Positions 1 through 64,000 of a stretch of 64,000 bases of DNA are shown here, piece by piece. Origin of the DNA: an uncultured Actinomycetota bacterium (GTDB lineage: Bacteria; Actinomycetota; UBA4738). The DNA is taken from contig CAVYRK010000002.1 of assembly GCA_963770955.1 (NCBI GenBank), positions 485,381 to 549,380 of the forward strand, given 5' to 3'. The position numbers and the translations under genes were made by a program. Position 1 is the first letter of the stretch. Each line of letters opens with the position of its first letter. The notes beneath the pieces are model-generated. The model was not told the DNA's origin and did not search any database. It saw only the letters and a program-made list of their open reading frames with translations.

Positions 1-998
1 TCGAGGTGATCACGGTCGGCATCGACAAGGCAGGCCGCTGGCACCGCGTCGCGGCGTTGCCCGCGCCGCCGACGGCGGCAGGGGGCGCCCTCCCCGCCGT
101 CGAGGCCGACAGCGGCCCGGGCGTCGCGCTCGCTCGCGAGCCCGGCGAACGCGCCATCGTCGCCGACGACGGCACGCGCACCGACGTGGACGTCGTGTTC
201 CCCGTCCTGCACGGACCGTACGGCGAGGACGGCACGATCCAGGGCATGCTCGAGCTGGCCGGCGTCCCCTACGTCGGGGCCGGCGTGCTGGCGTCCGCCG
301 TCGGCATGGACAAGGCGGTGCAGAAGACACTGTTCGCGGCCGCCGGCCTTCCCGTCGTTCCGCACGAGGTCGTCCGCGACCACGAGTGGGAGGAGGACCG
401 CGAGGCCGTCGAGGCCCGAGCCGAAGCGCTCGGCCTTCCCGTGTTCGTCAAGCCGGCCGCGCTCGGGTCGTCCGTCGGGATCTCGAAAGTCAAGCAGCTT
501 GACCAGTTTCCCGCCGCGATGGAGGACGCGCTGTCGTACGGAACGAAGGCCGTCGTGGAGCGGGGGGTCGAAGGGGCTCGCGAGATCGAATGCGCGGTGC
601 TCGGCAACGACGATCCGGTGGCGTCCCTGCCCGGCGAGATCCTCCCGGACGCCGCCGCCGAGTTCTACGACTACCGTGCGAAGTACCTGGACGACTCCAC
701 GCGGCTGCAGATCCCGGCCGACCTGCCCGACGAGATCGTCGGCCGCATCCAGCGCCTGGCCGTGGCCGCGTTCCGTGCCGTGGACGCGGCGGGGATGGCG
801 CGCGTGGACTTCTTCTACGTGCCGCCGGACCAGGTGATCGTGAACGAGATCAACACGATCCCCGGGTTCACGCCCGTGTCGATGTACCCGAAGATGTGGG
901 AGGCGTCGGGCGTTCCGTACGCGGACCTCATCGAGCGCCTGATCGACCTGGCGGTCGAACGGCACGACAAGGAACGCAAACGGGGAAGAGGGCTCTGA
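1..998 (+). CDS. ddl: D-alanine--D-alanine ligase, 5' end cut by window edge
   Basis: ORF 6..998 stays open to base 1. Motifs VFPVLHGPYGEDGTIQGMLELAGVPYVG and NEINTIPGFT are typical of ATP-grasp Ddl. Confidence 0.93.
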   Translation, partial: EVITVGIDKAGRWHRVAALPAPPTAAGGALPAVEADSGPGVALAREPGERAIVADDGTRTDVDVVFPVLHGPYGEDGTIQGMLELAGVPYVGAGVLASAVGMDKAVQKTLFAAAGLPVVPHEVVRDHEWEEDREAVEARAEALGLPVFVKPAALGSSVGISKVKQLDQFPAAMEDALSYGTKAVVERGVEGAREIECAVLGNDDPVASLPGEILPDAAAEFYDYRAKYLDDSTRLQIPADLPDEIVGRIQRLAVAAFRAVDAAGMARVDFFYVPPDQVIVNEINTIPGFTPVSMYPKMWEASGVPYADLIERLIDLAVERHDKERKRGRGL

Positions 999-999
999 G

Positions 1000-1239
1000 C
1001 TAGAGGTGGACGACCGGGCAGGTCAGCGTCCGAGTGATGCCCTCGACGGCCTGGATCTTCGCCACCACGAGCTTGCCCAGCTCGTCGACGTTGCGGGCTT
1101 CGGCGCGAACGATCACGTCGTAGGGACCCGTCACGTCCTCGGCTGCGGCGACGCCCTTGATGCCTGAGACCTCCTTGGCCACCTGGGCGGCCTTCCCGAC
1201 CTCGGTCTGGATCAGGATGTACGCGTTGACCACGTCCAC
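1000..1239 (-). CDS. Stand-alone Lrp/AsnC-type ligand-binding (RAM) domain protein, 79 aa
   Basis: Tail of ORF 1000..1341. GTG at 1239 is preceded by AGGAGGGGGA. Sequence VDVVNAYILIQTEVGKA...DVTGPYDVIVRAEARNVDELGKLV resembles the AsnC C-terminal domain. Confidence 0.75.
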   Translation of the reverse strand: MDVVNAYILIQTEVGKAAQVAKEVSGIKGVAAAEDVTGPYDVIVRAEARNVDELGKLVVAKIQAVEGITRTLTCPVVHL

Positions 1240-1339
1240 CTCCCCCTCCTTCCGCGAGTGGGTGCTCCTTCCGAGACCCCGGGCCTCGGGCGAGCGGCTA
1301 TCGTAGCGGCCTTCGCCCCGGGTCGCATATCCTCGGCAC

Positions 1340-2173
1340 ATGCCCCCCCGAGATTCCCACCGCCGCGATTCCGGCGACCCGCTGGCCGCCTATCGGCGCC
1401 TGCGAAAGCCCATGCCGCCACCCGAGCGGGTCGAGCAGGATCGCCGCGAGGAGGTACTCGAGAGGGAGGCGGAGGAGGAGATTCGAGCCGCCACGGGCCG
1501 CCCGCCGACCCCGCCGAAGCCGCCGTTGCGCGGCTTCGCCGACCGTCGCGACGCCGGCGAGCACCTGGCTTCCGCTCTGGGCGAGGTGCTGTCGAGTGAC
1601 GACGACGTGGTCGTGCTCGCGATTCCTCGCGGCGGCGTCGAGGTCGGCGCCGTCGTGGCCGCGGCTCTCGCGGCGCCCCTCGACGTCGTCATCCCGCGAA
1701 AGGTCGGCGCGCCCGGCAATCCCGAGCTCGGCCTCGGGGCGGTCGCCGATGGCGTCGAGGTGCTCGACGCCGGCCTGATCGCCGCGCTGGGCGTCGATGA
1801 CGAGTACCTTCGCCGCGAGGTCGCGCGGCAGATGGAGGAGATCCGCCGGCGCACCGAGGCGTACCGTGGCGGGCGCCGGGCAGCGGACCTGCACGGGAAG
1901 GTCGCCGTCGTCGTGGACGACGGCGTCGCCACCGGAGGAACGGCCGTCGCCGCGCTGCGATGGGCCCGCGCGCACGACGCGAAGCGTGTGGTCCTGGCGG
2001 TCCCGGTCGCGCCGGCGGAGGGGGTCCGGCGCCTGCGCGCGGAGGCCGACGACGTCATCGCGTTGATCGCGCCCGCGCATTTCTTCGCGGTGGGACAGTG
2101 GTTCGGCGACTTCCCGCAGGTGAGCGACGAGCAGGTCGTGCGGCTGCTCGCCGAGGCGCGCGGGTCTCCGTGA
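1340..2173 (+). CDS. Phosphoribosyltransferase-family protein
   Basis: ORF 1340..2173. PRPP-binding loop VAVVVDDGVATGGT is present. The first ~60 aa are not PRTase-like, so an alternative TTG start at 1526 (MRGFADRRDAGEHLA) is possible. Confidence 0.8.
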   Translation: MPPRDSHRRDSGDPLAAYRRLRKPMPPPERVEQDRREEVLEREAEEEIRAATGRPPTPPKPPLRGFADRRDAGEHLASALGEVLSSDDDVVVLAIPRGGVEVGAVVAAALAAPLDVVIPRKVGAPGNPELGLGAVADGVEVLDAGLIAALGVDDEYLRREVARQMEEIRRRTEAYRGGRRAADLHGKVAVVVDDGVATGGTAVAALRWARAHDAKRVVLAVPVAPAEGVRRLRAEADDVIALIAPAHFFAVGQWFGDFPQVSDEQVVRLLAEARGSP

Positions 2174-2520
2174 GCGTTCCCGAACTGGTGATCGCCGGCG
2201 TCTGCGGCGCGGTCGGCGTGCGCGCGCTGGTCGTCACGCTCCGCCGCCCATTCGAGCCGGCCGGCACGCGCGATCGACTCCTCTACGCGCTCTACGTCAC
2301 CTGCCGCGCGGGCTGGTGGTTGACGCTCGGGTTCTTCTTCCTCGGCTACGGATTGGTCGAGCAGCCGCAGGACCTGCGATGGTTCTTGCTCGTGCCCATC
2401 GCATTGGCCGGCATCCAGCTGCTCGCGAGCCTCGGCCTCGCCCACGGCGGGGACCGCGATTCCGCGCATGCGTCCGACGCGGACATGAACGGGCACGAGC
2501 CGCCGACGGAGCAGCCGTGA
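2170..2520 (+). CDS. Small integral membrane protein, unknown function
   Basis: GTG 2170 overlaps the upstream stop (GTGA). The in-frame tail of ORF 1960..2520 has 3 hydrophobic segments (ELVIAGVCGAVGV, WWLTLGFFFLGYGLV, FLLVPIALAGIQLLASLGL). Confidence 0.6.
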   Translation: MSVPELVIAGVCGAVGVRALVVTLRRPFEPAGTRDRLLYALYVTCRAGWWLTLGFFFLGYGLVEQPQDLRWFLLVPIALAGIQLLASLGLAHGGDRDSAHASDADMNGHEPPTEQP

Positions 2521-3848
2521 CGGGCAGCGGCCGGCGGGACGTCCTGGTCGTCGGCGGCGGGTTCGCGGGACTGACGGCGGCGCGCGAACTTCGGAAGGCC
2601 GGTCTCGACGTGGTGGTCCTCGAGGCCCGGGACCGGCTCGGTGGGCGGACGTGGACCTCGGACTACCAGGGGCTGCCCGTGGAGATGGGCGGGGCGTGGG
2701 TCCACTGGCTCCAGCCCTACGTCCTCACGGAACTGCGCCGTTACGGCGTCGGGACCGAGGACGCCGGCGAGGCGCGCCAGGGTGCGTGGGTGGCGGACGG
2801 CGCGATCCGGCCGGTCACGGTGGACACGCAGTGGGGCATCATCGTCGAGGCGACCACAGCGATCTGCGCAGACGCGCGCACGCTCTTCCCGTCGCCGTAC
2901 GAACCGCTGCGCGCGGAGATCGGGGAGGTGGACCGGTACTCGATCGAGGACAGGTTGATGGACCTGGGAATGGATCCCGCGCGCCTGGAGGTGGCGGAGG
3001 GGTTCTGGTCGTCTCTGTCGAGTGTGCACGCGAGCGAGGTGGGCATCGTCTCGGCGATCCATTGGGTGGCGCTGGCCGGCTACGACCCGGAGCTGATGAT
3101 CGAGACGGCATCGGGGAGCAGCATCGTCGGCGGCACGCGGGCGCTCATGGAGGCGATCCGCGACGACGGCGCCTTCGACGTGCGGCTGTCCTCGCCGGTG
3201 GCGGCGATCCGGCAGGACGAAAGCGGTGTGGAGGCGGTTCTCCGAGATGGCGACGTCGTGGCCGGTGCCGCCGCCGTCATCGCGGTGCCCTGGAACGCGC
3301 TGGCAGGCATCGACTTCGATCCTGGGCTGTCCGAGGGCAAGCGCGCCGCAGCGGCGGAGGGACAGGCGTCGCGCGGCCTCAAGACCTGGGTGCGGGTGCG
3401 GGGCGAGAGCGCGATGGAGTTCGCGTCGGGACCGGCAACCGCCCCGCTCTCCTACGTCCACCCCGCCGCGACGATCGACGGCGACACGCTGTTCGTGGCG
3501 TTCGGGAACGACGCGCACGCGCTCGACCCGACGGATCACGGGGCAGTTGCGAGCGCATTCGCGGAGATGAAGCCCGGCCTGGAGGTCGTGGACGTGTTCG
3601 CCCACGACTGGACGCGAGACGAGTTCTCCCTGGGGACGTGGGCCGCGCACCGTCCGCGCCAGATCAGCAGGTATCTGGCCGAGCTCCAACGGCCGGAGGG
3701 GCGGCTGGTCCTGGCCGGCGCCGACATCGCCGACGGGTGGGCGGGGTTCATCGACGGGGCGATCGAAAGTGGGCTGAGCGCCGCCCGCGTGATAAGAACG
3801 ATCCTGACCGGCAGCCGGGAGGCCGCCGTCCTGCGATCCGAAGGCTGA
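2517..3848 (+). CDS. FAD-dependent amine oxidase (flavin monoamine/polyamine oxidase family)
   Basis: GTG 2517 overlaps the upstream stop (GTGA). Dinucleotide-binding motif VLVVGGGFAGLTAARELRKAGLDVVVLEARDRLGGR. C-terminal GADIADGWAGFIDGAIESG is typical of the family. Confidence 0.85.
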   Translation: MTGSGRRDVLVVGGGFAGLTAARELRKAGLDVVVLEARDRLGGRTWTSDYQGLPVEMGGAWVHWLQPYVLTELRRYGVGTEDAGEARQGAWVADGAIRPVTVDTQWGIIVEATTAICADARTLFPSPYEPLRAEIGEVDRYSIEDRLMDLGMDPARLEVAEGFWSSLSSVHASEVGIVSAIHWVALAGYDPELMIETASGSSIVGGTRALMEAIRDDGAFDVRLSSPVAAIRQDESGVEAVLRDGDVVAGAAAVIAVPWNALAGIDFDPGLSEGKRAAAAEGQASRGLKTWVRVRGESAMEFASGPATAPLSYVHPAATIDGDTLFVAFGNDAHALDPTDHGAVASAFAEMKPGLEVVDVFAHDWTRDEFSLGTWAAHRPRQISRYLAELQRPEGRLVLAGADIADGWAGFIDGAIESGLSAARVIRTILTGSREAAVLRSEG

Positions 3849-3859
3849 AAGGGGGAGCG

Positions 3860-4093
3860 ATGGGCGATGCCGAGACGCTCGGCTACGAGGGCGACATCAA
3901 GCCACTGTTTCGGGAGAAGGACCAGCAGCGCATGAGCTTCGCCTTCGACCTGTGGAGCTACGAGGACGTCAAGGAGAACGCCGAGGCCATCCTGGAGCGC
4001 CTCGAGGAGGGCGACATGCCCTGCGACGGCGCGTGGCCCGACGAGCAGCTGGCGACGTTCCGCTCCTGGGTACAGTCGGGCAAGGGACCGTAG
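3860..4093 (+). CDS. Small acidic conserved-looking protein (77 aa), unknown function
   Basis: ATG 3860 lies 12 nt after the oxidase stop, behind GGGGGAG. Near-uniform G/C third positions. Tail of ORF 2651..4093 (MGDAETLGYEGDIKPLFREKD...FRSWVQSGKGP). Confidence 0.7.
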   Translation: MGDAETLGYEGDIKPLFREKDQQRMSFAFDLWSYEDVKENAEAILERLEEGDMPCDGAWPDEQLATFRSWVQSGKGP

Positions 4094-4107
4094 GGTTCGC
4101 CTCGCGG

Positions 4108-5076
4108 TCAGCCGGCCGCGAGCGTCTCCCGCATGCCGGTCTCCAGGTCGCGAGCCGTGTAGCCGAGCTCCTTGCGCGCCTTCGCGTCGGTCGCCCAGTA
4201 TGTGACGCCCGACCCGGCGGTGATGAGCTCGCGCAGGTTCGGCCCCGTTCCCATGGCCTTGCCGATGAGCGGCCCGGCGGGGGCGGCGGCCTTCATCATC
4301 CAGACCGGCATCGTGAACCGCGGCGCGCGATGGCCGGACAGCCGCCCGACCAGAGTCAGCAGGTCGCCCAGGCGCGTGATCTCGCCGCCGATCACGTAGG
4401 ACCCGCCGCGCGCACCGCGATCGAACACCAGGACGATCCCGGCCGCGATGTCGTCGACGTGGGCCAGGTTCATGCCCATCTCGGGGAAGGTGCGCATTCG
4501 CAGCTTCCCGGTCCTGAGCTGCTCGATGAGCGAGCCCACCTCGGAGTGGTCGCCCGGCCCGTACACGCCGCCGGGCATCGCGATCGCCACCGGGGCGCCG
4601 TCCCGGATTCGCTCCTCCGCGGCGAGGTGCGCCCGGTACTTCGTCTCGTCGTAGTAGGAGAGGAAGTCGTCGCCGGGCCGACGGTAGGTCTCGTCGACCA
4701 CCACCCCGCGGGTGTTGCCGAAGACGTTGACCGTCGAGACGTAGACGATGCGGGGGATGCCCGCGTGGACGGCGGCGTCGAGCACCCGCTCGGTCCCGGT
4801 CACGTTGGCCTCGTACATGGCGGGGCGCTCCGACGCCGGGATGCCGACCCGGTACGAGCCGGCGACGTGCAGCACTCCGTCGCATCCGTCCATGGCCCGC
4901 GCCAGGCCGTCGACCGAGGTCAGGCTCCCTTCGGTGAGGGTGCAGCCGAGTGCGCGGAGCTTCGCCGCGCCGGCCTCCGATCGGACGAGTGCGACCACGT
5001 CGTCGCCTCGCGGCCGGAGGTACTGGGCGACCCGGCCACCGATGAACCCCGTCCCGCCCGTGAGGAACAGGCGCAT
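4108..5076 (-). CDS. NAD-dependent epimerase/dehydratase (extended SDR)
   Basis: ORF 4108..5076. N-terminal MRLFLTGGTGFIGGRV Rossmann motif. Confidence 0.85.
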   Translation of the reverse strand: MRLFLTGGTGFIGGRVAQYLRPRGDDVVALVRSEAGAAKLRALGCTLTEGSLTSVDGLARAMDGCDGVLHVAGSYRVGIPASERPAMYEANVTGTERVLDAAVHAGIPRIVYVSTVNVFGNTRGVVVDETYRRPGDDFLSYYDETKYRAHLAAEERIRDGAPVAIAMPGGVYGPGDHSEVGSLIEQLRTGKLRMRTFPEMGMNLAHVDDIAAGIVLVFDRGARGGSYVIGGEITRLGDLLTLVGRLSGHRAPRFTMPVWMMKAAAPAGPLIGKAMGTGPNLRELITAGSGVTYWATDAKARKELGYTARDLETGMRETLAAG

Positions 5077-5102
5077 GGGCTCACTCTACGGCCGAGGAAG
5101 AG

Positions 5103-6617
5103 CTAGCCGACCGCGGCCGAGATCTCCTCGGTCAGGTGCGGGTACTGGGCCAGGGCGTCGGCGCGCTCGTTCTTCAGGCGCTCCACGATGGCGGCGTACC
5201 GGTCCAGCCGTCCCAGCCGCTCGTACAGGCGGTGCGGCTGCAGCAGTTCGGGATCGTCGATGCCCGGAACGTGCTCGGCGACCTCGTACCCGAAGTCGTC
5301 GTCGCGGGTCCACGTGATCGTCTGCTCGGCGATGCTCTTCACGACAGCGGACGAGTGCGGGATCTTCACCTTCTTCGCGCCCTCGTCCCCCTCCTTGCCG
5401 CCGATGGAGCCCGTGTTCATGAGGTAGACCTCCATCGGGTGCGTGTCGAGCAGCTCGAGGAATCGGTTGCCCTGCAGCCCGTGTGGGAGCGGGAAGAACG
5501 GGTTGGTCCCCGGGACGCGCAGGAACTTGCCCTCCTCGGCGGCCCCGCCGGCGGACGTGCCCGTGGTCTCGCCGAGCATGAAGTAGGCGGCCGCCTGCGC
5601 CTGCGTGAGACGGGCGACGGCGGGGATGATGTTCTCGTTCCGGTTGAGGATCAACATGCAGTCGACGCTGGGGAGGTTGCGCGCGTCCTCGAACCGTCCG
5701 AGGTCGGCCATGCCGAACACCGCGCGGCCGTTCTGCGTGTACGACGCCTCGTGGAAGTTCACCTTCCCGCCGTCGTCCTGGTAGACGTTCTCGAGATAGG
5801 AGGAGGGCTTGACCACCGCGTTGAAGATGTTGGGCTCGAAGTCGGGGTCGAGCGAGAACGTCTTGGCGAAGCAGCCGTTCTCCGACCCGTACACCGTGCC
5901 GCCGGGCATGAGCGCGATGAAGTCGTCCTGCACCGGGAGCGAGTCGTTCTGCGTCGTGAACGTCGTCGTGGTCTTGCCGGTTCCCGAGAGGCCGATGATG
6001 AGGAACACCTTCTCCCCGCCGTTCACCGGGATCGACTTGCAGCCGGCGTGCAGCGCGAGCCCGCCCCGGTCGTAGACGATGGTGTTCCACATGCGCAGCC
6101 CGCCCTTCTTGGACTCCCCGAAGTAGTCCGAGCCGATGACGCGCGTGAGGCCCCGCTCCAGGTCGACCGCGATGCACCGGTCGTCCGGGTAGCCGGGCGC
6201 GGAGAGGTTCGGCGTGTAGATGACCTGCACCTCGGGATCCGCGCCGTCGGTGCGGTCGAAGTAGAGGCGCTGCTGCATGCCGGCGATGTTCGCGTTCGCT
6301 CGCTCGATGCTGAGGCGTGCCTTCGTTCGGAAGCCCGGGTCGTTGCCGATGTAGCCGTCGATCACCACCATCTCCTGCTGGGCGATGAAGTCGTCCTGCA
6401 TCTTCGAGATGCGCTCGAACTCCTCGCGCGACATGGCCTTCTGGCTGGTGGCGGACGGGTCTTCGGTCACGACGTAGGTGGAGCCGGTGGACCGGGAGAC
6501 GACCCGGGTCTGCACGTTCACGTTGTCGAACTCCGTGAGGCGGCAGTTCGGCATCTCCTCGGTGAAGGCCCGAAGCTGGTCGGCGGAGGGATTGTCGTGG
6601 ATCTCCTTGGCGTTCAT
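5103..6617 (-). CDS. pckA: Phosphoenolpyruvate carboxykinase (ATP)
   Basis: ORF 5103..6713. Best start is ATG 6617 behind GAGGAG. Kinase-1a loop GLSGTGKTTTT and overall ATP-PEPCK-like sequence. Confidence 0.93.
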   Translation of the reverse strand: MNAKEIHDNPSADQLRAFTEEMPNCRLTEFDNVNVQTRVVSRSTGSTYVVTEDPSATSQKAMSREEFERISKMQDDFIAQQEMVVIDGYIGNDPGFRTKARLSIERANANIAGMQQRLYFDRTDGADPEVQVIYTPNLSAPGYPDDRCIAVDLERGLTRVIGSDYFGESKKGGLRMWNTIVYDRGGLALHAGCKSIPVNGGEKVFLIIGLSGTGKTTTTFTTQNDSLPVQDDFIALMPGGTVYGSENGCFAKTFSLDPDFEPNIFNAVVKPSSYLENVYQDDGGKVNFHEASYTQNGRAVFGMADLGRFEDARNLPSVDCMLILNRNENIIPAVARLTQAQAAAYFMLGETTGTSAGGAAEEGKFLRVPGTNPFFPLPHGLQGNRFLELLDTHPMEVYLMNTGSIGGKEGDEGAKKVKIPHSSAVVKSIAEQTITWTRDDDFGYEVAEHVPGIDDPELLQPHRLYERLGRLDRYAAIVERLKNERADALAQYPHLTEEISAAVG

Positions 6618-6629
6618 GTATCTCCTCAC

Positions 6630-6643
6630 GCGGGCATGCCCGC
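6630..6643. promoter_or_regulatory. Perfect 14-bp palindrome GCGGGCATGCCCGC next to the pckA RBS
   Basis: Read directly. It lies 13 nt upstream of the pckA start codon, in the pckA/thiL divergent region. It could be an operator or a 5'-UTR hairpin. Confidence 0.25.
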
Positions 6644-6774
6644 TCGGTTTGTTCTGGGGGGGAGCAATTCTAGGACGTGGCTGGTGGCGACCGTCGGACG
6701 GGTTGGCAGACATTGAGGGGTCCGTTCATACGGAGCGGTCGAGGAGGGGCGACGGGAGCGCTCCGCGCCACTTG

Positions 6775-7797
6775 ATGGCTACCATGGACGCCATGGTGAC
6801 CGGCGAAGACGCCCTGATCGAGGCCATTCGGCGCGTGCTGTCCGGGGGGGCTCCCGGAGTCCGGCTCGGGCCGGGAGACGATGCCGCCCTGGTGGAGCCG
6901 GGGCGCCACCTGGACGTGCTGACGGTGGACATGCTCGTCGAGGATGTCGACTTCGTTCGCCCGGGCATCGCTCCGCGGGACCTCGGGTACCGCGCGATCG
7001 CCGTGAACGTGAGCGACGTCGCCGCCATGGGCGGCAGCCCCCGGTACGCCCTGGTGGCGCTGGGCATCCCCGAAGACGTCGACACCGCGTGGGCGGTCGA
7101 GCTGGCGTCGGGGATGCGCGAGGCTGCCGAGGAGTTCGCGCTGGCGATCGTTGGAGGCGACATCTCCCGGGCGGGGCAGGTGGTGGTGTCGGTGTCGCTG
7201 ACCGGCGAGGTACCGGCGTCGGGGGCCGTGCCCCGTTCGGGCGCGAAGCCCGGCGACCGGATCGTCGTCACGGGCGCGTTCGGAGCGGCCGCGGGGGCGC
7301 TGCGGTTGCAGCGCGCGCCGTCCAGGTCGGTGGCGCGAACGGTGGGCGCTCCCTGGGTGCGGGAGCTGGTGGCGTCGCTCGAGCGCCCGACGCCGCGCCT
7401 GGGTGAGGGCAGGACGCTCGCGCGGGCGGGCGCCACGGCGATGATCGACGTCTCGGACGGGCTGACGCTGGATCTCGCGCGGCTGTGCCGCGCGAGCGGG
7501 GTCGGCGGCGCGGTGGTGCTGTCGCACATCCCGGTGGCGCGCGCGTTGCGCGAGTTGGAGCGGGTGCTGCCGGTGGAGCCGCTGCAGCTCGCGCTGGAGG
7601 GCGGCGAGGATTTCGAGTTGCTGGCCACGCTCCCGGCCGAGGTGGTGAAGGAGGCGGCCGCCGAGATCGAGGAACGGTACGGAACGCCGCTCACCGACAT
7701 CGGAGAGATTCGTGAGGGCGGTTCGCTGGTCGCGCGGCGCGCCGATGGGACGGAGCGGCCGCTCGAACCGCATGGCTGGGACCACCTTGCCCGCTGA
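6775..7797 (+). CDS. thiL: Thiamine-monophosphate kinase
   Basis: In-frame part of ORF 6478..7797 from ATG 6775. AIR-synthase-like motifs [32 protein letters not shown]. Confidence 0.9.
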
Positions 7798-8632
7798 GGG
7801 CGATGCGTCGTCCGATGGCGCCGGCGCTCCGTCCCGTGGTGTCGCTCGTGCGCTCACCATCGCGGGGTCGGATTCCGGCGGCGGAGCGGGCATCCAGGCG
7901 GACCTGAAGACGTTCGCAGCGCTCGGGGTCTGGGGAACGAGCGCGATCACGTCGATCACGGTCCAGAACACGCAGGGCGTGATGGGCGTCGCCGACGTGC
8001 CCGCCGACATCGTCGCGGCGCAGGTCCGCGCGGTGGCGGATGACATCGGGGTGGACGCGGCGAAGACGGGCATGCTGTCGAATGCCGAGATCGTGGGCGC
8101 CGTCGCCGACGCGGTGGAGCGGGGCGGGGTCCCGAACGTGGTGGTCGACCCGGTGTTCCTGTCCAAGCACGGGCACGCGCTGCTGCGGGAGGACGCGGTG
8201 GAGGCGCTGCGGACCCGAATCGTCCCGCTGGCGACGCTGGTGACGCCGAATCTCCCGGAGGCGGGCGGCCTGGTGGGATTCTCGGTGTCGTCCCGGGACG
8301 AGATGCGCAAGGCCGCCGACGAGATCCTGGCGTTGGGTGCCGGAGCCGTGCTGGTGAAGGGTGGCCACCTGGCCGGCGACGCGGCCGCGGACTACTTCGC
8401 GGACGGCGATCGCGAGGAGTGGATCGAGGGCGAGCGGATCGACACACCGAACACCCACGGCACGGGCTGCGTGCTGTCGGCGGCGATCGCCGCGCACCTG
8501 GCGCGGGGGGACCAGCTGCTGAGCGCCGTTCGATCGGGGAAGGCGTTCGTCACCGAGGCCATCCGGCACTCGCTGTCGATCGGCGGAGGGATCGGCCCTG
8601 TCGACCCGGGCTGGAACGCGCGGGGGAACTAG
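7772..8632 (+). CDS. thiD: Hydroxymethylpyrimidine/phosphomethylpyrimidine kinase
   Basis: ORF 7712..8632. [27 protein letters not shown] and TPNLPEA motifs. The ATG 7772 start overlaps the thiL end. Confidence 0.92.
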
Positions 8633-8924
8633 ACGCGCGTCGGCTGCGGTCCCGCTGCGTCCCGGAGAGGACCGCCGCGGCGAAGTCGGGGTGGACGAAC
8701 GACAGGATGACCGACCCCTCGTCATCCAGCACCGCCCAGGGCCACACAACCCACGTGCCGAAGATCGTCGTGAGCACGGAGAGGCCGAAGATCGCGGCGC
8801 CGGACCATGTGAGCCAGGGCTGGTGCAGGGCGGCACCCGCCGCGGCGAACACCAGGCCGAGGACGAAGGCGCAGGCGGCGACCAGGTCGAAGAGGCGAGC
8901 ACGCCGAAGCGCCCGGCGGCACAT
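8550..8924 (-). CDS. Hypothetical membrane protein (2 predicted TM segments)
   Basis: ATG 8924 within ORF 8550..9008. G/C third positions are strong until ~8650. The 3' end overlaps thiD convergently by ~80 nt and is uncertain. Confidence 0.4.
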   Translation of the reverse strand: MCRRALRRARLFDLVAACAFVLGLVFAAAGAALHQPWLTWSGAAIFGLSVLTTIFGTWVVWPWAVLDDEGSVILSFVHPDFAAAVLSGTQRDRSRRASSSPARSSPGRQGRSLRRSTASAGWPR

Positions 8925-8938
8925 GGGGACATGGCCCT

Positions 8939-9127
8939 TCACGCGGTGGCTCGAGAACGCCCGATGAAGAAGGGAAGGATGCCGAAGAGGAGCAGGACCC
9001 AGGTCCACCCGATGTCGCGATTCGCGGTGATGTCGGGGTTCGCGACGGCCCGCGTTCCGGTCTTGACGCAGATGCGAGGGAGCGTGCCCGACGTGAAGTC
9101 CTTGATGGAGACGGCGACCGTGGCCAT
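8939..9127 (-). CDS. Small hypothetical membrane protein (62 aa)
   Basis: ATG 9127 behind GGGGGGA. Strong G/C third positions. C-terminal TM segment WTWVLLLFGILPFFIG. Confidence 0.55.
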   Translation of the reverse strand: MATVAVSIKDFTSGTLPRICVKTGTRAVANPDITANRDIGWTWVLLLFGILPFFIGRSRATA

Positions 9128-9147
9128 CTCGTCCCCCCGTGTTGTTC

Positions 9148-9339
9148 CTAGCCGGCGCGAACCACCCGTCCGGCCTTGAGGCACCGTGTACAGACGTTCA
9201 GGCGCTTGGGCGTGCCGCTCACCAGCGCCCGGACCCGCTGGATGTTGGGGTTCCAGCGGCGGTTCGAGAGCTTGTGCGAGTGGGAGACCCGGTGTCCGAA
9301 CCCGGGCCCACGACCACAGACGTCGCAAACGGCTGCCAT
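9148..9339 (-). CDS. rpmB: 50S ribosomal protein L28
   Basis: ATG 9339 within ORF 9148..9393. [37 protein letters not shown] is L28-like. Confidence 0.93.
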
Positions 9340-9424
9340 GACCCGAAGATGGTAGCAGGGGCTTCCGTTTGGCCTGGTCAGGCATGCGGGCACTCGGAGC
9401 CCGACTTCCGGACGGCCGGTCCTG

Positions 9425-9967
9425 TCACGACGCCGGCGCCGACGCCAGCGCCTTGTCGATCTGCGACTGGAGGTCGGCGGTATCGACCACTCCGGCGCCC
9501 GTCCAGATGCGTTTTCCGGCGCCGTCGTACACCATCGTGTCCGGCTGTCCGAGGAGCCCGTAGCCGCGCTTGATCTCGCTCTTGGGGTCGGCGACGCTCG
9601 GATACGTCCACCCGTACTTCTGGATGAACGCCCGGGCCGGCGCCGTCTGGTCGTCGATGTCGACCCCGATGAACTGCACCTTGTCTCCGTACTGCTTCGC
9701 GAGCTGAGCGAGTCCCGGTGCCTCGGCCATGCACGGACCGCACCACGAGGCCCAGATGTTCACGACGACGACCTTTCCCGTGAGGTCGGCGAGCACCCCC
9801 TTGAACTGGTCATTGGTGAAGGTGGGCAGCGCCGTTGGACTCGACGGCAGGGCGACCGGGTTGGTCCCGCCGGACGAGCCACCGCCGACGACCACGAACA
9901 CCACTCCGGCCAGCACTCCGGCAACCACCAGGGCGATCACCACACGAACCCACGCGGATCGACGCAT
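9425..9967 (-). CDS. TlpA/ResA-type thiol-disulfide oxidoreductase, membrane-anchored
   Basis: ATG 9967 within ORF 9425..10702. N-terminal TM segment, then the thioredoxin motif [10 protein letters not shown]. Confidence 0.85.
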
Positions 9968-10060
9968 CGATCCATCGTCGCATGCGACTGCAGGGATTGC
10001 CCGGCGAACAACCCGCCCGCCCCGGGTCAGGTCCTGAGCCGATGCTAACCTGCGGCTTCG

Positions 10061-11637
10061 GTGACACGGATGCTCGACGCCCCTGCGCTCGTCCGGGCCA
10101 TGGCGCTGTACGCGCAGGCCCTGGAGACGTTTCGCGACGAGATCGACTCGCTGAACGTCTTCCCGGTGCCCGACGGCGACACCGGCACGAACCTCGTCCA
10201 TACGCAACGAGCGGTCGTCAACGCGCTGTCGGAGGACGCTGCGCGCGACATCGGCGGAGTGGCTGAGACGATCGCCCATGCGGCCCTGCACAGGCGCACG
10301 CGGCAACTCCGGCGTCATCCTGTCCCAGGTGCTCCGGGGACTCTGCGCCGCGGTGCCGAGCACCGGCGCGGACGGAGCGGCGACCGAGCGGGCGCTGCAG
10401 GAAGCCGCGACCGCGGCGCGCCGGGCGGTCGCCGAGCCGAAAGAGGGGACCATTCTCACGGTCCTCGACGGCGCGGCTGCCGCCGCGGAGGACGCGATCG
10501 GGCCCGGCGCGGCAACGAACGACGCCACTGCCGATGCGGGCGACGTCCTCGCCGCCGCGCTCGCAGGCGCCCGCGAGGCGCTCGGGCGGACCCGATCCCT
10601 GCTGCCGGAGCTTCGTGCCGCCGGCGTCGTGGACGCGGGCGGCAAGGGAACGGTTCTCCTGCTCGACGCGCTCCACGCGGCCGTGACCGGCGGTGATCTC
10701 ACCGAGCCCGCTGGACCGATCCGGGCCCATTGGACACACTGCCGGTGGCCACGAGCCGCAGCCGCTCACGTTCGCGTACGAGGTCGAATTCCTTCTCGAG
10801 AACCCCTCGGGCGACGTCGGCGAGCTTCGCGGCGCGCTCGCAACTATGGGCGACTCGCTCGCCATCGTCGGTGGCGACGCCCTGTATCGCGTGCACATCC
10901 ACACCGACCGGCCCGATGAGGTGCTCGCCGGCGCCGCCGCGGCTGGGACGATCCGCGAGGCGGCCACCACCTCGCTCGAGGAACAGGTCGCCGACTGCCT
11001 CGGGCACGGGGCGCGCGGCGTGCAGGCCGGCGCGTCGTCCAGCGGGCTGCCGGGCGCGACCGCCTGCGCGCTGATCGCGGTCCTCGAACCGTCGGGTGTC
11101 GCCGACGCCATCCGTTCGCTTGGCGCCATCATCGTGGAGCCCGCCGGCGATGACGAGCGCACGGTCGAACGGATCGGTGAAGTCCTCGTCTCGACGCCGG
11201 CACGCTCCGCCGTGGGGCTCGTCGAGGCGTCACACGCAGACCTCCTCGCGGCCGACCCACGGCTCGTGGAACTGGCCTTCGTCGTCGTGTCCAGCCTGCC
11301 GGCGGCGATCTCGGCGGCGGCCGAGTTCCATCCGGGCGCCGCCCCGATTGTCAACGTCGTCGCCATGGGGGCCGCCGCCAAGCGATGCCGCACCGCCGAG
11401 GTCGACGCCAGGCCAGGATCCGCCGACGGAACGCCTGATGCGGTCGCGGACGCCGTTGCCGACCTCGTCGCGGGCGCGCAGGATGCCGAGGTGCTCACCG
11501 TCGTCGCCGGCGCCGAGGTCGCCGATGAACTGCTCGCGGCGGCCACCGCGGCGGTGACCCGCCGCTTCCCTGATCTCCGCGTCGAGACCCTCCGCGGGGG
11601 CCGGCGAGATCCCGCCTATCAGGTTGGGCTGGAATGA
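10061..11637 (+). pseudogene. yloV: DAK2-domain fusion protein YloV; frame broken twice (~10285-10295 and ~10723-10727, both +1)
   Basis: Three ORFs (10061.., 10278.., 10693..11637) together read as one YloV. The pieces are PVPDGDTGTN, then GARGNSGVILSQ...ELRAAGVVDAGGKG, then LTFAYEVEFLL...YRVHIHTD. Confidence 0.85.
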
Positions 11638-13938
11638 CATCGGCCAAGCTCTCGCTCGACAGTCCCGTCGCCGACATCGACGCCCGCGTCGCGAATCGCA
11701 AGATGGGGCGCAAGACCGGCCGCCCCGCGAGCCAGGTGCTCGCCGAGCAGTTCGGCATCGAGACCGTCGGCCAGCTCCTCCGCCACTACCCGAGGCGATA
11801 CATCGACCGCTCGAACACCGTCCCGATCCGCGCCGTGCGGACGGTGAGGGCGACGCAACCCACGCTTGCCGTCGCCGGATCGGAGGCCGACACGCGGCGG
11901 ATCTCGATCGGCCAGTGGGTGACCGTCATCGCCACCGTCCACAGCACGCGCCAGCGCTGGACGCGGAACCGGCAGCAGATGGTGACGGTCACCGTCGACG
12001 ACGGAACCGGGAAGCTCGACCTGCCGTTCTTCAACCAGCCGTGGCTCGCCAACCAATTCGAAAAGGGCCAGGAGGTGGCGGTATCCGGCCGGGTCGGCAT
12101 GTACCGGGGGAACGTGCAGCTCCAACAGCAGGAGGTCGAGATCCTCCGCGGCGGCGACGCCGACACGGTCCACACCGGCCGCATCATCCCCGTGCATCGC
12201 GCGACCGAGGGCATCACGCCGCGCACGATCCGCGAGCTCGTCTACCGCGCGCTGCAGCAGCTGGGGCCCATCGACGATCCGATGCCGGTCGACGTCCTGG
12301 CCGGCGAGGACCTGGTGGACGAGGACTCCGCGCTGCGCTGGATCCACTTCCCGACCGACCGCCGCCAACAGGGCGCCGCGATCGACCGGCTGAAGTTCGA
12401 CGAGCTGTTCGCGCTCGAGCTGGGCGTGGCGTTCCGCAAGCGCCGCCTCGAGCGGCACGCGGTCGGCGTCGAGCACGACGTGAACGGCGCGCTCGCGGGC
12501 GAGTTCGTTCGCGAGCTGCCCTTCGAGATGACCGAGGCGCAGGCGCGGGCCGCGAAGGAGATCGAGCACGACATGGCCGGCCGACACCCGATGCACCGGC
12601 TGCTGCAGGGCGACGTCGGGTCGGGCAAGACGGTGGTCGCGCTGTACGCCGCGATGGTCGCCGTGCAGTCGGGCCACCAGGCCACGATCATGGCTCCGAC
12701 CGAGGTGCTCGCCGCCCAGCACCTCCGGAGCGCGCAGGCGCTGCTCGCCCCACTCGGCGCCCGGAACGTCCTGGACGGAGCGGCGAGCCGCCGCACCGCG
12801 AAGAAGGTTCCCGAGGACCAGGCGAGCCTCTTCACCGGCGTCCGCGGCGGACGAGCCGACCGAACACACGCCGGCCCTCACGTTCGCACTCCTGACCGGC
12901 TCGGTCACCGGCAACGACCGGAAGCAGGTGCTGGAGGGCATCCGCGACGGCGAGGTCGACCTCGTGGTCGGGACGCACGCACTGGTGCAGGAGGGCGTGG
13001 AGTTCGCCGACCTCTCGCTGGCCGTGATCGACGAGCAGCACCGGTTCGGCGTGCACCAGCGGCTGCTGCTGAAGGAGAAGGGGCCGCCCCCGACGTCCTG
13101 ATCATGACGGCGACGCCGATCCCGCGGACGCTCGCGCTCACGTACTACGGCGACCTCGACGTGTCCGTCCTCGACGAGCTGCCCGCCGGCCGGCAGCCGA
13201 TCGAGACCTTCGTCGCGCGAACCGTCGAGCAACGGAAGGACGCGTACCGCCTGGTGCGGGAGGAGGTCGCCGGCGGGCGTCAGGTGTTCGTCGTGTGCGC
13301 GGCGATCGACGAGGCGAACCGTGCCGAGGTGAAGGCCGCCGAGAAGGAGGCGGATCGACTTGCGACGCAGGTGTTCCCCGAGCTGCGCATCGCGCTTGCT
13401 GCACGGACGGATGCGCCCCGCCGAGAAGGAGGCGCGCATGGACGCGTTCCGAGCGGGCGAGGCCGACGTCCTCATCGCGACGACGGTGATCGAGGTCGGC
13501 GTCGACGTGCCGAACGCGACCGTGATGCTCGTCGAGAACGCGGAGCGGTTCGGCCTCGCGCAGCTCCACCAGCTGCGCGGGCGCATCGGCCGGGGCGAGC
13601 ACCGGTCCTACTGCATCCTGTTCGACGACAGCGAGAACGACAGCCGCGAGGCGCGTCCACGCCTCGACGCGATGGTTCGGACGACCGACGGGTTCGAGCT
13701 GGCCGACGAGGACCTCCGGCTGCGAGGCGAGGGGACGCTGTTCGACGTGCAGCAGTCGGGCATGCCCGACCTGAAGCTCGCGCGGCTGGCCGACGACGCC
13801 GCGCTGGTGAAGCGGGCACGGACCCGTGCCTTCGCCGTGATCGACGCGGACGAGGAGCTGGCCGGCCACCCCGAGCTGGTGTCGCTGCTCCACGACAACT
13901 TCTCGGGGGAGGCGCTCGACTGGCTGTTCCACAGCTGA
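11634..13938 (+). pseudogene. recG: ATP-dependent DNA helicase RecG; 3 frame breaks (~12838-12846 +1, ~13081-13091 -1, ~13395-13399 +1)
   Basis: GDVGSGKTVVA, APTEVLAAQH, LLTGS...GTHAL, VIDEQHRFGV, MTATPIPRTLA, LLHGRM...EK, TTVIEVGVDVPNA and QLRGRIGRG are spread over three frames (ORFs 11634.. and 13360..13938, plus an unlisted middle frame). Confidence 0.92.
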
Positions 13939-13953
13939 TCGACGGCGCCGGGC

Positions 13954-14497
13954 ATGAGGATCATCGCGGGGTCGGCGCGCGGCATCCGGCTCGCTCCGGT
14001 GCCCGACGGAACCCGCCCGCTGGCCGACCGGGCCCGCGAGGGCCTGTTCTCCTCGCTCGGCGCGGTGGTGGGCGGGGCAGCGGTCCTCGATCTGTACGCC
14101 GGCACGGGAGCGGTCGGCATCGAGGCGCTCTCGCGCGGGGCCGTGCGGGCGGTGTTCGTGGACTCCTCGAAGGAGGCGGTCCGGACCATCCGGGAGAATC
14201 TCGGCCGGGCGAAGCTGTCGGATCGGGCAGAGGTCCTGCGGAGTGACGTCCTGCGCGCGATCCACTCGGGCCTGGGGGCCTTCGACCTGGTCTTCCTGGA
14301 CCCGCCCTACGCGGTCGCCGGCAGCGCGCCTGGAGGCGGTGCTGGCCGATCTGGCCGGCCGGCAGACCGTCGCCGAGGGCGGTCTCATCGTCCTCACCAG
14401 GGAGATCAAGAATTCCACGCCTGTGATTCCGGTAGACTGGCGGTCCGATCGGCGGCTTTCGTACGGCGACGCCGCCGTCCTCGTCTACAGGGCTTGA
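13954..14497 (+). pseudogene. rsmD: 16S rRNA (guanine966-N2)-methyltransferase RsmD; one +1 break ~14315-14332
   Basis: [10 protein letters not shown]...[18 protein letters not shown]...FLDPPY is in the ORF 13954 frame. The C-terminus LEAVLADLA...VLVYRA is in ORF 14243..14497. Confidence 0.88.
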
Positions 14498-14523
14498 GCG
14501 GACACCCCCAGGAGGCGCGCGAG

Positions 14524-15010
14524 ATGGGCCTTGCGGCCATGTGTCCGGGAACGTTCGATCCGGTCACCAACGGCCATCCAGACATCATCCGCAGGGCCGC
14601 CGCGGTCTTCGACCAGGTGGTGGTCGCGGTCCTGGAGAACACCGGCAAGACGCCGCTGTTCTCCCTCGAGGAGCGGACCTCCATGCTCAAGGAGGCCCTG
14701 CAGGACGTGGACGGCGTCGAGGTGACCAGCTTCTCCGGGCTCCTCGTGGACTTCGCGAAGCAGCGCGGGCATCCGGGTGATCGTGAAGGGCCTTCGGGCC
14801 GTGACGGACTTCGACTACGAGTTGCAGATGGCGCAGATGAATCATCAGATGACCGGCATCGAGACGTTCTTCGTCCCGACCAGCCCGCAGTGGTCGTTCC
14901 TGTCGTCGTCGCTGATCAAGGAGATCGTGCGACACGGGGGCGACGTCCCGGGCATGGTCCCGGAGAACGTCCACCTCCGCCTGCGCGAGAAGCTCCTCGG
15001 GGGCGACTGA
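14524..15010 (+). pseudogene. coaD: Phosphopantetheine adenylyltransferase; one +1 break at ~14767-14770
   Basis: [22 protein letters not shown] sits in one frame and [21 protein letters not shown]...SSSLIKEI in ORF 14777..15010. Removing one G from CGCGGGCATC joins them. Confidence 0.92.
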
Positions 15011-15013
15011 GCC

Positions 15014-15544
15014 ATGGGCGACATCGTCGGCCGGCTCCAGCAGCTGGAGAACATGGTGCGCGAGGCGCGCTCCGTGCCGCTGTCCACGAGCGCGATCGTC
15101 GGGCGCGAGGAGGTCCTCGAGATCATCGAGGCCGCCCGAGCGGAGCTTCCCGAGGAGATCAAGCAGGCCCGGTGGGTCGTGAAGGACCGCGAGGAGCTCC
15201 TGGACAAGGCGCGCCGCGACGCGGAGGCCCTCGTCGAACGCGGGCGCGCGGAGCGGGACCGCCTCGTGTCCGAGCAGGAGGTCGTCCGGGCGGCCAAGGA
15301 GGAGTCCGAGCGCGTCCTGGCGGACGCGGACCAGCGCTCCCGCGAGATGCGCCTCGAGGCCGACGACTACGTCGACCACAAGCTGGCGCAGTTCGAGATC
15401 GCGCTGGAGAAGACCGCCGCCGCGCTGGAGCGCTCGATCGCGCAGGCGCAGCGGGGGCGCGAGCGTCTTCGGGGCGGAACGGTGGCCGAGGAGGAGCTCG
15501 GCGCCGACAGCACCCCGATGTTCGACGGCGAGGAGGAGGCGTGA
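15014..15544 (+). CDS. Charged coiled-coil protein (ATP-synthase-b/DivIVA-like helix), function unknown
   Basis: ORF 15014..15544, intact. Highly charged E/R/A-rich heptad-like sequence. It occupies the coaD-yceD position. Confidence 0.6.
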
Positions 15545-16063
15545 CGGTGGCCGTGGAGGTCGACGTCCGCGACCTGGTCGGCCGGCCGGGGTCCTCGCGC
15601 GAACTGCGGGTGGACGAGCCGATCGAGGGTGGCATGGCCATCGAGCTGGCGGCCGTTCCCGCCGACCGCCCGGTGCGCGCGGACCTGCTGCTGGAGAGCG
15701 TGGTCGAGGGCATCCTGGCGTCCGGTTCGGTCTCGGGCGAGATGGACCTGTCCTGCGCCCGCTGCCTTCGTCCGGTCGGGCACGGCTTCGAGGTCGACGG
15801 TGAGCGAGCTGTTCGTCGAACCCGAGCGCGCGGAGCCCGACGAGGACTACCTGCTGCCGTCGACCGGCGTGATCGACATCGAGCCGATGCTCCGCGACGC
15901 GGTCGTGTTGTCGATGCCGTTCTCCCCGCTGTGCCGGCCCGACTGCAAGGGGCTGTGCCCGAGGTGCGGGGGCGACCGAAACCTGGACGAGTGCCGGTGC
16001 GAGCCGGAGCGCGACGAGCGCTGGGACGTGCTGTCCCGCATCGATTTTCCCGACGAGGGCTGA
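15541..16063 (+). pseudogene. yceD: YceD/DUF177 family protein; one +1 break ~15797-15800
   Basis: GTG 15541 overlaps the upstream stop. The N-terminal half is in the ORF 13954 frame. The C-terminal half with [17 protein letters not shown] is in ORF 15629..16063. It sits directly upstream of rpmF, as is usual. Confidence 0.85.
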
Positions 16064-16080
16064 CGACGGAGGAGAATGAC

Positions 16081-16257
16081 ATGGCAACGCCAAAGCGACG
16101 CACGACGAAGGCCAAGAGCCGCTCGCGGGCGGCCAACTGGAAGGCGTCTCCGCCGACCTACAGCGAGTGCCCGCAGTGCCGGCAGCCGAAGCTCCCGCAC
16201 CGCGTGTGCGCGAACTGCGGGTACTACCGCGGCCGGCAGGCCGTCGAGGTCGAGTAG
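16081..16257 (+). CDS. rpmF: 50S ribosomal protein L32
   Basis: [21 protein letters not shown]...[20 protein letters not shown]. Confidence 0.93.
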
Positions 16258-16268
16258 AGGGGCCGCGG

Positions 16269-16997
16269 GTGCCGCGCAAGGCCACTCCGCTGGAAAAGGC
16301 CCTGAAGGTCCGCTTCAAGGACGCAGGGCTCCTGCGCCACGCGCTCACCCACCGTTCCTACGCGTTCGAGAACGAACTGCCGCAGAGCATGACGAACGAG
16401 CGCCTCGAGTTCCTCGGCGACGCGGTGCTCGGCATCGTCGTGACCGACATCGCCTACCGAGCGTTCCCCGACCTGTCGGAGGGACAGCTGGCGAAGCTCC
16501 GCGCCGCCACCGTCAACATGACGACGCTCGCCGACGTCGCACGGGGGTTCGGCCTCGGCGAACAGGTGCTGCTGGGCAAGGGCGAGGTGATGTCCGGCGG
16601 CCGCGAGAAGGCCAGCATCCTGGCCGACGCGCTGGAGGCGGTGCTGGGCGCCATCTACATCGACCAGGGCCTGCAGGCGGCGTTCCGGCTGATCGACCGC
16701 CTGTTCTGGCCGCGCATGTCGGCATACGCGCGCGGGGAGGGCGACCGGGACTACAAGACGAGCCTCCAGGAACTGTCGGCGCAGGATCTCGGGCGCCTCC
16801 CCGAGTACCGCGTGCGCGAGCGGGGGCCGGACCATCAGAAGGAGTTCACCGCCACCGTGTTCCTGGCCGGGCGTGAGTTCGGCATGGGCACGGGGCGATC
16901 GAAGAAGGAAGCGGAGCAACGGGCGGCCCGCCAGGCGTACGCCCGGCTGCTGGAGGAGCGGGACCCCGTCCCCGACTCCGACGGCGAGCCGCGATGA
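16269..16997 (+). CDS. rnc: Ribonuclease III
   Basis: GTG 16269 within ORF 16167..16997. Signature [13 protein letters not shown] plus a C-terminal dsRBD (KTSLQE...[12 protein letters not shown]). Confidence 0.93.
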
Positions 16998-17872
16998 CCA
17001 CCGCTGGTCGGGGGGGAGGAGACGGGCTCGTGGAGCTGCCCGAGGTCGAAGTCGTCAGGCGAGACCTGGAAAAGGACGTCGTCGGTCGTCGGATCCGTGA
17101 GGCCGACGTGCGCCCGCAGCGCAACGCCATGCGGGTCATCCGCAGGCACGCGCGACGCAAGGAGTTCTCGGATCGCTTGGCGGGCAAGAAGATCGCCAGG
17201 GTCGACCGCAAGGGAAAGTACGTCCTCATGTACCTCGACGGCGGGGACGTGCTCGTCGTGCACTTCGGCATGACGGGGCAGTTGCTGCGCGGGAACAAGC
17301 GCCAGGCGCTCCCGCCGCACACGCACGTCGTGCTCGAGTTCATGCAGGGCGGCGATCTCCGCTTCGTCGACCCGCGCACGTTCGGCGAGATGTTCGTGAC
17401 CGGCGTGGACGAGCTCGGCAAGGTGAGGGAGCTCGATCACATCGCGATCGACCCGCTGGAGGACACGTTCACGTGGCAGCAGTTCTCCGCCGAGCTGGCG
17501 CGCCGCGCGACCAAGCTGAAGCCGCTGCTGATGGACCAGAAGTTCATCTCCGGCCTCGGCAACATCTACTCCGACGAGGTGCTGTTCGCGGCAGGGCTGC
17601 GGTGGGACCGGATGTCGGACACGCTCTCGTCGCAGGAGGTCCGCCGTCTCTACCGCGCGCTGCGCGAGGTGGTGCAGGAGGCGATCCGGTTCCGCGGGAC
17701 GACGCTGGAGGACGAGGCGTACGTCGACCTGTACGGGAAGCCGGGCGAGTTCGCGGCGGAGCTCAAGGTGTACGGGCGCAGGGGGCTGCCGTGCCGCCGG
17801 TGCCGGACCCCGATCGAGGTCGTGAAGATCTCGGGCCGGGGCAGCTACTACTGCCCGCAGTGCCAGAGCTGA
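16994..17872 (+). CDS. mutM: Formamidopyrimidine-DNA glycosylase family protein (Fpg/MutM); N-terminus atypical
   Basis: ORF 16994..17872. [14 protein letters not shown]2TH region and C-terminal zinc finger CRRC...CPQCQ. An alternative GTG start exists at 17030. No start choice gives the canonical Met-Pro N-terminus. Confidence 0.85.
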
Positions 17873-17885
17873 GCCCCATCCGGCC

Positions 17886-18156
17886 GTGAAGCGCGTGCGG
17901 GTCCTGGTGTCGGGCGACGTCCAGGGGGTCGGCTTCCGGTGGTCGACCCGTGAGGAAGCGGCCCGGCGCGGACTGGCTCGGGTGGGTGCGGAACCTGTCC
18001 GACGGGCGCGTCGAGGCGGCCTTCGAGGGCCCGCCCGGCGACGTCGAGGCCATGGTGGACTGGTGCCGCACGGGGCCGAGGTGGGCGACGGTGTCCCGGG
18101 TGGAGGTCGTCGAAGAGGAGCCAACCGGCGAGACGGGCTTCCTGATCGCGCGCTGA
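17886..18156 (+). pseudogene. acyP: Acylphosphatase; one +1 break ~17975-17983
   Basis: VRVLVSGDVQGVGFRWSTREEA is in ORF 17886. GWVRNLSDGRVEAAFEGP...V is in ORF 17950..18156. Confidence 0.85.
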
Positions 18157-18298
18157 GCACTCCCCGGGTGGGGGGCAACGGGCTCCTGCGGTGGGGGATT
18201 TTCGCCCGCGAATCCGCAGGTCGAATCACATGCGTGGGATTTTGACCCTCCGAAGGGCCGTCGGCGCCCCGATTGCACCGGTAACATGCGGTCCCGAA

Positions 18299-21200
18299 GT
18301 GTTCTTGCGCCAGTTGACCCTTCGTGGATTCAAATCCTTCGCGGACAAGACCGTCCTCGAGTTCACTCCGGGCGTCGCCGTCGTGGTGGGCCCGAACGGC
18401 TCGGGCAAGTCCAACGTGGTCGACGCCATCTCGTGGGTGCTCGGCGAGCAGGGGCCCCGGACCCTCCGCGGCGAACCAGATGACCGACGTGATCTTCGCG
18501 GGGAGCCCGGCCCGGCCGCAGCTCGGGATGGCCGAGGTGAAGCTGGTCATCGACAACTCCGCCGGCCTGATCCACGTCCCGGCGGCCGAGATCGAGATCA
18601 GCCGGACCATCTTCCGATCGGGAGAGAGCGAGTACCGGCTGGGCGGCCGGCCCGTGCCGGCTGCTGGACATCCAGGAGGTCCTGTCGGACGCGGGCATCG
18701 GCCGGGCGTTGCACGCGATCGTCGGCCAGGGCCGGCTGGACGAGATCCTCCAGTCGCGGCCCGGAGGACCGCCGGCAGTACATCGAGGAGGCGGCCGGCA
18801 TCGCCAAGCACCGCCGCCGCCGCGAGCGGGCCGAGCGGAAGCTGGCCGGTGTCGAACAGGACGTGCTTCGGCTGAACGACGTCGTCGCCGAGCTCCGCCG
18901 CCAGCTGAAGCCGCTCGAGAAGCAGGCCGAGCTGGCGGAGAAGCACGACGAGCTGACGAAGGAGGCCGGGGCGCTGGCGGCCGGGCTCGCGGCCGTGCGG
19001 CTGCGCGAGCTGTACCGCGACCGCGACCGCCGCCGGCCATCGTGGGCCGAGGCCGAGGCGCAGCAGGCGGCGGCGCGCGAGCGGCTCGACCGGCTGGGCG
19101 GCGAGATCGAGGACCTGGAGAAGATGCTCGCCGAGCGTGAGGCGGCGGAACGCCACGCCGAGGCGGAGCACACGTCCGCCGTCGCGCGGAAGTCGGTGGC
19201 GGAGGCGGAGCTGCGCGAGGCGATCCGCGACGAGGCGCAGGCGCGCGAGCGCCTGGCGACGGCGTCGAACGACGCGGGCCGGCTGTTCACGCTCCAGGAC
19301 GAGCTCGCAGCGGTCGGAGGTCGCGCTGACCGAGGCGGCCACCTCACTGGCGGAGCGCGACGCGGCGCTGGAGACGGCCGAGGAGGAGTACCGCCGGCTC
19401 GACCAGGCGCGGCGCGACGCGGAGGACGAGCGCCGGCGGGCCGAGGGCGAGCGCGCCGCCCGCCTGGCGCAGGCCGACGCCCTTCGCAGGACGCTGTCGA
19501 TGCAGCAGGCCGAACAGCAGCACCTGGCCGAGACGTTGCAGGACGTCGCCGTCCGCATGGAGGCGGCCGAGCTCCGCGCGGAGAACCGGGCGGTGCAGAT
19601 CGAGCGGCTCGACGCCGAGGGCACGCCGCTGGGCGAAGAGCTGCGGGCGCTCGACGCACGCCGGCAGGAGCTCGCCACGGCGGGCCGCGGAGCTGGAGGC
19701 AACCCAGCAGTCGCTCGTCGCCCGGCAGGAGGCGGTGGACGCGCGCATCGAAGAGGCGAAGGAGTCGCCCGGCGCGGCGTTCGCGCGCGCGCGGGGCGCC
19801 CGGCCGCTCGGGCTGCTGCGGGACCTGATCGGCGCCCCCGAGGACCTGCGGCGAGCGGTGCTCGCGGCGCTCGGTCCGTTCGCCGACGCGGTCGTGTACG
19901 GATCGCACGCGGAGGCGGTGGCGGAGGCGGCGGAGGACCGTGGCGGCGGCGTGCTGCTGGCGGTCGCCGATGGCGGATCGGCGCACTTCTCCGTCCCCGG
20001 ACGGACGTGCCTGCTCGACCTGGTGAAGCCCGACCGGCGCGTGCGCGGCCTGGCCGGCACGCTGCTGGCCGACTGCTACCTGGTGCACGACACGGCCGAG
20101 GCGGCGGACGCCCAGGCGAAGCACCCGCACGCGCAGTTCGTCACGCGCGACGGTGTGGTGGTCGGCGCGACGTTCGTACGGACGCCGGCGCGGCACGAAG
20201 CGCGCGTCGAGAAGCTGGTCCGCGAGTCGGCTGCGCTGGAGCGTGAGCTGGGCGACGTGCGCCGCCGGTTGCGCGAGCTCCGCGCTGAGCTGGTGCAGGT
20301 CAACGGCCGGCTCGAGATGGTTCGGGGGCGCCTCGAGCAGATCGACGACGGCATCACCGCGGCGGCGGAAGAGGCGGCCGAGATCAAGGCCGAGATCGCG
20401 TCGCTCGCCAAGGAGAAGGAATTGGTCGGCGAGCGCCTGCGCACGTTGCTGAGCACCGCGTCGCGCGCGCGCTCCGAGCTGGCCGATGAGCCCGAGGGCG
20501 CCGAGGCGCCCGCCCTGCCCCCGCGCCCCGAGCCGCCCATCCACCTCCGGGTCGAGACGGAGTCGCTCCGTCGCGAGCGTTCCCGGCTGGAGGCCGCGGT
20601 GGCGCGCATGCGGCGCGAGGTGGATGCGCTGAAGGAGGAGGACCCGCTCGCGTTGCGCGCCGCGCTCACCACGCTCGAGGCAGAGCGCGCGTCGCGCGAG
20701 GATCGACTGGGCCCCGCCGACTCCGAGCTGGCCGAGTGGGCGGAGCGGCATCACGCCGCGGTGAACGCGGCCCGCGAGTCTCGAGACCGCCACGCGGAGA
20801 CGAACCGCGCCTGGCGCGAGCAGGCCGCGGAGGCCGAGCGCATCCGCGAGTCACACGAGGACGAGGAGCGCGGACGCCTCGACCTGGAGCGGCGGATCGT
20901 CGAGGCGGAGCGCCTGCTGCGGGAGGGCCACCGGACGGAACCGGAGGAAGCCGTTCGGGCGCTCGACGAGGACGCCACCGTCGAGTCGCTGCAGCGCCGC
21001 GCCGACCTGGTCGCGCGCCGGCTCGAGATGGTCGGCCGCGTCAACCTGCTGGCGGCCGATGAGTTGGGTTCGCTCCGCGAGCGCTTCCAGTTCATGACGC
21101 GCGAGCTCGACGACGTGAAGGCCGCGCGCCGCGACCTCAACGAGGTCATCCGCGAGGTCGACCGCCAGATGATCGAGCTGTTCTCGGCGGCGTTCGAAGA

Positions 21201-21705
21201 CGTGTCGCGGGAGTTCTCCGAGCTGTTCGGGACGCTGTTTCCCGGCGGGGAGGGGCGCCTGCTCCTGGAGGATCCGGCGGACCTGCTGGGCACGGGGATC
21301 GAGATCGAGGCTCGCCCGGGCCGCAAGCGGGTGAAGCGCCTGTCGCTGCTCTCGGGCGGCGAGCGGTCCATGGCGGCCATCGCCTTCCTGTTCGCGATCT
21401 TCAAGGCCCGGCCCAGCCCGTTCTATCTGATGGACGAGGTGGAGCCGGCGCTCGACGACGTCAACCTGGTGCGGTTCCTGGAGGCGCTCCAGCAGCTGTC
21501 GGAGCAGTCGCAGGTGATCATCGTGACGCACCAGAAGCGCACGATGGAGCTCGCGGACGTGCTTTACGGTATGTCCATGTCGAAGGACGGGACCACCAAG
21601 GTCGTCGCGCAGAGGCTGGCGACGGACGATCCGGAGCCTGCCACGCGGGCCGACGAGCCAGTGATCGTGGCCGAGCCGGCGCCCGCCGGCGGCTCCGGAG
21701 CCTGA
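18299..21705 (+). pseudogene. smc: Chromosome partition protein Smc; 5 successive +1 breaks (~18472, ~18656, ~18761, ~19310, ~19682); intact from ~19.7 kb to the stop
   Basis: The Walker A head FKSFADKT...GPNGSGKSNVVDAISWVLGEQ, then [31 protein letters not shown], the coiled coil, and the C-terminal LSGGERSMAAIAFLFAIF...PFYLMDEVEPALDD are read across ORFs 18191, 18324, 18709, 19137 and 19735..21705. Confidence 0.93.
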
Positions 21706-21712
21706 CGCTGCC

Positions 21713-22729
21713 GTGATCGAGCTGCTCGTCTTCATCCTCGTCCTGCTCGCGTTCGTGGCGGTGGGACTCTTCCTCGCCCGCGGACGCGGGACCAAGGCGC
21801 CCCCTGCGGAGGACGCGCGCCCGGCGCCGCCGAAGACGGCCGCGCCACCCCCGGCGGAGAAGGCACCCGCGCCGGCGGGGCTCGCCGCCCGGATCCGCGC
21901 GCTGTTCCCCGGCGGCGGCGCGACGGAAGACACGTGGAAGGGCCTCGAGGAGGCGCTCATCCGAGCCGACGTCGGGCCGCGCGCCGCGGCCGACGTCGTC
22001 GCCCGCGTCCGGGAGCGCTACAAGCCCCCCATGGATCCCGCCGACCTGGTGGTCGAGGAGATCGCCGGCGCGTTCGCCGGTGACGAGCCGTGGCAGGTTC
22101 CCGCCGGGCCGGGCGGCAGTCCCTGCATCGTGATGGTCGTCGGGGTCAACGGCACCGGCAAGACGACGACGATCGGCAAGATCGCGGCGCGGCTGCAATC
22201 GGAGGGGCGTTCCGTGGGGATGGCCGCGAGCGACACCTTCCGCGCCGCCGCCGGAGAGCAGCTGGAGGTATGGGCGGGGCGCACCGGCGCGACGGTGGTG
22301 TCGCAGGAGCGCGGCGCCGATCCCGGCGCGGTCGCGTTCGACGCCGTGAAGGCCGCCGAGGCGCGCCACGTGGACGTGCTGATCGTGGACACGGCGGGAC
22401 GTCTGCACACGCGCACCCCGCTGATGGAGGAGCTGAAGAAGGTGCGGCGCGTCATCGAGAAGGCGGCCGGTCGCCCACCCGACGAGGTGCTCCTGGTGGT
22501 GGACGCGACGACGGGCCAGAACGGCATCCGTCAGGCCGAGTCGTTCACGGAAGCCGTGGAGGTCTCCGGCGTCGTGCTCACGAAGCTCGACGGGACGGCG
22601 CGCGGCGGCATCGTGCTGGCGGTGCGGACCGAGCTCGGCTTGCCGGTCGTGCTCGTCGGCACCGGCGAGGGAGCGAACGACCTGGCGCCGTTCGACCCGG
22701 TGGCGTTCGCCCGCGGCCTGGTGTCGTAG
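21713..22729 (+). CDS. ftsY: Signal recognition particle receptor FtsY
   Basis: ORF 21713..22729, intact. N-terminal TM segment. GVNGTGKTTTIGK, DTAGRL and TKLDGTARGG motifs. Confidence 0.93.
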   Translation: MIELLVFILVLLAFVAVGLFLARGRGTKAPPAEDARPAPPKTAAPPPAEKAPAPAGLAARIRALFPGGGATEDTWKGLEEALIRADVGPRAAADVVARVRERYKPPMDPADLVVEEIAGAFAGDEPWQVPAGPGGSPCIVMVVGVNGTGKTTTIGKIAARLQSEGRSVGMAASDTFRAAAGEQLEVWAGRTGATVVSQERGADPGAVAFDAVKAAEARHVDVLIVDTAGRLHTRTPLMEELKKVRRVIEKAAGRPPDEVLLVVDATTGQNGIRQAESFTEAVEVSGVVLTKLDGTARGGIVLAVRTELGLPVVLVGTGEGANDLAPFDPVAFARGLVS

Positions 22730-22750
22730 CCCGCTCGATCTCGGGGCCGG

Positions 22751-23489
22751 TCAGAGGCCGTTCGCGGAGAAGTGCTGCCAGTCCTTGAGCGAGTGCCAGT
22801 TGCCGCCCCAGCCCCACCCGACGGCCGCGAACGCGCGCACCACGATGTCGCCGGGGAGGATCATGCCCTTCCGGTGGCGGGAGCGGTCGGCGAACGCCCG
22901 CGCGGTCCTCGGCAGGACGACGGCGCCGTTCACCTCCGGGTTCTCAAGAGGGTTGATGTCGATCGCGCGGCCGAGGGCGTGCTGCGACCACACCTCGCGT
23001 CCCCTCGACGGGCCGGCAGTTGAACGCGGAGGTGTTGTCCGCCTCCATGGAACGCTCGTCGCTCGCGCCGAACGCCTCGACGGGCACCATCCGCCGGATC
23101 GGGAACCGCGCCTTCCAGAGCGCGTGCATGGCGGACGTGACCGCCGGCGCGGCGTCCCGGTTCACGACCAATCGGCCCACGTGTCCCTCACCGTCGAATC
23201 CTCGGTAGGAGAGCGTCACCAGCCGGAGGTCGCCGAGCGGAACCGGGCATCCCTCACGCCACGCCCCCGCCGTGACCATGCCGTCACGCACGGCCGGCGG
23301 GAGGCGGCGGACCGTGACGCGCCATCGCACCGGGGCGGGCGACGGCGGCGGCGAAGGGACCGGGCTCGGCGCCGCAGTGGGCGATGCGGTCGGCGAGGGC
23401 CCGGTCGGGCGTGTGGCCTCGGGTTGGCTCGAGCACGACGCCGCGATCAGCAGGACGAACAACGCTGCGGACGCGAGTGGTCGCATCAC
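22751..23489 (-). pseudogene. M15-family D-Ala-D-Ala carboxypeptidase-like lipoprotein; one +1 break at ~22998-23005
   Basis: ORF 22944..23489 has the signal/lipobox MMRPLASAALFVLLIAASC. ORF 22751..22993 has WSQHALGRAIDINP. Deleting one G of a GGGG run (minus strand) joins them as RPVEGREVWSQHA. Confidence 0.75.
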
Positions 23490-23525
23490 CTGGCGTATCG
23501 ACGGGCTCGCGCGTCCACGATCACA

Positions 23526-23876
23526 TCATGAGTCGCGCACAACGCAGAACTCGTTTCCCTCCGGGTCCGCCAGCGTGATGAAGACGTCGTCCGGGTCGGT
23601 GGACGCCCACAGCCGCGTCCCGCCCAGCTCCTCGATCCGGGCCGCGGCGGTCTCCTCGTCGGCGACGGTCAGGTCGAGGTGCAGCCGGTTCTTGCCGGCT
23701 TTCGGCTCGGGGACCCGCTGAAAGGCGATGTCCACCGAGCGACCGGCAGGGTCCTCCAACTGGACCCATTCCTCGTCCCCGTACTTCTCCCGGTAGCCGG
23801 TCACCGCCATCCAGAAGGGCGCGAGCGACTGCGGATTCGAGCAGTCGATGACGATGCTTCTCAAGGTGACGTCCAC
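23526..23876 (-). CDS. VOC/glyoxalase-like domain protein
   Basis: ORF 23526..23876, intact. IVIDCSNPQSLAPFW...NRLHLDL...DPEGNEFCV pattern. Confidence 0.75.
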   Translation of the reverse strand: MDVTLRSIVIDCSNPQSLAPFWMAVTGYREKYGDEEWVQLEDPAGRSVDIAFQRVPEPKAGKNRLHLDLTVADEETAAARIEELGGTRLWASTDPDDVFITLADPEGNEFCVVRDS

Positions 23877-23938
23877 GGGCGGATCGTATCCCGACCCGGG
23901 CCTCCCCCGATCCGGCGAGGGAGGCTACAGTGCCGCGC

Positions 23939-24094
23939 ATGGACCGGGGGGAGCGGCCGGGATTCCTCAGCAGGTGGCGCGCGCCGCTGCTCGGCCTGGG
24001 GGTCATCGGCGCCCTGACCGTCGCGGGGGCCGCGATCCTCACGCTGATCCTGATGGTCCTCGCCCTGGCGAACATGCTGACCACCATCCCCTGA
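23939..24094 (+). CDS. Possible 51-aa membrane peptide
   Basis: ATG 23939 behind GAGGGAGG. Translation MDRGERPGFLSRWRAPLLGLGVIGALTVAGAAILTLILMVLALANMLTTIP. G/C third positions are nearly uniform. It is below the ORF-track size cutoff. Confidence 0.45.
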   Translation: MDRGERPGFLSRWRAPLLGLGVIGALTVAGAAILTLILMVLALANMLTTIP

Positions 24095-24131
24095 GCGCCC
24101 GTCCGCGCGGCGTGTCGTAGCCTGGAGCAAC

Positions 24132-25546
24132 ATGTTCGACGCACTCACCGGCCGCTTCGACACCGTCTTCCGCAAGCTCCGCCAGCGGGGTCGCCTGCAT
24201 CCCAAGCAGGTGGAGGTGGCGCTCGACGACATCCGGTCGGCGCTGCTCGATGGCGACGTCGCCCTGGACGTCGTCGACGACTTCCTGGGCCGCGTCCGGG
24301 CGCGCGCGCTGTCCGACGAGGTGATGCGGTCGCTGACTCCCGCGCAGCAGGTCGTGAAGATCGTCCGAGACGAGCTGCAGACGACGCTGGGCGGCGAGTA
24401 CACGCCGTTCACCCTGCCCGGGGTGAACCCGGTCGTGATCATGATGGCCGGCGTCCAGGGCTCGGGGAAGACGACCCACTCGCGCGAAGCTCGCGCTGCA
24501 CCTGAAGGAGAAGGGCCGCCACCCGCTGCTGGTCGCGGCCGACCTCCAGCGGCCGGCCGCCGTCGAGCAGCTGTTCACCCTGGGCGGCGAGATCGGGGTC
24601 CCGGTGGTGTCCGACGGCCGCGACCCGGTGAAGGTCGCGAAGAGCGCCGTGAAGCAGGCGAGCCGCGAGGGCAGGAACGTGGTCATCATCGACACGGCCG
24701 GCCGCCTGCACGTGGACCCCGAGATGATGAAGCAGGCCAGGCAGATCCGCGACGCGACGCGGCCGCACCACGTCCTGATGGCGTGCGACGCGATGACCGG
24801 TCAGGACGCCGTCGTGCAGGCACGCGCGTTCATGAAGGACGTCGACCTGACCGGCTTCATCCTGACGAAGGTCGACGGCGACGCCCGCGGCGGCGCGGCG
24901 CTGTCGATCACGTTCGAGACCGGGCGGCCCATCTACTTCGCCGGCACCGGCGAGCGCGTGCAGGACCTCGAGCCCTTCTATCCGGACCGGATGGCCTCGC
25001 GCATTCTCGGCATGGGCGACGTCCTGACGCTCATCGAGAAGGCCGAGAAGGAGCTCGACCAGGACAAGGCGCGCGAGGCCGCGGAGAAGATGGCCGAGGC
25101 GCGGTTCACGCTGGACGACTTCCTGACGCAGATGCGGGAGGTGAAGAAGCTCGGCCCGCTCCAGGACCTGCTGGCGATGATGCCCGGGATGCCCGGGCGG
25201 CGGACCGCAGCTGAAGGACCTCCAGGTCGACGAGCGGGAGCTGAGCCGCGCCGAGGCGATCATCTCCTCGATGACGCCGCAGGAGCGCGTCCAGCCGCAG
25301 GTCATCAACGGCAGCCGCCGCCTGCGGATCGCGCGGGGCTCGGGCACCACCACGCAGCAGGTGAACGCGCTGCTGAAGGAGTTCGCCCAGGCCAAGCGCA
25401 TGATGAAGTCGATGATGGGCATGATGGGCGGCCCCGGCGGCAAGGCCGGCCGGAAGCTTCCGAAGGGCATGAAGATGCCGAAGGGCATGAAGATGCCCGG
25501 CGCGAAGGGCCTGCCCGGGATGCCGAACGTGCCCGGACTCTCGTAG
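24132..25546 (+). pseudogene. ffh: Signal recognition particle protein Ffh; two +1 breaks (~24481-24486, ~25195-25207)
   Basis: MFDALTGRF...GVQGSGKTT is in ORF 24132. DTAGRLH, TKVDGDARGGAALS and the M-domain are in ORF 24604. The C-terminal SMTPQER...GSGTT...Met-rich tail is in ORF 25271..25546. Confidence 0.93.
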
Positions 25547-25609
25547 GCTCTACCGGTTCCCCGTGAGAACATTGCGGGTCGCGGCTGCGCTGCGACCCTG
25601 GAGGATGGC

Positions 25610-26199
25610 ATGGTCAAGATCAGATTGAGGCGGCTCGGGGCCACGAAGCGGCCGTTCTACCGGGTGGTCGTGGCCGACTCCCGCAGCCCGCGCGACGGTC
25701 GGTTCATCGAGGCGATCGGCCGCTACCAGCCGATGGACGACCCGTCGCTGGTCGAGATCGATGCCGACCGCGCCCTGCACTGGCTGTCGGTCGGAGCCCA
25801 GCCCACCCTGCAGGTCCAGCATCTGCTGAAGGTCGCCGGCGTGTGGGCCCAGTTCGAGGCCGCCAGCCCGAAGACGGCCGCCAAGCTGGTCGAGGCCGAG
25901 CCGAAGCCGGGCAAGCGGACGTCTGAGCGTTGGGACAAGGCCGCAAAGGACGCCGAGGCGGCGAAGCAGGCCGCCGCTGCCGCCGCGGCACCGCCGCCAC
26001 CGCCCCCGCCGAGGCTCCCGCCGAGGAGGCGCCGGTCGAGGCTGCCGCCGAGGAGGCCCCCGCGGAAGCTGCCGAGGAGGCTCCGGCGGAAGCTGCCGTC
26101 GAGGAAGTTCCGGCCGTCGAGGCCGAGGAGACACCGGCCACAGAGGAGGCCGCGCCGGCCGAGCCCGAGGAAGCTCCCGCCGAGGGCGGCGAGGGGTAG
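25610..26199 (+). pseudogene. rpsP: 30S ribosomal protein S16 with Ala/Glu/Pro-rich C-terminal tail; one -1 (or +2) break ~25975-26010
   Basis: [25 protein letters not shown] is in ORF 25610. The acidic tail in ORF 25930..26199 has the coding-like third positions. The as-read basic PPRRRR continuation does not. Confidence 0.88.
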
Positions 26200-26208
26200 C
26201 GGACCGCC

Positions 26209-26448
26209 GTGGCCTCGCCTCGTGAGGTCCTGGAGTTCGTGGCCCGTCAGGTGGTCGATGAGCCCGACGCCGTCCGCGTCGAGGAAGAGGCGGACGATCG
26301 CGGCTCGATCCTGCACCTGACGGTTGCCGCCGACGACGTCGGCAAGGTGATCGGCAAGGGCGGACGGACCGCACGAGCCATCCGCTCCGTCGTGCGGGCC
26401 GCCGCGATCCGCTCCGGCACGCACGTCATGGTCGAGATCGCGGGGTGA
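26209..26448 (+). CDS. KH-domain RNA-binding protein (YlqC/UPF0109-like)
   Basis: ORF 26209..26448, intact. [22 protein letters not shown] loop. It holds the conserved position between rpsP and rimM. Confidence 0.88.
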
Positions 26449-26985
26449 GTTCCGCAGGGCCCGCCATCCCCTGGGTGGCGGTGGGGCGCGCGACCCGCGC
26501 GCACGGCATCCACGGCGAGGTCGCGATCCTGTCGCTGACGGATGTCCCGGAGCGGTTCGAGGAGGGCTCCCGCGTCTTCGTCGGCGAGGACGGCAGCCGG
26601 CCGCTCACGGTGGCCGGCTCGCGTCCGCATCGCGATCGGGTGCTTGTTCGCTTCGAGGAGATCCCCGACCGGACCGCCGCCGAGGCGCTCGCCGGCGCCT
26701 ACCTGTTCGTCCCGGCGAACTCCTCGCCGGCGCTTCCCGACGGGGAGTTCTGGCCGCACCAGATCCTCGGCGCGGAGGTGCGTCTGGACTCCGGCCGCTC
26801 GCTCGGACGGGTCGCGGAGATCGTCCGGACGCAGGCCAACGACGTGTGGGTCACCCGCGGCGAGGACGGTGAGTCGCTGATCCCCGCGCTCCGCGACGTG
26901 GTGGTGTCGGTGGACGTGGCGCGCTGGGCTGATCGTCGTGCGCGAGGTTCCCGGCCTGACCGTGCCGGAGGCCGGCGAGACATAG
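26445..26985 (+). pseudogene. rimM: 16S rRNA processing protein RimM; one +1 break ~26918-26926
   Basis: GTG 26445 overlaps the KH-protein stop. VGRATRAHGIHGEV...FEE...DGEFWPHQILG is in the ORF 26445 frame. The shifted C-terminus reads GLIVVREVPGLTVPEAGET, with the stop at 26983-26985. Confidence 0.88.
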
Positions 26986-27020
26986 GCGCCGGCGACGCGG
27001 CCGCTGGTAGCCTCCGAGCC

Positions 27021-27743
27021 GTGCGTGTCGACCTCCTGACGATCTTCCCCGACCTGTTCGAGAGTCCGCTGCGGCAGAGCCTGCTGGGCAAGGCGATCGA
27101 GGCCGGGCTGCTCGACGTCCGCGTGCACGACATCCGCGACCATGCCACCGATCCGCACCGGAAGGTGGACGACACCGCGTACGGCGGCGGGCCGGGAATG
27201 GTGATGACGGCCGAGCCCGATCTTCGACGCCGTCGAGTCACTCGGCGCGGGCGAACGGCGGCAGCTGCTGCTGTCGCCGGCGGGGCGGCGGCTCGACCAG
27301 GCGCTCGTTCGCGAGCTGGCGCTGGAGCCGTGGCTCGTGATGATTTGCGGCCGATACGAGGGGGTCGACGAGCGCGTGGTCGACGGCCTCGGCGCCGAGG
27401 AGATCTCGATCGGCGACTACGTGCTGTCGGGCGGCGAGGTGCCGGCCCTCGTGGTGCTGGAGGCGGTGTCGCGGCTGGTGCCGGGGGTGATCGGCAATGC
27501 CGAGTCGCTCGGCCGGCGAGTCGTTCGAGGTCGCCGGCCTGCTCGATCACCCGCACTACACGCGGCCCCGCGAGTTCCGCGGCATGGAAGTGCCGGAGGT
27601 GCTGCTGTCCGGCGACCACGCGGCCATCGAAGCGTGGCGCCGGGAGGCCGCCGAGCGAGAAGACCCGCCGCAACCGGCCCGACCTGGCGCTCCGCCGCCC
27701 CGGGCAGCCTTCGGACGGGCCACCGGCGCCGCCCGAGGGCTGA
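27021..27743 (+). pseudogene. trmD: tRNA (guanine37-N1)-methyltransferase TrmD; three +1 breaks (~27213-27218, ~27508-27514, ~27650-27658)
   Basis: VRVDLLTIFPDLFESPL...DDTAYGGGPGMVM, then [12 protein letters not shown]...[11 protein letters not shown], then [27 protein letters not shown], then [10 protein letters not shown], each in a successive frame. Confidence 0.92.
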
Positions 27744-27858
27744 GACCGCGCCCCGGGAAGACCCCGGCCCGTCCACTCCTCGGTGCTATCATTGGCGGCC
27801 GCGCCAGTTCTTCCCCCCGCTGTTCGCCGGGACCGCTATTCGTGGGATCGCTATTCGA

Positions 27859-28272
27859 ATGAACACGACCGACCTCATCGAAACGCCGCGCCTCCGAGAC
27901 GACCTGCCGGATTTCCGGCCGGGCGACACATTGCGCGTCCACGTCCGCGTGGCCGAGGCCGGCCGCGAGCGCATCCAGATGTTCCAGGGGATCGCGATCC
28001 GCCGCCGCGGCGGCGGGCTCCGCGAGTCCTTCACGGTGCGCAAGATCTCCTTCGGGGTCGGCGTGGAGCGGACGTTCCCCCTGCACTCGCCCACGATCGC
28101 GAAGATCGAGGTGCTGTCACGGGGCCGCGTGCGCCGGGCCAAGCTGTACTACCTGCGGGAGCGTCGCGGGAAGCGCGCGCGCATCCGCGAGCTGCGCGAG
28201 CCGTCACCCGCCGCGGCGGCCGGGAACGGCGCGCGGGAGGCCGACGCCGAGCCCGATGACGAGCAGGACTAG
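27859..28272 (+). CDS. rplS: 50S ribosomal protein L19
   Basis: ATG 27859. [35 protein letters not shown]...[21 protein letters not shown]. Confidence 0.93.
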
Positions 28273-29095
28273 CTCCGGATGGCCGTCGATTCGCCGAGCC
28301 AACCCGAGGAGCAGCCGGCGACCCGGAACGACCCTCGAGCCGCTGAGCAACCAGGATCCCGCAGCTCCCGTGAGCGGGGACGGCGCCGTCGCCGCCGCCG
28401 AGACACCGCCGGACGAGGACGCCTCCACCGAGCCGATCGCCGGCCGCGCCGGACGGCGGGACGCGCCGAAGCGCGGGGGGCCGCTGGCCTTCCTGCGGGA
28501 GCTGCCGGCCCTGCTGCTGATCGCGTTCATCCTCGCCCTGCTCATCAAGTCGTTCCTGATCCAGGCGTTCTTCATCCCCTCCGAGTCGATGGTCCCGACG
28601 CTCCAGGTCGGCGACCGCGTCCTGGTGAACAAGCTCACCTACCGCTTCCACCCGCCGGGCCGCGGCGACGTCATCGTGTTCCAGGATCCGAACGCGCCGC
28701 CGGAGCACCGCGGGGTGGCGTCTGGGTTCGTCCACTGGGTGACCGACGGCCTCGGGCTGACGACCAGCCCCGACAAGGACTTCATCAAGCGCGTGATCGG
28801 GCTCCCCGGCGACTCCATCGAGATCCGCCGGGGCCGCGTGTACGTGAACGGGAAGATCCTCGCACCCGAGCCGTACCTCAGTCCGATCGAGGACGTCAGC
28901 TGCTGTCCGGGCCAGACCTGGACGGTGCCGAAGGACGAGCTGTTCGTCATGGGCGACAACCGGACCAACTCGAGCGACTCGCGGACGAGCCTCGGGTACA
29001 TCCCCATCAGCAAGGTGGTGGGAAGGGCGTTCGTGATCATCTGGCCGCCCTCTCGGATCCACTGGTTGTCGACGCCGAAGTACAGTTCCCCCTAG
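28256..29095 (+). CDS. lepB: Signal peptidase I
   Basis: ORF 28256..29095. Catalytic [17 protein letters not shown] and [11 protein letters not shown] boxes. The start is uncertain. ATG 28279 in another frame plus a possible +1 break near 28330 would give a more natural acidic N-terminus. Confidence 0.9.
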
Positions 29096-29124
29096 GGCCT
29101 CTCGCGGGCTCGGGGAGGGAACCG

Positions 29125-29826
29125 GTGGTGGACGAACCGGACCGCACGATCGACCACAACGAGCGACTGCTCCACGAGCAGGGCTTCTCGCTGGTCGCCG
29201 GCGTCGACGAGGCCGGCAGGGGAGCCCTGGCCGGACCGCTCGTGGCCGGCGCGGTCATCCTGCCCGAGGGATTCGACTGCGACGGCCTCCGCGATTCGAA
29301 GGAGCTGACCCCGCAGCAGCGCGACGAGTGGTTCGAGCGGATCGACCGCGACGCCATCGCCTGGGCCGTCCGCCGCGCGTACCCGACGCGCATCGACCGG
29401 AGAGGGCTGCACAAGACGAACGTGTGGCTGCTCCGGCAGGTGGTGCTGGCGCTGGACGTGCGTCCCGACTTCGTGCTTGCGGACGGCTTCCGGCTGCGGA
29501 CGCTCTCCATGCCGCAGCTCGCCGTGAAGAAAGGTGACGCGACGTGCGCGTCGGTCGCGGCGGCGTCGGTCATGGCGAAGGTCAGCCGCGACCGGGCGAT
29601 GAACCGCTACCACCGGCGGTTCCCGCAGTACGGCTTCGACCGGCACAAGGGGTACGGCACCCCGACGCACCGCGCCGCGATCGCGCGCTACGGGCCGTCG
29701 GTGATCCATCGAATGTCGTTCAAGGGAATGATCATGTACCGGATGCAGCACGAGGAGTACGTGGCCAAGTACGGCCGGCCCGATATGAACGGCGGGCCGG
29801 AGGCGGACGAGGTGATGGAAACGTGA
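29125..29826 (+). CDS. rnhB: Ribonuclease HII
   Basis: GTG 29125 behind GGGGAGGGA within ORF 28279..29826. VAGVDEAGRGALAGPLV, DSKELT and KGDATCASVAAASVMAKV motifs. Confidence 0.9.
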   Translation: MVDEPDRTIDHNERLLHEQGFSLVAGVDEAGRGALAGPLVAGAVILPEGFDCDGLRDSKELTPQQRDEWFERIDRDAIAWAVRRAYPTRIDRRGLHKTNVWLLRQVVLALDVRPDFVLADGFRLRTLSMPQLAVKKGDATCASVAAASVMAKVSRDRAMNRYHRRFPQYGFDRHKGYGTPTHRAAIARYGPSVIHRMSFKGMIMYRMQHEEYVAKYGRPDMNGGPEADEVMET

Positions 29827-30137
29827 GCGACGAGGACATCGAACGATACGAAGACGACATGGAGCTCCGACTGTGGCAGGAGTACCGCGACGTCCTGCCC
29901 ATGTTCGCGTACGTGGTGGAGACGGAACGCCGTTTCTACCTGGCGAACAACGTCGACGTGCAGCCGCACGACGGCCCAGGCGGGCCGTGGTTCGAAGTCG
30001 AGCTCTCCGACGCGTGGGTCTGGGACATGTACCGCCCAGCTCGGTTCGTGAGCAAGGTGCGCGTCGTGACGACGGGCGACGTCAACGTCGAGGAGCTCGC
30101 GCAGAAGGACATCCGCCCCGACGACGCGATGAGCTGA
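29823..30137 (+). CDS. DUF2469-type conserved actinobacterial protein
   Basis: GTG 29823 overlaps the rnhB stop. YEDDMELRLWQEYRDVLPMFAYVVETERRFYLAN. It occupies the usual position after rnhB. Confidence 0.8.
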   Translation: MSDEDIERYEDDMELRLWQEYRDVLPMFAYVVETERRFYLANNVDVQPHDGPGGPWFEVELSDAWVWDMYRPARFVSKVRVVTTGDVNVEELAQKDIRPDDAMS

Positions 30138-30146
30138 CCCGAGCCG

Positions 30147-30525
30147 TCAGGGCGTGACGATGAACCGCACCCTGGCCGACGGGCCGCCCAGATGACAGGC
30201 GCCTTGCGCGTAGACCCATTGGTTGGCCCGGATGAACCCGGCGCCCTGGGCCGCGTCACCCGGGATCAGTCCCAGGAGGCGGATCCTGCCGTTACGGCCC
30301 GGGGGTTGCTTCCAAAGCAGCGTGCGCGTCCCGGCCGAGTCCGTGAAGTGGACGAACACGGTCGGGCACGGCCCGATGTGGAAGCCCTGACCCTTGGATC
30401 TTCACAGTTGAGTTGGGCGACCATCTGTGCGGGTGCACGAAGATCGCCGGTTTTGCGATGGAGGGGTTGGCGGTCAAGAGCGTCGACCCCAGGACAAGCA
30501 CGACGACGGCACCGCTCCGGAGCAT
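30147..30525 (-). pseudogene. Hypothetical small secreted protein; one +1 break ~30383-30390
   Basis: ATG 30525 with signal-like MLRSGAVVVLVLGSTLLTANPSIA (ORF 30292..30711). It continues as FHIGPCPTVFVHFTDSAGTR... in ORF 30147..30359. It lies in a visibly AT-richer patch. Confidence 0.45.
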
Positions 30526-30637
30526 CCACCCAGAGATCACGTGAGCCTTTCCTTGTGCAAATCGCCTGAATAGGCTGCTCCAGAAGCTTCGCCCCGTCAA
30601 ATGCGCGAGCGTCGGCGAGTGTCTGCATGATCCCCGC

Positions 30638-31012
30638 GTGGGCGTCGAGGATGCGCGATGGTCTGTCGGGCGGCGCGGTGAAGACGCCGCCCTGGATCGG
30701 TACCTGCGCACCGGCTACCGGTTGGTTGCGCGCAACTGGCGGTGCCGGCTGGGCGAGATCGACCTGGTCGTGGCCCGCGGCTCGGTCGTGGTCGTCTGCG
30801 AGGTGAAGACCCGTCGCGGTTCGTCGCTCGGCGGGCCGTTCGAGTCCGTGACGGCGCGCAAGCAGGAGAAGCTGCGCCGGCTCGCGCAGGCGTTCCTGGC
30901 CTCGGCGTCCGGGGCGCTCGCCGGCGCCGACCGCGACGTTCGATTCGACGTCGCGAGCGTGACGGTCGGACGCGACGGTGCCGCGGTGCACGTGTTCGAA
31001 GACGCGTTCTGA
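30638..31012 (+). CDS. yraN: YraN-family (UPF0102) endonuclease-like protein
   Basis: ORF 30638..31012. GEDAALDRYLRTGYRLVARNWRCRLGEIDLVV...VVVCEVKTR. Confidence 0.85.
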   Translation: MGVEDARWSVGRRGEDAALDRYLRTGYRLVARNWRCRLGEIDLVVARGSVVVVCEVKTRRGSSLGGPFESVTARKQEKLRRLAQAFLASASGALAGADRDVRFDVASVTVGRDGAAVHVFEDAF

Positions 31013-31027
31013 CTCGCGCGTCGGTGG

Positions 31028-32614
31028 GTGCCGCTACCGTGCGGCGCTGTGTACGGACGCGTGTTCTCGGTCGCGGTGCTCGGCATCCGCGGACGTGTCG
31101 TGTCGGTCGAGGCCCACGTGGGGCGCGGCCTGCCGGCGCTCGTCGTCACCGGTCTGCCCGGCGCCGGCGTGCAGGACGCGCGCGAGCGCGTTCGGCCGGC
31201 GGTTGAATCGTGCGGCCTGACGTGGCCGCTCCGCCGCGTGGTCGTGAACCTGGCGCCGGCGAACGTGCGGAAGGAGGGCTCCGGGTTCGACCTGCCCCTG
31301 GCCCTGGGCGTGCTCGCGGCCTCCGCCCAGGTGCCCGTCGACCGCCTGGATCGGCTGGCGTTCTGCGGCGAGCTGTCGCTGAAGGGCGAGCTGATCGCGA
31401 CCCCGGGTGTGCTGGCGGTGGCGATGGCCGCCGCCGAGGCCGGGCTCGAGGGCGTCGTCGTGCCGCTTGCGAACCGCGAGGAGGCCGAGCTGGTGGAGGG
31501 GCTCCGTGTCGTGGCCGCTCCGTCCCTGTCCGCGGCGGTCGGATATCTCCGCGGGTCCTGGCAGCCGGACGACGAGGCGGCTGCCGCCGCGCCGGCCGCG
31601 GCCGGTACCGAGGCCGCCTCCGATCGGGATCGTGTCGACCTGGTGGAGGTCCGCGGGCAGGCGGTCGCGAGGCGCGCGCTGGAGATCGCCGCGGCCGGCG
31701 GACACAACGCCCTGCTGGTCGGGCCGCCCGGCGCGGGCAAGACGATGCTCGCGCGCAGGCTGCCGACGATCCTGCCGGCCATGACCCGCCGGGAGGCGCT
31801 GGAGGTGACGCGCCTGCACTCGGTGGCCGGCGTTCTGCAGGGCGGCCTGGTGGCGGCCAGGCCGTTCCGCATGCCGCACCACACCGTGTCACCGGCGGCC
31901 CTGTTGGGGGGCGGCACCGGCCTGGCGCGCCCTGGTGAGGTTTCGCTCGCGACGCACGGCGTGTTGTTCCTCGACGAGCTCACGGAGTTCCGGCGCGACG
32001 CCGTGGAGGGGTTGCGCCAGCCGCTCGAGGACGGTCACGTGGTGATCGCGCGCAGCAGCGGCGTGGTCGAGTTCCCCGCGCGATTCACGCTCGTCGCCGC
32101 CTCCAACCCGTGCCCGTGCGGGTTCGAAGGTGACCGGCGACGGCGGTGCACGTGTCTGCCGAACCGGATCATGCAGTACCGCCAGCGCCTGTCCGGTCCA
32201 CTGCTCGACCGCATCGACATCCAGCTGTTCGTTCCGCGTCTGACGCGAGCCGAGCTGATGGGCGGCGAGACGGGGGAGCGGTCGGAAGCCGTGCGCGAGC
32301 GCGTCGAGGCGGCGCGCGCACGGCAGCGCGCGCGATTGGCGAGGACGCGATGGACGTGCAACGCGCAGATGCCGGGCGCGATGGCTCGCCGGCGCGCGCA
32401 CCTCACGGACGGTGCGACCGACCTGCTCGCGGCCGCCGTCGACAGCCTTGCGCTGTCGGGCCGCGGCTTCGACCGCGCGATCCGGGTCGCGCGGACGATC
32501 GCCGACATCGCGGGCGACGAGCGCGTGCAGACCGAGCACATGTCAGAGGCCCTGGGCTACCGCGTGCCGACCGGCGCCGACGTCGAGGATCGTCCGGCCG
32601 CGATCGGCGGATGA
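31028..32614 (+). CDS. comM: Mg-chelatase-like ATPase YifB/ComM
   Basis: ORF 31028..32614, intact. Lon-like N-domain, Walker A GPPGAGKTMLA, and GVLFLDELTEF. Confidence 0.9.
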   Translation: MPLPCGAVYGRVFSVAVLGIRGRVVSVEAHVGRGLPALVVTGLPGAGVQDARERVRPAVESCGLTWPLRRVVVNLAPANVRKEGSGFDLPLALGVLAASAQVPVDRLDRLAFCGELSLKGELIATPGVLAVAMAAAEAGLEGVVVPLANREEAELVEGLRVVAAPSLSAAVGYLRGSWQPDDEAAAAAPAAAGTEAASDRDRVDLVEVRGQAVARRALEIAAAGGHNALLVGPPGAGKTMLARRLPTILPAMTRREALEVTRLHSVAGVLQGGLVAARPFRMPHHTVSPAALLGGGTGLARPGEVSLATHGVLFLDELTEFRRDAVEGLRQPLEDGHVVIARSSGVVEFPARFTLVAASNPCPCGFEGDRRRRCTCLPNRIMQYRQRLSGPLLDRIDIQLFVPRLTRAELMGGETGERSEAVRERVEAARARQRARLARTRWTCNAQMPGAMARRRAHLTDGATDLLAAAVDSLALSGRGFDRAIRVARTIADIAGDERVQTEHMSEALGYRVPTGADVEDRPAAIGG

Positions 32615-33762
32615 GCATCGAGGAACGCCCCCGGCCGACGGAGTTCCCGAACCGGTTCGCGAGCGGAGACGCCAACCGCGCCGCCGTGGCAGTGCTGCTC
32701 GGCCTGTCCTCGGTGACGCCCCGCAAGCTCCTCGACCTGGCGGACCGTCATGGCACGGCCGAGGCCGTGCTGGCGGCCGTCCGGCGCGGACACGGCGCCA
32801 GCGAACGCGACCGCGAGCGTGCCCGCGAAGTCGACGGCGCGGCCGTCATCGCTGCGGCCGAAGCGTCCGGGGCGCGCTTCGTCGCGACGGGCGACGCCGA
32901 GTACGCGCCGACGCTCTGCCACCTGGCCGATCCGCCCGCCGCGGTGTTCGTGCGCGGCGCGGACCTTCGCTCCATGCCGGACCGTGTGTCCGTGGTCGGC
33001 GCGCGGAACGCGTCGCCGGACGGGTGCGAGGTCGCGATGGAGATCGGCCGCCGGCTGGGCGGCACGGGTGTCTGCGTGGTGAGCGGCGCCGCGCGCGGCA
33101 TCGATACGTGCGCGCACCGGGGCGCGCTGGCGGTGGGCGGCGCCACGGTCGCGGTGCTCGGCTCCGGGATCGACGTCGCGTACCCGCGCGCGAACGCGCC
33201 GCTCATCGATCGCATCGCGGACGGTGGCGCTGTGGTGAGCGAATATCCGCCGGGCACGCGGGCCGAGCCGTTCCGATTCCCGGCGCGGAACCGCATCGTC
33301 GCCGCGCTCGCTCGAGCCGTCGTCATCGTCGAGGGCGCAGCCGGCAGCGGCTCCATGATCACCGCCGATCACGCGATCGACCTCGGGCTGGATGTGTACG
33401 CGGTGCCCGGTCCGGTGACGAGCGAGCTGTCGCACGTTCCCCTCAAGCTGATCCGCGACGGCGCCGGGATGATCCGCGGCGCCGAGGACCTGCTCGAGGA
33501 CCTGGGCATCGCGCTCCCCGCGCCCGACGCCGCGCCGGGGGAGTGGGAGGCTGCAGTCGCGGCGCTCCCGGGGCTGACGGAGGACCAGCGGTCCGTGCTC
33601 GTTCACCTGCTGGCGCCCTCCACCGCGGAGCTGCTCGCCGACCGGGCAGGCATGGAGCTTCCGCGGGTGATGGCCGCAATGACCGTCCTCGAGATGCGCG
33701 GGCTCGTCCGCGCCCGTGGGGGGCGCTACGAGCGCCCGCTGGGGCCGGCCCGACCTCCCTGA
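32611..33762 (+). CDS. dprA: DNA-processing protein DprA
   Basis: ATG 32611 overlaps the comM stop (ATGA). VSGAARGIDTCAHRGAL...FPARNRIVAAL Rossmann-like core. Confidence 0.9.
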   Translation: MSIEERPRPTEFPNRFASGDANRAAVAVLLGLSSVTPRKLLDLADRHGTAEAVLAAVRRGHGASERDRERAREVDGAAVIAAAEASGARFVATGDAEYAPTLCHLADPPAAVFVRGADLRSMPDRVSVVGARNASPDGCEVAMEIGRRLGGTGVCVVSGAARGIDTCAHRGALAVGGATVAVLGSGIDVAYPRANAPLIDRIADGGAVVSEYPPGTRAEPFRFPARNRIVAALARAVVIVEGAAGSGSMITADHAIDLGLDVYAVPGPVTSELSHVPLKLIRDGAGMIRGAEDLLEDLGIALPAPDAAPGEWEAAVAALPGLTEDQRSVLVHLLAPSTAELLADRAGMELPRVMAAMTVLEMRGLVRARGGRYERPLGPARPP

Positions 33763-33880
33763 TCCTGAGCCGGGGGTGTGCTAGAAGTCCTACCGTCGGT
33801 CTGGATCGGCCCACACGGGAGGTTCCCCCACGCGCTCCCAGGAAGACCCCGGTCGCGGCACGTCCACCGAGGACGATGCC

Positions 33881-34759
33881 GTGGTCCGCGCATTCGAAGA
33901 CCACCTGCTGCTGGGCCGCCGCCTGTCCGAGCACACCGTCCGGGCCTACGGACGGGACGTGCGATCGCTGGCCGAATTCCTCGGCAGGGCCGGGAACGCG
34001 CTGGGGGAGGCTACCCATGCCGACCTGCGGCGATGGCTCGCCAACCTGACCACGCTGGGCTATGCGCGGAGCACGATCGCGCGCCGGGCGGCCGCCGTCC
34101 GCACCTTCTACGCCTGGGCGTCGGGACGCGGGCTGGTCCCCGGCAACCCCGCCGCTCTGCTCGGCTCGCCGAAGCCGGTGAACCGCCTCCCGGCCGTCCT
34201 CAGCCGGTCCGAGGCCGAGGAGCTCGCGTCCGCCCCGGCCGGTTCGGACCCCCTGGCCCTCCGCGACCGGGCCGTCCTCGAACTGCTGTACGGATGCGGA
34301 TTGCGAGTTGCTGAGCTCTGTGGACTCAACACCGGGGACATCGAGGTCGATGTGCAGAGAGTGCGTGTGCTCGGGAAGGGCGGCAAGGAGCGCCAGGTCC
34401 CCGTCGGCGACTTCGCCGCCGAGGCCCTGAAGCACTATTTGGATACCGGCCGGCGCCCCATGGCGCCACGAGAGGGAGAGGATCCGGCCCTGTTCTTCAA
34501 CAGACGCCGCAAGCGGCTCGGCCCCCGCGACGTGCGCGCCCTGCTCCAGCGCTACCGGCAGGGCGACCTGGACGGGCGCCGCCTGTCACCCCACACGCTG
34601 CGCCATTCCTTCGCCACGCACCTCCTGGAGGGTGGGGCCGAGATCCGTGTGGTGCAGGAGTTGCTGGGCCACAGCTCCCTGGCGACAACGCAGCGCTACA
34701 CGCATGTCTCAAGGCGTAGGCTGTTCGATGCGTACCGCTCCAGTCACCCCCGAGCCTGA
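33881..34759 (+). CDS. xerC: Tyrosine recombinase XerC
   Basis: ORF 33881..34759, intact. RD...[44 protein letters not shown]. Core synteny after dprA. Confidence 0.9.
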
Positions 34760-34763
34760 GCCC

Positions 34764-35766
34764 ATGCCCAGACAATCCTCCCCCAAGACCAAGGAGAAGG
34801 CGACCGCCTCCAACGCGTCGCGCTCCAGCACGGGCCTCGCCGACCGGAAGCAGCCGGCGAAGAAGACCGTCTCCCGGAAGAGCACCAGCGCGGTCGCGAC
34901 CAAGCCGCGGACGGGCCTGGCGGCGAGCAAGGGCCGCGGGCGCGCCGACGGAGCGGGCCGGCGGACACCTGTGCCGGGGACTCCGCCGGCGGGCGTACCG
35001 GAAGAGCTCCTCAGGTATCTGGGCGAACTTCAAGAGCACTGGTTCGGGCGAGGCGCGCGAGTTGCTGATCCTTCACTACGCGCCGCTCGTCAAGTACGTC
35101 GCGAGCCGTGTCGCCACCGGCCTACCGGCGAGCGTGGAGCAGGCCGACCTGGTGTCCTACGGCATGTTCGGTCTCATCGACGCGCTGGAGAAGTTCGAGC
35201 TCGATCGCGGCATCAAGTTCGAGACGTACGCGATCCCACGTATCCGCGGCGCGATCATCGACGAGCTCCGCTCGCTCGACTGGGTCCCGCGGTCGGTGCG
35301 CTTCAAGCACCGCGAGTTCGAGAAGGCGTACGCGGAGGTCGAGTCGCGGCTGAAGCGCGCGCCGACCGACCGCGAGATCGCCGAGCACCTCGGCATCAGC
35401 CTCGGCGAGCTGCACGACATCGTGACGCAGATCTCGTCGGTGTCGATCCTGGCACTGGACGAGCCCGTCTCCGTCGGCTCCGATCGCGGCGAGACCATCT
35501 CCCTGATGGACACGCTGACCGACGTCGCGCACGGCGACCTGATCGAGGGACTCGAGGGCGACGAGATGCGCGCCATGCTGTCCGCGGCGATCAATCAGCT
35601 GTCCGACCGCGAGAAGATCGTCGTCACCCTCTACTACTTCGAGGGCCTGACCCTGTCCGAGATCGGCGACGTCCTCGGTGTCACCGAGTCCCGGGTCTGC
35701 CAGATCCACACGAAGGCCGTCGGCCAGCTGCGGATCCGTCTCACCGACACCTCGGAAGACGACTAG
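34764..35766 (+). pseudogene. whiG: FliA/WhiG-family RNA polymerase sigma factor with ~95-aa Lys/Ser/Thr/Ala-rich N-terminal extension; one +1 break at ~35046-35049
   Basis: ATG 34764 lies 5 nt after the xerC stop (ORF 34632 frame). After WFG the frame moves to ORF 35062..35766 (LILHYAPLVKYVA..., region 2 IDALEKFE, region 4 LSEIGDVLGVTESRVCQIH). The position matches the whiG locus of Streptomyces-type synteny. Confidence 0.82.
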
Positions 35767-35917
35767 CTCGTCCGCCCCGGCGGTCGGTTCCGCACCGGGC
35801 CGGGCCCGATTCCCCGATTTCTTGCCGAAGTGTGCGCTGCGTCATGGCACGTTCCGGCCGCGTGGGGTAGCGTTCGCGTTCGCTGACCTCCGGGCGGTGG
35901 CCGGAAAGGAAGTGCAC

Positions 35918-36511
35918 ATGCCGTCCCGGAGAACCATCCTGGTCGGGATCGTCCTGGCCGCGCTGCTGTCCGTTCCCCGTGTCACGGCCGCCGCGTCGTC
36001 CGCGCCATCGCTCGCGGCCGCCCGGCTCGCGCCGCCCGCGGCCCGGTGGTCATCGGGCGCGAACCCATTCGATCCCGCCTATCACACGTACTCGTGGCCG
36101 TTGATCGGCCGCATCATCAACGGCTACCGCGCGCCCGGCTCGCCCTACGGCAGGGGTCATCGGGGCATCGACATCGCGGCGCCGGTCGGCACGGCAGTCA
36201 AGGCGTCCGCGCCGGGCGTGGTCGCGTTCGCGGGATCGGTCGCGGGCGCGCTGTGGGTCTCGATCGATCACCCCGACGGCGTGCGCACGTCCTACGGCTA
36301 CCTGTCGTCGACCGTCGTGGCCAAGGGAGACCTCGTGACCCGGGGACAGGTCATCGCGGCGTCGGGGCTCGGCCATCCCGGAGCGCCGATCCCACACCTG
36401 CACTTCGGCGCGCGGTTCGGCGGCGCCTACATCGACCCCATGCTCCTGCTGGTGCCGCTCGACTTCAGCCCGCTGATCCATCTGGGCCCCTTGCCCGGCA
36501 CCCCGGCCTGA
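35918..36511 (+). CDS. Secreted M23-family metallopeptidase
   Basis: ATG 35918 behind GGAAAGGAAG. Signal peptide. HRGIDIAAPVGTAV...HLHFG LytM-type motifs. Confidence 0.85.
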   Translation: MPSRRTILVGIVLAALLSVPRVTAAASSAPSLAAARLAPPAARWSSGANPFDPAYHTYSWPLIGRIINGYRAPGSPYGRGHRGIDIAAPVGTAVKASAPGVVAFAGSVAGALWVSIDHPDGVRTSYGYLSSTVVAKGDLVTRGQVIAASGLGHPGAPIPHLHFGARFGGAYIDPMLLLVPLDFSPLIHLGPLPGTPA

Positions 36512-36569
36512 GCGGCCTCGGGCCCGTGAACCAACCGACGGACGATGGCCGGCGCACGGCCCATACAAT

Positions 36570-37949
36570 GTGCGGGCCTTGCGTCGCCGACCCGAGTCCC
36601 GCACATCCCCCTCCGTCCGCCTGTGGCCGGCGATCGCGCTCTGCGCGGCGTTCGTGCTGGGCGCCGGCCCGGGGTCCGCCGCTCTCGCGCAATCCAGGGA
36701 CTGGACCGCGTTCCAGGGCAGCCCCGAGCGGACGGGGACCGCGCCTGGGGCCCCATCGCCCCCCCTGGCGGTCGCCTGGGCGTATCCGACGAAGTCTCCG
36801 GCGACGTCGTCGCCGGCGGTCGTCGGTGGGGCGGCCATCTTCGAGACCCAGGCCGAGGTCGTCGCAGTGGACGCGGCCACCGGGCGGCGGCTCTGGTCGC
36901 TCCCGCGCCTCCCCGGCCCGGTGGCGCCCGTGGCAGTCGACCCGTCCACGAACGGCGGCATGCTGGTCTACACGGAGGGCGGCCTCAGCGGCACCGCCGG
37001 CGGCACCGCAGACGTCGCCGCCGTGTCCCTGACCGACCGGAGCCTGCTGTGGGCGTTCAGCCTCCCGCGCGTCTCGCGTGGCGGGCCGACCATCGCCGAC
37101 GGCCGGGTCTTCGTCGGCACCGACGGCGGGATCGTCTACGCGATCGACGAGGCCGGCGGAGGGCAGGTGTGGGAGGCGGAGACCGATGGGCTGGTCGTCG
37201 GCCCGCTCGCGGCGTCCGGCGGCATGGTCTTCGGCGTCGCGGAGAGCGGCCACAGCGCCGCGAGCACGGTCTACGGATGGCACGCCGACACCGGCAAGGA
37301 GGCGTGGTCGTTCGCGCAGACGCGCGGCGTCATTGGCTCGTCCTCGCCGTCGGCCACCGGGGGCGTGGTCTACGTCGGGATGGGCGACAGCACCGTGCGC
37401 GCCTTCGATGCGTCGTCCGGCGACGTGCTCTGGTCCCGGGCGGTGTCGACCACGTTCACCCCCGGATCGGCTCCCGCCGTGGCCGGCGGGAGCGTGTTCG
37501 CCCTCACGGCCGGAGGGCACCTGTACGACCTCCGCGCCTCAGACGGGGCCCGGGTGTGGGACTACCTGTTCGACGCGAACTCGATCCGCTCGTCGGCGCT
37601 GGTCGCCTCGGACACCGTCTACGCCGGACTCGACGACGGGACGGTGGTCGCGGTCTCCATCGCCAGCGGCAACCTGGTGTGGACGTCGAAGCCGACCCCG
37701 GGGCTCGTCGGCGCCCTGGCGCCCGCCGGCGACCTGATCCTGGCGGCCCACGCCGGACGCAGCGGTCACCTCGAGGCGCTCCGGCACACGGAGGGAGCGC
37801 TGACCGACGTCGTCTCGCCCTCTCGGCTCAACGTCGGCATCGCCCTGCTGAACTTCGCGATCGCCGCCGCGGTCGTCGGCCTTCTCGCGGCCGGGTTCGC
37901 GGCGCTGGAGGCGAGGGTTCGCGCCCGCCGCGGCGGGGAGGCGGCATGA
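36570..37949 (+). CDS. PQQ-like beta-propeller repeat protein with signal peptide and C-terminal TM anchor
   Basis: ORF 36570..37949, intact. Repeated G.V(Y/F)..(T/D)..G.(V/L).A(L/I)D..(T/S)G..(L/V)W units. C-terminal IALLNFAIAAAVVGLLAAGFAAL. Confidence 0.75.
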   Translation: MRALRRRPESRTSPSVRLWPAIALCAAFVLGAGPGSAALAQSRDWTAFQGSPERTGTAPGAPSPPLAVAWAYPTKSPATSSPAVVGGAAIFETQAEVVAVDAATGRRLWSLPRLPGPVAPVAVDPSTNGGMLVYTEGGLSGTAGGTADVAAVSLTDRSLLWAFSLPRVSRGGPTIADGRVFVGTDGGIVYAIDEAGGGQVWEAETDGLVVGPLAASGGMVFGVAESGHSAASTVYGWHADTGKEAWSFAQTRGVIGSSSPSATGGVVYVGMGDSTVRAFDASSGDVLWSRAVSTTFTPGSAPAVAGGSVFALTAGGHLYDLRASDGARVWDYLFDANSIRSSALVASDTVYAGLDDGTVVAVSIASGNLVWTSKPTPGLVGALAPAGDLILAAHAGRSGHLEALRHTEGALTDVVSPSRLNVGIALLNFAIAAAVVGLLAAGFAALEARVRARRGGEAA

Positions 37950-38989
37950 GCAACAAGCGGAAGCGGACCTCCGGAAGCCGCAGCACCGGCTCACGATCCG
38001 GTTCAGGATCTCGGCCGGCGTCCGGCGGCAAGCGCACACTGGCCGACGGCAAGACCTCGTCTCGCGGCGGCTCGGTTCGCCGCGTCGATTCGAAGCAGCG
38101 CCGGTCGTCGGCGTCGTCCGGGCGGCGCCAGCGCCCGCCGCCGCGCGCCCGACTCGCTGCTCCCGAGGACGCGCCGTCGGCCGGCTACTCGCTCGCGCGC
38201 GGCCTCCTCACGACGCTGTCGTCCCCCGCGCTCGTCGTGCTCAGCTTCGCCACGGCGCTGCTGATCTGGGGCGTCCTGGCCGCGATCGGCTGGCCGCCGC
38301 AGCCGATCGTCATGAACGAGGCCCTGTCGCTCGCGCCCATCCACACGACGATCGACCTGTTCTTCCTCCTTGCCGTCGGGCCGACGCTCGGCGGCGTCGC
38401 GCCGGGGCTCATCGGGTTCGTGTTCCTGGTCCTGCTGCACACCGTGTTCGTGACGCTCGCGGTCTCGCTGTCGCTGAGCGCGCAAGATCACGTCGGGACG
38501 CGGGAAGCCATCGACACGGCCTGGGCACGGCTGCGGAGCCGGTTCCTCAGCGTCCTCATCGTCGAGCTGGGCTACATCTCGGTCAGCATCCTGATCGTCT
38601 TCCTGGTGCAGATCCTGGGGACGATCGCCTTCGTCATCGGCCTGATGGCGACGCTGTACTTCTCGGTGTTCGTGCCCCCGGCAGTGATCCTCGACGGGAT
38701 CGCGCCACGGGAGGCACTTCGGGCCTCCATGGCCCTGGCGCGCATGACCGGGACCAGGCAGGGCCTGTTGGTCGGCGGGTACGTGCTCTTCGTCCTGATC
38801 ATGTTCTTCAGCCCGGGCCGCGCCGGCGTGGCGACGCCGTCGATCCAGGTCTGGGCGTTCGCCCTCCTGGCCTGCCTCATCCATGTCGTGGCCCTCTCGA
38901 CGTTCGTGCACCGCTGGCGGGTGCTCTCGCCGGCGCTGTCGCCGGACTCGTCGTCCCGAGGCCGGCGGGACGACGACGGGCCCGAATAG
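37946..38989 (+). CDS. Polytopic membrane protein with Ser/Arg/Gly-rich N-terminal tail, unknown function
   Basis: ATG 37946 overlaps the propeller stop (ATGA). Tail of ORF 36545..38989. About 6 hydrophobic segments follow a ~90-aa low-complexity region. Confidence 0.65.
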
Positions 38990-39131
38990 TCGCAAAAGGC
39001 CTGCTACACTGCCCGCTCGGCCTGCCATGCAGGTCAGAACACACGCTCGCCGACTCGGCGCGGGGTCCCCTCACGGGGCCGCACTCGGGGAAGAGGCGGG
39101 CGGAGGAGACAACCGAACAGGAGGGATTGCC

Positions 39132-40069
39132 TTGCCCGTCGTCACCAGACGGGAGCTGCTCGAAGCCGGCGTGCACTTCGGCCACCAGACACGACGGTGG
39201 AATCCGAAGATGCGGCGCTACATCTTCGGGGAGCGTTCCGGGATCTACATCATCGACCTCGAGAAGTCCCTGCAGGGCGTCGAGCGCGCCCACGCGTTCC
39301 TTCGGGACATCGGTCGCCGGCACGGCACCGTGCTCTTCGTCGGCACCAAGAAGCAGGCACAGGAGGTCGTTGCCGATCAGGCCAGGCGCGTCGGCATGCC
39401 GTTCGTGAACACGCGCTGGCTCGGTGGCATGCTCACGAACTTCCAGACGATCCACGACCGGCTGCGGCGCCTCAAGGAGCTTCGGGAGATGGATCGCGGC
39501 GGCGTCATGGAGTACCTGCCGAAGAAGGAGGCCCTGCGTCTCCGCCACGAGCAGGGGAAGCTCGAGCGCAACCTCTCGGGCATCATCGACATGGACCGTC
39601 TGCCGGACGCGCTGTTCGTGATCGACACGAAGAAGGAGCACATCGCGGTCACGGAGGCCCGGCGCCTGGGCATCCCGATCGTCGCGATCGTCGACACGAA
39701 CTGCGACCCGGACGAGGTCGACTACGTCATTCCCGGCAACGACGACGCCATCCGCTCGTGCACGCTGGTTGCGCGCGTCGTCGCCGACGCCGTCCAGGAG
39801 GGTCAGTACGAGGCGTATCAGGGGATGCAGGACAAGGTCGCCGAGCCGGAGATCGAGGAGGAGGAGGAGGCGCCCGTCGTCGCCGCGCCCGAGCCCCGTC
39901 CGGTGCGGCTCTCCGAGGACGAGGCGGCATGGATGGGCGAGAGCATCGACGAGTCCGAGGCGAAGCCGGACGACGAGGTGGTGGAGATCGAGGCCGAGCC
40001 CGCGCCGGCGGCGGACGGAGACGCGCCGGCGCCGGACGCGGCGGCGGTCGCCAAGGAAGGCAGCGAGCA

Positions 40070-40073
<4 letters not shown>
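39132..40073 (+). CDS. rpsB: 30S ribosomal protein S2 with acidic C-terminal tail
   Basis: TTG 39132 lies 7 nt after [26 protein letters not shown]...[23 protein letters not shown]. Confidence 0.92.
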
Positions 40074-41471
<1,398 letters not shown>

Positions 41472-41632
41472 CCAGCCGTTTTTCCGTCCTCGCGGGCCGG
41501 CCGGGGGAGCGGCGGCCCGAATGGCACTGGCCCCGGAGCGGGCCGAATGGGTAGGCTTCAGGTCGGCGGGCTGCTCCCGCCGGAGGGGAACGCCGCGCGA
41601 CGGGGGAAGCGCCGGCGAGGAGGCTCCCGGGA

Positions 41633-42193
41633 ATGACGGTCGAAGACACGTTGCAGGACGCCGATCAGAAGATGCGGGGGGCCGTTTCGGTCGCGCGCGA
41701 CGAGCTGGCCGGGCTCCGTACCGGCCGCGCGAACGCCAAGCTCCTCGACCGGATCTCGGTCGAGTACTACGGGACAAGGACGCCGCTCAACCAGCTGGCC
41801 TCGTTTTCGGTCCCCGAGCCCCGCATGCTGGTGATCCAGCCCTTCGACAAGACCGCCATGGGAGCGATGGAGAAGGCGATCATGTCCTCCGACCTCGGGC
41901 TGACGCCGTCGAACGACGGCAACGTGATCCGACTGTCGTTCCCCGCGCTCACGGAGGAGCGTCGCAAGGAGTTGATCCGCATCGCGCACGAGCGGGCCGA
42001 GGAGGCGCGCGTGGCCGTCCGGAACGTGCGGCGCCACGCGAAGGAGGCGCTCGAGCGGCTTGAGCACGACCACGAGATTTCGGAAGATGACCTGAAGCGA
42101 TCCGAGAAGGAGCTGCAGCGGCTCACGGACCACTTCGTGACCGAGGTCGACCAGGCTCTCGGCCACAAGGAGAAGGAGCTCGGGGAGGTCTAG
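41633..42193 (+). CDS. frr: Ribosome recycling factor
   Basis: ORF 41633..42193. LRTGRANAKLLDRISVEYYG...NLTEERRKELI-like pattern. Confidence 0.92.
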   Translation: MTVEDTLQDADQKMRGAVSVARDELAGLRTGRANAKLLDRISVEYYGTRTPLNQLASFSVPEPRMLVIQPFDKTAMGAMEKAIMSSDLGLTPSNDGNVIRLSFPALTEERRKELIRIAHERAEEARVAVRNVRRHAKEALERLEHDHEISEDDLKRSEKELQRLTDHFVTEVDQALGHKEKELGEV

Positions 42194-44006
42194 ATGGCGC
42201 CACCGGATGAGCGCGACCGGGGAGGGGAAGACCTCTTCGAGGATCTGGACAAGTTCTTCGAACCCATCGACGAGGGATGGCCGGACGAGGCCGCCGCGAA
42301 GGGAACGGACGCGCCGCCCGCGGCCGGCGACGACGTCGTCATCGACCTCCGCGATCCCGCGTCCGAGCAGAGCCTGCCCGCGCCGGCCGAGGCGAGCCTG
42401 ACGCAGGTTGGGGCGGGGGGAGCGGCCGGCGGGTCCGAGCTGCTGGCCTCCGCGTCGGGCGGCGATTCCGGCGACACCGGGCCGTCCGAGACCGGCCAGG
42501 GCGAGGCCACCCGGGAGATGAGCGGAGAGGACTGGCGGCGCCTCCGCGAGGTGCTCGGCGAGGACGACGAGCCACCTGCCGGGCCGCCGGAGCCGGCCGG
42601 GCCCGACGTGGTGCTGGGCGAGGCTCCCGACGAGACCGAGACGTTCCCGCGCGAGGAGGCGGAAGCCGACGCCCGGGCGACGTGGGGACCGGACGAGGAC
42701 GCGCCCGCGGAGCCTCAGGAAGCGGAGGAGGAAGCGCGCCCCGGTGTGACGCTGGACGACCTGAAGAAAGCGCCGCCCGAGTACCGCGAGCTGCCGGTCG
42801 TGGAGGACGAGGGCGTGGGCGAGCCACCGCTCCCGGAGCCGGCGGCCCCATCGCGCGCCGAGGCTCCCGCGCCGGCGGAGGTGGAGGCCGCTGCCGACAT
42901 GTTCGCCGAGAGCGTTCGCCGGGAGACCGGCGAGCATCCGCCCGTTGCCCACGAAACGGCCGCCGAGGCCGCCGCGGTGTTCACGGCCGCGGCGCCGGAG
43001 CCGGGCGGCGACGACCTCCCGTGGGACGACGGCGACGAGGCGGGCGGGGTCCTGCCCGTTCCGCCGATGGAGGAATCAGGCACCGCCCCATCCATCGAGG
43101 ATCCGCTCGGCATCGGCGCCGTCGGCGGGCCCGCATGGGAGGAGCCGACCTCACACTCCGTCTTGCACGACCTGGTGCCGCCGGGCCTGTCCGAGCGGAA
43201 CCTGCCGGCCGCCCTGATCACCGCCGGCGTGCTGATCGTTGCCGCCATCGTGTCCCTGTGGATCAGCAAGGCCGCGTTCGCGGTCGTCGCGAGCATCATC
43301 GTGTTGATCGCGCAGGCCGAGCTGTACGCCACGATGCACCGCCGCGGCTATCAGCCGGCGACGGCGCTCGGCCTGGTGGTGGGCGCCATGCTGCTCGCCG
43401 GGCGCGTACCTGCGCGGCGAGCCGGCGATGTTGATGTTCGTCGCCCTGGGCGCCGTGCTCTCGTTCCTCTGGTACATGGCGGCGGCGCCGAAGGCGCGCG
43501 AGGGCGCGCTCCGCAACATCGGCCTGACGCTCCTCGGCATCGTCTACGTCCCGTTCCTCGCGGGGTACGCGCTGATCCTGCTGTCGCAGCCGAGCATGGG
43601 CACCGCGCTCGTGCTCTCGGTCCTCGGAGTGACGTTCCTGTACGACATCGCGGCGTTCGCCATGGGCTCGTTCTACGGGAAGCATCCGCTGGCGCCGACG
43701 ATCAGCCCGAAGAAGTCCTGGGAGGGCCTGTCGGGCGCGACGGTCGTGACGCTGTTCGTCGGCACGGCCGTGTTCTCCAACATCGCGCCGATCCAGCCGT
43801 CGATCCCGAAGGCGATCGGACTGGCGCTGGTGGTGGTGATTCTCGCGCCCCTCGGCGACCTCTCCGAGTCGCTGATCAAGCGCGACCTTCGCGTCAAGGA
43901 CATGGGCACGCTGTTGCCGGGGCACGGGGGCGTCCTCGATCGGATCGATTCTCTTCTCTTCGTATTGCCCGCTGCCTGGTACTTCCTCCGCCTCGTGGCG
44001 TCCTGA
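42194..44006 (+). pseudogene. cdsA: Phosphatidate cytidylyltransferase CdsA with ~325-aa acidic Pro/Glu/Ala-rich N-terminal region; one +1 break at ~43400-43403
   Basis: ORF 42194 carries the acidic region and the first TM helices. ORF 43428..44006 carries the rest, including SESLIKRDLRVKDMGTLLPGHGGVLDRIDS. Removing one G from GCCGGGCGCG joins them. Confidence 0.88.
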
Positions 44007-44026
44007 CCAGCGAAAACCCAGCTGGG

Positions 44027-44050
44027 GACCCCCCGAGGGGAGGGGGGGTC
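44027..44050 (+). terminator. Possible U-tract-less terminator hairpin after cdsA
   Basis: GACCCCCC-gaggggag-GGGGGGTC (8-bp stem) lies 21 nt after the cdsA stop. No T-run follows. Confidence 0.3.
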
Positions 44051-44165
44051 TGCGAAAGGATGTCCGACCGAAGACTCATAGAAACCGTCTCCGGAGCCGA
44101 TTCCCACTGATAGGAAGGCCGCTTCCGCCAAATGACGGCGGAGCGGGGTACCCTCTAGGAGAGCT

Positions 44166-45329
44166 ATGCGAACTGTTGCGATCCTCGGTTCCACCGGTTC
44201 GATCGGGACACAGGCGCTGGACGTCGTGCGGCGCAATCCCGACCGGTTCAAGGTCGTGGGGCTCGCCGCAGCGACCAGCCACGAGCTCCTCGTCGGGCAG
44301 ATCCGCGAGTTCCTGCCGCCGCTCGTCGCCATCGCCGACGAGGAAGCCGCAGCGGAGATCAAGGCCGGGCTCGGCGCGCTGCGCGGCGTGGAGGTCCTGG
44401 CCGGCACCGAGGCCGCCGAGACGGTCGCGCGCGAGTCCGAGGCCGACATGGTCCTGAACGCGATGGTCGGCGCCGTCGGCCTGGCGCCGTCGCTCGCGGC
44501 CCTCCAGTCTGGCAAGTCGCTGGCGCTCGCCAACAAGGAGTCGCTCATCGTCGGCGGCGAGCTCGTCATGGACCTGGTGAAGGGCGAGCCCGACCGGCTG
44601 ATCCCGGTCGACTCGGAGCACGCGGCGCTCGCGCAGTGCCTGCGCGGCGAGCGCAAGGAGGATCTCAAGCGCGTCGTCATCACCGCGTCCGGCGGCCCGT
44701 TCCGCGAGTGGAGCCGCGAGGAGCTGTCCAAGGCGTCCGTCAAGGAAGCGCTCGCGCACCCCACGTGGACGATGGGCCCCAAGATCACCGTCGACTCGGC
44801 GACCCTCATGAACAAGGGTCTCGAGGTGATCGAGGCGCACTACCTGTTCGGGCTCGACTACCGGGACATCGACGTGGTCGTGCACCCCGAGTCGATCATC
44901 CACGGCATCGCCGAGTTCGCCGACGGCAGCATGATGGCGCAGATGTCCACGCCGGACATGCGCCTGCCGATCCAGCTGGCGCTCGGGTTCCCCGATCGTC
45001 TGCCGGCGGGCATCCAGGGACTCGACCTGGCGAAGCTCGGGCGCCTGACGTTCGAGGACCTCAACCGCGAGGCCTTCCCCTCGGTCGGGCTGGCGTACCG
45101 GGCGGGCGAGCAGGGCAGCACGTTCCCCGCGGTGTTGAACGCGGCCAACGAGGTCGCCGTCATGGCGTTCCTCGAGGGCAAGATCCGCCTCACCGCCATC
45201 CCGGAGATCGTCGAGACGACGCTCGGCGAGCACGAGCCCGCGGACGTCGTTTCCGTCGTCACGCTGAACCGCGCCGACACCTGGGCTCGCCGCCGGGCGT
45301 CGGAGGCCATCGAAACATTGCAACATTGA
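44166..45329 (+). CDS. dxr: 1-deoxy-D-xylulose 5-phosphate reductoisomerase
   Basis: ORF 44166..45329, intact, behind AGGAGAG. ILGSTGSIGTQALDV, LANKESLV-like and DSEHAAL motifs. Confidence 0.93.
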   Translation: MRTVAILGSTGSIGTQALDVVRRNPDRFKVVGLAAATSHELLVGQIREFLPPLVAIADEEAAAEIKAGLGALRGVEVLAGTEAAETVARESEADMVLNAMVGAVGLAPSLAALQSGKSLALANKESLIVGGELVMDLVKGEPDRLIPVDSEHAALAQCLRGERKEDLKRVVITASGGPFREWSREELSKASVKEALAHPTWTMGPKITVDSATLMNKGLEVIEAHYLFGLDYRDIDVVVHPESIIHGIAEFADGSMMAQMSTPDMRLPIQLALGFPDRLPAGIQGLDLAKLGRLTFEDLNREAFPSVGLAYRAGEQGSTFPAVLNAANEVAVMAFLEGKIRLTAIPEIVETTLGEHEPADVVSVVTLNRADTWARRRASEAIETLQH

Positions 45330-45364
45330 TGAACCGCTTCTCCCGGTAAGCTGGTCCGACGCCG

Positions 45365-46498
45365 ATGTCCCAAGCCCTGTACGAGATCCTGTTCTTCTTC
45401 GCGATCATCGCCGTCATCGTCGTGCACGAGGCCGGCCACTTCTTCGCGGCGAAAGCCTGCAAGATGAAGGTCGAGGAGTTCTTCGTGGGGTTCGGCCCGC
45501 GGTTGTGGTCGACGCGCCGCGGCGAGACCGAGTACGGCGTCAAGGCGATTCCCCTGGGCGGGTACGTGCGCATCGCTGGCATGAACCCGCTCCAGCCACC
45601 GTCCGAGGAGGATCGCGGCAGGACCTACGCGGACAAGCCGACGTGGCAGCGCCTGCTGGTGGTGGGCTGCGGCCCGCTCACGCACTTCGTCCTGGCCATC
45701 CTGATCCTCGGATCGGTGCTGGTGTTCTTCGGGACGCCTTCGTACGGTCCGCATCCCGTGATCGACAGCGTGTCGCCGACGCTGGTGAACGGCGCGCCGT
45801 CGCCGGCGGCGGCCGCCGGGCTGAAGGCCGGCGACGCCATCGTGGCCGTGAACGGCACGCCGGTCGGCACCGCGGACGATCTGGTGCCGGTGCTGCGCGC
45901 CAACGCGGGCACTCCCGTCCACATCGTGTACGTCCGCGACGGAACGCGCCACGACGCGACCGTGACACCGCAGCTCGCGTCGCTCGACGGGAAGCAGGTG
46001 GCGCTGATCGGCATCCAGATCCCGCGGACGCTGGGCTACGACCGGGCGAACCCGTTCTTCGCGGTCGTGCGGGGCACTCGCCTGACCTACGACATCTCGG
46101 CGGCCGTCGTCGCGCGCATGGGCCAGGTGTTCGGACCATCGGGGATTCACCGCATCATCGAGCTCCTCGGCGGCGCGCCGCGGAGGACGACCGACGTCGG
46201 GACCGTGGTCGGCACCGCGCGCCTGGCCGGGCAGGCGGCGGCCAGCCGTGACTGGGCCGATCTGCTGGTCCTGTTCGCCACGGTCAACATCTTCGTCGGC
46301 ATCCTGAACCTCCTGCCGGTGCCTCCCTTCGACGGCGGCCACGTGGCCGTCGCGCTGTGGGAAAAGGTCACCCGCCGCCCGGTGGACTCCCGCCGGCTGA
46401 TCCCGGTGGCCGCCGTCGTGATGGGGTTCCTGGTGCTCTTCTCCGTCTCGGTTCTCTACCTGGACCTCGTGAACCCCATCCCGAACCCCTTCCGGTAG
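45365..46498 (+). CDS. rseP: M50 site-2 (RIP) zinc metalloprotease, RseP/Rip1-like
   Basis: ORF 45365..46498, intact. HEAGHFF HExxH motif in the first TM segment, a PDZ-like middle region, and C-terminal [12 protein letters not shown]. Confidence 0.9.
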
Positions 46499-46577
46499 TC
46501 CCTCTCCAGCGCGGAACGGCTCCAGCACACCTTCTTCACAGCGCCGCAAATGTGCCCGGGAGACCCGGCGGGCTACC

Positions 46578-47287
46578 ATGGTGGCGATGTCGGGACGGTC
46601 CATTCTGGTGGTCGAGGACGAGGAGGCCATCGCCGAGGCGGTGCGCGTCCGCCTGGCGAGTGAGGGCTTCGAGGTTCGCGTCGCCGGAGACGGGCCCGAG
46701 GCCCTCGCGCCTCGCCGGCGAGGAGCGGCCCGACCTGGTGGTCCTCGACCTGATGCTTCCCGGCATGGACGGCCTCGAGGTGTGCCGCGAGCTCCAGCGC
46801 GAGTCGTGGGTCCCGGTGCTGATGCTCACCGCGCGCGCGGACGAGGCCGACAAGGTGGCCGGGCTCGCGGTCGGCGCAGACGACTACATGACCAAGCCGT
46901 TCAGCCTGCGCGAGCTGACGGCCCGCGTGCGCGCGATCCTGCGCCGCATGGAGCGCATGCGCCAGGTGCAGGACGGCGAGCCGCTCGAGCGGTTCGATCT
47001 GCTGATCGACACCGGCGCGGCGCCGCGTGACGAAGAACGACGAGGAGGTCGTGCTCACGCCCCTCGAGTTCGAGATCCTCGCGACGCTCGCGCGCCAGCC
47101 GGGCGTGGTGATGGGCCGCGACGACCTGATGGACCGCGTCTGGGGCTACCGGGACTACGCCGGCGGGCGCGTGGTCGACTCGCACGTTGCCCGCATCCGC
47201 CGGAAGCTCGGAGACGATGCCGCCGAGCCCAGCTACATCCGGACCGTCCACGGCGTGGGGTACGCGTTCCGGGAAGACGGATCGTGA
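46578..47287 (+). pseudogene. OmpR-family response regulator; two +1 breaks (~46707-46712, ~47018-47024)
   Basis: [12 protein letters not shown] is in ORF 46578. [14 protein letters not shown]...DDYMTKPF is in the ORF 46357 frame. The winged-helix LTPLEFEIL...[11 protein letters not shown] is in ORF 47027..47287. Confidence 0.88.
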
Positions 47288-48807
47288 GCGGGAGCCACCG
47301 GGCGGCTGCGCGTCGATGGACGCGTCCGCTCGACCGCCTGCCCTCGATCCGGGCCAAGCTCGGCTCGGTCATCGTCTTCGCGGTGGCCGTCACCATCCTG
47401 ATCATGTACCTGACCGTTGGGTTCGCCCTGCGCAAGAAGGAGCAGGGCCAGCAGTTCCTGATCCTGCAGGAGCAGACGCAGACCGTGGTGGCCGCCGGGT
47501 TCTCCGACTCCGGCAATCCCACCGCCGCGCTGGGCCGCGTGCTCGACAAGTACCGGCGGCCGGCCGTCGTCGTCGACAGCACGGGGGACGTGCTGATCCA
47601 GCAGTTCCCGTTGCCCTCAACGGTGAGCCGTGTGCTGCACGGGCAGACGGACACGGGTACGACGGATGGCTACCAGTACTACGGCTATCCCGTGTATCGC
47701 ACCGGCCGCGGCATCGTCTTTGCCGTCTACCTGGCGCGGCCCGTCGCCGGCGGCGGCCTCTCCGGCGCCGTCCGCACGACCCTCAGCCTGTTGAAGTCCG
47801 TGTGGTGGCAGCTGCTCCTGGCGGGCGCGATCTCGGCCGCGATCGCGCTCGGCCTCGCGCGCCTCATGGCTCGCGGCATGACGCAGCCGATCCGCGACAT
47901 GGCGGCCGCGGCCAACCGGCTGTCGCGCGGGGAGTACGGCGAGCGCGTCCCCGTCGAGAGCCGTGACGAGATCGGCCAGCTGGCGGAGACGTTCAACCGG
48001 ATGGCGACGGAGCTCGAGAGCCTGGAGCGGCTGCGCCGCGACCTGGTGGCGAACGTCTCCCACGAGCTGAAGACGCCGATCGCCGCCCTGCGCGCGCACC
48101 TCGAGAACCTGCTGGACGGCGTCGAGGAACCGAGGCGGGAGACGCTGCAGGTGATGCTCGAGCAGTCCGAGCGCCTGACCCGTCTGGTGGAGGAGCTGCT
48201 CGACCTGTCGAGGCTGGAGTCCGGCGGCGTGACCCTCACGATGGAGCCGGTCGCGCTGACGCCGCTCGTCCGGCAGGTCGGCCGGGAGATCCAGATCGCC
48301 CGTGGGGAGGGCGTCGTGTTCCGCAACGAGGTCCCCGGCGATCTCCCGCCCGTCCGGGCCGACCGCGAGCGTCTGCACCAGGTCCTGTTCAACCTGCTCG
48401 ACAACGCGTTCCGGTTCACCCCGCCCGGCGGCTCCGTGACCGTGTCGGCGGCGCGGGTGAACGCGTTGTGCGAGGTGACGGTCGACGACACCGGTCCCGG
48501 CATCCCGGAGGAGCACCTGCCGTTCGTCTTCGAGCGCTTCTACCGCGTGGACAGCGCGCGCTCGCGCGGCGACGGCGGGACCGGCATCGGCCTGACGATC
48601 GTGCGGTCGGTCGTCGAGGCGCACGGAGGACACATCTGGGCGGAACGGCGCGAGGAAGGCGGTTCGCGCTTCCGGTTCGAGCTGCCGTTCGACGGCCCGG
48701 CGCCCGCGGAGGCGCGGACCGACCGCACCGACCGGATCACCCGTCCGACGCCGCCGGCGCCCCGCCGCGCCCCCGACCGGACCCCCGTCGCCATGGAGGC
48801 ATCGTGA
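47284..48807 (+). CDS. Sensor histidine kinase (2 TM, HAMP, HisKA, HATPase_c)
   Basis: GTG 47284 overlaps the regulator stop. H-box [13 protein letters not shown]-box [16 protein letters not shown] and GTGIGLTIV. Confidence 0.9.
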
Positions 48808-49259
48808 AATCGCGGACCGAGACCCTGATCGTGCGCCCGGAGGGCAGGCACGACTACGTGGACCTGACCGAAGAGCTCCAGCGGGCCGTCAAGGACGCCG
48901 GGGTGACCGAGGGGTGCGCGGTCGTGTTCTGCGCGCACACGACCGCGGCGTTGCTGATCAACGAGTGGGAGGACGGGGCGCTGAACGACTTCCGGGCGCG
49001 GCTCGACGCGCTGGTGCCCGGCGACGTCGACTACGCGCACGACGACCTGACCCGCCGGACGCAGAACCTCCAGGAGGTCCACGAGCGCCCCAACGGCCGC
49101 TCGCACGTGAGCCAGATGCTGCTGGGGCAGACCTCGCACGCCATTCCCGTGACCCAGGGCGAGCCCATGCTCGGCCGCTGGCAGCGCCTGATGCTGATCG
49201 AGCTCGACGAGCCCAAGCCGGTCGGCCGGAGCGTCGTCTTCCACGTCTTCGGCGAATGA
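48804..49259 (+). CDS. yjbQ: YjbQ/UPF0047 family protein (secondary thiamine-phosphate synthase-type)
   Basis: GTG 48804 overlaps the kinase stop. [18 protein letters not shown]...[12 protein letters not shown]...[12 protein letters not shown]. Confidence 0.82.
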
Positions 49260-49307
49260 CGAGCTCGCCGGGTCGCGGCGCGTGCCCGTGGGATACTGGC
49301 GGTTCCC

Positions 49308-49352
49308 ATGTTGAACGAACGCCAATGTTGAACGAACGCCAATGTTGAACGA
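49308..49352 (+). repeat. Tandem 17-bp direct repeat (2 full copies plus 11 nt) containing the ispG start codon
   Basis: ATGTTGAACGAACGCCA at 49308-49324 and again at 49325-49341. ATGTTGAACGA at 49342-49352 is the ispG start. Confidence 0.95.
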
Positions 49353-50445
49353 GCGAAGGAAGTCGCGGAAGCTGCGGGTCGGCTCGGTCGAGGTCGGCGG
49401 CGACGCCCCCATCAGCATCCAGTCGATGACGACGACCAAGACGTCGGACGTCAACGCGACGCTTCAGCAGATGGCGTCGCTGGTCGCGGCCGGCGTCGAC
49501 ATCGTCCGCGTCGCCGTGCCGCACTGGGAGGACGCGGAGGCGCTCAAGACCATCGCGGAGCACGCGACGGTCCCGGTCGTCGCCGACATCCACTTCCAGT
49601 GGAAGTACGCGATGGCGGCGCTCGAGGCGGGCGTGCACGGCCTGCGGATCAATCCCGGCAACATCAAGTACCACGACAAGGTCAGGCTCATCGCGCGCGA
49701 GGCGAAGGCGCGCGACGTCCCGATCCGCATCGGGGTGAACGCGGGGTCGCTCGAGAAGGACCTGCTGGCCAAGTACGGCCGGCCCACGCCGGAGGCGCTG
49801 GTGGAGAGCGCGCTGAACGAGGCGCGCATCCTGGAGGACGAGGACTTCTTCGACATGAAGATCTCCGTGAAGCATGCGACGCCCGCGGTGATGATCGAGG
49901 CGTACCGGCTCCTGGCGGAGAAGTGCGACTACCCCCTGCATCTCGGGGTCACCGAGGCCGGTCCGTTGCCGGCGGGCGGCATCAAGTCCGCGGTTGGGAT
50001 CGGCACGCTCCTGGCGGAGGGCATCGGCGACACCATTCGCGTGTCGCTCACGGACGACCCCGTCGAGGAGGTCAAGGCCGGGACGTGGATCCTGCAGTCG
50101 CTCGGCCTTCGGAAGCGCGGCCTGGACCTGGTGGCCTGCCCCTCGTGCGGCCGCGCCGAGGTCAACGTGCTGAAGCTGACCAAGGAAGTGAACGAGGCGC
50201 TGGAGGCCGCGAAGCTGGACGCGCCCATCCGCGTGGCGGTCATGGGCTGCGTCGTGAACGGGCCGGGCGAGGCCCGGGAAGCCGACCTCGGGATCGCCAG
50301 CGGTAACGGCTACGGGCAGCTCATCATCGGTGGCGAGGTCGCCCGCAACCGCATCCCGGAGGACCAGATCGTCGACGTCCTGGTCGCGGAGGCCCGCCGC
50401 CTGGCCGAGGAGAAGGCGAAGGAATCCGCCGACCTCGGCCCCTGA
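49342..50445 (+). CDS. ispG: 4-hydroxy-3-methylbut-2-enyl diphosphate synthase
   Basis: ORF 49342..50445, intact. [18 protein letters not shown], and the CPSCGR...GCVVNGPGE Fe-S motifs. Confidence 0.93.
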
Positions 50446-50506
50446 CCGGCCGCCGATTCGGGCGAGGGACTGTTCCTGCGGGTACCCCGCTGCCGATACG
50501 AACATC

Positions 50507-51433
50507 GTGAAACCTCGCGTCCTCGCCGTGCTCGTGCTCGCCGTCGGGCTGCTGGGCGCCCCGAGCGCCGCCCAGGCCGCGCCGGTCCCCGGCACCTCGT
50601 GCGACGTCTTCCCCGCGAACAACATCTGGAACACCGACATCTCCACCCTCCCGGTGAACCCGAACAACTCGCGCTGGAAGAAGACCATGCACACGAAGAC
50701 GACCAAGCTGCATCCAGACTTCGGCGCCCCGCCGTACGGCATGCCGTTCGCCGTGGTGGACAACTCGACGCCGACGACCCCGGTCCACTTCCAGTACGGC
50801 GACGAGAGCGACCCCGGTCCCTACCCGTTCACCGCGAGCACGCCGATCGAAGGCGGATCCGACCGGCACGCGTTCATGATCAACTCGGACACCTGCACGC
50901 TGTACGAGCTGTTCAACGCGAAGTGGAACAGCGGCAACCCGACGGCAGGCAGCGGCGCCATCTTCGACCTGGGCTCCAATGCGCTGCGCCCCGAGGGCTG
51001 GACCTCCGCGGACGCCGCAGGGCTGCCGATCTTCCCCGGCCTGGTGCGCTACGACGAGGTGCAGGCCGGCGCGATCGACCACGCGATCCGCATGACGGTC
51101 GACTGCACGAGCAGGCATTACCTGTGGCCGGCGCGGCACGAGGCGGGCTCCTCGAACCGGGACTGCCCGCCGATGGGAGCGCGGTTCCGCCTGGTGATGA
51201 GCTTCGACGACAGCAAGTTCAGCCCCGACGCGCGCGTCGTCGTCGACGCGATGAAGCACTACGGGCTGATCGTCGCCGACAACGGCTCCGACTGGTACTT
51301 CCAGGGGACCGAGGACAGCCACTGGTCGGACTCGCTGCTCGACCAGCTGAAGACGATCCCCGCGTCGCAGTTCCAGGCCGTCTCCGAGGGCGGCTGCAAG
51401 GTCGACCCCGACTCGGCACAGTCCATCTGCTAG
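50507..51433 (+). CDS. Secreted Cys-containing hypothetical protein (308 aa)
   Basis: GTG 50507 within ORF 50330..51433. Signal peptide VKPRVLAVLVLAVGLLGAPSAAQA. No family recognised with confidence. Confidence 0.6.
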   Translation: MKPRVLAVLVLAVGLLGAPSAAQAAPVPGTSCDVFPANNIWNTDISTLPVNPNNSRWKKTMHTKTTKLHPDFGAPPYGMPFAVVDNSTPTTPVHFQYGDESDPGPYPFTASTPIEGGSDRHAFMINSDTCTLYELFNAKWNSGNPTAGSGAIFDLGSNALRPEGWTSADAAGLPIFPGLVRYDEVQAGAIDHAIRMTVDCTSRHYLWPARHEAGSSNRDCPPMGARFRLVMSFDDSKFSPDARVVVDAMKHYGLIVADNGSDWYFQGTEDSHWSDSLLDQLKTIPASQFQAVSEGGCKVDPDSAQSIC

Positions 51434-51469
51434 CCCCCTCCCCTTCGATAGCGCTTGCTGATGGGCTAG

Positions 51470-51494
51470 GATGCACCCCTCATCGGGGTGCATC
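51470..51494 (+). other. Perfect 10-bp-stem hairpin between the two secreted-protein genes
   Basis: GATGCACCCC-tcatc-GGGGTGCATC. No T-tract follows. It lies 19 nt upstream of the next start codon. Confidence 0.5.
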
Positions 51495-51512
51495 GATCGC
51501 AAGGGGGGAAGA

Positions 51513-52154
51513 ATGCGCAGGGTGCGAGTCGTCGTCGTGTTCGCCGTCATGGCCGGTCTGGTGGCTGCGTGGACGCTGCCGGGAAACGCCGCCGCCAATC
51601 CCAACCTCATCATCAACGGCAGCTTCGAGAAGCCGAAGCTACAGACAGGCCAGCAGTCGTTCGGCCCGGGACACGCCATGGGCAAGTGCGACCACGGGAC
51701 GTCCCATCACTGCTGGCTGCAGACCGCCGGAGTCGTCGACCTGGTGACCTCGTCCGTGTGGCAGCCGAAGAAGGGCAGCCAGAGCGTGGACCTGAACAGC
51801 GGGTCCGAGGCCGCAGAGTTCGCGCAGGCGGTGAACATCACGCCGGGTTCCACGTACCGGGTGACGTTCTGGCTCGCGGCGACGCCCGGCTCGCCCGACA
51901 ACGTCGCGCTGGCCGTGTTCTGGGGCAACATCGACCAGCACGGGAACACCATCTCCACGCACGAGCACGACTTCGGGTTCGCGCCCTTCGGACACACCGC
52001 GTCCCACATGGGCTGGACGAAGGAGTCGTTCGTGGAGACGGCCGACCCGAACGACGCGGAGGTGCGGCTCTACTTCCTGAGCACGACCAACCTGGGTGAG
52101 GGGAACGAGGACTTCGGACCCGTCGTCGACGCAGTCAGCATCAAGGGGGCCTAG
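51513..52154 (+). CDS. Secreted DUF642 / choice-of-anchor-C-like protein
   Basis: ATG 51513 behind AAGGGGGGAAG. Signal peptide, then NLIINGSFEKP...GSQSVDLNS...STYRVTFWLAATP, typical of that family. Confidence 0.65.
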   Translation: MRRVRVVVVFAVMAGLVAAWTLPGNAAANPNLIINGSFEKPKLQTGQQSFGPGHAMGKCDHGTSHHCWLQTAGVVDLVTSSVWQPKKGSQSVDLNSGSEAAEFAQAVNITPGSTYRVTFWLAATPGSPDNVALAVFWGNIDQHGNTISTHEHDFGFAPFGHTASHMGWTKESFVETADPNDAEVRLYFLSTTNLGEGNEDFGPVVDAVSIKGA

Positions 52155-52164
52155 CGGGGGCTCC

Positions 52165-52743
52165 CTACGGGGAGACCGGGACGAGCCCGAGGAAGTTCTC
52201 CACGATCTGCGGCCCGTAGGGCGTGAGGATCGATTCCGGATGGAACTGCACGCCGAAGCGCGGCAGCGAGCGGTGTTCGACGGCCATGACCAGACCGTCC
52301 TCCGTCTCGGCGGTCACGAGCAGCTCGGCGGGCAGGTCGCCGCGGTCCACGACCAGCGAGTGGTAGCGCCCGGCCTCGAACGGGCTCGGCAGCCCGGCGA
52401 GGATGCCGTGGCCCTCGTGATAGACGAGCGAGGCCTTGCCGTGGACGGGCTCCGGCGCGCGCACCACCGGACCGCCGAACGCCGCCCCGATGGCCTGGTG
52501 GCCCAGGCACACGCCCAGCAGCGGCGTGGCGTCGTCGATCGCGTCCACCATGTCCAGGAAGCAGCCGGCCGACTCCGGCCGTCCGGGTCCGGGCGACAGG
52601 ATGACGGCCTGCGGCGACCGCGCCGCCAGCTCGGCCGCGCCTGCGTCGTCGGAGCGCACGACCCTGGTCCCGTGACCGAAGCTCTCGACGAGCTGCACCA
52701 GGTTGTAGACGAAGCTGTCGTAGTGATCGACCACCAGGATCAT
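52165..52743 (-). CDS. trpG: Anthranilate synthase component II (glutamine amidotransferase)
   Basis: ORF 52165..52743. GVCLGHQ catalytic Cys and FHPES. The start overlaps the trpE stop. Confidence 0.88.
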   Translation of the reverse strand: MILVVDHYDSFVYNLVQLVESFGHGTRVVRSDDAGAAELAARSPQAVILSPGPGRPESAGCFLDMVDAIDDATPLLGVCLGHQAIGAAFGGPVVRAPEPVHGKASLVYHEGHGILAGLPSPFEAGRYHSLVVDRGDLPAELLVTAETEDGLVMAVEHRSLPRFGVQFHPESILTPYGPQIVENFLGLVPVSP

Positions 52744-54224
52744 CGTGCTGCCTCCTCCGCGAGCACCGCGGGCAGGAGCGCCGCGGCTTTGTGGTTCGTC
52801 TCGGCGAGCTCGAGCTCCGGGTCCGAGTCCGCGACCACCCCGGCGCCGGTCTGCACAGTGGCCGCACCATCGTGGACGGTCACCGTCCGGATCGTGATGC
52901 AGAAGTCCAGGTCGCCGGCGAACGTCAGGTACCCGACCGCGCCGGCGTACGGCCCGCGTGCGGTCGGCTCGTGTTCCGCGATCAGCTCCATCGCCCTCCG
53001 CTTGGGCGCGCCGGTCACCGTCCCGGCGGGGAACGCGACGGCCAGCGCGTCCAGCGCGTGCAGGTCTGGCCGCAGCTCGCCCTCGACCGTCGACACGATG
53101 TGCATCACCTTCGTGAACCGCTCGACCTCCATCAGCTCGGTCGGCCGCACGCTGCCGGGGACGCAGACGCGGCCGAGATCGTTCCGCGCCAGGTCGACCA
53201 GCATCGCGTGCTCGGCCTGCTCCTTCGGGTCGGCCAGCAGCTCGTGCTCGAGCAGGCGGTCGCGCACCTCGGTCTGCCCGCGGGGCCGGGTGCCGGCGAT
53301 GGGCCGCGCCGACACCTTCCGTCCCTCCACCCGGACGAGGGGCTCCGGTGACGAGCCCGCCAGCTCGACCCCGAGCATGCGCAGGAAGAACATGTACGGC
53401 GCGGGGTTCGTCACGCGCAGCCGCCGGTACACCGGAAAGCCCCCGGCCGGGGCGGGGAACGCGAGCCGCCGCGAGGGCACGCCCTGGAAGATGTCGCCGG
53501 CCAGGATGTGCTCCTTGAACGAGGCGACGATCTCCCGGTAGCGCTCGTCGGACATGTTCGGGGTCCCGCCGGGCACCCCCGGCGGGAGGCCGTCGGGGAG
53601 CCGCGCCGGGGCAGGGGCCACGGCCCCGCCGATCCGGTCGGCCATGTCCCGGAGCGCGGCGACCGCCTGTGCGTAGCCGCCCGCCGGCGCGTGGGCGACC
53701 AGCAGGAGCCGCTGCCGCCAGTGGTCGAACACCACGGCCCGGTCCACCAGCAGCAGGCCGATGGGCGGGCAGGGGGCGTCCCCGGGCGAGGGCGCGGGAT
53801 GGCCGTCGAGCAGCGTCGCCGCCTCGTAGCTCAGGTACCCCATCAGGCCGCCGATGAGCGTCGGCAGGTCGGGGAGCCGTGGGCCGCGGAGCGCGCCGGC
53901 GAGCTCCTTGAGCCGGCCCAGCGGCGTCGCCGCTTCCGAGTCAGGTGGAAGGGGAACGTCGCGGGTCTGTCGCTCGACGCGAAGGCCGTCGCCGTCCACC
54001 ACCACGACGGCGGCCGGGTCGCCGGCGACGAACGAGTAGCGGCCCCAGCGCTCCGAGCGCTCCACGCTCTCGAGGAGGATGCCCGGGCCGTCGGCGGCCA
54101 GCGCCGGGAAGGTCCCCACGGGCGTGGAGACGTCCGCCAGCAGCTCGGTCCAGACGGGCACCAGCGGCCAGTCCGCCGCGAGCGCGCCGAACTCGTCTTC
54201 GCCGGGGCGGATCAGAAGCTCCAT
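52740..54224 (-). CDS. trpE: Anthranilate synthase component I
   Basis: ATG 54224 behind GAGGAG within ORF 52740..54575. LLESVE...GRYSF feedback-site motif. PYMFFL, GTVTGAPK and GYLTFAGDLDFCITIRT. Confidence 0.88.
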   Translation of the reverse strand: MELLIRPGEDEFGALAADWPLVPVWTELLADVSTPVGTFPALAADGPGILLESVERSERWGRYSFVAGDPAAVVVVDGDGLRVERQTRDVPLPPDSEAATPLGRLKELAGALRGPRLPDLPTLIGGLMGYLSYEAATLLDGHPAPSPGDAPCPPIGLLLVDRAVVFDHWRQRLLLVAHAPAGGYAQAVAALRDMADRIGGAVAPAPARLPDGLPPGVPGGTPNMSDERYREIVASFKEHILAGDIFQGVPSRRLAFPAPAGGFPVYRRLRVTNPAPYMFFLRMLGVELAGSSPEPLVRVEGRKVSARPIAGTRPRGQTEVRDRLLEHELLADPKEQAEHAMLVDLARNDLGRVCVPGSVRPTELMEVERFTKVMHIVSTVEGELRPDLHALDALAVAFPAGTVTGAPKRRAMELIAEHEPTARGPYAGAVGYLTFAGDLDFCITIRTVTVHDGAATVQTGAGVVADSDPELELAETNHKAAALLPAVLAEEAAR

Positions 54225-54263
54225 GTCCGTCTCCTCGTCCGGGGGCGCCCGCCCCGGGACGTG

Positions 54264-54289
54264 AAAAGCCCCGGGTCGGTGCCCGGGGC
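54264..54289 (-). terminator. Intrinsic terminator/attenuator hairpin in the trpE leader
   Basis: The minus strand reads GCCCCGGG-caccga-CCCGGGGC followed by TTTT. It ends ~40 nt upstream of the trpE start. Confidence 0.6.
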
Positions 54290-54316
54290 CTCGTCGCGGT
54301 TCGCGTTCGCTGCTGG

Positions 54317-54424
54317 CTAGACGCGCGGATGCGCCGGGCTCCGGGATCTCCAGGACCACCGCCAGCGTTCCGCTCGACGTCGCCATCGTGCCGTGATTGT
54401 GCGGGGAGGCGGCGGTTCCGTCAA
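54317..54424 (-). promoter_or_regulatory. Candidate trp leader peptide ORF (Trp codons at 54385-83, 54364-62, 54358-56, 54352-50)
   Basis: Minus-strand frame from TTG 54424 to TAG 54319-17 reads MTEPPPPRTITARWRRRAERWRWSWRSRSPAHPRV. The start codon is uncertain. ATG 54386 is one base out of frame with the Trp run. Confidence 0.4.
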
Positions 54425-54459
54425 CCGCCGGGGGTCGATCCCGTATCCTTCCCCGGACC

Positions 54460-56173
54460 ATGCGTGCCTCCAAGCTCTTCGCGCCGACGCTGCGGGAGGC
54501 GCCCGCCGAGGCCGAGGCGGCGTCCCACGTCCTGCTGCTCCGCGCCGCGTTCGTCCGCAAGGTCGCCGCGGGCATCTACACGAACCTGCCGTTCGGGGTG
54601 CGGTCGATGCGGAAGATCGAGGACATCATCCGCGAGGAGATGGACGCCTCCGGCGCGCAGGAGATCCGCATGCCGATCGTGCTCCCGGCCGAGCCGTGGA
54701 AGGTCACCGGCCGCTGGCAGGCCTACGGCGACCTGATGTTCAAGCTCACGGACCGCCACGGCCGCGAGATGGGCCTCGGGCCCACGGAGGAGGAGGTCGT
54801 CACGCCGATGGTCGCCGCGGAGCTGCCCAGCTACCGCGACCTCCCCGTGAACCTCTACCAGATCGAGTGGAAGTACCGGGACGAGTTCCGCCCGCGGTAC
54901 GGCCTGCTGCGCGGACGCGAGTTCCTGATGAAGGACGCGTACTCGTTCGACCGCGACGAGGACGGCATGCGCGCGTCGTACGACGTGATGTACGAGGCCT
55001 ACAAGCGGATCTTCGATCGCTGCGGCCTGGAGTACCGGATCGTCGAGGCCGACCCGGGGCAGATCGGCGGCGGGGTGAACCACGAGTACCTGGCGGTCAC
55101 GGAGGCCGGCGAGGACACCTTCCTCTATTGCGGGTCGTGCGACTACGCGGCCGACCTCGAGGCGGCCACGCCGGGTTGGGGGGCGCCCGGGTCGCCGCCG
55201 CCCGCGGAGCCGCTCACCGAGATCCACACGCCGGACGCGGCCACGATCCAGGCGGTCGCCGACCTGGTCGGGCGTCCCGCCTCGGAGATGCTGAAGACCA
55301 TGCTGTTCGACGCGGGCGGGCAGACGGTGGCCGTGCTGCTCCCCGGCGACCACGAGGTGAACGAGGAGAAGGTCGCGCGGCTGTTCTTCCCGACGCTGGT
55401 CCGCGCGTTCGACGAGAAGGACTTCGGCGAGCGCGGGTTCGCCAAGGGCTACGTGGGCCCGCAGGGCATGCCGGGCGACGCCGTCGTCATCGCGGACCCG
55501 TCGGTCCGGCTCGGCGCGAACTGGGTGACGGGCGCGAACCGCACGGACCACCACGTGACCGGGGCGAACGAGGGCCGGGACTTCCGGGTGGATCGCTGGG
55601 AGGACGTCGTCCAGGCGGTGGAGGGAGACCCGTGCCCGGTCGACGGCGGGAGCGCTCCTTGCCGGCCGCGGCATCGTCGTCGGTCACATCTACCAGTTGG
55701 GGACGCGGTACTCCGAGCCGCTGAAGGCGACGTTCCTGGACGAGGACGGCACCGAGCAGCCGTACCTGATGGGCTGCTACGGGATCGGCATCTCGCGGAT
55801 CATGGCGGCCGTCGCCGAGCAGTACCACGACGACGGCGGGCTGACGCTGCCGCCGCAGGTCGCCCCGTACGAGGCCGTCGTGATCGCGACGAACATGGAC
55901 CAGCCGGCCGTGGTGGAGACCGCGGAGGGGCTGTACACGGCGCTCGGGCAGGCCGGGCGTCGAGGCGGTCTTCGACGACCGGGCGGTGACGGCCGGGCGT
56001 CAAGTTCGCCGACGCGGACCTCATCGGCTACCCGGTGCAGGTCGTCGTCGGCAAGCGCGGCGTCGAGGCCGGGACGGTCGACGTGAAGATGCGCGCCTCG
56101 GGTGAGCGGGCGCAGGTGCCGCTGGACGGGGTCGCTCTGGCGGTGCGCGAGCGGCTCGAATCGGCGCGCGTAG
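54460..56173 (+). pseudogene. proS: Prolyl-tRNA synthetase; three +1 breaks (~55648-55655, 55955-57, 55995-97). The natural stop is probably TAG 56171-73, which is out of frame as given.
   Basis: ATG 54460. Class II motifs REFLMKDAYSF, the editing insertion, GHIYQLGTRYS (ORF 55697) and [19 protein letters not shown] (ORF 56035). The length to 56170 matches bacterial ProRS. As read, the frame runs on to 56457. Confidence 0.9.
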
Positions 56174-56181
56174 GCGGGGCG

Positions 56182-56457
56182 ATGGCCGGCGTCCCGAAGG
56201 ACCTTCGCCGCTTCCTGGAGGGACGCCGGGACGTCGAGGCGGTGCTCCAGCGTGTCGGCCACGCGACGTACGACGTCGTGTTCGTGGACGGCGGCGGGGA
56301 GTGGACGCACTGGGTCGTCGAGTCCGAGGAGGCCGCGGCGTCGTTGGCGGAGGCCGCCGGCGCGCCGCTGCACATCGAGTGGACCGAACCGCTGTCCCGG
56401 CGCGTGAACGACGGCAACCCCTGGGCCGACCCGAAGGGCCAGCGCCGAGCGCTGTAG
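56182..56457 (+). CDS. Hypothetical 91-aa protein, or an in-frame C-terminal extension of proS as the sequence stands
   Basis: ATG 56182 behind [49 protein letters not shown]... No family recognised. Confidence 0.4.
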
Positions 56458-56491
56458 TCGCAGCGCTGTGACCTGCCCAGATCAAGGCCGG

Positions 56492-56500
56492 TGCTATACT
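56492..56500 (+). promoter_or_regulatory. Extended -10-like element TGCTATACT
   Basis: TGn + TATACT stands out in very GC-rich DNA. I saw no convincing -35. It lies 29 nt upstream of the hairpin at 56529. Confidence 0.3.
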
Positions 56501-56528
56501 TTTGCCCGAAAACGAAGGGCAGTTCCCG

Positions 56529-56557
56529 AAGGTGGGCTCGCGCCCACCTTTCTTTTC
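56529..56557 (+). terminator. Intrinsic terminator between proS and rimP, inside the rimP-nusA-infB leader
   Basis: AAGGTGGGC-tcgc-GCCCACCTT (9-bp stem) followed by TCTTTTC. It ends 14 nt before the rimP start codon. Confidence 0.7.
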
Positions 56558-56570
56558 GAGGGGGAATGCA

Positions 56571-57025
56571 GTGGACCTCGACGGGCTGGTGCGGGGGGTC
56601 GTGGAGAGCGCCGGCATGGAATTGGTCGAGGTCTCGTTCGGCAAGGAGCAGGGGCGAAAGGTCCTGCGCGTCTCGGTCGACCGCGAGGGCGGGGCCGACC
56701 TGGACGCGATCGCCGAGGTGAACCGACGCCTCGCGCGGCGTCTGGACCTGGAGGGCTTCGACCCGGGACCGTACTCGCTGGAGGTCGGTTCCCCGGGCAT
56801 CGAGCGCCCGCTTCGTTCCCCCGAGGAGTTCGCTCGCCGCGTCGGCGAGCGGGTGAAGGTGAAGACGACCCGTCCCGTGGACGGGGCTCGGACGCTCGAG
56901 GGAACGATCGTGGCGGCGGACGAGCAACAACTGAAGATCGCGACGGACCAGCGAGGAGCGCGACGATCGCGTTCGAGGACATCGCTTCCGCGAGGACCGT
57001 ATTCGAGTGGGGTGGCGTGAGATGA
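56571..57025 (+). pseudogene. rimP: Ribosome maturation factor RimP; one -1 break ~56955-56965
   Basis: GTG 56571 behind GAGGGGGA. VESAGMELVEVSF...LRVSVD...YSLEVGSPGIERPL is in ORF 56502. The C-terminus TIAFEDIASARTVFEW is in the ORF 56468..57025 frame. Confidence 0.88.
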
Positions 57026-58286
57026 ATCAGGATCTGATCCAGGCGCTGAAGGAGCTCGAGCGCGAGAAGGGCATCTCGTTCGAGACGATCCTGGCCGGCC
57101 TCGAGGAGGCCCTGGCCGCCGCCTACAAGACGTGGAAGCGCGGGTTCGGCATCGAGCACGAGCCCGACGGCGCCCGCGTGCAGCTCGACCCCGAGACCGG
57201 GGAGATGCGCGTGTGGGTGCAGGAGCTCGACCCCGACACCGAGGAGGTCCTCTCCGAGAAGGAGGAGACCGTTCCCGACGAGTTCATGGGCCGCATCGCC
57301 GCGCAGACCGCGAAGCAGGTCATCTACCAGAAGCTCCGCGACGCCGAGCGCGAGATGACCTACGAGGAGTTCGCCGGCCGCGAGGGCGACATCGTCACCG
57401 GCATCATCCAGCAGGACCAGCGCAAGTACACGCTGCTCGACCTCGGCAAGGTCGAGGCCCTGCTGCCGCAGGCCGAGCAGGTGCCGTCCGAGCCGTACCG
57501 GCACGGCGAGCGCCTGAAGGCGTACATCGTCGAGGTCCGCAAGACCACCAAGGGTCCGCAGATCGTCGTGTCGCGGACGCACCCCGGGCCTGCTGCGCGC
57601 GCTGTTCGAGCTGGAGGTGCCCGAGGTGGCCGAGGGCATCGTGGAGATCAAGGCCGTGGCGCGCGAGCCGGGGCACCGTTCGAAGATCGCCGTGACGTCG
57701 CACGAGCCCGGGGTCGACCCGGTCGGCGCGTGCGTCGGCACCAAGGGGTCCCGCGTGCGCATGGTCGTGAACGAGCTGCGCGGCGAGAAGATCGACGTGG
57801 TCGAGTGGACGGACGACCTGCCCAGGTTCGTCGCGAACGCCCTGCAGCCCGGCCAAGGTGAAGGAGGTCCGCGTCGACCCCGAGACCGATGACGGCCGCG
57901 GTCATCGTGCCCGACTACCAGCTGTCGCTGGCGATCGGGAAGGAGGGGCAGAACGCCCGCCTGGCCGCCAAGCTGACGGGATGCCGGGTGGACATCCGGA
58001 GCGAGACGCAGGCGGCCGAGGAGGGACGGGCCCCGCGGCCCGCCGCCCCCGAGGCGCCCGCCGAGGCCGCGCCTGCGCCCGAGGCCGAGACGTGCCCGAG
58101 GCCGCGCGTGCCCGAGGCCGCGCTGGCCCGAGGCCGCGTCGTGCCCGAGGAGCCGTCGAGCCCGACGAGCCGGTGGCCGAGCGCCACGGAGCGCCGCCCG
58201 CGGAGCCGGTGGTCGACGCCACGGAGCCGAGCCGGCCGAGCACCGAGCCGGCCGAGGCATCGGCCGAGGAACCGGCCACGGCCTGA
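57022..58286 (+). pseudogene. nusA: Transcription termination/antitermination factor NusA; +1 breaks at ~57586-88, ~57848-53, ~57886-89, plus a net +2 shift inside the repeat at 58092-58157
   Basis: ATG 57022 overlaps the rimP stop. The S1 domain is in ORF 57007. KH1 [10 protein letters not shown]...[11 protein letters not shown] is in ORF 57617. KH2 [21 protein letters not shown] is in ORF 57889. The acidic tail ending ...EEPATA is in the ORF 57858..58286 frame. Confidence 0.9.
58092..58157 (+). repeat. Four tandem units GTGCCCGAGG(C/A)... spaced 16, 16 and 17 nt apart in the nusA tail
   Basis: GTGCCCGAGG at 58092, 58108 and 58141, and TGGCCCGAGG at 58124. The period is not a multiple of 3. 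Confidence 0.85.
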
Positions 58287-58297
58287 CCGGGTCCCGG

Positions 58298-58578
58298 ATG
58301 GCCGCCGCGACGACGGTTCCCGAGCGGACCTGCGTCGGCTGCCGCGAGGCCGGCGCCGAAGCCCTCGCTGCTTCGCGTGGCTCGGGCGCCGGGGGGCGCC
58401 GTCGCCGTCGACCCGACGGGCCGCGCGCCGGGCCGCGGGGCCTATCTGCATCGGGACCCGGCAGTGCGTGGGCGAGGCGTTTCGACGCGGGGGCATTGCC
58501 GGGGCGCTCCGGACTCCCCTGGGGAGCGCGGAGGCCGCTAGTCTTAGGCGGGACATCGAGGAGGAGTTGCGGGCGTGA
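58298..58578 (+). pseudogene. ylxR: YlxR/DUF448 family protein; two +1 breaks (~58345-58360, ~58458-58462)
   Basis: ERTCVGCRE is in ORF 58298. [34 protein letters not shown] is in a second frame. [16 protein letters not shown]...EELRA is in the ORF 57889..58578 frame. Confidence 0.82.
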
Positions 58579-60694
58579 GGGTTCACGAGCTGGCCAAGGA
58601 GCTTGGAGTCGAGAGCCGCGAGGTGCTCAGCTCCCTCGAAGTCATGGGATACGAGGGCCGCACGGCCTCGTCCACCGTGCCCGAGGAGGCCGTCCCACGC
58701 CTCCGCGCGGGTGGCGGCAAGGTCAAGCCCGGGAGCAAGCCGAAGGTGGCGGCCGAGAAGCCGGCCAGGCCCGCGCCGAAGAAGAAGGCTGCCGCCCGCC
58801 AAGGCGAAGGAGCCGGAGGGGAACGGGCAGGTCGCCCCCGAGGTCGCGGCCAAGGTCGTGGAGCCCGAGCCGGCCCCGGAGGCAGTCGTGCGAGATCCCG
58901 GAAGCCGCTCCGGAGCCCGCTCCCGCGGCGCCGGCTGCCGCGATCCGCGTCCCGCACGGGGCGACGCCGACGGAGCTCGCCGAGCGCCTGGGGGCCGAGC
59001 CGACGGACATCGTGAAGATCCTGCTGATGGCCGGCGAGATGGTCACCGTCACGCAGTCCCTCACCGACGACGCCATCGAGCTGGCGGCGTCCGAGATGGG
59101 CCGTGCCGTCGAGATCGTCGCCCCCACCGCCGCCGAGGCGGAGGAAGAGGAAGACGACGAGGTCGACGAGACGCGCCTGCAGCCGCGCCCGCCGGTCGTC
59201 ACCGTGATGGGCCACGTCGACCACGGCAAGACGCTGCTGCTCGACGCCATCCGCAAGACCGACGTGGTCGGCGGCGAGTTCGGCGGGATCACGCAGCACA
59301 TCGGCGCCTACCAGGTCCACCGGCCGGCCGCGAGATGACGTTCATCGACACGCCGGGCCACGAGGCGTTCACCGCGATGCGCGCCCGCGGCGCGGACGTG
59401 ACCGACATCGTGGTCCTGGTCGTCGCCGCCGACGACGGCGTGATGCCGCAGACGGTCGAGGCGCTGAACCACGCGAAGGCCGCCGGGGTGCCGATCATCG
59501 TGGCCGTCAACAAGGTCGACAAGGAGGAGGCCGACCCACAGCGGGTCCGCCAGCAGCTTGTCCGAGCAGGGCGTCGATCCCGGCGGAGTGGGGCGGCGAC
59601 ACCGAGTTCGTCGACGTGTCCGCGAAGACGGCCCAGAACCTCGACACGCCTGCTCGAGACGATCCTGGTGGTGGCCGACCTCCAGGAGTTGAAGGCCGAC
59701 CCAGAGGCGCGTGCCCGCGGCGTGGCCGTGGAGGCGCACCTGGACAAGGGGCGGGGCCCGATCGCCACGGTGCTCGTCCTGCGCGGCACGCTTCGCGTCG
59801 GCGACGCACTCGTGTGCGGCGCAGCCTGGTGCCGCGTGCGGGCGATGTTCGACGAGAACATGGCGGCCGTGCAGGAAGCCGGGCCGGCAAAGCCCGTCCA
59901 GGTGCTGGGCTGGTCGCACGTCCCGGAGGCGGGCGACGACTTCCGGGCGGTCTCGGACGAGACGGAGGCCCGTCACCTCGGGGAGGAGCGCGGCACGAAG
60001 CTGCGCGCCGCCGAGTTCGCCGCCTCGCGCCCCGGCGCGGCGTCGCTGTCCGACCTGCTGCGGCTGGCGCGCGAGGGCGAGCTGCCGTCGCTGAACCTGA
60101 TCATCAAGGCCGACGTCCAGGGCACGCTCGAGGCGATCGTGGACGCGCTGGACAAGCTGCCCCAGGACGAGGTCCGCGTGCAGGTGTTGCACCGCGGCGT
60201 CGGCGGCATCAACGAGAACGACATCTCGCTTGGCCGCGGCGTCCGGCGCCATCGTCATCGGGTTCAACGTACGGCCCGACCCCACCGCGCGGGAGATGGC
60301 CGCCAAGGAGGGCGTCGACCTCCGCCTGTACCGCGTGATCTACCAGGCGCTGGACGACATCCGGGCGGCGCTCGCCGGCATGCTGACGCCGGAGGAGCAG
60401 GAGGTCGAGCTCGGCCGGGCCGAGGTTCGCGAGCTCTTCCGCACCCCGCGCGGCGTGATCGCCGGCTGTCGCGTGACGCACGGGACGATCACGCGCAACT
60501 CGCCGGCCCGGCTGGTCCGCGACGGCACGGTCCTGTACACGGGCCGGGTCGGGTCGCTCCGCCGCTTCAAGGACGACGTCCGCGAGGTGGCCGAGGGGTT
60601 CGAGTGCGGGATCGGCCTCGAGAACTACCAGGACGTGCACGAGGACGACGTGATCGAGACGTTCGAGGTCCGGGAGGTCGCCCGGACGCTGTAG
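58575..60694 (+). pseudogene. infB: Translation initiation factor IF-2; 7 frame breaks (~58795 +1, ~58890 +1, ~59325 -1, 59558-59 +1, ~59579 +1, ~59649 +1, 60230-31 +1)
   Basis: GTG 58575 overlaps the ylxR stop. [74 protein letters not shown] and VIGFNVRP...GVIAGCRV...FECGI are scattered over ORFs 58575, 58603, 58298, 60230 and unlisted frames. Confidence 0.93.
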
Positions 60695-60721
60695 ATGCGT
60701 ACCGCGCGCCGGGAGGGACGA

Positions 60722-61019
60722 ATGCTGGTGGCCGCGGCTCGGTTCGACCTGCGGGTGCCCGGTTGCACATCGCTGAAGGAGAAGCGGCACGTGGTGAAGA
60801 CGCTCATCGCCTCGCTCCGCGGGAAGTTCAACGTCGCGCGTCGCCGAGGTCGACCACCAGGACCTGTGGCAGCGCACGGCGATCGGGGTGTCGGCCGTCG
60901 CCGGCGAGCGCTACCACCTGACCAAGGTGATGCACGAGATCGAGCGGCACGTCGAGCGCTTCCCGGGGGTCGAGCTGATCGACGCCGAGGTCTCGCTGCA
61001 CGCGCCGGACGACGAGTAG
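60722..61019 (+). pseudogene. DUF503 family protein; one +1 break ~60835-60841
   Basis: ATG 60722 behind GGGAGGGA. MLVAAARFDLRVPGCTSLKEKRHVVKTLIASLRGKFNVA, then the shifted VAEVDHQDLWQRTAIGVSAV... to TAG 61017-19. Confidence 0.82.
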
Positions 61020-61029
61020 GGAGCGGACG

Positions 61030-61398
61030 ATGGGCACGGGCACCAGGCCCGATCGCGTGGCGGAGGAGTTCCGGGAGATCCTTGCCGAGGAGATTCCCCG
61101 GCTGAAGGATCCGCGTGTGGGGTTCGTGACGATCACCCATGTGGAGGTGACGAGCGACCTGCGGCACGTGATCGTGTACTACACGGTCCTGGGCGACGAC
61201 TCGGCGCGGCGGCGCACGCGCGCGGGCCTCATCTCCGCGACGGCACACCTGCGCACAGCTCTCGGCACCAGGTCCGCATGAAGTACACGCCCGAGGTGGA
61301 GTTCGAGGAGGACGTGGGATTGACGCAGGTCGAGCGCGTGTCGCAGCTGCTCAAGCAGATCGACTCCGGAATCGAAGAAGCCGGCGGACGGCGAATGA
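61030..61398 (+). pseudogene. rbfA: Ribosome-binding factor A; -1 break ~61262-61268 and a probable +1 near 61370-61385 (the natural TGA 61396-98 is out of frame as given)
   Basis: RVAEEFREILAEEI..LKDPRVGFVTITHVEVTSDLRHV is in ORF 61030. MKYTPEVEFEEDVG is in ORF 61278, which then runs without a stop into the next gene. Confidence 0.88.
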
Positions 61399-62422
61399 CG
61401 CCCGCGTCGGCCGAACCGACTCCCGTTTCGGAGACCCTCGCGTCCGCGATGGATCGTGCCGCCTCGGTGCTGTCGACGGCGCCCCGGGTTGCGCTGGTCT
61501 GCCACATCAACCCCGACCCCGACGCGATCGGCTCCATGCTCGGCCTGGCCGGCGCGCTGCGCGGACGCGGCGTCGAGGTGGTGTGCTCGTGGGCGAACGA
61601 CCCGATGGAACGCCCGAACTGGCTCGACCTGGTGGGAGACGTCGCGCCGATCGTCGACTGGTCCTCCTTCCCGCACGCGCCGGAGGTCATGGTGACGCTC
61701 GACGCGGCGTCGATCGACCGCCTCGGGGTCCTCGAGGACCGCGTGGCGCGCGCCGGGGAGACCATCGTGATCGACCACCACGTCACGAACCCGGGGTTCG
61801 GGACGATCAACGTCATCGACTCGCACGCGTCGTCCTCGGCCGAGGTCGCGTACCGCCTGATCCGGCAGATGGGTCTGTCGCTGACGGACGCGGCGGCCGC
61901 GTGCCTGTACGCGGGCATCGTCACCGACACCGGCCGGTTCCAGTACGGGGCGACGACGCCGGAGACGCTGCGCGCGGCGGCCGAGCTCCGCGAGCACGGG
62001 TTCGACCACGCCCGGCTGGCCCAGGCGCTGTACGAGGACGGGTCGTTCGCCTTCCTGCGGGTGCTCGGGCCGGCGCTCGACCGCGTCCAGTTGCTGCCGG
62101 ACGCGGGTCCGGGTCTGGTGTGGACGTACATCACCCAGGAGGACCTGGCGCGGGCGGGAGCGACGATGTCGGAGACCGACGACCTCATCGACGTGATCCG
62201 CACGGCCCGTGAGGCCGACGTCGCCTGCGCGCTGAAGCAGCAGCCCGACGGGCTGTACAAGGTGAGCCTCCGGTCGCGCGGCGCAACGAACGTGGGGGCC
62301 ATCGCCGCGGCGCACGATGGCGGCGGCCACCGGCTGGCGGCGGGGTACACGTCGACGCTCGACGTCGCCGGGCACGATCGACGCGATCGTCGCCGCCCTG
62401 CGCGCAGTCGCCGGGGGAATGA
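61395..62422 (+). pseudogene. nrnA: DHH/DHHA1 phosphoesterase (NrnA/CnpB-like); +1 break at 62370-72 and a probable second in the G-run 62413-17
   Basis: ATG 61395 (ATGA junction with rbfA). VCHINPDPDAIGS, IDHH, GIVTDTGRFQY and GGGHRLAAG are in ORF 61278. The tail GTIDAIVAALRAV is in ORF 62317. Confidence 0.85.
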
Positions 62423-63295
62423 CCGCGCCGCCCGACGGGCTGCTGCTGATCGACAAGCCGGCCGGCATCACCTCGCACGACGCGGTGGACCGCGGTGCGC
62501 CGTGCGCTCGGAATCCGCAAGGTCGGCCACGCCGGCACGCTCGACCCGATGGCGACCGGCCTGCTGCTGATGGGCGTCGGCCGGGCCACGCGGCTGCTGC
62601 GGTTCCTCGGCGACCTGCCCAAGGAGTACGAGGGCGCGGGCGATCCTCGGGGTGGAAACCGACACGCTCGACGCGGACGGCGAGGTCGTTCGGCACCGAC
62701 GACGGATGGCGCGTCCGCGGTCACGCGAGACCGAGCTGCGCGCGGCGATGGCGGCGCTGACCGGCGAGCTGTCGCAGACGCCGCCGGCGTACTCGGCCGT
62801 GAAGGTGGAAGGCGAGCGGCTGTACAAGGCGGCGCGCCGCGGCGAGGCGCGCGACGCGCCGCCGCGCGCGGTCCGCGTGGACGCGTTCGACCTCGAGTCG
62901 TTCGTCGTCGCCCGCGTTCTCGTTCCTGTGTTCGGTGCTCGAGCGGGACGTACGTCCGCGTCGCTGGTTCGCGACGTCGGCGCGGCGCTCGGCTGCGGCG
63001 CGCACCTGATCGCGCTTGCGCCGAACGGCGATCGGGCCGTTCCGCGCCGAGGACGCCCGGCCGCCGGAGGACCCGGGAACGCCACTCGGCGCGGTCGCGG
63101 CGGTCGAGCATCTTCCTTCGGTCGACTTGTCGGCGGAGGAGGCCGTCGGCGGCGTCGCACGGCCGCATCCTCGGCCCGGCCGGCATCGCCGGGCCGTACC
63201 GGGTGCACGCGCCGGACGGCCGCCTGGTCGGCATCTACCACGACGACGGCTCGAAGGCCGTCCCCGAGGTGATCCTGTCGGTCCCTGTACCCTGA
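62419..63295 (+). pseudogene. truB: tRNA pseudouridine55 synthase TruB; at least 7 +1 breaks (~62485, ~62640, ~62910, ~62927, ~62959, 63016-17, ~63160) and possibly 3 more compensating ones at 62691-62726
   Basis: [80 protein letters not shown] and RRTAIGPF rotate through all three frames (ORFs 62317, 62495, 62652, 63016). Confidence 0.9.
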
Positions 63296-63300
63296 CCGCC

Positions 63301-64000
63301 GTGGAGGTCGTTCGCGGCATCGAGGCGCTGCCGCCCGGGAGGGGCCCGCCGTCGTCACGGTCGGGTTCTTCGACGGCGTCCACCTCGGCCACCAGGCGGT
63401 CATCACGCCGGACCGTGTCGCTGGCCCGCGAGCGCGGCCTGCCGTCGTGGCGGTCACGTTCGACCGGCATCCGCGCGAGGTGTTCGCGCCCGGGACGGAG
63501 CCCCGCCAGCTCACGTCGCCGGGCCGCAAGGCGGAGCTGATCGAGGCGCTCGGCGTGGACACGCTGCTCGTCCTGGCGTTCACCGAGGAGTTCAGCCGGG
63601 TTCCCGCCGACGAGTTCGCGAAGCAGATCCTGGTGGAGAAGCTCCGGGCCGAGCACGTCGTCGTCGGCGAGAACTTCACGTTCGGCCACAAGGCGCTCGG
63701 CGACGTCGAGACCCTGATCGACCTCGGCCGCACGCTCGGCTTCGGCGCCGAGGGCGTCCCGCTGCTGGAGATCGCCGGCCGGACCGTGTCCTCGACCGCC
63801 ATCCGGCAGGCGCTGGCCGACGGCGACGTCACGTGGCCGCGACTGGCGCTCGGCCGCCGCTACCGCGTGGACGGCCGCGTCGGCGAGGGGGCCGGCCGCG
63901 GACGGACGCTGGGGTGGCCGACCGCCAACCTCGACCTGCCGCCGAAGATGCTGCTGCCCGGCAAGGGCGTGTACGCGGGCAAGGCGCGGCTCCCCGCCGG
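63301..64000 (+). pseudogene. ribF: Bifunctional riboflavin kinase/FAD synthetase, 3' end cut by window edge; breaks at ~63346 (-1), ~63404 (+1), ~63443 (-1)
   Basis: GTG 63301. VVTVGFFDGVHLGHQAVI, TVSLARERGLP, VAVTFDRHPREV, VVVGENFTFGH, then the kinase part GRGRTLGWPTANL. The frame stays open to base 64000. Confidence 0.88.

What the first reader, a model, noticed from the sequence alone, without database searches (positions are those of the whole stretch)
54225..54459. Candidate tryptophan attenuator upstream of trpE-trpG: Trp-codon cluster, stop, then hairpin plus T-tract
The 236-bp trpE/proS divergent spacer contains three elements on the trpE strand. (i) A frame with four TGG codons, three of them within five codons: TGG CGG TGG TCC TGG at 54364-54350. 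(ii) A TAG stop at 54319-17. (iii) The hairpin GCCCCGGG-caccga-CCCGGGGC-TTTT at 54289-54264, followed ~30 nt later by the GAGGAG RBS and the trpE ATG. Segments TCCCGGAG and GCCCGGCG just after the Trp codons resemble the terminator's 3' arm, so they could pair with its 5' arm as an antiterminator. Ribosome-mediated attenuation with Trp-rich leader peptides is established for E. coli trpL and has been described for actinobacterial trp genes (Corynebacterium, Streptomyces). The weak point is the start codon. In the Trp frame only TTG 54424 (poor SD) is available. ATG 54386, preceded by a -10-like CACAAT 9 nt upstream and therefore possibly leaderless, is one base out of frame. A single inserted base of the kind common in this sequence would give MATSSGT-WRWSW-RSRSPAHPRV.
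Basis: partly seen in the sequence, partly recalled or inferred. Interest (0 to 1): 0.6.

Follow-up and report, generated by a model that had tools for sequence, protein, structure and literature searches.

The report
Leaderless tryptophan attenuator before trpE
The spacer in front of the tryptophan-synthesis genes trpE-trpG holds a classic tryptophan-sensing mini-gene plus terminator hairpin, conserved in about 70 related uncultured actinobacterial genomes; it is a well-known kind of switch, and its broken reading frame in this window is most likely a one-base assembly error.

Summary
Comparison with relatives shows what they are. In about 70 related uncultured Actinomycetota genomes, trpE is preceded by the same module:

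- a TTGAC -35 box and a -10 box;
- an ATG (or GTG) 6-10 nt after the -10 box, so the transcript is leaderless or nearly so;
- a reading frame of about 22 codons with Trp at codons 8 and 10 (WxW, WWW or WxWxW);
- a local hairpin inside that frame;
- a GCCCCGGG/CCCGGGGC hairpin followed by T-rich sequence.

In every relative with this ORF the ATG is in frame with the Trp codons. That includes the four closest relatives, three of them from short-read assemblies. Only the window carries one extra base, near 54365/54366. This assembly also has frame breaks in proS 1.3 kb away, so an assembly error is the likely cause.

The proposed TTG 54424 start is the -35 hexamer, not a start codon.

Covariation supports the leader hairpin and the terminator. 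The antiterminator pairing is possible in nearly all members but has no covariation support.

Rfam has no matching model. The closest described case is the leaderless TrpL1 leader before trpE in Streptomyces.

Verdict: a real but ordinary element, a new member of a known kind.

The parts
54419..54424 (-). -35 hexamer TTGACG of the leader/trpE promoter.
   Evidence: Promoter scan: TTGACG-17-CACAAT, against 0.0 expected in shuffles. TTGAC lies 17-18 nt (once 15 nt) before a -10-like box in 71 of 73 related loci.
54396..54401 (-). -10 hexamer CACAAT
   Evidence: A (C/G)A(C/G)(A/C)AT box ends 6-10 nt before the leader start codon in 72 of 73 loci.
54384..54386 (-). Leader-peptide start codon ATG. 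It lies 9 nt after the -10 box with no Shine-Dalgarno sequence, so the transcript is inferred to be leaderless or to have a UTR of 3 nt or less.
   Evidence: The position is conserved relative to the promoter in relatives. No transcription-start data are available.
54317..54386 (-). trpL-like leader ORF. It spans 70 nt in this assembly against 69 nt (22 codons plus stop) in most relatives. One extra base, most simply G 54366 or C 54365, separates the ATG frame from the Trp/stop frame.
   Evidence: The MAFFT alignment of 51 leaders shows one column present only in the window. The nearest relatives read ...ACC TGG where the window reads ...ACGC TGG.
54350..54364 (-). Regulatory Trp codons TGG CGG TGG TCC TGG (W-R-W-S-W)
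   Evidence: The first two Trp codons are invariant or nearly so in the 51-sequence alignment.
54345..54357 (-). Segment 1, the 5' half of the leader hairpin. It starts in the second Trp codon and would be covered by a ribosome stalled on the Trp codons.
   Evidence: Alignment columns 30-42. RNAalifold predicts the 1:2 hairpin. Pair counts for this hairpin together with the terminator: 90.5% paired, and covariation exceeds all 500 shuffles. In the window itself the inner helix is weaker; an offset hairpin is predicted instead.
54327..54341 (-). Segment 2 (GAGCCCGGCGCAUCC). It pairs with segment 1, or with the terminator's 5' arm as the candidate antiterminator.
   Evidence: With segment 1 masked, this is the best partner of the terminator 5' arm in 45 of 51 sequences, at a mean of about -15 kcal/mol. 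The window's fold without the 3' arm shows this helix at -29.8 kcal/mol. There is no covariation.
54317..54319 (-). Leader stop codon TAG
   Evidence: The stop column is conserved in the alignment.
54264..54292 (-). Attenuator terminator: GAGGCCCCGGG (segment 3), loop CACCGA, CCCGGGGC (segment 4), then UUUU
   Evidence: The core is invariant in 51 sequences, and the outer and inner pairs covary. The 10 nt after the stem hold about 5 T on average against a 14% background, but long T runs are rare.
54231..54236 (-). Shine-Dalgarno sequence GAGGAG of trpE
   Evidence: Read directly from the sequence.
52740..54224 (-). trpE, anthranilate synthase component I, 494 aa
   Evidence: NCBIfam trpE models, E about 1e-144.
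52165..52743 (-). trpG, anthranilate synthase component II, 192 aa. It overlaps the end of trpE by 4 nt.
   Evidence: NCBIfam TIGR00566, scoring above its cut-off.
54460..55989 (+). Divergent proS (prolyl-tRNA synthetase). It is broken by frame shifts in this assembly.
   Evidence: The ORF from 54460 matches ProRS model positions 1-395. A different frame, 55697-56086, matches positions 411-497.

Best explanation
This is a ribosome-mediated transcription attenuator that controls trpE-trpG.

A sigma-70-type promoter (TTGACG-17-CACAAT) starts transcription at or within about 3 nt of ATG 54386. The first ribosome therefore loads on a leaderless mini-gene of about 22 codons carrying Trp codons (WRWSW here).

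When charged tRNA-Trp is plentiful, the ribosome runs to the TAG stop. Segment 1 (just after the Trp codons) pairs with segment 2. The GC-rich hairpin plus U-tract at 54292-54264 then forms and stops RNA polymerase before trpE.

When Trp is scarce, the ribosome stalls on the Trp codons and covers segment 1. Segment 2 (GAGCCCGGCG...) is then free to pair with the terminator's 5' arm. The terminator does not form and trpE-trpG is transcribed.

Shown here: the parts are present; the module is conserved with an in-frame ORF in about 70 relatives; covariation supports the 1:2 hairpin and the terminator.

Inferred: the leaderless start, the identity of the antiterminator, and the response to Trp.

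The one-base frame break between the ATG and the Trp codons in this window is most likely an assembly indel.
For: - Anatomy of the spacer.
- Relatives: 73 distinct related loci carry the promoter, start codon, a W-containing ORF of about 22 codons (a few are 13-27) and the hairpin upstream of trpE.
- Frame: the window is the only row with an extra column. The closest relatives are in frame: L141 (TrpE 94% identical), L031 (87%), L142 (85%) and L039 (81%). L141, L142 and L039 appear to be short-read assemblies, judged from source and contig names.
- Structure: the leader hairpin plus terminator are 90.5% paired, with 9 pairs changed on both sides and covariation above all 500 shuffles. One pair swaps G-C (or G-U) for C-G by changing codon 11 from Arg to Pro and codon 18 from Ala/Val to Gly. 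So the RNA, not the peptide, is what is conserved.
- Alternative pairing: segment 2 can pair with the terminator 5' arm in 45 of 51 members, and does so in the window's own fold.
- T enrichment after the stem.
- Other copies: a covariance model finds only this site in the window's own genome. It finds strong matches (E below 1e-9) in 22 further genomes, all of the same order.
- Assembly quality: proS, 1.3 kb away, is frame-broken.
- Precedent: classical trp attenuators in Corynebacterium and Streptomyces, and leaderless TrpL1 before monocistronic trpE in S. lividans.
Against: - As assembled, no start codon downstream of the promoter opens the Trp frame.
- The antiterminator has no covariation support.
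- Its energy is not better than shuffled GC-rich sequence (z about -0.5 to -1).
- Segment 1 is also complementary to the terminator's 5' arm and is its strongest partner on energy. The wiring is therefore not settled.
- The U-tract is short: 4 U here, and interrupted in most relatives.
- The window's own 1:2 inner helix is weaker than the family consensus.
- There are no transcript or expression data.
Confidence: 0.8

Rival explanations
1. The extra base is real. In this organism a recent one-base insertion has fused the leaderless ATG in frame to trpE. Ribosomes would then read through the terminator hairpin and make a TrpE with 54 extra N-terminal residues. The Trp codons would be out-of-frame relics and attenuation would be lost, so expression would be deregulated.
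For: ATG 54386 is in frame with trpE, with no stop between them. Leader decay does occur in relatives: some have only one Trp codon left (L066, L084), and in others the leader ORF is lost while the promoter and hairpin remain (L048, L057, L098, L106). The extra base is not in a homopolymer.
Against: The Trp frame downstream of the break is fully intact. It keeps three Trp codons, the conserved ...SPAHPR... tail and the stop at the family's usual position, so any mutation would have to be very recent. The assembly has many frame breaks nearby (earlier notes). All relatives that carry the WxW ORF are in frame, including the long-read MAGs among them.
Confidence: 0.12
2. The leader peptide senses Trp, but the output is not intrinsic termination by the classical 1:2 / 2:3 / 3:4 exchange. 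The hairpin might act with Rho or NusG, or as a pause or processing site. Or the real competitor of the terminator might be segment 1 rather than segment 2.
For: U-tracts are short or interrupted in most members, and the scan calls no terminator. Segment 1 is the strongest partner of the terminator 5' arm on energy. Neither alternative pairing covaries.
Against: The hairpin does not overlap the trpE Shine-Dalgarno sequence, which lies 28 nt downstream. T is enriched about 3.5-fold after the stem. With segment 1 as the antiterminator, a stalled ribosome would cover it, and regulation would run the wrong way for a biosynthetic gene. The position of the stop codon, 14 nt after segment 2 and kept by a constant 22-codon length, fits the classical scheme.
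Confidence: 0.07
3. Chance: Trp triplets and a GC-rich palindrome in a GC-rich spacer, with no regulatory role.
For: TGGNNNTGGNNNTGG occurs 5 times in the window. Folding energies are not exceptional against shuffles.
Against: The whole module is conserved upstream of trpE across families of the order, with covarying helices and an in-frame ORF.
Confidence: 0.01

Closest known systems
Streptomyces trpL1-trpE attenuator (S. venezuelae trpEG attenuator, Lin et al. 1998; S. lividans TK24 TrpL1 MFAHSTRNWWWTAHPAAH, PMC8079986)
   Same: Both are actinobacterial. Both have a leaderless leader peptide with three Trp codons directly upstream of an anthranilate synthase gene that stands apart from the other trp genes, followed by GC-rich hairpins and a U-rich stretch.
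   Different: The peptide and RNA sequences differ. Here there are 22 codons with Trp at 8 and 10 (WxW or WxWxW), against 18 codons with tandem WWW. In two large same-phylum genomes of unknown identity, the covariance model built here returned only false hits (a tRNA and a gene end). No Streptomyces sequence was compared directly.
Corynebacterium glutamicum trp operon leader (Heery and Dunican 1993; Seliverstov et al. 2005, PMC1262725)
   Same: A classical ribosome-mediated attenuator with UGG codons, a GC-rich terminator, and short complementary motifs shared between the alternative helices.
   Different: It precedes a whole trp operon rather than a trpE-trpG pair. There is no detectable sequence relationship.
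E. coli trpL attenuator (Rfam RF00513 Trp_leader)
   Same: The proposed mechanism is the same: Trp codons at segment 1, the 1:2 / 2:3 / 3:4 alternatives, and an antiterminator weaker than the terminator.
   Different: There is no Rfam match even at E up to 10. E. coli trpL has a Shine-Dalgarno sequence and a 5' UTR, whereas this leader has none. E. coli has tandem WW, against WxW here.
Mycobacterial leaderless polycysteine short-ORF attenuators
   Same: A leaderless short ORF enriched in the codon of the amino acid made by the downstream operon.
   Different: As I recall, those act without an obvious intrinsic terminator and sense Cys. This one has a conserved terminator-like hairpin.

Membership tests
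Ribosome-mediated trp leader-peptide attenuator (generic class) | A short ORF upstream of a Trp biosynthetic gene with two or more Trp codons | tested here: inconclusive
   Met in 73 related loci, including the four closest. In the window, the Trp codons and stop are present, but the only post-promoter ATG is one base out of frame. The feature is met only if the extra base is an assembly error, which could not be checked.
Ribosome-mediated trp leader-peptide attenuator (generic class) | An intrinsic terminator between the leader ORF and the structural gene | tested here: met
   An 8-11 bp GC stem plus UUUU at 54292-54264. It is conserved, with covarying flanking pairs, and T is enriched after the stem. 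The U-tract is short, and the strict scan does not call it.
Ribosome-mediated trp leader-peptide attenuator (generic class) | A mutually exclusive antiterminator whose formation depends on ribosome position | tested here: inconclusive
   Segment 2 can pair with the terminator 5' arm: 80% of cells are paired, it is the best partner in 45 of 51 sequences, and the helix appears in the window's own fold. There is no covariation, and the energy is not above shuffles. A rival pairing with segment 1 exists.
Ribosome-mediated trp leader-peptide attenuator (generic class) | Trp-dependent read-through into the structural genes | not testable with these tools
Rfam RF00513 Trp_leader | A match to the covariance model at the gathering score | tested here: not met
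   cmscan of 54000-54700 at E up to 10 gave only chance hits to unrelated sRNA models.
Leaderless actinobacterial leader peptides (as in S. lividans TrpL1 and C. glutamicum leaders) | The transcription start coincides with, or lies within 3 nt of, the leader start codon, with no Shine-Dalgarno sequence | tested here: inconclusive
   A conserved -35/-10 promoter ends 6-10 nt before the start codon in 72 of 73 loci, which leaves no room for a Shine-Dalgarno sequence. No 5'-end data are available.

The most novel reading that the evidence does not exclude
The extra base is genuine. In this lineage a one-base insertion has turned the sensor into an in-frame N-terminal extension of TrpE. Ribosomes that start at the leaderless ATG would translate straight through the terminator, and anthranilate synthase would escape Trp attenuation. 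This would be a natural counterpart of the leader mutations selected in Trp-overproducing Corynebacterium strains.
Probability: 0.1. Interest if true: 0.35.

Novelty: new member of a known kind. Interest (0 to 1): 0.25.

Why it matters
The finding adds a well-supported, sequence-distinct Trp leader family to a class of regulators known mainly from cultured bacteria. The family is leaderless, has 22 codons with a WxW motif, and has covarying helices. Strong matches were confined to one uncultured Actinomycetota order, and no Rfam model detects it.

It has three practical uses:
- Annotation. The trpE reading frame stays open for 117 codons upstream of the real start, and the leader ATG is in frame in this assembly, so gene callers could produce a false long TrpE.
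- Assembly checking. The conserved 22-codon frame pinpoints a likely one-base error.
- A possible new RNA-family model.

It does not change how attenuation is understood.

Tried and rejected
- Rfam scan of the spacer: no relevant family.
- Whole-spacer fold: energy no better than shuffles, z -0.65.
- Independent assemblies of the same species: an exact-pattern scan of metagenome contigs found nothing. Exact-protein look-ups of TrpE (494 and 548 aa) and TrpG found nothing.
- A closer relative (TrpE 94% identical) was found by protein search and is in frame. Contigs for the 91% and 86% relatives had no DNA available.
- TTG 54424 as the start codon: rejected, because it is the conserved -35 box.
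- Programmed frameshifting to join the two frames: rejected, because every relative with the ORF is simply in frame.
- Antiterminator covariation: none, either for segment 2 with 3 or for segment 1 with 3.
- Weak covariance-model hits in the window's own genome: false positives.
- Weak hits in two large same-phylum genomes: a tRNA and a gene end. The best TrpE homologue there follows what looks like the 3' end of another gene (read by eye as hisI, not tested), with no leader. No direct comparison with the Streptomyces trpL1 locus was made.

Full report
**Observation.**
- TGG CGG TGG TCC TGG at 54364-54350, with a fourth in-frame TGG at 54385-54383;
- TAG at 54319-54317;
- the hairpin GCCCCGGG-CACCGA-CCCGGGGC at 54289-54268, followed by TTTT;
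- GAGGAG at 54236-54231 and the trpE ATG at 54224.

NCBIfam confirms trpE (494 aa), trpG (192 aa, overlapping trpE by 4 nt) and the divergent proS. ATG 54386 is 162 nt upstream of the trpE ATG, in the same frame, with no stop between. The Trp frame is offset from it by one base. The triple-Trp pattern alone occurs 5 times in the window (expected 0.24). The hairpin pattern occurs once (expected 0.02). The significance comes from comparison with relatives, not from these counts.

**Promoter and start.** The scan found one sigma-70-like site, TTGACG (54424-54419), 17 nt, CACAAT (54401-54396), where shuffles gave none. The TTG that opens the 35-codon Trp frame is therefore the -35 hexamer. Across 73 related loci, TTGAC sits 17-18 nt (once 15 nt) upstream of a (C/G)A(C/G)(A/C)AT box in 71. 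That box ends 6-10 nt before the leader start codon in 72. This leaves no room for a Shine-Dalgarno sequence. The leader is therefore inferred to be leaderless or to have a UTR of at most about 3 nt. S. lividans TrpL1 is reported to be transcribed leaderless (PMC8079986).

**Relatives.** The genome is an incomplete MAG (63% complete, 11 contigs). TrpE searches returned 18 loci from unnamed relatives and 80 from named records. All the named records are uncultured Actinomycetota or Actinomycetes MAGs.
- 73 distinct loci have, directly after the promoter, an ATG or GTG that opens a short ORF with Trp codons. The ORF is usually exactly 22 codons, with Trp at codons 8 and 10. Examples are MATTVRDWRWSWGSRSPAPPRV, MSSGRNGWRWAWGSSSPALPRV, MRTHGTTWVWRRGSRSPVPARV and MSTRQSWWWPQGS.
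- About 20-28 nt after the stop comes a (G/A)CCCCGG...CCGGGG(C/U) hairpin.
- A protein search found still closer relatives. In L141 (TrpE 94% identical, JGI contig) the leader reads MATSRTWRWSWASGSPAHPRD*, with the same promoter and an identical terminator. In L142 (85%) it reads MARTNGTWRWSRGSRSPASPRV*.

**The frame break.** In the MAFFT alignment of 51 leaders, the window is the only row with a residue in column 10. It spans 70 nt from the ATG to the end of the stop, against 69 nt in the 22-codon majority. The four nearest relatives read ACC TGG at the junction, where the window reads ACGC TGG. The extra base is therefore most simply G 54366 or C 54365.

Downstream of the break, the Trp frame is perfectly preserved. 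proS, 1.3 kb away, is split between frames, and earlier scan notes list many such breaks in this assembly. I therefore put about 0.8-0.85 on an assembly indel and about 0.1-0.15 on a real, very recent mutation. I could not test this.

**RNA structure.** RNAalifold predicts two conserved helices: a hairpin inside the leader ORF and the terminator. On the alignment these 20 pairs are 90.5% paired. Nine pairs change on both sides, and the covariation score exceeds all 500 shuffles and all slid controls.

One pair, columns 33/54, alternates between G-C or G-U and C-G. It does so by switching codon 11 between Arg and Pro, and codon 18 between Ala/Val and Gly. The conserved peptide tail GSxSP is thus a by-product of the hairpin GGGCUC-NNN-GAGCCC. 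The RNA, not the peptide, is under selection.

The 10 nt after the terminator stem hold about 5 T on average against a 14% background. Runs of 4 or more T are seen in only 7 of 51 sequences.

**Switch logic.** Four segments can be defined:
- segment 1, (U)GGCGCCGGGGCUC, starts in the second Trp codon;
- segment 2 is GAGCCCGGCG...;
- segment 3 is the terminator's 5' arm;
- segment 4 is its 3' arm.

With segment 1 masked, as under a ribosome stalled on the Trp codons, segment 2 is the best partner of segment 3 in 45 of 51 sequences. The mean is about -15 kcal/mol, against about -22 for the terminator. This ratio resembles my recollection of the E. coli trp attenuator (about -12 against -20 kcal/mol).

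In the window, the transcript from 54343 to 54276 lacks segment 4. It folds into exactly this long-range helix at -29.8 kcal/mol. Adding segment 4 switches the fold to the terminator. The constant 22-codon length puts the stop 14 nt after segment 2. A terminating ribosome would then cover the 3' part of segment 2 and leave the inner 1:2 hairpin free to form. All of this fits the classical scheme.

Three caveats apply:
- The 2:3 pairing shows no covariation.
- Its energy is not better than shuffled GC-rich sequence.
- Segment 1 is also complementary to segment 3, and more strongly so, because the CCCGGG core is palindromic. A 1:3 antiterminator would give the wrong regulatory sign, so I rank it lower.

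**Distribution and prior knowledge.** A covariance model of the family finds only this site in the window's own genome. In a sample of 401 genomes across the phylum, it finds strong hits (E below 1e-9) in 22 further genomes, all of the same order. All hits outside the order are weak.

Most of the weak hits I fetched are sister attenuators. Some have F/Y/W-rich leaders upstream of DAHP synthase, and one has a Val-rich leader upstream of valS. The rest of the fetched hits were a tRNA, the ends of genes, or loci whose downstream gene I did not identify.

Rfam 15 has no matching model. Classical trp attenuators are described for Corynebacterium and Streptomyces (PMC1262725). A leaderless TrpL1 (MFAHSTRNWWWTAHPAAH) precedes monocistronic trpE in S. 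lividans (PMC8079986). Earlier notes of this scan record similar leaderless Trp leaders in several other phyla.

**Verdict.** This is a real regulatory element of a well-known kind, in a lineage and sequence family not previously described: a new member of a known kind, of modest interest.

Noticed in passing
L129, L130, L133, L136, L139, L140 (relatives; e.g. G296:C55:80270-80399): Relatives carry a sister attenuator: leaderless-looking leader peptides rich in Phe, Tyr and Trp, followed by a CCCCGGG hairpin. Examples are MSERFGDWFFYGGPGPA, MKRFFFGGWYFAGRGPA, MKTRSSWFGFFWGYYAPAAARLR and MRTFFGYRWFTAGLRPA. In L133 the downstream gene was confirmed as DAHP synthase (NF006421). In L136 and L140 the downstream protein looks the same by eye, and in L129, L130 and L139 the downstream gene was not identified. 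This resembles my recollection of the Corynebacterium aroR leader. It was not found in the window's own genome, which is 63% complete.
   Followed up: partly
L138 (G290:C368:9400-9534, minus strand): A Val-rich leader peptide, MRTVAVVVVGHPAWPGAAVR, plus a GC hairpin lies upstream of valS (valine-tRNA ligase). This is a candidate Val-sensing attenuator of an aminoacyl-tRNA synthetase.
   Followed up: partly
L048, L057, L098, L106, L066, L084 (upstream of trpE): Some relatives keep the promoter and hairpin but have lost the Trp leader ORF (L048, L057, L098, L106). Others retain only one Trp codon (L066 MSTRAYRCSWRGG..., L084 ...VRLWGSRSPGPPR). The sensor therefore decays in some lineages.
   Followed up: partly
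window 55650-56090: proS is split between reading frames. The ORF from 54460 matches ProRS model positions 1-395, and the ORF 55697-56086 in another frame matches positions 411-497. This confirms indel errors in the assembly close to the finding.
   Followed up: partly
window 54237-54259 (minus strand): A second strong hairpin, GUCCCGGGGC-GGGC-GCCCCCGGAC, lies between the terminator and the trpE Shine-Dalgarno sequence. Its 5' arm resembles the terminator's 3' arm. It is not conserved in the closest relative, L141.
   Followed up: partly
window 54225-54575 (minus strand): The trpE reading frame stays open for 117 codons upstream of the real start (ORF 52740-54575, 611 aa). It runs through the whole spacer and into the antisense strand of proS. 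Gene callers could easily over-extend TrpE here.
   Followed up: no
alignment A1, columns 33 and 54 (leader codons 11 and 18): Leader-peptide residues covary (Arg11 with Ala/Val18, Pro11 with Gly18) because their second codon positions form a base pair in the leader hairpin. This is a clear case of RNA structure dictating a peptide sequence.
   Followed up: yes
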